Source: an uncultured Actinomycetes bacterium
GTDB lineage: Bacteria > Actinomycetota > Acidimicrobiia > Acidimicrobiales > Microtrichaceae
Assembly: GCA_903930035.1 (NCBI GenBank)
Contig: CAIYXG010000470.1
Coordinates: 1-28,379 of the forward strand
Reading direction: 5' to 3'
Length of the DNA: 28,379 nt
Positions 1 through 28,379 of the stretch are shown here, piece after piece (positions within the stretch are counted from its first letter, which is position 1; every line of letters begins with the position of its first letter). The notes under the pieces are model-generated. The model was not told where the DNA came from, ran no database searches, and worked only from the letters and a program-made list of their open reading frames with translations. A program made the translations under genes and the position numbers.

Positions 1-1
1 G

Positions 2-166
2 CCTGGCGCTGCCGGGACGCCGTCGACCTCGTCGACGTCGACCAGCACGACGACCACGTCGACCACCGTGGTGACCTACCCGAAGCCGCCCAAGTACCCG
101 TCGTACCCGACCTTCCCGACCTTCCCGGGCTTCACCGTGCCGACGTCGGTGCCCATCGTCCGGTGA
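2..166 (+). CDS. 3' end of a gene entering from the left; Ser/Thr/Pro-rich C-terminal tail (PGAAGTPSTSSTSTSTTTTSTTVVTYPKPPKYPSYPTFPTFPGFTVPTSVPIVR*)
   Basis: Frame starting at base 2 is open to TGA at 164-166 with almost all codons ending in G/C; it converges on hemG. The 5' part is outside the window. Confidence 0.6.
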   Translation, partial: PGAAGTPSTSSTSTSTTTTSTTVVTYPKPPKYPSYPTFPTFPGFTVPTSVPIVR

Positions 167-218
167 GCTGCGCTGCGCCAGCCGCAGCAGGACGTGCCGG
201 CGGGGCCGGCCGGCTGGT

Positions 219-1604
219 TCAGGCCAGCAGGTCCGACAGCTCGGCCGCCGCGCGGCGACCCGAGCCGATCGATGCGGGGATGCCGACGCCCTCGTAGGCC
301 ATGCCGGCCAGACGCAGATGCGGGAGGTCGACGGCGAGCGTCTCGGTGACCTGCCGGACCAGGTCCAGGTGGCCGGGCCGGTACTGCGGGAACGCGTCGG
401 TCCAGCGGGTGGTGCGCACGGCGACCGGGGCCGCCTCGATGCCCATGGTGGTCCGCAGGTCGCGGCGCACGGCGGCCAGGAGCTCGTCGTCGGTCGACGT
501 CCGACCCCGGTCGTCGCCGTCGTGGCCGACCGAGGCCCGCACCACCAGGTGCCGGCCGTCGTCCCAGTGCGCCCACTTCACCGAGCCCCAGGAGGCAGCG
601 GTGATGGTCGTGCCGGCGGCACGGGGCACGAGCATCCCGGCGGCGTCGAGCGGCCCCGGCACGTCGGCCCGGTCGAACGCCAGGGTCAGGAACGCCACGG
701 AGACGTGGTCCACCTGCGCAAGGAGCCGGGCGGCCGTCGGGCTCGCCGCCGCCAGCAGACGGCCTGCGGCCCCGGCCGGTGCGGCCAGGACGACGGCGTC
801 GGCCCCGAGCTGCTCGGACGGGGTGGTCACCTGCAGCCGGGCCCCGTCGGTCGCGAGCCCGGTGGCCGGCGTCGTAGTGCGGACCTGCACCCCGCGGGAC
901 AGGAGCTCCTCGGTGAGCCGCTCGACCAGCCGCTGCGAGCCGGCGAGCGGCGTCTGGAACACCGGCCCCTCGGCCGGGGCCACCTGGGCGGCCGACGCCT
1001 GCACGAGCGAGCCGCCCTGTGCCGCAGCGTCGGCCAGCTGGGGTGCCACCGCGCGCAGGCTCATGCGGTCCACGTCGCCGGCGTTGATCCCGCCGAGCAG
1101 CGGACCGACCAGCCGGTCGACCGTCGTGGCCCCCAGTCGCTCGCGGAGGAGCGGTCCGACGGCGGCGTCGCCCACGAGCGGCGGGTGGTCGACGGCGTCG
1201 GCCGCGACCAGCTCGGCCACGCCCTCCGGCCCGAGCACGGCAGCCACCTCGGGGTCGTCGGTCGCCAGCGGGACGCCCAGCAGCGTGCGTGCGGGCAGGA
1301 ACCGGAGCTCGCCGTCCACGAACACCTTCGCCCGGCCCACCGTGGGCGAGGTCAGCTCGTCGGTCAGCCCGAGCTCGGCACAGAGCGCCACGGCCTCGGG
1401 CCGACGGGCCAGGAAGGCGTCGGCCCCCTCGTCGACGCGCAGGGTGGACCCGTCGGGCAGGACCAGGTCGGAGGTGCGGAGCTTGCCACCGGTCTGCGGC
1501 GCCGGCTCGAGCACCACGACCTCGCGGCACACCCCGCGGCAGGTGGCCTCCCAGGCGGCGGACAGCCCGGCGACGCCGCCGCCCACGACCACCAGCCGGG
1601 TCAC
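219..1604 (-). CDS. hemG: Protoporphyrinogen/coproporphyrinogen III oxidase (HemY/HemG/CgoX family flavoprotein)
   Basis: C-terminal 461 aa of the 219..3314 ORF. Begins [17 protein letters not shown] (FAD-binding GxGxxG), then GGKL, DEGADAF, GINAGD and C-terminal GVGIPASI. The GTG start (1604-1602) overlaps the hemH stop as GTGA. Confidence 0.93.
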   Translation of the reverse strand: MTRLVVVGGGVAGLSAAWEATCRGVCREVVVLEPAPQTGGKLRTSDLVLPDGSTLRVDEGADAFLARRPEAVALCAELGLTDELTSPTVGRAKVFVDGELRFLPARTLLGVPLATDDPEVAAVLGPEGVAELVAADAVDHPPLVGDAAVGPLLRERLGATTVDRLVGPLLGGINAGDVDRMSLRAVAPQLADAAAQGGSLVQASAAQVAPAEGPVFQTPLAGSQRLVERLTEELLSRGVQVRTTTPATGLATDGARLQVTTPSEQLGADAVVLAAPAGAAGRLLAAASPTAARLLAQVDHVSVAFLTLAFDRADVPGPLDAAGMLVPRAAGTTITAASWGSVKWAHWDDGRHLVVRASVGHDGDDRGRTSTDDELLAAVRRDLRTTMGIEAAPVAVRTTRWTDAFPQYRPGHLDLVRQVTETLAVDLPHLRLAGMAYEGVGIPASIGSGRRAAAELSDLLA

Positions 1605-2518
1605 GGTCCGGCGAGCTCCCGGACCAGGTCGGCCAGCGTCGACATGACGGCCGGGTCGGCGTTGACCACGTCGGTGCGGGCAAAGGCCAGCCCGACCTCG
1701 TCGGCGACGGCCTTGGCCTCGATGTCCGGGTCGAACAGCACCTCGAGGTGGTCCGCGGTGAAGCCCTGGGGCACCACGACGATGCCCTCGGCGGTCCCGG
1801 TCGCCGCGAGCTCCCGGATGATGTCCAGGATGTCGGGCCCGCGCCACGGCTCCGGCGTGCGGCCCGCCGACTGCCAGCCGATGCCCCACCCGGCCCAGCG
1901 GTCCAGGCCCACCCGGTCGGCAATGGCCTGCGCCGAGGCCTCGAGCTGCTCGGGGTAGGGGTCGTCGACCAGGACGCGCTCGGGGAGCGAGTGCGCGGTG
2001 AACACCACCTTGGTGGCGTCGGGCATGCCCTCGAGCTGCGCGGCCAAGGACGCGGCCTGGTGCGCGACGTAGGCATCGGCCAGGTGCCACGAGTCCAGCC
2101 CGACGAACGGGATGCCGGCGGCGTCGGCCGACTCGGCGGCGCGGCCGTGGTACTGCCCCACGCTGAAGCCCGAGTAGTGCGGTGCCAGCACGAGACCGAC
2201 GATCTGCTCCACGCCACGCGCCGCCAGCTCGGCGACACCGTCCTCGATGAACGGCTCGGCGTGCTTCTGGCCGAGCGCCACCGTCCAGCGGCCCGGGTCG
2301 ACGGCCTCGAGGGCGGCGGCCACGGCGTCGAGCTGCGCCTGGGTGCGGGCCGCCAGCGGGGAGATGCCGCCGATGGCGTCGTAGCGGCGCTGCAGGTCTT
2401 CGAGCTGCTCGGGCTCGGGGGCCCGGCCCCGACGGATGTGCGTGTAGTAGGGCAGCACGTCCTCGGGCGACTTCGGGGTGCCGTAGGCCATGACCAGCAG
2501 GCCGGTGCGGGGACTCAT
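1601..2518 (-). CDS. hemH: Ferrochelatase (coproporphyrin ferrochelatase CpfC), Bacillus-type
   Basis: Motifs [54 protein letters not shown] overlaps the hemE stop (ATGA). Confidence 0.95.
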
Positions 2519-3582
2519 GCGTCAGTTCCTCCGGTGGGGCCGTCGACCGGCCCCTGCGCGTGGACCGTCTCGACCACCCGCTCGAGCACCGACGGGTCGG
2601 TCTCGGGCAGGACGCCGTGGCCCAGGTTGAAGATGTGGCCCCGCCCGCCGCCGCGCCGCAGCACGTCGTGGACCGCGGGCTCCGTGGCCGCCCAGCCGGC
2701 GGCGACGACCGCCGGGTCCAGGTTGCCCTGGACGCCGGTGCCCGCCGGGAGCCGGGTCCGGGCGGCGTCGAGCGGCGTGCGCCAGTCGACCCCGACGACC
2801 TCGGCGCCGGCGCGGGCCATGAGCCCGAGCAGCTCGCCCGTCTGCACGCCGAAGTGGATGCGGGGCACGCCCAGGTCGGCCACGCCCTCGAGCACCTTGG
2901 TGCTCGCCGGCAGCACGTACTGCTCGTAGTCGGCGGGGGACAGGCTGCCGGCCCACGAGTCGAACAGCTGCACCGCCGCGGCGCCGTGGGCCACCTGCGA
3001 CCGGAGCGAGTCCAGCGCCAGGTCGGCCAGACGGTCCAGCAGCTCGAACCAGAGCCCCGGGTCGGAGTGCATGAGGGCCTTGGTGCGCACGTACGTGCGC
3101 GACGGCTTCCCCTCGAGCAGGTAGCTGGCCACCGTGTAGGGCGCCCCGGCAAAGGCAATGAGCGGGACGGGCAGCTCGGCCACCAGGTTGCGCACCGTCT
3201 GGACCACGTAGGGCGTGTCGGCCTCGGGGTCGAGCGGCCGCAGCCGGTCCAGGTCGGCCCGCCCCGCGAACGGCCGTTCCACGACCGGGCCGATGCCGGG
3301 GGCGATGTCGACACCGAACCCGATCGCGTGGACCGGGGTCATGATGTCGGAGTAGAGGATCGCGGCGTCCACGCCGTAGCGGCGCACGGGCTGCAGCGTG
3401 ATCTCGGTGGCCAGGTCGGGGTCGGCGATGGCCCGGAGGATGGTCCCGGTGCCGCGGATCTCCCGGTACTCGGGGAGCGACCGGCCGGCCTGCCGCATGA
3501 ACCAGACCGGGGTGTGCTCGGTGGGCAGCCCGCGGCACGCGCGGACGAACGCCGAGCTGGAGTGGTCGGGGGTACCGGTCAT
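2515..3582 (-). CDS. hemE: Uroporphyrinogen decarboxylase
   Basis: [45 protein letters not shown] motifs. ATG at 3582; an in-frame GTG at 3585 is an alternative start. Confidence 0.97.
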
Positions 3583-3675
3583 CACGGTCAGTCAACCACG
3601 CGAGGGCCGGTCCCTTCCCATGGGCCGGCCACGCCCCCCGTGGAGGTCCGTCCGGGGCCGTGGAAGGATCACCGC

Positions 3676-3939
3676 ATGCGACGCAGCATCGACGACGCCC
3701 CCGTGCCCGCCCCCGAGTCCGCCGAGGGCGGTGGCGACGACGACCTGACCAGCGTGAGCTGGTCCGTGGGGATCTGCGACGACTACGACGACGCCGGGCT
3801 GCGGGTGCAACTCACCGTGGAGGAGCTCGGCGCGGCCGGGACCGGCCTGGTGGCCCACTTGGACCCCGACGCCGCCCGGCGGCTGCGGCTGGCGCTGCGG
3901 TCGGCGCTGAAGGAGCTCGGCCAGGACCCCGGCGCCTGA
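3676..3939 (+). CDS. Small acidic hypothetical protein (87 aa)
   Basis: C-terminal part of ORF 2560..3939 (MRRSIDD...LTSVSWSVGICDDYDDAGLRVQLTVEELG...). GGAAGGA Shine-Dalgarno 7 nt upstream of the ATG; G/C-ending codons; fills the gap between hemE and helD. Confidence 0.7.
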   Translation: MRRSIDDAPVPAPESAEGGGDDDLTSVSWSVGICDDYDDAGLRVQLTVEELGAAGTGLVAHLDPDAARRLRLALRSALKELGQDPGA

Positions 3940-4068
3940 CCGGGGCGGGGCCGCCCGTGTGGCCCCGTCACGGTGTCAGGCGTAATGTGTCGGACCCCCT
4001 GCATCAGGGTGCTGCAGCGGTCGGGAGGGGCTCGGCCGGCACCTGACGGGCGTCGTTCCAAGGATCCT

Positions 4069-6183
4069 GTGTCGAACCATCCAGAGCTCGAGGCCGAACA
4101 GGCCTACGTCGACCATGCGTACGAGTGTCTCGAGGCGACCCGTCGGTCCATGGCAGAACTGCGTGACGCGGCCGAGGGCGGCGCGGGCGGCACCTTCCAG
4201 AACCGCCTCGAGCGCGACGTCGTCCACGAGCAGGTCGGGACCTGGCTCTCCCACCTGGAGTTCGGCGACCTGGCCCTGGTGTTCGGGCGGATCGACACGG
4301 AGCCCGTCCTCGACGGCCCCGACCCCACGCCCGACGGCGAGCGCTTCTACATCGGGCGTGTGGCCGTCTCCGACGCCCACCACGAGCCGGTCGTCGTGGA
4401 CTGGCGGGCCCCGGTGGCCGAGTCGTTCTACCGGGCCACCGGCGTGAACCCGATGGGGCTGCGCCGCCGGCGCCACTTCGCCAGCCGCGGCCGCACGGTG
4501 CTCGGCATCGACGACGAGCTGTTCGGGTCGGCCACCGCGGCGCTCGACCACGGCGAGATCCAGGGCCACGGCGCGCTGATCGCCGCGCTCGAGGAGTCCC
4601 GCTCCGGGAAGCTGTCCGACATCGTCGGCACCATCCAGGCCGAGCAGGACGTGGTGATCCGCTCCGAGCTGCCCGGCATCGTGGTGGTGCAGGGGGGCCC
4701 GGGCACCGGCAAGACCGTGGTGGCGCTGCACCGGGCGGCGTACCTGCTCTACTCGCACCGTTTCCCGCTGGCCGACCAGGGCGTGCTCGTGGTGGGCCCC
4801 AACCGGCTGTTCCTCTCCTACATCGAGCAGGTGCTGCCGTCGCTCGGCGAGGCCGGGGTGGAGATCGGGGTGCTCGGTGACCTGGTCCCGCACACCCGGG
4901 TGGTGGGGATGGACACTGACGAGGTGGCCCGCGTGAAGGGCGACCCCCGCATGGTGGACGTGGTGCGCAAGGCGGTGCGGGACCGCGAGCGTCCGCTGCG
5001 GGAGACACTGCGCGTGCCCTACGGCGTCCAGTACCTGACGGTGACGCCCGAGGAGTCGGCCGACATCGTGCGGCAGGCCCGCCAGCGGTCCCGGACCCAC
5101 AACGCGGGCCGCAAGCACGTCGAGGACCTGCTCTACCAGCGCCTGCACACCACGTGCCGTACCGACGACGACGTGGCGACCGTGCGGGACCGCTGCCGCC
5201 ACGACCCGCTGGTGCGCGAGGCGCTCGAGCGCATGTGGCCCGTGCTCACCCCGGCGCAGCTGCTCAACGACCTCTACGGCTCGCGGGCGCTGCTGCGGCT
5301 GGCGTCCACGGGCCGGCTGCGCGACGACGAGTGGCCCCGGCTCTTCCGCCCGCGCGTGAACTTCCCGGCCGACCCGGTGTTCACCAAGCACGACGTCCCG
5401 GTGCTCGACGAGGCGCTCGAGCTGCTGGGCCCCCGACCCCGCCACAAGGACGCCGATGGGGTGCGGACCTACGGGCACATCGTGGTGGACGAGGCGCAGG
5501 ACCTGTCGCCCATGGAGCTGCGCATGCTGGACCGCCGCTCGCTCAGCGGCTCCATGACCATCGTGGGCGACGTGGCCCAGGCCACCGGTGCGTGGCCGCA
5601 CGACACCTGGGACGACGTGCTCGACCACCTGCCGGTGCGGCGCGAGCCCCGGCGCTACGAGCTCACGACCGGCTACCGCCTGCCGGGGCCGATCATGGAC
5701 CTGGCGTCGCGCGTGCTGCGGGTCGCCGCCCCGCAGCTCACGCCGCCCACCTCGGTGCGCCACCTGGGCGACGCGCCCGTGCTGACCGGGACCGACGACG
5801 CCGGCCTGGACGTCGAGGTCGTCGCCGCCGTGCGTCGCGAGGTCGAGCAGGTGGGGTCGGGCAACGTGGCCGTCGTCGTGCCGGGCTCGATGGTCGACCG
5901 CGTGGGGGCCGCGCTCGAGTCGGCGGGGGTCGACCACGGCCGGGCCACCCGGCAGGGGCTGGACCGCCAGGTGATGGTGGTGCCGGTCGGCCTGGTCAAG
6001 GGCCTGGAGCTGGACTCGGTCGTGGTGGTCGAGCCGGCGCGGATCCTGACCGAGGAGTCGCGCGGGGCGCAGGCGCTCTACGTCGCCCTGACCCGCTCGA
6101 CCAAGCGGCTGACGGTGGTCTACGCGGGCGAGCTGCCCGACGTCCTCGAGGACCCCGCCCCCACGCTGTTCCCGACCGGCTGA
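4069..6183 (+). CDS. helD: HelD/HelR-like SF1 ATPase (RNA polymerase recycling factor family)
   Basis: YIGR...VVDWRAPVAESFY, IVGTIQAEQD, Walker A GGPGTGKTVVALHRAAYLLY, HIVVDEAQDLSPMELRML, VGDVAQ, KGLELD, LYVALTRST. GTG start at 4069 is chosen over the 3973 ORF start because family-like sequence begins there. Confidence 0.85.
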   Translation: MSNHPELEAEQAYVDHAYECLEATRRSMAELRDAAEGGAGGTFQNRLERDVVHEQVGTWLSHLEFGDLALVFGRIDTEPVLDGPDPTPDGERFYIGRVAVSDAHHEPVVVDWRAPVAESFYRATGVNPMGLRRRRHFASRGRTVLGIDDELFGSATAALDHGEIQGHGALIAALEESRSGKLSDIVGTIQAEQDVVIRSELPGIVVVQGGPGTGKTVVALHRAAYLLYSHRFPLADQGVLVVGPNRLFLSYIEQVLPSLGEAGVEIGVLGDLVPHTRVVGMDTDEVARVKGDPRMVDVVRKAVRDRERPLRETLRVPYGVQYLTVTPEESADIVRQARQRSRTHNAGRKHVEDLLYQRLHTTCRTDDDVATVRDRCRHDPLVREALERMWPVLTPAQLLNDLYGSRALLRLASTGRLRDDEWPRLFRPRVNFPADPVFTKHDVPVLDEALELLGPRPRHKDADGVRTYGHIVVDEAQDLSPMELRMLDRRSLSGSMTIVGDVAQATGAWPHDTWDDVLDHLPVRREPRRYELTTGYRLPGPIMDLASRVLRVAAPQLTPPTSVRHLGDAPVLTGTDDAGLDVEVVAAVRREVEQVGSGNVAVVVPGSMVDRVGAALESAGVDHGRATRQGLDRQVMVVPVGLVKGLELDSVVVVEPARILTEESRGAQALYVALTRSTKRLTVVYAGELPDVLEDPAPTLFPTG

Positions 6184-6187
6184 GCCG

Positions 6188-6853
6188 TCAGACGGTGACC
6201 AGGATGCGGTCGGTGGCGAAGGCACCGATGCCGACCGCCCGGCCCTCGATCTCCACCGTGGCGGTGCCGTCCGGCGAGATGCCGGTGAGCACCCCGGAGT
6301 GGCCGGGGACGAGCGAGTGCGCCTCCAGGAAGTCCAGCATCCCGGGCTCGAACTCGAGCTCCTCGGGGATGCGGGTGACCGTGAAGTGGGACCCCGGGGC
6401 GATGCCGCTCAGGGCCACTGCGTCGGGCGCGGCGTAGCCGGCGCCCGGGATGGGGTTGCCGTGCGGGCAGGTGGTGGGGTCGCCCAGGACCCGGGCAAGG
6501 GCCTCCTCGACCGGCTCGGAGATCACGTGCTCCCACTTGCCCGCCTCGACGTGGGCGTCGGCCCAGGAGAGCCCGAGCACGTCGGTCAGGAAGCGTTCGG
6601 CCAGCCGGTGGCGCCGGACGACCGCCTCGGCGAGGGACACGCCGGTGGGGGTCAGGCTGATGGTGTCGCCGACCGTGATCAGGCCCTCCGACTCCATGCG
6701 CCGGATCATCTCGGACACCGCCGGACGGCTGACGCCGAGGCGCTCCGCGATGCGGATGCGGATCACGTCGATGTCGTCCTCGCGGAGCTCCCAGATCGCC
6801 TCGCAGTACTCCTCGAAGGCGGGGTGGTACTCCCGTGACCGGTCGGTGCTCAC
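6188..6853 (-). CDS. DtxR/IdeR/MntR-family metal-dependent repressor with C-terminal FeoA(SH3)-like domain
   Basis: EEYCEAIWEL, HTH (IAERLGVSRPAVSEMIRRM), RRHRLAERFLTDVLG, WEHVIS, TCPHGNPIPG. GTG start at 6853. Confidence 0.9.
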   Translation of the reverse strand: MSTDRSREYHPAFEEYCEAIWELREDDIDVIRIRIAERLGVSRPAVSEMIRRMESEGLITVGDTISLTPTGVSLAEAVVRRHRLAERFLTDVLGLSWADAHVEAGKWEHVISEPVEEALARVLGDPTTCPHGNPIPGAGYAAPDAVALSGIAPGSHFTVTRIPEELEFEPGMLDFLEAHSLVPGHSGVLTGISPDGTATVEIEGRAVGIGAFATDRILVTV

Positions 6854-6860
6854 GGGTCGG

Positions 6861-6866
6861 AGTGTA
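6861..6866 (-). promoter_or_regulatory. -10 element (TACACT) for a leaderless transcript of the DtxR-family gene
   Basis: TACACT fits the actinobacterial TANNNT consensus and ends 7 nt before the GTG start. No Shine-Dalgarno is present. Confidence 0.6.
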
Positions 6867-6938
6867 CGACGTTGTCGGGCGGATCTCCGAGGGCTGTAGG
6901 TTCGGCCCCGCCACCGGCAGCACTCCAGGGGGACCCGC

Positions 6939-7787
6939 ATGACCGACCGCAACCGCCGCTTCGAGGACAAGGTCGTCTTCATCTCGGGCGTGGCCCGCGG
7001 CCAGGGCCGCTCGCACGCCGTCGCCTTCGCCAGGGAGGGCGCCCGGATCATCGGGTTCGACGCCTGCACCGACCTGCCCAACACGCCGTACCCGCTGGCG
7101 ACCGAGGACGACCTGGCCGAGACCGTCCGTCTGGTCGAGCAGGTCGGCGGTGCCATGCACGCCGTCAAGGCCGACGTCCGCGACCTCGACGCCGTGCGAC
7201 AGGTGCTGAAGGGCGGCCTCGACAAGTACGGCCGGCTCGACGTGATCCTGGCCAACGCCGGCACCTACTCGCCCGGCCCGACCCAGTGGCTCACCTCGGA
7301 GTCCTGGCAGGAGACCATCGACATCAACCTGACGGGCGTGTTCAACACGGTCCGTGCCGGGGTCAACCGGATGGTCGAGTTCGGCAACGGCGGGTCGATC
7401 GTCATCACCTCGTCCACCGCGGGCATCCGCGGGTTCTACGGCGCCCCGGCCTACAGCGCCGCCAAGCACGGCGTGGTCGGCTTCGCCCGGGCACTGGCCA
7501 ACGAGATGGCGCCCGTGAACATCCGGGTCAACACGGTGCACCCGACCTCGGTCAACACGCCGATGATCAACAACGACGTGTTCCCCCGCCTGGTGCGCAT
7601 GGACCTCGAGAACCCGACGTTCGACGACGCCGGCGAGTTCCTGGAGACCATGCAGACCATGCCGATCCCGTGGATCGAGGCCGCCGACATCTCGAACGCC
7701 ATCCTCTGGCTCTGCTCCGACGACGCCCGCTACGTCACCGGCGTGCAGCTGCCCGTCGACGGCGGCGCCATGCAGAAGTCGTCCTGA
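6939..7787 (+). CDS. Mycofactocin-associated SDR-family oxidoreductase (carveol dehydrogenase-like)
   Basis: ISGVARGQGRSHAV, family-typical GFDACTDLPNTPYPLATEDDLAET insert, NAG, YSAAKHG catalytic YxxxK, IRVNTVHPTSVNTPMI. AGGGGGA RBS 5 nt upstream. Confidence 0.9.
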   Translation: MTDRNRRFEDKVVFISGVARGQGRSHAVAFAREGARIIGFDACTDLPNTPYPLATEDDLAETVRLVEQVGGAMHAVKADVRDLDAVRQVLKGGLDKYGRLDVILANAGTYSPGPTQWLTSESWQETIDINLTGVFNTVRAGVNRMVEFGNGGSIVITSSTAGIRGFYGAPAYSAAKHGVVGFARALANEMAPVNIRVNTVHPTSVNTPMINNDVFPRLVRMDLENPTFDDAGEFLETMQTMPIPWIEAADISNAILWLCSDDARYVTGVQLPVDGGAMQKSS

Positions 7788-7819
7788 CCGTCCGCCACCA
7801 ACTACCAGGGAGTCCCACC

Positions 7820-8200
7820 ATGCCGACCGTCGAGCACATGCGTGACGTCGTGGCCCGCTACACCGCCGCCCACAGCGCCGGCGACGTGGACGCGGTGGCC
7901 GCGCTGTTCGCCACCGACGCCGTGGTGGCCGACCCGGTCGACGCGCCCGAGCACGTCGGCCGGGAGGCCGTTCGCAACTTCTTCGCCGGCACCCACCAGA
8001 TGTGCGACTCCATGGAGCTCGTGGCGACCGGGGCGGTGCGCGCCGTGGGGAACTGGGCCGCCGTGCCGCTCAAGGCCGTCACCAAGATCGGCGACCTGCA
8101 GCTCCAGGTCGAGATCATCTACGTCTTCACCTTCGGCGAGGACGGCCTGATCTCCGACATGCGGGCCTACTGGACCGCGGACGACATCCGCCCGGTCTGA
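7820..8200 (+). CDS. NTF2/SnoaL-fold protein, ketosteroid isomerase-like (126 aa)
   Basis: C-terminal part of ORF 6872..8200. MPTVEHMRDVVARY...GDVDAVAALFATDAVVADPV...MRAYW parallels Comamonas KSI, with Tyr14 and Asp38 at the same positions. AGGGAG RBS. Confidence 0.85.
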   Translation: MPTVEHMRDVVARYTAAHSAGDVDAVAALFATDAVVADPVDAPEHVGREAVRNFFAGTHQMCDSMELVATGAVRAVGNWAAVPLKAVTKIGDLQLQVEIIYVFTFGEDGLISDMRAYWTADDIRPV

Positions 8201-8206
8201 GGGGCG

Positions 8207-8590
8207 TCAGGCGCGTCCGAGGACGCGGTCGACGGTGATCTCGAGCGCCACGCGGTCGTCGCGGGGCTCGGGCTCGCGGAAGCGCTCGGCGTAGCGGCGC
8301 ACGGCCTCGGCCACCCGGTCGGGGTCCTGGGTCACCTGGACGGTGCCCTCGAGCGTCAGCCACCGGCCGCCGTCGACCTGGCTCACGGCGGCCCGGCCGC
8401 CCCGGGCGGCGTTGCGGACCTTCTGGCTGCCGGCCCGCGTGATGATGCGGACCAGCCCGGCCCCGGGGTCCCAGCTGAACCCCACCGGCACGACGTGCGG
8501 CGAGCCGTCGGCCCGCAGGGTGGTGAGCGACGCCAGGTGGTACTCGCGCAGGAACTCGAGCGCGCTGGGCGGCAGGTCGGCGGGGTGCAT
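8207..8590 (-). CDS. PPOX-class (split-barrel) putative F420-dependent oxidoreductase
   Basis: C-terminal 127 aa of ORF 8207..10006: LASLTTLRADGSPHVVPVGF, SQKVRN, WLTLEG. Start overlaps the permease stop (TGATG). Confidence 0.85.
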   Translation of the reverse strand: MHPADLPPSALEFLREYHLASLTTLRADGSPHVVPVGFSWDPGAGLVRIITRAGSQKVRNAARGGRAAVSQVDGGRWLTLEGTVQVTQDPDRVAEAVRRYAERFREPEPRDDRVALEITVDRVLGRA

Positions 8591-11241
8591 CAGACGCTGG
8601 AGATGGCCTGGAGCACGTCGAGCTTGGCGGCGCGGCGGGCCGGGAGGATGGCGGCCAGCACGCCGGCGAGCGCCCCGATGACCGTGATGGCCACCAGGGT
8701 CGGCACCGGCAGCCGGTAGCTGAAGATGTCGGGGTTGTCGGCCGTGATGACCGCACTCAGCGCGAGCGAGAACCCGATCCCGATCACCAGACCCAGGAGC
8801 GTCCCGAACACCGCCACGATGCCGGCCTCCTGACGGATCGACCGGCGCAGCTGCTTCTTGGTCATGCCGACCGCCCGCAGCAGCCCGAGCTCCTTGGTCC
8901 GCTCCAGGATGGACAGCCCGAGGGTGTTGGCGATGCCGACCAGGGCGATGATGATGGCGAGCGCCAGCAGGCCGTAGATGACCAGCACGATGGTGTTCAG
9001 CGGCCCGCTCTGCTGCTCGGCGTACTCCTGCAGGTCCTGGACCTTGATGGTCGGCAGGTCGGCGACCAGCTTGTCGAGCGCCGTCTGGACCTGGGGCACG
9101 TCGGCGGGGGAGTCGGCCACCACGTAGATCGCGTTGTCGATGTTGAAGCCCGGCGGCACGACCTGCTCGAAGGTCGCCATCGGCAGGTAGATCGACGACT
9201 GGCCGATGTCGCGCTCGGCGATCACGGTGAGCGTGAGCTCCTGCTCGCCCGACCGGGCGAAGAACATGGGCACCTTGTCGCCCAGCGCCCAGCCGCGGTC
9301 GTCGGCGGTCTTCTTCGTGGTGGCGAAGGTGCCGGGGGCCATCTCGGACGGCGAGCCCTCGAGCGCGCCCAGGTTGAGCACCTCGAAGAACGTCGCCGGG
9401 TCGATGCCCAGCATGAACTTGTCCTCGCCCGGCGGCGCCGTGTCGGCCGCGCCCGCCAGCCCACCGGTGAGGCTCGGCGTCTCCGGGTTCTCCCTGGCGT
9501 GCCGCTTGCCGGCCGCGTCGGTGAGCCGGACCGGGCCGAACCGCACCGGCGAGGCGATCTTCACGCCCGGCGTGGTGGCGACCTGGTCGGCGATGTTGGC
9601 GGGGATGCCGGCGCCGATCGAGAACGTCGTCGTGTTGACCACCAGGTCGGCCTTGAGCGAGCTGGAGATCGTGCTGTCGATGCTGGACTTGAGCGAGGCC
9701 GCCAGGATGGCGATGACGGTCACGAGCGTGACGCCGATGGTCAGCGCCGCGGCGGTGGCGGCGGTCCGCTTGGGGTTGCGGGCCGCGTTCTCCCCGGCCA
9801 GACGGCCGGCGATGCGGCCGCCGGCGGCGAAGGGGACGGCCAGGACCCGGGCCATGGGTGCGGCGATAAGCGGACCCAGGACCAGCGCGACCGACACCAG
9901 GATGAGCAGCGCCGCCGCCCCGACCTCGACCAGCGGGTTGGGCCCGACGTCGCTCAGGCCCAGCCCCATGAGCACGCCGCCCAGCACGAGCATGGCCACG
10001 CCCCACACCAGGCGGGAGCGGGAGACGTCGGACCGGTCGACCGAGACCTCGGACAGCGCGGCGATGGGCGGCACCCTGGTGGACCGCAGGGCCGGGCCCA
10101 CGGCGGAGACCACGGTGACGCCGACACCGATGACGAACGCGAGCACGACCGTGCCGACGCCGATGGGTGGGATCCCGCCCTTGACGGTGAACGACGAGCT
10201 GAAGGCCTTGGCCAGCCCGGTGCCGAGCAGGGCGCCGAAGATCAGGCCGAGCACCGAGGAGACCAGGCCGATCACGACGGCCTCGAGGAGCGTGGCGCCC
10301 AGCACCTGCCGGCGGCGGGCCCCGACCGCCCGCAGCAGCGCCGTCTCACGGGTGCGCTGGGCGACGATGATCGAGAACGTGTTGTAGATGATGAAGCACG
10401 CCACGAAGATCGCGATGTAGCCAAAGACGCTCACGAACGTGCCCAGGATGTCGACGAACTGCGAGATCGACTCCTGGTTCTCGGTGGAGAACCGCTCGCC
10501 GGTCACGACCTGCTCGCCGGGGAGGGCGGCCGAGATGGCGTTGGTGAGGTCCTGCTGGCTCAGGCCCGGGTCGGCCGCCGCCACCACGTAGGAGAACTCG
10601 CCGGGGATCTGGCCGATGCGCTGGGCCACCGGGGTGGTGAACTGCAGCGACTTCGCGCCGCCCGAGTCCTTCCCGTCCTTGCCCAGCCCGGTGAGGCCCA
10701 CGAGCGTGAACTGCTCGGTCTGCGTCTGGCTCGCCACCGTGACGGTGTCGCCGATCTGGTAGCCGCCGTCCTTGGCCGACCCGAAGTCGAGCGCGATCTC
10801 CGAGTCGGTCTCGGGCCCGCGGCCGTCCCGGAGCGTCCCGAAGCGGAGCTGGGGGTCCTCGACCCAGTTGTAGACGATGGTCGGCGGGCCGAAGGAGGAG
10901 CCGACGATCTTGCCGTCCTTGCCCACGAGCTGGGCGGTGATGGTCTCGACGATGCCGCTCGAGGCGCGCACGCCCTCGACCTGCGCGACCTCTGCGGCGA
11001 GCCCCTCGGGCACGGGCGTGCGGATCTCGTTGCCGAAGCCGACCTGCTGCACCTTGGACGACCGCACGACGGCGTCGATCCCGTCGTAGGTGTCGCCCAC
11101 CAGCGACTTGATGGAGTCCGACAGGATCCCCGAGAGCAGCTGGGTGCCGGTCAGGAACGCGATCCCCAGCGCGATGGCGACGGCGGTCGTGACCAGCCGG
11201 CGCTTGCGCGCAAAGAGGTCCTTGAGGGCGATCCGGAGCAC
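8590..11241 (-). CDS. ABC transporter permease, double FtsX/MacB-type
   Basis: 883 aa with two FtsX-like modules (IIYNTFSIIVAQRTRETALLRAVGA; IANTLGLSILERTKELGLLRAVG), ARNPKRTAATAAALTIG, and multiple hydrophobic helices. Confidence 0.92.
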   Translation of the reverse strand: MLRIALKDLFARKRRLVTTAVAIALGIAFLTGTQLLSGILSDSIKSLVGDTYDGIDAVVRSSKVQQVGFGNEIRTPVPEGLAAEVAQVEGVRASSGIVETITAQLVGKDGKIVGSSFGPPTIVYNWVEDPQLRFGTLRDGRGPETDSEIALDFGSAKDGGYQIGDTVTVASQTQTEQFTLVGLTGLGKDGKDSGGAKSLQFTTPVAQRIGQIPGEFSYVVAAADPGLSQQDLTNAISAALPGEQVVTGERFSTENQESISQFVDILGTFVSVFGYIAIFVACFIIYNTFSIIVAQRTRETALLRAVGARRRQVLGATLLEAVVIGLVSSVLGLIFGALLGTGLAKAFSSSFTVKGGIPPIGVGTVVLAFVIGVGVTVVSAVGPALRSTRVPPIAALSEVSVDRSDVSRSRLVWGVAMLVLGGVLMGLGLSDVGPNPLVEVGAAALLILVSVALVLGPLIAAPMARVLAVPFAAGGRIAGRLAGENAARNPKRTAATAAALTIGVTLVTVIAILAASLKSSIDSTISSSLKADLVVNTTTFSIGAGIPANIADQVATTPGVKIASPVRFGPVRLTDAAGKRHARENPETPSLTGGLAGAADTAPPGEDKFMLGIDPATFFEVLNLGALEGSPSEMAPGTFATTKKTADDRGWALGDKVPMFFARSGEQELTLTVIAERDIGQSSIYLPMATFEQVVPPGFNIDNAIYVVADSPADVPQVQTALDKLVADLPTIKVQDLQEYAEQQSGPLNTIVLVIYGLLALAIIIALVGIANTLGLSILERTKELGLLRAVGMTKKQLRRSIRQEAGIVAVFGTLLGLVIGIGFSLALSAVITADNPDIFSYRLPVPTLVAITVIGALAGVLAAILPARRAAKLDVLQAISSV

Positions 11242-11242
11242 G

Positions 11243-11989
11243 TCAGTCGCCCAGCTGCTTCATGAGGTCGAGGACGCGGGCCGCGGTCGGCTCGGTCATC
11301 TCGCTCACGATGTGGCCGTCGGCCAGGAACACCACGCGGTCGGCGTAGGCCGCCGCCGTGGGGTCGTGGGTGACCATCACGATGGTCTGGCCCAGGTCGC
11401 TGACGGCGTGGCGCATGAACTGCAGCAGCTCGCCGCCGGAGCGGGAGTCCAGGTTGCCGGTGGGCTCGTCGGCGAAGACGATGTCGGGCTGGCTGGCCAG
11501 GGCGCGGGCCACGGCGACCCGCTGCTGCTGGCCGCCCGAGAGCTCGGACGGGCGGTGGGTCAGGCGGGGCCGCAGGCCGACGGTGTCGATCACCTGGTCG
11601 AGCCAGGCCTGGTCGGGCTTGCGGCCGGCCAGGTCCATGGGGAGCGTGACGTTCTCCAGGGCCGAGAGCGTGGGGATCAGGTTGAACGCCTGGAAGACGA
11701 ACCCGATCTTGTCGCGGCGGAGCTCGGTGAGCTGGGCCTCGGAGAGGTCGTCGAGGTAGGTGTCGCCCACGAAGACGCGGCCGGTCGACAGACGGTCCAG
11801 TCCGGCCAGGCAGTGCATCAGCGTGGACTTGCCCGAGCCCGACGGGCCCATGATGGCGGTGAACTTGCCCCGCTCGAAGGTGGCGGTGACGCCGTCGAGG
11901 GCGCGGACCTCGGTGTCGCCCTCGCCGTAGACCTTGACGGCGTCGACGGCGCCTGCCGCGGCAAAGGCGGTCTGCTCACTGGTGGACAT
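11243..11989 (-). CDS. ABC transporter ATP-binding protein (LolD/MacB family)
   Basis: Walker A GPSGSGKST, signature LSGGQQQRV, Walker B VFADEPTGNLD, H-loop MVTHD. GAGGGAG RBS. Confidence 0.95.
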   Translation of the reverse strand: MSTSEQTAFAAAGAVDAVKVYGEGDTEVRALDGVTATFERGKFTAIMGPSGSGKSTLMHCLAGLDRLSTGRVFVGDTYLDDLSEAQLTELRRDKIGFVFQAFNLIPTLSALENVTLPMDLAGRKPDQAWLDQVIDTVGLRPRLTHRPSELSGGQQQRVAVARALASQPDIVFADEPTGNLDSRSGGELLQFMRHAVSDLGQTIVMVTHDPTAAAYADRVVFLADGHIVSEMTEPTAARVLDLMKQLGD

Positions 11990-12031
11990 GCGGCGTGCTC
12001 CCTCTGTGGGCCGACAGCGGCCGGGTGGTGT

Positions 12032-12050
12032 CCGACCGCCGGGCGGTCGG
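12032..12050. promoter_or_regulatory. Perfect inverted repeat CCGACCGCC-G-GGCGGTCGG upstream of the ABC operon (operator or GT2 terminator)
   Basis: 9-bp perfect arms with a 1-nt centre, in the 72-nt gap between the GT2 stop and the ABC ATPase start. Confidence 0.45.
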
Positions 12051-12058
12051 CGCTCCGG

Positions 12059-12064
12059 AGCCTA
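12059..12064 (-). promoter_or_regulatory. Candidate -10 (TAGGCT) for the ABC operon, overlapping the GT2 stop codon
   Basis: TANNNT match about 70 nt upstream of the ATG at 11989. Confidence 0.35.
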
Positions 12065-13201
12065 CCGGGGGTCGTCGGCTGCGGGCTCTGGCGTGGGCAA
12101 CGCCGGCCCGGCGGCGACCATTCCGGCCGCGTCGTCGGCGGGCTCCTCCGCGAGCGGCAGGAGCGGACCGAGCACGTGCACGTCGTCGGCGGCGTCGTCC
12201 AGCCCGGCCCGGGCGTCCACCACGAGGTGGTCGGGCACCGCGGCCACGTCCTCGGCGACGGACCGCCGGTCGTCGGACGCGGCCAGCGCCTCCGCCCCGG
12301 CAGGCAGCCAGATGCGGTCCGACAGCGGGGCGACCCACGCCACGGCCCAGCGGGCCCAGTTCTTGATCTCGGTCGGCTGCGCCCGGCGGGCCAGGAGCAG
12401 CAGGCGGCGCGCCTCCTTGCGGTCGCGCATGCGGGCCGCGGCCACGCCGCCGACGGTGGCGTACCGGGTGAGCATGTCGCCGTCGGGGATCGGGGTGCGG
12501 GCCAGCGCCTCGAGCCCCTGCAGGGCCCAGCGCAGACGGAGGGCGTCGCCCTCGGGCACCGGGCCGACGTCCCGCTCGTTCCAGCGCACCAGCACCTCGG
12601 GGGTGTGGGTGACCTTGGCACCGTGGTCGCCGACCGAGCCGAGCAGTCGCAGGCCGACCTCGGTGAGCGACTCGGAGTCGCCCGGGCCGCCGAACCCTCC
12701 GACCTCCAGCAGGCGGTCGCGCGTGGTGGTGAACGCACCGGTCCGGAAGCTCACGGTGGCACGCATCCCGGCCGGTCCGACGGGCATGGGCTCGATCTCG
12801 CTGGTCGAGGCGTCCAGGTGGCGGTGCTCGCCGGCGCAGCTCACGAGCGCCGCACCGGTGGCGTCGATGATCCGGCCCATGCGGGCGAGCCAGCCGGCGG
12901 CGACCTCGTCGTCGGGGTCGAGCACCAGGATCCAGTCGCCGGTCGCACGCTGCAGCCCCGACGTGCGGGCGGCAGCGATGCCGGCGCGCTCCTGGCGCAC
13001 GATGCGCACCCGGGAGTCGGCCACGGCGCGGGCGGCGGCGACGCTGTCGTCGGTGGAGCCGTCGTCGACCACCACGACCTCGACGTCCACGAAGGTCTGT
13101 GCCAGCACCCCGGCGACGGCACGACCCACGACGTCCTCGCGGTCCTGGACCGCGATGATCACGCTGAATCGAGGTGGCACGTCCCCCGTGCGGTGCAACA
13201 C
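12062..13201 (-). CDS. Glycosyltransferase family 2 (GT-A) with acidic low-complexity C-terminal tail
   Basis: RFSVIIAV, VVVVDDGSTDDS, GIAAARTSGL, ILVLDPDD (DxD-like). The start is uncertain: GTG at 13201 (leaderless, GACACT 6 nt upstream) or GTG at 13180. Confidence 0.8.
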   Translation of the reverse strand: MLHRTGDVPPRFSVIIAVQDREDVVGRAVAGVLAQTFVDVEVVVVDDGSTDDSVAAARAVADSRVRIVRQERAGIAAARTSGLQRATGDWILVLDPDDEVAAGWLARMGRIIDATGAALVSCAGEHRHLDASTSEIEPMPVGPAGMRATVSFRTGAFTTTRDRLLEVGGFGGPGDSESLTEVGLRLLGSVGDHGAKVTHTPEVLVRWNERDVGPVPEGDALRLRWALQGLEALARTPIPDGDMLTRYATVGGVAAARMRDRKEARRLLLLARRAQPTEIKNWARWAVAWVAPLSDRIWLPAGAEALAASDDRRSVAEDVAAVPDHLVVDARAGLDDAADDVHVLGPLLPLAEEPADDAAGMVAAGPALPTPEPAADDPR

Positions 13202-13268
13202 AGCTGGAGTGTCCCACGATCCGGCCCCGAAGTGGCGGATAGTGCCGGCCCCACGACCGCGCGTGACC

Positions 13269-14930
13269 TCAGTCGCGTGGGAGCACCCGGTAGACGGTGA
13301 CGTCGCCGGACCTGGCGAGCTGCTGCAGCTCGAGCTCGGAGGACAGCCGGTCCAACGGCCACAGGTGGCCGTAGCGCGGTTCCTGGTCGATCCAGACCAG
13401 GCAGGTCGGGGTCGACGCCAGCGTCGGCTCCAGCTCCTCGAGGTCGTCGACCCGCTCGTTGGACTCCAGGCCCGTGCGCCGCGGGCTCCACCGTGCCTCG
13501 ACCGCCGGGTAGAGGCCGTTCGGCAGGTTGGAGTAGGTGCGACAGCCCGCAGGGAGTGCTGCGAGCGCCGGGTTCCGCCGCACCTCCACGAAGGTGTCCG
13601 ACGAGTAGTTGCCGTTGAAGAACGGGTTGCCGGTGAGGAACAGCACGAGCCCGGCGAGCCCGGCCGCGACGTTGGCGCCCGCCCAGAAGCGGGCGGCGAG
13701 CACACCGCGGCGGTGCCACGGCTGCACGGTGTCGCTCCCGAGCGCCCGGGTGGAGTCGACCACCACCAGCCCGAGCGTGAGCAGCGGGAAGTACGCGGGG
13801 TTCAGGAGCCGCAGGTCGAGCTGGTTGAGCGCCGTCGTGGACCGCACGTAGAGCATGTAGGCCAGGTAGAGCACGGCGGTGAGCAGCAGCAGGCCGGGCC
13901 CGCGGCCGAGCACGGCCCAGGCCCGTCGGGCCCGCAGCGTGAACGACGCACCGCCGTTGCCGACGACCTCGACCCCGGCGACGGTGCGGGACGCGCCGAG
14001 GACCTTCCAGACCACGACGACGGCGACCGCCAGCCCCACCAGCCCGACGGCGGCCCACACCTTGTCGAACCCGTTGGCCACCCCGGGCAGCAGGAAGCGG
14101 CCCAGCGTGGCGACGATGTCGAACGCGTTGTCGACCAGCCCGCGCGCCGAGGGGTAGCGCTCGCCGGTGTAGGTCCCGTCGAGCCCGTGGTTGCGGAGCA
14201 TCCAGAGCGCCGGCACCAGGACCGCCACGGCCCCGAACAGCGCGGCACGGCCCACCCGGGCCACCAACCTCCGTGAGCCGTCGAGCAGCAGCCAGAGCCC
14301 GCCGGTCCCGATGAGCGCGACCGCCACGTAGCGCAGCCCGAACCCGACCCACACCCAGAGCCCCGCCACGCCCGGCCACCACCACGCCGTGCGTTCCTGG
14401 GCCGTGAGCAGGGTGAGCAGCAGGCACATGACCACGACGGCGAACGCGAAGTCCGTCATGAGCAGGTGGCCGAACCCGACGGTCGACGAGCCCAGGCCGA
14501 TGACCAGCGTCCCCAGCAGGACCAGGTGCGGGTCCAGGACCAGGCGCGCCAGCAGCCGGTGGCCCACCAGGACGGCGGCGGCCACCGTCGCGGCGTTGAG
14601 CACGACCGCGGCACCGGTGGTGCTGAGCGGAGTGGCCCACGCGACCGCGGCCATGAGCGAGGGCCAGAGCGGCGGCCAGATCGTCAGGGGGCGCTCGAGG
14701 AAGTAGCCGAGCCCGTCGCCCGCGAGCAGCGAGTCGGCGATGGCGCGGTACCCGACGCCGTCGTCGCCCGTCGCGATCCCGTGGACGTTGCTGACCAGGA
14801 CGACCAGCGCCGACACCGCGGCCAGGAGCCCGACCCAGTGGCGTCGGACCCACGCGGCGGCGGGCGGGCCGCCGGCCTGGTCGTCGGCAGTCGTGGTCGG
14901 GCTGCCGGCGTCCCCGGTGGTCGTGCTCAT
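13269..14930 (-). CDS. Polytopic membrane protein, probable GT-C fold (PMT/ArnT-like) glycosyltransferase
   Basis: C-terminal 553 aa of ORF 13269..16937. First TM helix followed by TGDDGVGY (acidic loop), WPPLWP, LMTD, RY motif and many TM helices, then a soluble C-terminal domain. Confidence 0.7.
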   Translation of the reverse strand: MSTTTGDAGSPTTTADDQAGGPPAAAWVRRHWVGLLAAVSALVVLVSNVHGIATGDDGVGYRAIADSLLAGDGLGYFLERPLTIWPPLWPSLMAAVAWATPLSTTGAAVVLNAATVAAAVLVGHRLLARLVLDPHLVLLGTLVIGLGSSTVGFGHLLMTDFAFAVVVMCLLLTLLTAQERTAWWWPGVAGLWVWVGFGLRYVAVALIGTGGLWLLLDGSRRLVARVGRAALFGAVAVLVPALWMLRNHGLDGTYTGERYPSARGLVDNAFDIVATLGRFLLPGVANGFDKVWAAVGLVGLAVAVVVVWKVLGASRTVAGVEVVGNGGASFTLRARRAWAVLGRGPGLLLLTAVLYLAYMLYVRSTTALNQLDLRLLNPAYFPLLTLGLVVVDSTRALGSDTVQPWHRRGVLAARFWAGANVAAGLAGLVLFLTGNPFFNGNYSSDTFVEVRRNPALAALPAGCRTYSNLPNGLYPAVEARWSPRRTGLESNERVDDLEELEPTLASTPTCLVWIDQEPRYGHLWPLDRLSSELELQQLARSGDVTVYRVLPRD

Positions 14931-15038
14931 CAGGGGGACATCGTCGTGCCCGCGGCCCCGCGAGACAAGTACCCGCCACACGAACCGTGCCGGGCCCGTC
15001 CCGGCAGGCTGCCCGGCACCCGGTGACGCGGCGACTCG

Positions 15039-15044
15039 TATGCT
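15039..15044 (+). promoter_or_regulatory. Candidate -10 (TATGCT) for the cyclase gene (leaderless or very short leader)
   Basis: TANNNT match 9 nt upstream of the ATG at 15054; no SD motif. Confidence 0.4.
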
Positions 15045-15053
15045 GGCCGGACG

Positions 15054-18000
15054 ATGAAGTGCGACCAGTGCGACGGCGACAACCTCCCGGAAGCACGGTT
15101 CTGCTCGTTCTGCGGCCGGTCGCTGACGCGGCCGGTCGAGGAGCGACGGGTGGTCACCGTCCTGTTCGCCGACCTGGTGGGCTTCACGACGCTCGCCGAG
15201 CACCGTGACCCCGAGGACGTCAAGGTCATGGTCGACCAGCTGTTCGAGCAGCTGGTCCGGGTGGTGCACGACCACGGCGGCCAGGTGGACAAGATCGTCG
15301 GCGACGCCGTGGTGGCGCTCTTCGGCGCCCCCGTGGCCCACGAGGACGACGCCGAGCGGGCGGTCCGTGCTGCGCTGCGGATGCAGGAGGTGACGGCCGA
15401 GTACGCCGTCCACGCCGACACGCCGCTGCAGCTGCGCGTCGGGCTCAACACCGGTGAGGTCCTGACCGGCGCGCTGCGCGCCGGTGGCGACTACACGGCG
15501 ATGGGCGACGTCATGAACACGGCGTCGCGCCTGCAGACCTCGGCCGAGCCCGGCCAGGTGCGCGTGGCCGAGTCGACCTTCCGGGCGACGCACCAGGTGG
15601 TCGCCTACGACGCGCTGGGCCCGTTGCAGGCCCGCGGGCGCGAGGTGCCGGTCGACGCCTGGGTCGCCACCTCGGCGCTCCTCCCGCCGGGCTACCGGCC
15701 CCGTCGCCGTCGGACGCCGCTGGTGGGCCGCGAGGCCGAGCTCGACCTGCTGCTGACCACGGCCCGGCTCTCCCTCCGCCACCGCCGGGGCCAGACGCTC
15801 GTGGTGGTCGGCGAGGCGGGGCTGGGCAAGCAGCGGCTCGCCAACGAGCTCACCGACCAGCTCCAGGTCGAGGACGACGTGCTGGTCATGGCCGGCCGCT
15901 GCGTGCCCTACGGCGAGGCCAACCCGTTCTGGCCGCTGGCCGAGGCCGTGCGCTCGGGCGTGGGCGTGGGCCGCGACGAGCCGCGGGAGTCGGCGGTGGC
16001 CACGCTGCGCGCCGCGGTGGACGCCGTCGCCGGCAACGTGCCCCGGCTCCGGCCCGAGGTCGTGGTCGACGGCCTGCTGAACCTCCTGGACTACGACGGG
16101 CCGCTGCGGCTGCTCGAGGGCGCCAAGGCGCGCGCCGAGACCACGCAGGCACTGCTGACGTTCCTCGAGGCCGTGCTCGAGGACCAGCCGGTCGTGCTGC
16201 GCCTCGCCGACCTCCACTGGGCCGACGAGACGGTGCTCGACATGGTCGACGAGCTCACCGAGCAGCTCCAGCGCCTGCCGCTCGTGGTCGTCGCCACCTC
16301 CCGCACCGTGCTGTCGTCGCGCTGGGCGCCCAACCCGGGCCGCAACAACGTGGTGGTCCTCCACCTCGACCCGCTGGAGCGGACGGCGGCGGGACGGCTC
16401 CTCGACACGCTCGGCGGCGGGGACCTGGACGCCACGACCTACGAGGCGCTCCTGGACCGGGCGGGCGGCAACCCGTTCTACCTGGAGGAGCTGGTGACGC
16501 TGGTCGGCCAGCGCGGCGGGCTCGACGCCCCGACGGCCGAGCTGCCCGACACGCTCCGGGGCCTGGTGGCGGCGCGGCTGGACGGCCTGGGGCCGGACGA
16601 GCAGGCGGTCATCGAGGACGCTGCCGTCTGGGGCCGGTCGGGCATGAAGGTCACGCTGGAACGGATGGGGGAGTCGATCCGGGGCGTCGGTGACGTCGAC
16701 GGCGCCCTGGCGTCCCTGGCCGACAAGGACGTGCTGGTGCTCGACGGGGACGCATGGTCGTTCCGCAGCGACGTCATGCGCGAGGTCGCCTACTCCCGGC
16801 TCACCCGACGCGACCGTCTGGTCCGCCACGCCGGCACCGCCGACCGGCTCGAGGCGATCTGTGCCGAGCTGGGCTCGGCCGACCGTCCGGACACGCTGGT
16901 CCTGGCGACGGCGCGCCACTTCGCCGAGGCGGCGCACCTTGCCGACGAGCTGGGCGAGCCGGCGGGCTACGAGGGTCTCCGCGGCCGTGCCGTCCGGTGG
17001 GTCGAGGAGGCGGGCCAGGTGGCGGAGGAGGCGGCCAACTGGCGGCTGGCCGACCAGCTGATGTCGCAGGCGCTCGACCTGGTGGGCGCGCAGGACCCGC
17101 CGTCGCGCCTCGAGCTGCTGCTCTCACGGTCCCTGGTGCGCAGCGAGCAGTGGAACTTCGCCGGCGCGCGCCAGGACGCCACCGAGGCGCTGGCCCTGGC
17201 CGACGGCACGACGGACCAGGTGCTGCAGGCCCGTGCGCACCTGCGCCTGGGCCAGGCCCTGATGCGCTCGGGGGAGTGGGCCGACTCCGACCGGGAGTTC
17301 GACGCCGCGCTGGCGCGCTACGTCGACGCCGGCGACGTCCGGGGCCAGGCCGAGACCATGCGCCAGAGCGGCATGGCCCACCTGCTGCGGGGCGACCACG
17401 TGGGTGCGGCGGACCCCATTGCCGGGTCGCTCGACCGGTTCCGGGCGCTCATGGACCGGCGCGGCGAGGCCTGGGCGCTGCAGAACCTGGCGTGGATCGC
17501 GTTCGTGGAGGGCCGCGCCGACGGGGCCGAGGTGCTGGCGCTCGAGTCGGAGCAGGCGTTCGTGGAGGTGGGCGACCAGGGCGGGCTGGCCTGGACGCGG
17601 GGGCTCCTGGCCTTCATCCGGTTCGGCCAGGGCGACTTTGCGACGGCCCGCGAGCTTGCGGCCGAGGTGCTCCACGAGTCGGAGCGGCGGGGCGACGCGT
17701 TCGGCACGGGGATGATGCAGCTGGTCGAGGCGGGCATCGAGCTGTGGTCCGGGCACCCGGCGGCCGCGTCGGAGGTGATCGCGGACGCCGTCGGCCACTT
17801 CCGGGCGGTCGGTGACCTGTTCGGCCTGGAGCAGGCACTCGCCCTGCAGGGCCGCGCCCTGGTCATGTCGGGCGACGTCGCCCGGGGCACGGCGGTGCTG
17901 GACGAGGCGGCCGAGGTGAGCGTGGGGACCTCGACCACCTTCGCCGCCGCGGTCCGCACGCTGCTCGACGTGCAGCTCGGCCGGCCCGACGCGCTGCGCG

Positions 18001-18542
18001 GGACCGAGGACCCGGACGTGGCGTCCCGCCAGATGGACGGGACGCTCTCGACCACGCAGCCGGCCGCGGCCCGGGCCCTGGCCCTGGCGCAGGCGGGCCG
18101 CTACCCGGAGGCGGTCGAGCTGGCCCGTTCCGCCGTGGCGTCCTCGTCGGCCGGCCTGGGGTACGAGCGGTCGGCCCTGGCCGTCACCGAAGCGGCCGTC
18201 GGCAACGTCGACGAGGTCGCGGCGCTGCAGGAGACCGTGCTCGGCGACCCGCGCGCCACCTACCTGGACCGGCTCACGGTGCTCCTGGCCCGCGCGCTGG
18301 TCGACGAGCCCGGCGGCGCCGCCGCGCTGGCCCGGGTCCGGATCGAGCTGGGTGCGACCGAGGACCGTGTGGCCGAGGCGCTCGTGGCGCTGGCCTCGGT
18401 GGCGCGTGCCGAGGCGCTCGGCACAGCGGACCCGGACGAGGTGGCCGAGGCCGACGAGCTGCTGGCCGGGGTGGACATGGCCAGCACCACGTGGCGGGCG
18501 CTCTTCGCCCACATCGCCACGCACCTGGCCGACGAGGACTGA
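15054..18542 (+). CDS. Class III adenylate/guanylate cyclase with N-terminal zinc ribbon, STAND-type AAA ATPase domain and TPR-like helical C-terminus
   Basis: CDQC...CSFC zinc ribbon; VLFADLVGFT, VDKIVGDA, RVGLNTGEV, YTAMGDVMNTASRLQ; GEAGLGK, DLHWAD, GGNPFYLEEL, LPDTLRGLVAARLD; Ala-rich helical repeats. Confidence 0.92.
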   Translation: MKCDQCDGDNLPEARFCSFCGRSLTRPVEERRVVTVLFADLVGFTTLAEHRDPEDVKVMVDQLFEQLVRVVHDHGGQVDKIVGDAVVALFGAPVAHEDDAERAVRAALRMQEVTAEYAVHADTPLQLRVGLNTGEVLTGALRAGGDYTAMGDVMNTASRLQTSAEPGQVRVAESTFRATHQVVAYDALGPLQARGREVPVDAWVATSALLPPGYRPRRRRTPLVGREAELDLLLTTARLSLRHRRGQTLVVVGEAGLGKQRLANELTDQLQVEDDVLVMAGRCVPYGEANPFWPLAEAVRSGVGVGRDEPRESAVATLRAAVDAVAGNVPRLRPEVVVDGLLNLLDYDGPLRLLEGAKARAETTQALLTFLEAVLEDQPVVLRLADLHWADETVLDMVDELTEQLQRLPLVVVATSRTVLSSRWAPNPGRNNVVVLHLDPLERTAAGRLLDTLGGGDLDATTYEALLDRAGGNPFYLEELVTLVGQRGGLDAPTAELPDTLRGLVAARLDGLGPDEQAVIEDAAVWGRSGMKVTLERMGESIRGVGDVDGALASLADKDVLVLDGDAWSFRSDVMREVAYSRLTRRDRLVRHAGTADRLEAICAELGSADRPDTLVLATARHFAEAAHLADELGEPAGYEGLRGRAVRWVEEAGQVAEEAANWRLADQLMSQALDLVGAQDPPSRLELLLSRSLVRSEQWNFAGARQDATEALALADGTTDQVLQARAHLRLGQALMRSGEWADSDREFDAALARYVDAGDVRGQAETMRQSGMAHLLRGDHVGAADPIAGSLDRFRALMDRRGEAWALQNLAWIAFVEGRADGAEVLALESEQAFVEVGDQGGLAWTRGLLAFIRFGQGDFATARELAAEVLHESERRGDAFGTGMMQLVEAGIELWSGHPAAASEVIADAVGHFRAVGDLFGLEQALALQGRALVMSGDVARGTAVLDEAAEVSVGTSTTFAAAVRTLLDVQLGRPDALRGTEDPDVASRQMDGTLSTTQPAAARALALAQAGRYPEAVELARSAVASSSAGLGYERSALAVTEAAVGNVDEVAALQETVLGDPRATYLDRLTVLLARALVDEPGGAAALARVRIELGATEDRVAEALVALASVARAEALGTADPDEVAEADELLAGVDMASTTWRALFAHIATHLADED

Positions 18543-18575
18543 CCCCGTCCCGCCCCGGGTCCGGCCCCGGATGCG

Positions 18576-18624
18576 CCGCACCGGGCACCCTGCCCCCGGG
18601 ACGGGGGAGGAGTGCCCGGTGCGG
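18576..18624. terminator. Long GC-rich hairpin between converging cyclase and peroxiredoxin genes (probable bidirectional terminator)
   Basis: CCGCACCGGGCAC (18576-18588) is the perfect reverse complement of 18612-18624. The stem extends inward by 9 more pairs with bulges to a GGA loop. No U-tract. Confidence 0.65.
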
Positions 18625-18638
18625 TCAGACCTGTGGCG

Positions 18639-19274
18639 TCAGCCCTTGGGCTGCGGCACCCAGCGCAGGTAGGGCTTCTCGGCGCGCCAGCCCTCGGGGA
18701 ACTTCTCCTTGGCCTGCTCGTCGGAGACCGCGCCGCCGATGATGACGTCGCCGCCGTCGGTCCAGTTGGCCGGCGTGGCCACCGAGTACTTGGCCGTGAG
18801 CTGGAGCGAGTCGACGACCCGCAGGATCTCGTCGAAGTTGCGGCCGGTCGACGCCGGGTAGGTCAGCTGCAGCTTGAGCTTGTTGTCCGGGCCGATCACG
18901 AACACCGAGCGCACGGTCAGGGTGTCCAGCTCGTTCGGGTGCACCATGTCGTAGAGGTCGGCGACCGCTCGGTCCGGGTCGGCGATCATCGGGAAGTTCA
19001 CCGCCTCGCCCTGGGTCTCGGCGATGTCCTTCTCCCACTCGAGGTGCGAGTCCACCGGGTCCACGGAGAGACCGATGACCTTCACCCCGCGGCGGTCGAA
19101 CTCGGGCTTCAGCCTGGCGACGGTGCCGAGCTCGGTGGTGCACACCGGCGTGAAGTCCTTGGGGTGCGAGAACAGGATGGCCCAGGCACCGTCCTTCCAC
19201 TCGTGGAACGAGATCGTCCCCTGCGTGGTCTCGGCGGTGAAGTCCGGGACGGTGTCCCCGAGGCGGATGGCCAT
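18639..19274 (-). CDS. 1-Cys peroxiredoxin (Prx6 subfamily)
   Basis: FSHPKDFTPVCTTE, YPASTGRNFDE, ATPANW; single Cys. AGGAG RBS 7 nt upstream. Confidence 0.95.
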   Translation of the reverse strand: MAIRLGDTVPDFTAETTQGTISFHEWKDGAWAILFSHPKDFTPVCTTELGTVARLKPEFDRRGVKVIGLSVDPVDSHLEWEKDIAETQGEAVNFPMIADPDRAVADLYDMVHPNELDTLTVRSVFVIGPDNKLKLQLTYPASTGRNFDEILRVVDSLQLTAKYSVATPANWTDGGDVIIGGAVSDEQAKEKFPEGWRAEKPYLRWVPQPKG

Positions 19275-19411
19275 GGTGCTGCTCCTGTCGTCGTCCGGCG
19301 TCGGACGGCCGGACCAAATATCCGACCAAGATAGTCAGGTATTAGCCGACGGCCAAGCGCTGGGCTGTGCCGGACGCCACAGCGCCACGCGTTGCTGCTC
19401 GCGGGGGTGCT

Positions 19412-19420
19412 TGCTACAGT
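19412..19420 (+). promoter_or_regulatory. Extended -10 promoter (TGcTACAGT) for the small gene at 19505
   Basis: TGn plus TANNNT in the divergent prx/small-gene intergenic region, embedded in an inverted repeat. Confidence 0.5.
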
Positions 19421-19504
19421 TAGCACCGAGTTCAGATCACCGCCGTCCTCCACACCCCCCGGTGGACGGCCCCCGCAAGGGGCAACCCCCAAGAGGAGCA
19501 AGCA

Positions 19505-19858
19505 ATGAGCACCCCCGTCATCGACAAGGTGTCCGAGATCCAGGACTACGTCATCCTCGGCATCGCCTCCGTGAAGGAGCCCGCCACCAACGCCGTGACC
19601 ACGGTCGTCGACTTCGTGACCGGCCGCGTGGAGACCGTCCCGGCCGTGCCGTTCGCCGAGCGGATCCCCACCCCCAAGGAGGTCATCAACAACAGCGCGA
19701 AGTTCGCGACCAACGTGGTGTCCACCTCCAAGGACGTGGCGCTGAGCGTGGCCAAGGCCGCTGCCCCGGTCACCGACCAGCTGCTCGACCGCAAGTCGGC
19801 CAAGAAGACGGCCAAGAAGGTCGCCAAGAACGTCGAGTCGATCGCCTCGGTCGCCTGA
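19505..19858 (+). CDS. Small hypothetical protein (117 aa), amphipathic-helical with Lys/Ala-rich tail (phasin/HBHA-like character)
   Basis: Strong GAGGAG RBS 6 nt upstream; strongly biased codons (AAC, TTC, ATC, AAG); tail KSAKKTAKKVAK. Confidence 0.85.
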   Translation: MSTPVIDKVSEIQDYVILGIASVKEPATNAVTTVVDFVTGRVETVPAVPFAERIPTPKEVINNSAKFATNVVSTSKDVALSVAKAAAPVTDQLLDRKSAKKTAKKVAKNVESIASVA

Positions 19859-19870
19859 CACACCCCCGCA

Positions 19871-19974
19871 CGGCCGGGTCTCCCCCCACCTGGCCGACAG
19901 CGAACCCGCCTGCACGTCCCCCCGGTGCACGGCGGTAGAGCGAAGGACCCGTTCCCCCCACGGGTCCTTCGTTC
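19871..19974 (+). other. Array of three stem-loops with identical TCCCCCC loop cores at 36-nt pitch (candidate structured 3'UTR or small RNA)
   Basis: Stems 19871-79/19888-96, 19906-15/19925-35 and 19938-52/19960-74; loop T residues at 19881, 19917 and 19953. Confidence 0.6.
19938..19974. terminator. Strong hairpin between the converging small gene and lhgO (probable bidirectional terminator)
   Basis: CGAAGGACCCGT / ACGGGTCCTTCG perfect 12 bp, extendable to 15 bp with one G-U; 7-nt loop. Confidence 0.65.
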
Positions 19975-19989
19975 GCGTCCGGGGGCGGT

Positions 19990-21192
19990 TCAGCGGTGGA
20001 CCAGCGCCCCGAGGCGCCGGGCGACGGTCCGGCCGATCGCCAGCGCGGCGGTGGCCGCCGGCGACGGCGCGTTGACCACGTGCACGGCGCGGGGCGACTC
20101 GGCGAACTCGAAGTCGTCGACCAGCGTGCCGTCGGGGCGCAGCGCCTGGGCCCGGATGCCCGAGCCCGCCGGGACCAGGTCGTGGGCCCGCACCTCGGGG
20201 ACCATCCGCCGCAGCTCGCGCGCCACCAGGGCCACCGAGCGCGAGCGGAGCAGCTCGGCCGCACCAGTGGTCCAGTAGCGGGCGGCCAGCCGCCGCAGGC
20301 CGGGGTCGCGGGCCAGCTCGACCGTGTCCTGGACGTCCAGGCCACCGGCGTAGGCCTCGCGGCCGAGGGCCAGCACGGCGTTCGGGCCGGCGTGCACGAG
20401 GCCGTCGACACCGCGGGTCAGGTGGACCCCCAGGAACGGCCACCGGGGGTCGGGCACGGGGTAGATCATCGTGCGGCACAGCTCGGCCGCCGCAGGGCGG
20501 AGCGACAGGTAGTCGCCGCGGAACGGCACGATGCGGACCCCCGGCTCGGCCCCGCACCGGCGCGCCACCCGGTCCGACTGCAGCCCGGCGCAGTTGACCA
20601 GCCAGCGTGTGCGCACCGCCCCCGCGGTCGTCGCCAGCCCCAGGCCGGCCGGCGCGACGGCCACGCGGAGCACCTCGGCCCGTGGGACGAGCACCCCGCC
20701 GCGGGCCAGGACCTCCTCCACCAGCGCCCGGGTGACCGCCGCGTAGTCCACCGCCGCGGCCGACGGCACGTGCAGCGCCGCGATGCCGCGGGCGTGCGGC
20801 TCGACCGCCCGCAGGCCGGTGCCGGACAGCCGGTGCGTCTCGACGCCCCCGGCCCGGGCCCGCCGCTCGATCTCGGCCAGCGGACCCAGCTCCGACGTGC
20901 GGGTGGCGACCACCACCTTGCCCGACTCGGCCAGCGGCAGGCCGTGCTCGCGCACCAGGTCCACCAGCGCGGCGCGGCCCTCCCGGACGAGCTCGGCCTT
21001 CTCGGAGCCCGGCCGGTAGTAGCACCCGGAGTGCACGACGCCGGAGTTGCGGCCCGTCTGGTGCTGCGCCGGCCCGGACTCCTTGTCGAGGACCACGACG
21101 TCGAGGCCGGGCAGCTCGTCGAGGACCGCTCGGGCAGTGGCCATCCCCACGATGCCGGCGCCCACCACGACGACGTCGGCGTCGACGGTCAC
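19990..21192 (-). CDS. lhgO: L-2-hydroxyglutarate oxidase (FAD-dependent)
   Basis: C-terminal 400 aa of ORF 19990..22542: VVVVGAGIVGMATA, HQTGRNSGVVHSG, VNCAGLQSDRVA, IYPVPDPRWPFLGVHLT, AGPNAV, GIRAQA, HVVNAPSPAATA. GTG start overlaps the upstream stop (GTGA). Confidence 0.93.
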   Translation of the reverse strand: MTVDADVVVVGAGIVGMATARAVLDELPGLDVVVLDKESGPAQHQTGRNSGVVHSGCYYRPGSEKAELVREGRAALVDLVREHGLPLAESGKVVVATRTSELGPLAEIERRARAGGVETHRLSGTGLRAVEPHARGIAALHVPSAAAVDYAAVTRALVEEVLARGGVLVPRAEVLRVAVAPAGLGLATTAGAVRTRWLVNCAGLQSDRVARRCGAEPGVRIVPFRGDYLSLRPAAAELCRTMIYPVPDPRWPFLGVHLTRGVDGLVHAGPNAVLALGREAYAGGLDVQDTVELARDPGLRRLAARYWTTGAAELLRSRSVALVARELRRMVPEVRAHDLVPAGSGIRAQALRPDGTLVDDFEFAESPRAVHVVNAPSPAATAALAIGRTVARRLGALVHR

Positions 21193-22406
21193 GTGGGTGC
21201 GCTGGCCGGACCGTTGTCGTCGGCCGGCCGCCGCTGTCCCGCCCGCCCGTACTGCCCGGCCTTGCGGCGGAGGAACGGCGACTCGATGAACCGCCACGAG
21301 AGCTCGGCCACCCCGAAGCTGGCCAGGAACAGCACGCCGGTGCGCACCAGCAGGCCGACCTTGGACCCGGCGCCGGGCACCAGCGGGTTCAGCACCTCGT
21401 GCCACAGGTAGAGCCCGTAGGAGCGCTTGCCGACCCAGACCACGACCGGCAGCGAGAGGACGGTGGCCACCCTGCCCGTGCCGTGCCGGTGGACCCAGAG
21501 CAGCACCGGGGCGATGCCCAGCAGGGCGAGGTTGAAGCCCACCGACTGGAACGGCGTGAAGAGCTCGACCCGGCCCGCCAGCAGCAGCTCGGCCACCAGC
21601 AGGAGCGCCCCGGCGCCGGCCAGGACGTCCAGGGTCCGGGAGCCGTCCGCGCCGCCGAGCAGCCGCGGGCTGCGCCGGCCGAACGCCAGCAGGCAGCCCA
21701 GGACGAGCATGTCGAACCGCATGGCGGAGAACCGGTAGAGGACCTGGGCCAGGTAAGGCAGGTCGGCGTCCCGGAAGGGCGCCTCGGCCGACGCCGACAG
21801 GTCCACGTCGAACAGCGGCGCGGTCAGGCGGACCGACATCCAGAACACGATGAACGCGACCGACGCCCCGACGAGCACCTTCTGGCGCTTCACCGTGGCG
21901 ATGGCCCCCACCAGGGCCAGCGGCCAGAAGAAGTAGAACCACTCCTCGACCGACAGCGACCACAGGTGGAACAGCACCCGGGGCGAGTCCTCGGTCGGGA
22001 ACCCGACGAACCCCAGGAACAGGTGGTACGAGTACAGGGCCGCGGCGGCCAGCTCGGCCCACACCACCGGGTACTCCCGGCCGATGAACACGGCGACCAC
22101 CGCGTAGAGGGCCAGGACGGCGTACATGGCCGGGAAGAGCCGCAGGATGCGCCGGTGGTAGAAGCCCCGGAAGTCCACGCCCCGGTCCCGACGCTGCTCG
22201 TCGAGGAGCAGGTTGGTGATGAGGAAGCCCGACAGGACGAAGAAGACGTCCACGCCGATCAGCCCGCCCACGAACAGCGGCCTGTCGAGCACTAGGAAGT
22301 GGAAGAGCATCACCACGACCACGGCGAACGCGCGCAGGCCGTCGAGGCGGGCCTCGTACTCGAGCGGTGCGGCGTCGACCCGGACCGGTCCGACCGCAGT
22401 GGTCAT
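21189..22406 (-). CDS. Acyltransferase family 3 (OafA/YrhL-like membrane O-acyltransferase), no SGNH domain
   Basis: LDGLRA, GVDVFFVLSGFLIT, RILRLFP, HLWSLSVEEWFY, GKRSYGLYLWH, IESPF. ATGA overlap with the upstream paralog. Confidence 0.92.
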   Translation of the reverse strand: MTTAVGPVRVDAAPLEYEARLDGLRAFAVVVVMLFHFLVLDRPLFVGGLIGVDVFFVLSGFLITNLLLDEQRRDRGVDFRGFYHRRILRLFPAMYAVLALYAVVAVFIGREYPVVWAELAAAALYSYHLFLGFVGFPTEDSPRVLFHLWSLSVEEWFYFFWPLALVGAIATVKRQKVLVGASVAFIVFWMSVRLTAPLFDVDLSASAEAPFRDADLPYLAQVLYRFSAMRFDMLVLGCLLAFGRRSPRLLGGADGSRTLDVLAGAGALLLVAELLLAGRVELFTPFQSVGFNLALLGIAPVLLWVHRHGTGRVATVLSLPVVVWVGKRSYGLYLWHEVLNPLVPGAGSKVGLLVRTGVLFLASFGVAELSWRFIESPFLRRKAGQYGRAGQRRPADDNGPASAPT

Positions 22407-23809
22407 GCGTCGTCGTCCTCGGCCCGCTCCGGCGCGGGCGCCAGGTCCTCGACCGGTCCGTGGTGGCCGCCCCGGTGCTGGTCGAAGCCGGGCAGCGCAC
22501 TGTCGTCGGGCGCGGTGCCCGGACGGTCCAGCCCGAACTCACTGAGCGGCTCGGTCCCCTCGAACAGGTCGAGCGCCGGCGCCTGGTGGCGCTGGGACGC
22601 GGCGGCCAGGTCGGCGGCCTTCTCCTCGGGCCGTCGGTAGCGGGTCTCCTTGAGCCGGAGGAACGGCTTCTCCACGAAGCGGAAGGACGCCATGCCGGCC
22701 AGCACCCCGAGCGCGGAGACGACCAGGCCGACGGCGTACTTCTTGGCGCCGTACGACTCGTCGATCAGTCCCAGGAACGGCAGGGCCACGGGGATGTGCC
22801 AGAGGTAGATGCCGTAGGACCGGGCGCCCAGGTAGCGGAACGGCTGCCAGGCCAGGGCACGGCCGTACACGGTCGCCGGCCGGAAGAACAGGTCGAGCGT
22901 GATGGGGGCCAGGCCGAACAGCGCCAGCTGGTACACCGGCCCGCCGAACAGCCCGAAGCCGGGGATGCGGCCACCGCCGACCAGGATCCCCACGAACAGG
23001 ACCCAGCCGACCGGGCCGAGCCACGCGAGCAGGCGCAGGACGTGCGCGGGGACCGGCCGGGGGATGGCGCGGGCCACGAACGCCGTCAGGCAGCCCAGGA
23101 CGATCATGTCGGGCCGGACCGCGGCGATCCGGTAGACGACCCCCTGCCAGGTGACGTCGCCCTCGTCGACGAACCGGCCGACGTTCGTGGGGTTGAACTC
23201 GATCATGTAGTTGAGCCGCACCCGCAGGAACACCATGACGGCGATGAACACCACCGCCCCGACGATCAGGTTGCGGTCGTTGCGGCGGGTCGCCTTCTTG
23301 AGGGTCCGGTTCAGTACGAGGGGCCAGACGAAGTAGAACTGCTCCTCGACCGTGAGGCTCCAGGTGTGGCCGATGAGCCCGATGCGGCCCGGCAGGAACG
23401 CCGCCACCACGTAGTAGCTGTAGGTGGCGGCCGCCACGAGCTCGACCCACCACAGGTCCGCCTCGGCGACGGCCTCCGGCGCCAGGACCTTCACCACCAG
23501 CATGAACAGCAGGAAGATCCCGAGCATGGCGTACATGGCCGGGAACAGGCGCAGCACGCGCCGGGAGTAGAAGTTCTTGAGGCTGACGGTCCCGGTGGCG
23601 TACTTCTCGTCGAGCAGCAGCGTGGTGATCAGGAAGCCCGACGCCACGAAGAACCAGTCGATGACGATGGGCGTGCCCAGGAACTTGTCGAGCAGGCCGG
23701 CGTGGTAGCCGACGACGATCAGGACGAAGATGCCGCGCAGGCCGTCGAACGACGGGATGTGTCCCAGCCGTTCGCCCTCGACCTTGATCAGCCGTTGTCC
23801 GTCGCTCAC
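22403..23809 (-). CDS. Acyltransferase family 3 (OafA/YrhL-like), second paralog
   Basis: IPSFDGLRG, FFVASGFLIT, RRVLRLFP, HTWSLTVEEQFY, GARSYGIYLWH, VEKPF. GTG start at 23809 is chosen because sequence upstream of it is not family-like. Confidence 0.9.
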   Translation of the reverse strand: MSDGQRLIKVEGERLGHIPSFDGLRGIFVLIVVGYHAGLLDKFLGTPIVIDWFFVASGFLITTLLLDEKYATGTVSLKNFYSRRVLRLFPAMYAMLGIFLLFMLVVKVLAPEAVAEADLWWVELVAAATYSYYVVAAFLPGRIGLIGHTWSLTVEEQFYFVWPLVLNRTLKKATRRNDRNLIVGAVVFIAVMVFLRVRLNYMIEFNPTNVGRFVDEGDVTWQGVVYRIAAVRPDMIVLGCLTAFVARAIPRPVPAHVLRLLAWLGPVGWVLFVGILVGGGRIPGFGLFGGPVYQLALFGLAPITLDLFFRPATVYGRALAWQPFRYLGARSYGIYLWHIPVALPFLGLIDESYGAKKYAVGLVVSALGVLAGMASFRFVEKPFLRLKETRYRRPEEKAADLAAASQRHQAPALDLFEGTEPLSEFGLDRPGTAPDDSALPGFDQHRGGHHGPVEDLAPAPERAEDDDA

Positions 23810-23898
23810 CGTTCGGATCCGTTCTCCCCGGGAACGCCCCGGAAAACTCCCCCGGGGCACGGTACCGGCAGACCGCCCCGGCTCCCACCCGGCGGGCG

Positions 23899-23914
23899 GG
23901 GGCAGACCTGCCCC
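23899..23914 (-). terminator. Short hairpin GGGGCAG-AC-CTGCCCC immediately after the topoisomerase B-subunit stop
   Basis: 7-nt perfect inverted arms 1 nt downstream of TGA; no U-tract. Confidence 0.35.
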
Positions 23915-23915
23915 G

Positions 23916-25970
23916 TCAGACGTCCAGGGACTCGCGGTCGACAAGGTCGGAGTGGTCCAGCAGGTACTGGCGCCGCCGCCCGACGTCGTTGCCCATGAGG
24001 GTCTCGAAGAGGGCCGCCGCCGCGACGCCGTCCTCCATGGTGATGCGCCGCAGGATCCGTGTGCCCTTGTCGAGGCAGGTGACCGCCAGCTCCTCGACGT
24101 CCATCTCGCCCAGCCCCTTGAACCGCACCCACTGCAGGTTCTCGGCCTTGCGGTTGCCCTTGGTCAGCTCCTCGGTGAGGTCGAGCTTCTCCTGCTCGCT
24201 GAACGCGTGCACGACCTTGTCGCCCACCTTGACCGTGTAGAGCGGCGGCTGGGCGGCGTAGACGCGCCCCTCCTCGAGGAGCGGCCGCATGTAGAGGTGG
24301 ATGAGCGTGAGCAGCAGGCACCGGATGTGGCTGCCGTCGACGTCGGCGTCGCACAGGATGATGATCCGGCCGTAGCGGGCGTTCTCGATCTTGAAGTCGG
24401 CGCCCTGGCCCGCCCCGACGGCGGTGAAGAGCGCCTGCGCCTCGGCGTTCTCGACCACCTGCTTGAGGGTGGACTTGCCGGCGTTCACGACCTTGCCCCG
24501 CAGCGGCAGCACGGCCATGTACTCGGCGTTGCGGCCGGCCTTGGCGGGCCCTGCGGCCGAGTCGCCCTCCACGATGAGCAGCTCGGAGTCCTCGCCGTGC
24601 TGGCGGCAGTCGGCGAGCTTGTCGGGCATGCCGGCCGAGTTGAGCTGGGCGGCGCGGCGCTTGGCGTCCTGGGTGGCCTTGGTGCTGACCCGGGTCAGCA
24701 CGGCCTGCGCCACCTTGTCGCGCAGCGCGGCGACGTGGGTCTTGCGGCCGACCGACTCGATCCAGTTGGTGAGCCCGGCCCGCACGACCTCGTTCACGAT
24801 GCCGGTGATGGGCGGCGTGCCCAGCTCCTGCTTGGTCTGGCCCTTGAACTGCGGCTCGGGGAACGTGACCTTGACGGCGGCGACCAGCCCCTCCTGGACG
24901 TCGGTCTTCTCGGCCCGGTCCTGGCCGGACCTGGACAGCTTGGCCAGCTTCTTGGTGCCGGTCAGGAGCGTGTCGTTGACCACCTTGGTGAGTGCCCGGT
25001 CGAACCCGGCGACGTGCGTGCCGCCCTCTGGGGTGGGGATGGTGTTCACGAAGCTGGTGACCACCGTGTCGTAGCCCTTCGTCCAGCGCATCGCGACGTC
25101 CACCGTGCACTGCCGCTCGACCACGGTCATCTTCCCGTCGACCGGGACCTTCTCCTCGAAGGTGCCCGTCCCGTGGAGCGTGATGACCTCGGTGACGGCC
25201 TCGCCCACGGACTGCGAGTCCACCAGGTCGGCGAGGCCGCCCTTGGCGACGAACTCCTCGTCCTTCCCGCCGCTGCGCTTGTCCGACAGGCGGACCTTGA
25301 GGCCGGGCACCAGGAAGCACACCTGGACGCAGTGCTCGCGGACGAGCTGCGGGTCGATGCTCAGGCCGGGGTCGAACACGTCGAGGTCGGGCCAGAACCG
25401 GACCCGGGTGCCCGTGCGCTTGGGCGGCACCTTGCCGGTGACCTTGAGGCTGGACCCGGGCTTGAAGCCGCCCTTGGCGTCGATCTGGCCGGGGACCCGT
25501 TCGACGAAGCAGAGGCGGTGCGTGGCGCCGTCCCGGTCGACCTCGGCCACGACCTTGGCCGCGAGCGCGTTGACGACCGACGCGCCGACGCCGTGCAGGC
25601 CGCCCGACGACGAGTAGGCGCCGGTGCCGAACTTGCCGCCGGCATGGAGCTCGGTGAACACGATCTCCAGCGCCGTGCGCGCGCCGTCCTTTTTGCCGAT
25701 CGGGATGCCGCGGCCGTTGTCGGACACCTCCACCGAACCGTCCTTGTGGAGCGTGACCTCGATCAGGTTGGCGAACCCGGCGGCGGCCTCGTCCACGGCG
25801 TTGTCGATGAGCTCCCACACCAGGTGGTGCAGGCCCTCCGGCCCCGTGCCACCGATGTACATGCCCGGCCGCTTGCGGACGGCGTCGAGGCCGGCGAGCA
25901 GCTGGATGCTCTTCTCGTCGTAGGAGTCGTTCGTGCGGTTCGTCGGTCCGCTGCCGGTCGTGCGCGCCAT
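23916..25970 (-). CDS. parE: Type IIA topoisomerase subunit B, actinobacterial topoisomerase IV (ParE)-like
   Basis: GHKL motifs (ELIDNAVDE, DNGRGIP, LHAGGKF, GLHGVGASVVNALA), TOPRIM EGDSAAGPAK, PLRGK, DADVDG, RFKGLGEM. 684 aa, without the long proteobacterial GyrB insert. The departure from the GyrB EGDSAGGSAK consensus favours the ParE-like paralog. Confidence 0.85.
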   Translation of the reverse strand: MARTTGSGPTNRTNDSYDEKSIQLLAGLDAVRKRPGMYIGGTGPEGLHHLVWELIDNAVDEAAAGFANLIEVTLHKDGSVEVSDNGRGIPIGKKDGARTALEIVFTELHAGGKFGTGAYSSSGGLHGVGASVVNALAAKVVAEVDRDGATHRLCFVERVPGQIDAKGGFKPGSSLKVTGKVPPKRTGTRVRFWPDLDVFDPGLSIDPQLVREHCVQVCFLVPGLKVRLSDKRSGGKDEEFVAKGGLADLVDSQSVGEAVTEVITLHGTGTFEEKVPVDGKMTVVERQCTVDVAMRWTKGYDTVVTSFVNTIPTPEGGTHVAGFDRALTKVVNDTLLTGTKKLAKLSRSGQDRAEKTDVQEGLVAAVKVTFPEPQFKGQTKQELGTPPITGIVNEVVRAGLTNWIESVGRKTHVAALRDKVAQAVLTRVSTKATQDAKRRAAQLNSAGMPDKLADCRQHGEDSELLIVEGDSAAGPAKAGRNAEYMAVLPLRGKVVNAGKSTLKQVVENAEAQALFTAVGAGQGADFKIENARYGRIIILCDADVDGSHIRCLLLTLIHLYMRPLLEEGRVYAAQPPLYTVKVGDKVVHAFSEQEKLDLTEELTKGNRKAENLQWVRFKGLGEMDVEELAVTCLDKGTRILRRITMEDGVAAAALFETLMGNDVGRRRQYLLDHSDLVDRESLDV

Positions 25971-26038
25971 GGCTCGTCAATCACACCACGGGGTGGCGAC
26001 GGCACCGGGGACCGTGCGGCGGACGGGGGCGGAGACGC

Positions 26039-28378
26039 TCACCACCGGCCCGTCCCGACGGCCAGGAACCGGCGCTTGGTGGCCTTGGACGCCAGGTCGC
26101 GCGCCGTGTGGGGGACGGTGAGCGGCTCGGCCTTGGGGTCCGGCCGGGTGGGGTTGTCCGCCTGGCCCACCACCACCAGCAGGCCCTCCTCGGGGCCGAC
26201 GTAGGCCCAGTCCAGCTGGGACTCGGTCCGGAACTTGGTCAGCCGGAGCCCGCCGGTGGCCCGACCCTTGAGCGGGATCTCCGCCGCGTCCGTGACCTTC
26301 GCGGTCTGGGCGTCGGACACCGTGAGCACGATCGTGTCGTCGTCGGCGGTCCCGGCCGCCACCACGGTCGCGCCGTCGGTGAGCTTCATGCCGGCGACGC
26401 CGCCCGCGCCGCGGCCCTGGACGGCGACCGTGCCGGCGCCGCACCGCATGGCCTGCGCGTTCGACGACACGGTCACGACCTCGGCCGAGTCGGGGGCCGG
26501 GAAGACGGCGACCACCTTGTCGCCGGGCTTGAGCTTGATGCACGGCTTGGCGGCGGGGGTGCCGCAGACCTCCTCGACCGTGAGCCGCTTCATGACGCCC
26601 TGGGCGGTGACCAGCATGAGCGGCGGCGGGACGTCGCCCCCGGCCGGGGCGGTCACCACCGACAGGACCTCCTCGCCCTTGTCGAGCGGGGCCAGCTCGC
26701 CGACGGCGGTGCCGCGGGACCGCCCCGTGACCTCGCCGAGCGCCATGACCGTGGTGGGGCAGACCCGGCCGCGGCTGGTGACCAGCCACAGCTGCCCGTG
26801 CGTGGTCGTCCCGACCCGGGCCGTGAGGACGTCGTGGCGGCCGAACGTGCCGGCCCGCCCGCCGTCGACCGGCTCGCGGCCCAGCAGGCCCGACTGCGAG
26901 AGCGTCACGACGCACGGCTCGTCGGCCACGTTGGCGATCTCCTCGGCCATCGCCTGCTCGAGCGTGACGTCGTCGAGCTGGTCCGGCGTGAGCACACGGG
27001 TGCGCCGCGCCGTGCCGTACTTCTCGGTGAGCTCGTCGAGCTCCTTCAGGACGATGGTCCGGCGCCGCTGCTCGGAGGCCAGGATCTTCTCGAAGTCGTC
27101 GATCCGGGTGCGCAGCTCGCCCGCCTCGGTCTCGAGCTCCAGCTTGGCCAGGGCGGTGAGCCGACGGAGCTGCATGTCCAGGATGTGGACGGCCTGGACC
27201 TCCGACAGGTCGAGCTCTGCCATGAGGCGGTCGCGGGCCTCGGTGGCGTCCTGGGAGGACCGGATGATGCTGACGACCAGGTCGATGGCGTCGAGCGCGA
27301 CCAGCAGTCCCTCCACCAGGTGCAGCCGGCGGCGCGCCTTCTCCAGGCGGAACTCGGTGCGGCGCCGGACGACCTCCAGACGGTGGTCGACGTAGTGCTG
27401 GCACAGGTCGTAGAGGCCGACGGTGGTGGGCACCCCCTCGACGAGCACGACGTTGTTCACGCCGAACGTCTCCTCGAGCGGGGTCTGCCGGTAGAGCTCG
27501 GTGAGCACGGCCCGTCCGTTGGCCCCGGGCCGCAGCTCGATCTCGATGCGCAGACCGGTGTGGCGGTCGGAGGTGTTCTTGACGTCGGTGACCATCGGGA
27601 GCTTGTCGGTGCGCATGAGCTCCTGGATGCGCGAGACGACCCGCTCCGGGCCGACCTGGTAGGGGAGCTCGGTCACGACGATGCCCTCGCGGGCCCGGGT
27701 CAGCTGGACCACCTCGGCGGTGGCGCGGACCCGAAAGCTGCCGCGCCCGGTCTCGTACGCCTCGGCCAGGCCGTCGTCGACCACGATGCCGCCCGAGGGG
27801 AAGTCGGGTCCCGGTACCAGGGCCATGAGCTCGGCCGTGGTGGGCTTCGGCCGGCGCTTGGTCATGACGAGCCGGATGGCCTCGGTGATCTCCCGCAGGT
27901 TGTGCGGCGCCATGTTGGTGGCCATACCGACGGCAATACCGGCTGCTCCGTTGACGAGCAAGTTTGGAATTTTGGTCGGTAATACGCTTGGCTCTTGAAG
28001 GGAGTCATCGAAGTTAGGGCGGAAGTCGACCGTTTCTTTTTCGAGGTCGTCGAGCATTTCTTCGGCAATTTTTCGCAAACGCGCTTCGGTGTAACGCATG
28101 GCTGCCGGACTATCGCCATCGACAGAACCAAAGTTTCCTTGCCCGTCTACTAAAGGATAGCGCAAAGACCAAGGTTGCGCCATGCGCACCATAGTGTCGT
28201 AAACAGAGCTGTCGCCGTGCGGGTGGTATTTTCCGAGTACTTCACCGACAATTCTTGCTGATTTCTTGTAGGGACGATTCGAGAATACGCCGAGATCTTG
28301 CATGCCGTAGAGCACGCGGCGGTGTACCGGTTTGAAACCATCGCGTACATCTGGGAGTGCGCGCGATACAATAACAGA
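26039..28378 (-). CDS. parC: Type IIA topoisomerase subunit A (5'-truncated by the window end); ParC-like body with a GyrA-like, low-GC N-terminal segment
   Basis: Frame is open to the window edge ([21 protein letters not shown]...), with [19 protein letters not shown] (catalytic Tyr), [16 protein letters not shown]. The CTD has no canonical QRRGGKG GyrA-box at its start. Confidence 0.85.
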
Positions 28379-28379
28379 C
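27935..28379 (-). other. Compositionally foreign segment (about 50% GC) encoding a canonical GyrA N-terminus
   Basis: Hand counts of 28/60 GC (27961-28020) and 33/60 GC (28141-28200). Frequent A/T-ending codons (AAA, TTA, ATT, CAA, TCT, GTA) that are nearly absent from the rest of the window. Confidence 0.9.

What the first reader, a model, noticed from the sequence alone, without database searches (positions are those of the whole stretch)
19871..19985. Three hairpins with unrelated stems but identical TCCCCCC loops at an exact 36-nt pitch: candidate new structured RNA element
Seen directly: hairpin 1 CGGCCGGGT-[CTCCCCCC]-ACCTGGCCG, hairpin 2 CCGCCTGCAC-[GTCCCCCCG]-GTGCA(C)GGCGG, hairpin 3 GAGCGAAGGACCCGT-[TCCCCCC]-ACGGGTCCTTCGTTC. 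Each loop has T plus exactly six C, starting at 19881, 19917 and 19953. The stems share no sequence, so this is not simple duplication; loop sequence, loop exposure and spacing look selected. Hypotheses: (a) a 3'UTR-derived sRNA whose C-rich loops pair with G-rich ribosome-binding sites, like the UCCC loops of S. aureus RNAIII/RsaE (the SDR RBS in this window, AGGGGGA, is complementary); (b) a multivalent protein-binding array, with GGGGGGA loops on the minus strand recalling CsrB-type GGA loops; (c) a Rho-loading or stability element; (d) a loop-3 pseudoknot with GGGGG at 19981-85. A fourth C6-loop hairpin sits in the 5' leader of the same gene.
Basis: partly seen in the sequence, partly recalled or inferred. 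Interest (0 to 1): 0.75.

Follow-up and report, generated by a model that had tools for sequence, protein, structure and literature searches.

The report
6C-like C-loop RNA in a 3' UTR
The three hairpins are real and conserved, but they are a divergent relative of the known actinobacterial 6C small RNA, here attached to the end of a small conserved protein gene rather than standing alone.

Summary
Three strong hairpins (19871-19896, 19906-19935, 19938-19974) each show UCCCCCC in the loop, with C-runs exactly 36 nt apart. These are the only three copies of that heptamer in the 28-kb window.

It is not a new RNA class. The last two hairpins match Rfam 6C (RF01066) over the full model at 29.3 bits, below the cut-off of 47. 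The orthologous element in one relative scores 48.0.

The array sits directly after a 117-aa ORF of unknown function. That ORF was found in 24 of 24 sampled genomes of the window's family, whose relatives are labelled Microthrixaceae (Acidimicrobiales). Most of the 48 distinct loci have two or three C-loop hairpins plus a terminator hairpin behind the ORF. All 32 base pairs covary, and G-U pairs favour the ORF's sense strand.

No -10-like hexamer lies in front of the array in 0 of 27 orthologues, so I read it as a 3' UTR module. By analogy with M. tuberculosis 6C, it probably pairs its C-loops with G-rich ribosome-binding sites. That step is inferred, and there is no expression evidence for the hairpins.

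The genome has a second 6C-like locus, LysR-linked, on contig C1. The scan noted that type before on other DNA (e1-5257270). The ORF-linked array was not among the earlier notes I retrieved. The exact 36-nt pitch and the downstream G-run pseudoknot are not conserved.

The parts
18639..19274 (-). Divergent neighbour: 1-Cys peroxiredoxin (AhpC/TSA family). It shares the promoter region with the small ORF.
   Evidence: Pfam AhpC-TSA 1.3e-32 plus 1-cysPrx_C. NCBIfam peroxiredoxin, 212.7 bits. Present at 35 of 48 orthologous loci.
19392..19397 (+). -35-like hexamer TTGCTG, 17 nt upstream of the -10. Most relatives have TTGAC here.
   Evidence: Read from the sequence. Orthologues carry TTGAC at the same distance. 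Promoter function is inferred.
19409..19424 (+). Near-invariant 16-nt box GCTTGCTACAGTTAGC, containing the probable -10 TACAGT (19415-19420). It is probably also an operator.
   Evidence: My pattern for this box matched 43 of 48 distinct orthologous loci, and 28 of these carry the identical 16-mer. In many relatives it is flanked by GCAAGCA-type repeats.
19442..19470 (+).
   Evidence: Inverted repeat I15. It shares 15 of 16 nt with HP2's loop plus 3' arm (D4). C>=5 runs occur in 53% of orthologous leaders against 22% in shuffles.
19505..19858 (+). 117-aa ORF P0001: two long predicted helices and a Lys/Ala-rich tail, function unknown.
   Evidence: Found in 24 of 24 sampled family genomes. No Pfam or NCBIfam family, only weak Phasin_2 hints. 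Low-confidence helical model, pLDDT 52. Metatranscriptome contigs identical to 19451/19453-19860.
19871..19896 (+). Hairpin 1: 9 bp, loop CUCCCCCC.
   Evidence: Helix 1 of alignment A6: 8 of 8 pairs have compensatory changes and 93.9% of cells are paired.
19906..19935 (+). Hairpin 2: 10 bp with one bulged C, loop GUCCCCCCG. It aligns to the first hairpin of the Rfam 6C model.
   Evidence: Helix 2 of A6: 9 of 9 pairs have compensatory changes and 95.2% of cells are paired.
19938..19974 (+). Hairpin 3: 15 bp, loop UCCCCCC, probably the transcription terminator. It aligns to the second hairpin of the Rfam 6C model.
   Evidence: Helix 3 of A6: 15 of 15 pairs have compensatory changes and 97.8% of cells are paired. 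In about 10 of 27 relatives the same hairpin is followed by a U-tract. In about half of the aligned relatives its loop carries no C-run, for example UUCG.
19975..19982 (+). Tail GCGUCCGG after hairpin 3, in the position where lower-GC relatives have UUUUCGG.
   Evidence: About half of the 27 aligned orthologues have a GCGUC-type tail and about 10 have a U-rich tail.
19990..21192 (-). Convergent neighbour: L-2-hydroxyglutarate oxidase-like FAD oxidoreductase. Its stop codon lies 15 nt beyond hairpin 3.
   Evidence: NCBIfam NF008726, 475 bits. Pfam DAO. Neighbour at only 23 of 48 orthologous loci, so the array follows the ORF and not this gene.

Best explanation
The stretch 19869-19982 on the + strand is a conserved structured RNA module of the 6C type. 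It has two hairpins displaying (U)CCCCCC loops, followed by a terminator hairpin that in this lineage also carries a C6 loop.

It is most likely transcribed as the 3' untranslated region of the 117-aa gene P0001, from the conserved promoter at about 19392-19420, and ends at hairpin 3.

The exposed C-runs most likely base-pair with G-rich Shine-Dalgarno-like sequences of other mRNAs and so change their translation or stability, as shown for M. tuberculosis 6C. They could act either while still on the full-length mRNA or after the roughly 115-nt hairpin block is cut off.

Shown here: the structure, its conservation and covariation, the strand, the linkage to the ORF, the resemblance to 6C, and the rarity of such arrays in the genome.
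Inferred: co-transcription with the ORF, any processing, and the pairing mechanism and its targets.
For: 1. Structure and significance.

2. Resemblance to 6C:
- Rfam RF01066 aligns over its full length to 19903-19974 at 29.3 bits.
- The orthologous element in L021 scores 48.0 against a cut-off of 47.
- The published definition (two hairpins, each loop with at least six Cs, covarying stems, Actinobacteria; PMC1950547) is met.

3. Conservation:
- P0001 was found in 24 of 24 family genomes.
- A model built only from the window and its nearest relative finds the element behind P0001 in most of the loci searched (27 of 40 at E<=0.05).
- Alignment A6 has 96.1% of cells paired, 32 of 32 pairs with compensatory change, and a covariation score of 0.80 against 0.195 for shuffles and 0.07-0.14 for slid partners.
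- A C-run of four or more fills loop 1 in 22 and loop 2 in 23 of the 27 rows.
- C>=6 runs occur in 83% of the 3' regions against 30% in shuffles.

4. Strand: 37 G-U cells against 8 A-C cells.

5. 3' UTR rather than a separate gene:
- The median distance from stop codon to array is about 20 nt.
- There is no TANNNT hexamer in the 70 nt upstream of the array in 0 of 27 orthologues.
- The promoter box upstream of the ORF matched in 43 of 48 loci.

6. Not dispersed: model R2 finds only two loci in this genome.

7. Mechanism by analogy: the C-rich loops of M. tuberculosis 6C bind G-rich mRNA sites directly (PMC6486639). In this genome my scan listed about 100 G-rich motif and start-codon combinations of the AGGGGGA type just upstream of long ORFs, some counted more than once.
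Against: - There is no expression evidence for the hairpins. Two metatranscriptome assemblies hold the ORF at 100% identity, but their contigs stop at 19860, 11 nt before hairpin 1. A third stops at 19878.
- No run on record as RNA holds the array's words, although that search had only 8 sampled words. This could reflect processing plus size selection, GC or structure bias, or real absence of read-through.
- Rfam's own threshold is not met here, and it is met in only 1 of about 40 orthologues. Common descent with 6C is therefore not proven. C-rich loops are common among sRNAs of high-GC Gram-positives and could be convergent.
- No target was validated.
- The A6 alignment was fitted to the structure by the covariance model, which inflates the paired percentage.
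Confidence: 0.6

Rival explanations
1. The array acts only in cis at the mRNA 3' end. The three GC-rich hairpins would terminate transcription, possibly for both convergent genes, and block 3'-to-5' exonucleases. The C-rich loops would then be a by-product, or part of a U-tract-independent terminator signal.
For: Hairpin 3 is followed by a U-tract in about 10 of 27 orthologues and by a recurrent GCGUCCGG tail in the high-GC ones. The array sits between convergent genes. C-rich stem-loops have been proposed as alternative terminators in Streptomyces (Panek 2008, cited in PMC6486639).
Against: One hairpin is enough to terminate, yet two further hairpins with C6 loops are kept across genera while their stems turn over. 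The terminator hairpin itself often has a UUCG-type loop, so the C-run is not needed for termination. Homologues of the ORF in other actinobacterial classes have a plain single terminator. Such arrays are found at only two loci in this genome. lhgO is the neighbour in only 23 of 48 loci.
Confidence: 0.2
2. The array is an independent small-RNA gene with its own promoter inside the end of the ORF, like canonical 6C/B11, and is merely adjacent to P0001.
For: Canonical 6C genes, and the second 6C-like locus on contig C1, are stand-alone with a promoter-like TATGGT or TATCGT upstream. The metatranscriptome contigs of the ORF do not run into the array.
Against: No TANNNT hexamer lies within 70 nt upstream of the array in 0 of 27 orthologues, where I estimate about 4 by chance. 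The gap from stop codon to array is as short as -10 to 20 nt. The consensus scan finds no promoter. The linkage to the ORF persists down to 25-30% protein identity.
Confidence: 0.1
3. The array is a multivalent protein-binding platform. Either the C-loops on the + strand or the G-loops on the - strand would titrate an RNA-binding protein, in the manner of CsrB.
For: There are three to four repeated, exposed, identical loop motifs at a similar spacing. The co-encoded P0001 has a Lys/Ala-rich tail that could in principle bind nucleic acid.
Against: No CsrA was found, though the genome is only 78% complete. G-U against A-C counts favour the + strand. No RNA-binding domain is recognised in P0001. 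P0001 homologues in other classes lack the array.
Confidence: 0.07
4. The pattern is a chance arrangement, a REP-like dispersed repeat, or an assembly artefact.
For: The genome is 73% GC, so GC-rich hairpins and C-runs are frequent: 5959 C5+ runs and 517 loose C-loop hairpins.
Against: The array is conserved at the orthologous position in dozens of independent genomes, with covariation. Only two loci exist in this genome. The stems are not repeats of each other. I estimate about 0.02 such triple clusters by chance.
Confidence: 0.02

Closest known systems
6C RNA (Rfam RF01066; B11/ncRv13660c in M. tuberculosis, scr3558 in S. coelicolor, cgb_03605 in C. glutamicum)
   Same: Both are actinobacterial. 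Both have adjacent GC-rich hairpins with covarying stems whose loops each carry a run of at least six Cs, and the last hairpin doubles as the terminator. The Rfam model aligns end to end with hairpins 2 and 3, and an orthologue passes the cut-off. The likely mechanism, C-loops pairing with G-rich mRNA sites without a chaperone, has been shown for the M. tuberculosis RNA (PMC6486639).
   Different: - The score here is 29.3 bits, below the cut-off of 47, and only 1 of about 40 orthologues passes.
- There is a third C-loop hairpin upstream, plus a C-loop hairpin in the 5' leader.
- The array lies 12 nt after the stop codon of a conserved protein gene with no promoter signal of its own, so it is a 3' UTR and not a stand-alone gene.
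- It is not near partitioning or pilus genes.
- The genome has another, stand-alone 6C-like locus on contig C1, next to LysR and HAD-IB genes. From memory, that looks more like the syntenic counterpart of canonical 6C.
LysR-paired 6C-like sRNA of Acidimicrobiales (this genome: contig C1, 746-863; earlier scan note e1-5257270)
   Same: It has the same three-hairpin C-loop architecture and a similar terminator stem (GAAGGAC...GUCCUUC). My models R1 and R2, built only from ORF-linked elements, hit it at 35.9 and 40.8 bits. In one relative (L010) the two elements lie about 1.1 kb apart.
   Different: It is a stand-alone gene with a promoter-like TATGGT, a U-tract terminator and a divergent LysR regulator, and it is followed by a HAD-IB/acyltransferase gene. 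It has no upstream ORF.
RsaE/RoxS and RNAIII-type C-rich-loop sRNAs of Firmicutes
   Same: The principle is the same: exposed C-rich motifs in several hairpin loops that pair with G-rich ribosome-binding sites.
   Different: There is no sequence or model match; no such Rfam family was reported at E<=10. The motif differs (UCCC against UCCCCCC), as does the phylum. This is an analogy, not membership.
3'UTR-derived sRNAs (e.g. CpxQ, SroC and DapZ in enterobacteria, RsaC in S. aureus; from my own knowledge)
   Same: A regulatory RNA module shares the terminator of an mRNA and is co-regulated with the upstream gene.
   Different: Those depend on Hfq, ProQ or RNase E and have unrelated sequences. 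Processing of this element has not been shown.

Membership tests
6C RNA (Rfam RF01066 / Weinberg 2007 6C motif) | Two hairpins, each with a run of at least 6 Cs in the loop | tested here: met
   Three hairpins have C6 loops at 19882-87, 19918-23 and 19954-59. The definition is quoted from PMC1950547.
6C RNA (Rfam RF01066 / Weinberg 2007 6C motif) | Significant covariation in the stems | tested here: met
   32 of 32 pairs have compensatory changes across 27 orthologues. The covariation score is 0.80, against 0.195 for shuffles and no more than 0.14 for slid partners. Caveat: the alignment was fitted by the covariance model.
6C RNA (Rfam RF01066 / Weinberg 2007 6C motif) | Found in Actinobacteria | tested here: met
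   Orthologous loci are titled Microthrixaceae, Acidimicrobiales or Actinomycetota.
6C RNA (Rfam RF01066 / Weinberg 2007 6C motif) | Score at or above Rfam's gathering threshold of 47 bits | tested here: not met
   The window scores 29.3 bits and gives no hit in gathering mode. Among about 40 orthologous loci only L021 passes, at 48.0; the next best are 30.6 and 29.6.
6C RNA (Rfam RF01066 / Weinberg 2007 6C motif) | Usual context: 200-300 nt from chromosome-partitioning or pilus-assembly genes | tested here: not met
   The neighbours are a 1-Cys peroxiredoxin, P0001, an lhgO-like oxidase, an acyltransferase and an adenylate-cyclase/AAA/TPR protein.
6C RNA (Rfam RF01066 / Weinberg 2007 6C motif) | Stand-alone sRNA gene with its own promoter, as in M. 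tuberculosis and C. glutamicum | tested here: inconclusive
   No -10-like hexamer lies upstream of the array in 0 of 27 orthologues and the scan finds no promoter. There are no transcript-end data for the array.
6C RNA (Rfam RF01066 / Weinberg 2007 6C motif) | C-rich loops pair with G-rich mRNA targets | not testable with these tools
   Only plausibility can be shown: about 100 G-rich motif and start-codon combinations lie before long ORFs in this genome.
CsrB/RsmZ-type protein sponge | A CsrA/RsmA partner protein is encoded in the genome, and the GGA loops lie on the transcribed strand | tested here: not met
   No PF02599 match in the 78%-complete genome, while the controls were detected. G-U against A-C counts favour the C-loop strand.
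REP / dispersed intergenic repeat | Many near-identical copies scattered through the genome | tested here: not met
   Model R2 finds 2 loci. The hairpin scan finds no other triple cluster. The stems are not repeats of one another.
RsaE/RoxS (Rfam RF01820) | Match to the family's covariance model | tested here: not met
   The family is not among the matches at E<=10 in the 801-nt scan against all Rfam families.

The most novel reading that the evidence does not exclude
The P0001 transcript is a dual-function RNA. It encodes a small helical protein, and its 3' UTR is released as a stable 6C-type regulator of about 115 nt. Both would be switched by the near-invariant operator/promoter box shared with the divergent peroxiredoxin gene. 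On this reading the element would be an ORF-linked, 3'UTR-derived member of the 6C class, and a stress-coupled post-transcriptional regulon in uncultured Acidimicrobiia. A bolder sub-variant is that the Lys-rich P0001 protein is itself the partner of C-loop RNAs in a phylum that lacks Hfq and ProQ.
Probability: 0.25. Interest if true: 0.6.

Novelty: new variant of a known kind. Interest (0 to 1): 0.4.

Why it matters
6C is one of the few widely conserved small RNAs of Actinobacteria. Its mechanism, chaperone-free pairing of C-rich loops with G-rich ribosome-binding sites, has been worked out only in M. tuberculosis.

This finding suggests that a deep-branching, largely uncultured lineage keeps two versions of the module. 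The lineage is Microtrichaceae, which is common in wastewater and freshwater. One version is stand-alone and LysR-linked. The other is fused to the 3' end of a conserved small-protein gene behind a near-invariant promoter/operator shared with a peroxiredoxin gene.

If the 3' UTR version is processed and acts in trans, it would extend 3'UTR-derived regulation to the 6C class and hint at how such sRNAs arise or are recruited. It also shows that Rfam's 6C model misses most Acidimicrobiia relatives, and the alignment made here (A6) could seed a better model.

Even so, this is an extension of a known family, not a new principle.

Tried and rejected
- Rfam in gathering mode on the whole window gave nothing. 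Only the permissive mode showed the 6C match.
- Whole-genome search with RF01066 missed even known sub-threshold hits, because only 88-150 candidates are scored. I did not use it for absence claims.
- MAFFT plus RNAalifold on 26 trimmed orthologues failed to recover hairpins 1 and 2, because stem lengths differ. I replaced it with a covariance model seeded from the window and its nearest relative.
The narrower alignment A2 worked.
- Function of P0001:
  - No Pfam or NCBIfam family.
  - PDB profile hits only to designed helical bundles.
  - Atlas neighbours unnamed, with a weak phasin lead.
  - The AlphaFold model has pLDDT 52, so I ran no fold search.
- Pseudoknot or closing stem between ACCCCCG (19862-68) and CGGGGGC (19979-85): it appears in the minimum-energy fold, but the G-run is absent from all but the nearest relative.
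- Cis anti-SD pairing of the C-loops with the gene's own RBS: the RBSs here and in orthologues are of the GGAGG type with no G-run.
- lhgO start region as a local target: no G-run.
- The LysR next to the second locus is not specifically OxyR. Its best matches are to generic LysR-family models, with OxyR at 91 bits against a cut-off of 329.
- The other two-hairpin C-loop clusters in the genome (C200, C337, window minus strand) lie in coding-like sequence or lack the architecture.
- Metatranscriptome evidence for the array: none found.

Full report
**Observation**

The window is a 73% GC contig (C470) of a 2.5-Mb MAG that is 78% complete. The flagged stretch lies between two convergent genes:
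- a 117-aa ORF, P0001 (19505-19858, + strand);
- an L-2-hydroxyglutarate-oxidase-like gene (19990-21192, - strand).

- HP1: 19871-19896, loop CUCCCCCC;
- HP2: 19906-19935, one bulged C, loop GUCCCCCCG;
- HP3: 19938-19974, 15 bp, loop UCCCCCC.

The C6 runs start at 19882, 19918 and 19954. RNAfold returns exactly these hairpins on the + strand (-75.1 kcal/mol, z = -4.9). The - strand folds less distinctively (z = -2.9).

The pattern is not chance:
- UCCCCCC occurs only three times in the 28-kb window, all in these loops, against 11.8 expected.
- A relaxed genome-wide scan found 517 C-loop hairpins but only one run of three within 60-nt steps, this one. My own Poisson estimate expects about 0.02.
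- The three stems share no repeat.

**What it resembles**

Rfam at its curated thresholds reports nothing. In permissive mode the best hit is 6C RNA (RF01066). It aligns over the whole 75-position model to 19903-19974, which is HP2 plus HP3, at 29.3 bits against a cut-off of 47.

The published 6C motif is defined as two hairpins whose loops each hold at least six Cs, with covarying stems, widespread in Actinobacteria (PMC1950547). In M. tuberculosis the C-rich loops bind G-rich mRNA sites directly and are needed for function (PMC6486639).

**Conservation**

P0001 was found in 24 of 24 sampled genomes of the same family, and in 6 of 16 genomes from other families of the order. Public records of orthologous loci are titled Microthrixaceae or Acidimicrobiales.

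Most of the 48 distinct loci have two or three hairpins with (U)CCCCC(C) loops just after the stop codon. A GC-rich terminator hairpin follows, with either a C-rich or a UUCG-type loop. The few exceptions include L013, L019, L027, L045 and L067.

MAFFT with RNAalifold could not align the variable stems. I therefore built a covariance model from the window and its closest relative only (R1).
- R1 recovered the element behind P0001 in most of the loci searched (27 of 40 at E<=0.05).
- In the resulting 27-row alignment (A6), 96.1% of cells pair and all 32 pairs show compensatory changes.
- The covariation score is 0.80, against 0.195 for shuffles and 0.07-0.14 for slid partners. The alignment is fitted to the model, so the paired percentage is somewhat flattering.
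- A C-run of four or more fills loop 1 in 22 rows and loop 2 in 23 rows of 27.
- C>=6 runs occur in 83% of the 3' regions against 30% in shuffles.
- G-U cells outnumber A-C cells 37 to 8, which points to the ORF's sense strand.
- Loop-to-loop distances are 29-41 nt with a median near 35, and the closest relative has 37/36. The approximate spacing follows from hairpin size; the exact 36-nt pitch is not conserved.

**Relation to 6C**

The orthologous element in L021 scores 48.0 bits against Rfam 6C, just over the cut-off. The other roughly 40 orthologous loci stay at or below about 31 bits. The element meets the descriptive definition of 6C, but it is not a curated-threshold member.

The genome holds a second three-hairpin C-loop RNA on contig C1 (746-863). 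It has a U-tract terminator and lies between a divergent LysR gene and a HAD-IB/acyltransferase gene.
- The same arrangement recurs in relatives (L032, L033, L104), and two of these loci (L032, L033) score about 37 bits against Rfam 6C.
- Model R2, built only from ORF-linked elements, finds exactly these two loci in the genome, at 100.6 and 40.8 bits.
- This LysR-linked type is what an earlier scan note (e1-5257270) described on other DNA.
- From memory, canonical 6C genes lie beside a HAD-IB gene (Rv3661, cg0360, SCO3558). If so, the C1 locus is the more likely syntenic counterpart and the window's array a paralogue. I did not test this.
- In one relative (L010) the two types lie about 1.1 kb apart.

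**3' UTR or separate gene**

The evidence favours co-transcription with the ORF:
- The array begins a median of about 20 nt after the stop codon.
- None of the 27 aligned orthologues has a TANNNT hexamer in the 70 nt upstream. I estimate about 4 by chance.
- The consensus scan finds no promoter.
- Upstream of the ORF, a 16-nt box (GCTTGCTACAGTTAGC, 19409-19424, containing TACAGT) matched in 43 of 48 loci. TTGAC lies 17-18 nt upstream of TACAGT, and GCAAGCA-type repeats flank the box.

Homologues of P0001 in other actinobacterial classes are followed by plain single terminators, apart from four loci (L092, L093, L096, L097) with short C-rich stretches. One of those 29 loci, L072 from genome G127, comes from an unpublished genome. 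The statement does not depend on it.

**Expression data**

- Two metatranscriptome assemblies contain contigs identical to 19451/19453-19860, and a third contains 19678-19878.
- The stretches just outside this transcript (19278-19439 and most of 19872-20033) have essentially no depth.
- So the ORF appears to be transcribed, but the contigs stop just before or inside hairpin 1.
- No run on record as RNA holds the array's words, though that search had only 8 sampled words.
- This fits cleavage plus loss of a small structured RNA, or GC and structure bias. It does not show that the array is expressed.

**Mechanism**

My preferred reading is a 6C-type regulatory module carried in a 3' UTR, with HP3 as the terminator. 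The C-loops would pair with G-rich Shine-Dalgarno-like sites. This genome has many such sites of the AGGGGGA type in front of long ORFs.

Rivals, with my confidence in each:
- a purely cis terminator or stabiliser (0.2);
- an independent sRNA gene (0.1);
- a protein-binding array (0.07), given that no CsrA was found;
- chance or a dispersed repeat (0.02).

**The leader hairpin**

The leader hairpin (19442-19470) is real. C-runs are enriched in orthologous leaders (53% against 22% in shuffles), but they are far from universal. In this genome the leader hairpin shares 15 of 16 nt with HP2.

**Verdict**

The interpretation as a new RNA class is not supported. It is a new variant of the known 6C kind: ORF-linked, 3'UTR-borne, with three C-loops. 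Interest is moderate.

Noticed in passing
window 19385-19430 (box at 19409-19424): A 16-nt box, GCTTGCTACAGTTAGC, overlaps the probable -10 (TACAGT). My pattern for it matched 43 of 48 orthologous loci, and 28 carry the identical 16-mer. In many relatives it is flanked by GCAAGCA/GCGAGCA repeats upstream of the -35 and just downstream of the start. This looks like a multi-site operator for an unidentified regulator, in the region shared with the divergent 1-Cys peroxiredoxin gene (present in 35 of 48 loci).
   Followed up: partly
L001 (G000 contig C1) 706-870: A second 6C-like small RNA gene has three GUCCCCCCG-loop hairpins and a U-tract terminator. It lies between a divergent LysR gene and a HAD-IB/acyltransferase gene, and the arrangement is conserved in relatives (L032, L033, L104). 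Its upstream region shares the 11-mer GCTTGCTACAG with the window's promoter box, but that match is not kept in relatives.
   Followed up: partly
L010 1846-2050 and about 3090-3290: In one relative (G019) the ORF-linked array and a stand-alone 6C-like gene with a GCTATGGT promoter-like motif lie about 1.1 kb apart. This hints at a common origin by local duplication.
   Followed up: no
window 19455-19470 and 19918-19933: The 5' leader hairpin and hairpin 2 share 15 of 16 nt (loop plus 3' arm). As a result the leader's 5' arm could also pair with hairpin 2's 3' arm (13 nt, 85% complementary). The similarity is much weaker in the nearest relative.
   Followed up: partly
window 19975-19982 and orthologous positions: After the terminator hairpin, about half of the 27 aligned orthologues carry a GCGUC-type tail (typically GCGUCCGG) where others have UUUUCGG. 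This may be a U-tract-less terminator tail typical of this family.
   Followed up: no
whole genome G000: Many long ORFs are preceded by G-rich Shine-Dalgarno-like motifs of the form AGGGGGA(A/C)C, 4-12 nt before the start codon. These are natural pairing partners for UCCCCCC loops. The list is not filtered by a gene caller and not tested for enrichment.
   Followed up: no
L105 about 1500-1600 (G003 contig C23): The 3' UTR of a gene ending in Gly-Gly-Met repeats, which from memory is typical of a GroEL C-terminus, carries one small C-loop hairpin before its terminator. It is a weak hit to model R2 (39 bits).
   Followed up: no
window 19799-19830: The Lys/Ala-rich tail of P0001 is encoded by three exact GCCAAGAA repeats spaced 12 nt apart. 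In metatranscriptomes this stretch attracts many contigs from other organisms at 90% likeness, which inflates the depth there.
   Followed up: no

Follow-up and report, generated by a model that had tools for sequence, protein, structure and literature searches.

Mosaic gyrA and parC alleles are found in Streptococcus pneumoniae, where they result from interspecies recombination with viridans streptococci. In these alleles, foreign sequence has replaced, in frame, the quinolone-target portion of the gene for a type IIA topoisomerase A subunit. The donors are close, the replaced gene is orthologous, and host sequence is present on both sides of the replacement. Actinobacteria provide a second point of reference: a second type IIA topoisomerase, formed by a ParC/ParE-like pair (NCBIfam NF004044, "DNA topoisomerase (ATP-hydrolyzing)").

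A third point of reference is technical. In de Bruijn-graph metagenome assembly, sequence conserved between species gives rise to chimeric nodes and chimeric contigs (PMC8171044). In these nodes, described for MetaVelvet and its successors, a conserved stretch becomes a node with several paths in and out, and the wrong pairing of paths yields a contig from two genomes; the species concerned are evolutionarily similar.

The window analysed here (28,379 nucleotides) corresponds to contig C470 in full. C470 is the longest contig in a fragmented metagenome-assembled genome (MAG) that comprises 2.5 Mb in 570 contigs, at 73.3% GC, with 78% completeness and 3% contamination. A preliminary description of this DNA, made from the letters alone, had noted a low-GC GyrA N-terminus fused in frame to a high-GC ParC-like gene (Table 1), and ranked misassembly as the likeliest cause. 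That ranking is now strongly supported, notably by the following: a native 5′ end on another contig, C173; the terminal position of the foreign piece; the gene of a congener; and synteny. The end of C470 is almost certainly an inter-genome chimera, which the assembler would have produced by mis-resolving a graph node at a shared 29-mer.

Table 1. Features at the 3′ end of the window (contig C470)
Feature	Coordinates	Strand	Basis
Native ParE/GyrB-family B-subunit gene, directly downstream of the ParC-like gene	23916..25970	-	NCBIfam GyrB/ParE models, 2.8e-203
Native high-GC 3′ part of the ParC-like type IIA topoisomerase A-subunit gene (~619 codons plus stop)	26039..27896	-	GC3 0.98; homology
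Join	27897..27925	-	Exact 29 nt, coding strand ATGGCCACCAACATGGCGCCGCACAACCT, encoding 10 residues; present in the native and foreign (gyrA) genes alike
Foreign low-GC segment from the 5′ part of gyrA of a Bacteroidota organism, cut off by the contig end	27926..28379	-	GC 52%, GC3 0.52; protein and DNA matches

A composition switch within an open frame

On the minus strand, the frame stays open from the contig end (28378) to a stop codon at 26039, and within it composition switches sharply. In 300-nt windows, the GC fraction is 0.70-0.77 up to ~27900-27930 and then 0.51-0.53 to the contig end; overall, GC content goes from ~72% to 52% across the switch. Codon usage changes with it. On the 3′ side of the join (1857 nt), GC3 is 0.981; on the 5′ side (453 nt), it is 0.523. 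The change from 0.98 to 0.52 is thus abrupt, taking place across a single 29-nt stretch. A switch in GC and codon usage had been placed near 27911-27935, and both the windows (with their drop at ~27930) and GC3 confirm it. The absence of a frameshift is likewise confirmed, the frame being open throughout, and the codons and peptides quoted earlier are all present in C470. A preserved frame is to be expected, because the two genes are homologous and codon-aligned where they join.

The low-GC end is exceptional for this MAG. At 52.2% GC, the terminal 450 nt lie below every MAG window of that length (15,229 of 15,229; mean 73.3%, SD 3.1%, z = -6.8). Stepped 300-nt windows with less than 58% GC number only five in the whole MAG, and two of these are the low-GC end of C470.

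The low-GC fragment is from a Bacteroidota gyrA

The low-GC fragment comprises residues equivalent to 27-177 of Escherichia coli GyrA. Its best PDB matches are GyrA chains, and query residues 1-150 align without gaps to chain residues 27-176 of full-length, 875-aa GyrA chains. This alignment puts Ser at position 83, Asp at position 87, and Tyr at position 122, bearing out the QRDR residues and the catalytic Tyr read earlier from the translation. Among NCBIfam models, those for gyrA score best (316.6 bits, vs 255.6 for the top ParC equivalog model), the whole-protein equivalog cut-off being out of reach for the fragment alone.

In a scan of species-representative genomes, the fragment is 93% identical in amino acid sequence to GyrA from a Crocinitomicaceae (Bacteroidota) MAG, with the identity evenly spread across five 30-aa blocks; nearly all of the best 80 matches carry Bacteroidota names. 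The description of this part as canonical GyrA resembling that of Bacteroidota therefore holds. At the DNA level, the fragment matches L099 (ENA ORFA01000103), a contig from a marine metagenome with ~48% GC over the 12.7 kb examined, at 202 of 203 nt (99.5%). The GyrA of L099 is ordinary: it continues for 732 residues and scores 959.4 with the NCBIfam gyrA model (cut-off, 902). Both the scores of the fragment and the full-length L099 gene, which passes the equivalog cut-off, place the fragment in gyrA (NF004043 / TIGR01063).

Could this segment have entered the host genome by real homologous recombination between phyla, replacing the 5′ third of the parC-like gene, including the quinolone-target region? 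A frame that stays open through the junction, with catalytic and QRDR residues intact in the foreign part, is what such an event would leave, and 29 nt of identity could in principle support it. However, the segment is nearly identical to the gyrA of a free-living Bacteroidota organism and shows no sign of amelioration (GC3 0.52 vs 0.98). Moreover, a ParC-like protein with the N-terminal domain of GyrA would need to pair with the host ParE-like subunit, which also counts against recombination.

The high-GC part is a host ParC-like gene

The best NCBIfam models for the high-GC part are those of the GyrA/ParC family. Its product is 94% identical in amino acid sequence to the ortholog from the congener G001 (L005:1247-3088) and 60-74% identical to those of family members. 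The MAG also contains a native gyrB-gyrA pair, on contig C26; this GyrA is 35-38% identical to the ParC-like protein. It contains the sequence QGRGGRG, whereas a GyrA-box-like QxRGGxG was not seen, by eye, at the start of the ParC-like C-terminal domain. A ParC-like second A subunit was found in 12 of the 12 family-level relatives searched; open frames around the orthologues of relatives measure 813-1147 aa, which agrees with the ~810-820 codons expected for the rejoined host gene. The neighbouring B-subunit gene scores below both the gyrB and the parE equivalog cut-offs; it is conserved and syntenic in relatives. A protein-atlas search with the native part returned generic topoisomerase clusters only.

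Thus, the high-GC part belongs with the ParC-like, second type IIA A subunits (NF004044 subfamily). The gene encodes the ParC-like subunit of a type IIA topoisomerase that the host has in addition to the gyrB-gyrA pair on C26; the designation does not imply decatenase activity. The original reading of this part as ParC-like stands, as it is a paralogue of C26 gyrA and adjoins a ParE/GyrB-like gene. The native part and this neighbour form a pair like that of other actinobacteria, and nothing about it is unusual once the foreign 454 nt are removed.

The MAG contains five WhiB-family genes; among 14 control genomes, WhiB matched only Corynebacterium. The MAG is therefore of the Actinomycetota and the fragment of the Bacteroidota, so that the two sources come from different phyla.

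The native 5′ end is on another contig

A tblastn search of the MAG with the protein identified, besides C470 and C26, a third locus, on C173. The minus strand of C173 encodes a high-GC N-terminus (GC3 0.995), which is preceded by its own upstream region and extends through the 29-mer of C470. Past the 29-mer, ~111-115 nt (C173:1-115) of ~55% GC and GC3 0.68 lead to the contig end. C470 and C173 are thus mirror images.

In the congener, a single gene accounts for both native pieces: the C173 N-terminal piece (98% amino acid identity, L005:659-1234) and the C470 piece are contiguous there. The low-GC N-terminus of C470 is only 57% identical to this gene. Three better-assembled relatives (G003, G007, and G008) provide the flanks: C470:18000-26000 matches one side of the gene, and C173:790-5800 matches the other. 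(The tblastx synteny comparison was run with stricter filters, as looser filters gave spurious high-GC frame matches.) The displaced native part is thus present elsewhere in the assembly, and is adjacent to C470 by synteny in all three relatives. Contiguity in the congener, together with this synteny, indicates that the host has a normal, all-high-GC ParC-like gene, which was split by assembly at the 29-mer. The preliminary description had named an observation that would refute real biology, namely an intact native 5′ end of parC in another part of the assembly; such an end is found on C173, broken at the very same 29-mer.

The tail of C173 has its own origin. It is GyrA-like: across 50 residues, it is up to 80% identical in amino acid sequence to the Bacteroidota-type loci compared, vs 55-59% for the native sequence at that place. 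A simple reciprocal swap, with the C173 tail as the continuation of the Bacteroidota gyrA in C470, was considered and rejected: C173:1-185 is only 72% identical in DNA sequence to the L099 gyrA. As the tail matches neither the L099 organism nor the host, a third source must be assumed, and at least three community genomes share the 29-mer.

These observations weigh heavily on recombination. A genuine mosaic has host sequence on both sides in one molecule and occurs without a separate native copy. Here, the foreign piece is the terminal 454 nt of C470, and host-like sequence never resumes before the contig end; the native 5′ end is in the same MAG; and the congener gene is unmixed. The likeness to the S. 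pneumoniae alleles, an in-frame foreign replacement in the quinolone-target part of an A-subunit gene, thus goes only so far. In C470, the donor would be of another phylum, the gene is a paralogue, host sequence does not resume, and the assembly contains the native 5′ end elsewhere. Recombination would need a co-assembled wild-type strain, a foreign segment that ended the contig by chance, codon usage that had not ameliorated, and a GyrA cleavage domain able to work with a ParE-like partner, each of which lacks support. We consider it extremely improbable. The same very low probability applies to a join that is real in part of the population, with the GyrA cleavage and quinolone-target domain swapped in and C173 representing the co-assembled wild-type strain.

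The join at the 29-mer

In coding orientation, the C470 junction reads ...GGAGCAGCCGGTATTGCCGTCGGT, then ATGGCCACCAACATGGCGCCGCACAACCT, and then GCGGGAGATCACC... The 29-mer is present, exactly, in three places: C173 (native), L099 (Bacteroidota), and C470. The join therefore falls in sequence that is identical in both sources, and that would be about as long as an assembler word. The codons for the 10-residue motif are universally conserved. That the join runs through a shared k-mer had been proposed at the outset. There is indeed a shared stretch, but the 24-mer quoted for it contains GGT where the native gene has GGC; it overlaps the true 29-mer (27897-27925) but is slightly misplaced.

A four-way alignment (C470, C173, the congener locus L005, and L099) displays the exchange of partners. 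C470 is L099-like 5′ of the 29-mer and congener-like 3′ of it; C173 shows the reverse pattern. Block by block, C470 matches L099 at 30, 30, 30, 30, and 29 of 30 positions on the 5′ side and at 10 of 30 immediately 3′, so that identity to L099 collapses just past the 29-mer. Each side of the join thus matches a different genome with its own, unmixed gene: the full gyrA of L099, and the full ParC-like gene of the congener.

This suggests a simple model for the origin of the two contigs. The Actinomycetota host (~73% GC) has an ordinary ParC-like gene, and a Bacteroidota member of the same community has an ordinary gyrA. As both genes carry the same 29 nt, these would form a node with several entries and exits in the assembly graph. 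The path for C470 would have left the 3′ part of native parC for the 5′ part of gyrA from the Bacteroidota, ending after 454 nt; that for C173 would have gone from the 5′ part of native parC into a further low-GC gene of gyrA type, ending after ~115 nt. The true host gene is the C173 part and the C470 part joined through the 29-mer, and the fusion protein would exist in no cell. A search of public assemblies for the exact chimeric protein gave no match. We infer the mis-resolved path itself from the sequences.

The proposed node resembles those of the MetaVelvet type in that a conserved stretch, here the 29-mer in gyrA/parC, is followed just beyond by foreign sequence, in which both C470 and C173 end. 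It differs in its participants: organisms from different phyla rather than evolutionarily similar species; paralogous genes (gyrA vs parC-like); and at least three sources at the node.

Other contig ends and public contigs

Contig ends of the MAG were ranked by the drop in GC in their terminal 120 nt. Three ends high in this ranking show further joins at strongly conserved motifs, in gene families confirmed by Pfam. In C309 (L101), a tail of 28% GC (positions 1 to ~115) is joined to the 3′ part of the aspartyl-tRNA synthetase gene (aspS; Pfam GAD and tRNA-synt_2), just after ...GVDRLVALLVGEE; this probably is another chimeric end. At the 3′ ends of C16 (L102) and C555 (L103), the terminal ~120-180 nt fall to ~55% GC: in C16, within the gene for ribosomal protein S2 (rpsB), after GVHFGHQTRRWNPKM; and in C555, within the PurH bienzyme domain (purH), after LRYGENPHQ. 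The defect of foreign tails is systemic in this MAG.

The recurrence of the pattern in unrelated conserved genes is a further argument against recombination at C470. It also bears on another account, a laboratory chimera: template switching at the 29-nt identity, in PCR or in multiple-displacement amplification, would have created a chimeric molecule ahead of assembly, and the assembler would then have followed real but artefactual reads. Short identities in conserved genes do promote template switching, and the end result would look alike. Nevertheless, foreign tails at different conserved genes on several contig ends fit systematic mis-resolution of the graph better, and two different foreign partners at one and the same 29-mer fit rare chimeric molecules worse. 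We regard a laboratory chimera as very unlikely, and favour mis-resolution of the graph node by the assembler.

Several other stretches were noted. By GC alone, the ranking also lists terminal drops at C100, C169, C423, C243, C225, and C189. The 16.6-kb, high-GC contig C19 contains an internal stretch of 56% GC (6701-7000), the translation of which, read by eye, presumably is the N-terminus of a YidC-type membrane insertase; this stretch could reflect either natural membrane-protein composition or an internal chimera.

Public contigs related to the foreign fragment also merit mention. On the 5′ side of the 29-mer, the marine-metagenome contig L100 (ENA OREM01000700, ~609-1140) is identical to C470 for ~210 nt; identity then drops to ~60% around the AAMRYTE motif. 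L100 has a gyrB 3′ end upstream, and position 1 of L099 falls exactly at the AAMRYTE motif. L100 itself seems to be chimeric within gyrA. Finally, Bacteroidota-type gyrA N-termini (79-87% identical to the query) were encountered at five loci in public MAGs (L027, L033, L044, L054, and L086), the labels of which are Akkermansia, Nitrosopumilus, Omnitrophica, Burkholderiales, and "uncultured archaeon". Other public MAGs, too, thus seem to include gyrA contigs that are mis-binned or chimeric.

Implications

Together, these comparisons strongly support the reading of the C470 junction as an assembly artefact, not a gene swap between phyla; biologically, it would represent nothing novel. Its importance is for quality control only. 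The remedy is to trim C470 at ~27925 and C173 at ~115, and to join both through the 29-mer. Because several short foreign tails occur at conserved genes in this MAG, composition oddities at its contig ends should be taken as artefacts by default.

Annotated untrimmed, C470 gives a spurious topoisomerase fusion, in which the quinolone-target region is that of a Bacteroidota organism although the genome is actinobacterial. In that state it could pass for inter-phylum transfer, or skew both surveys of resistance alleles and marker-gene phylogenies, the latter because gyrA is a common marker.
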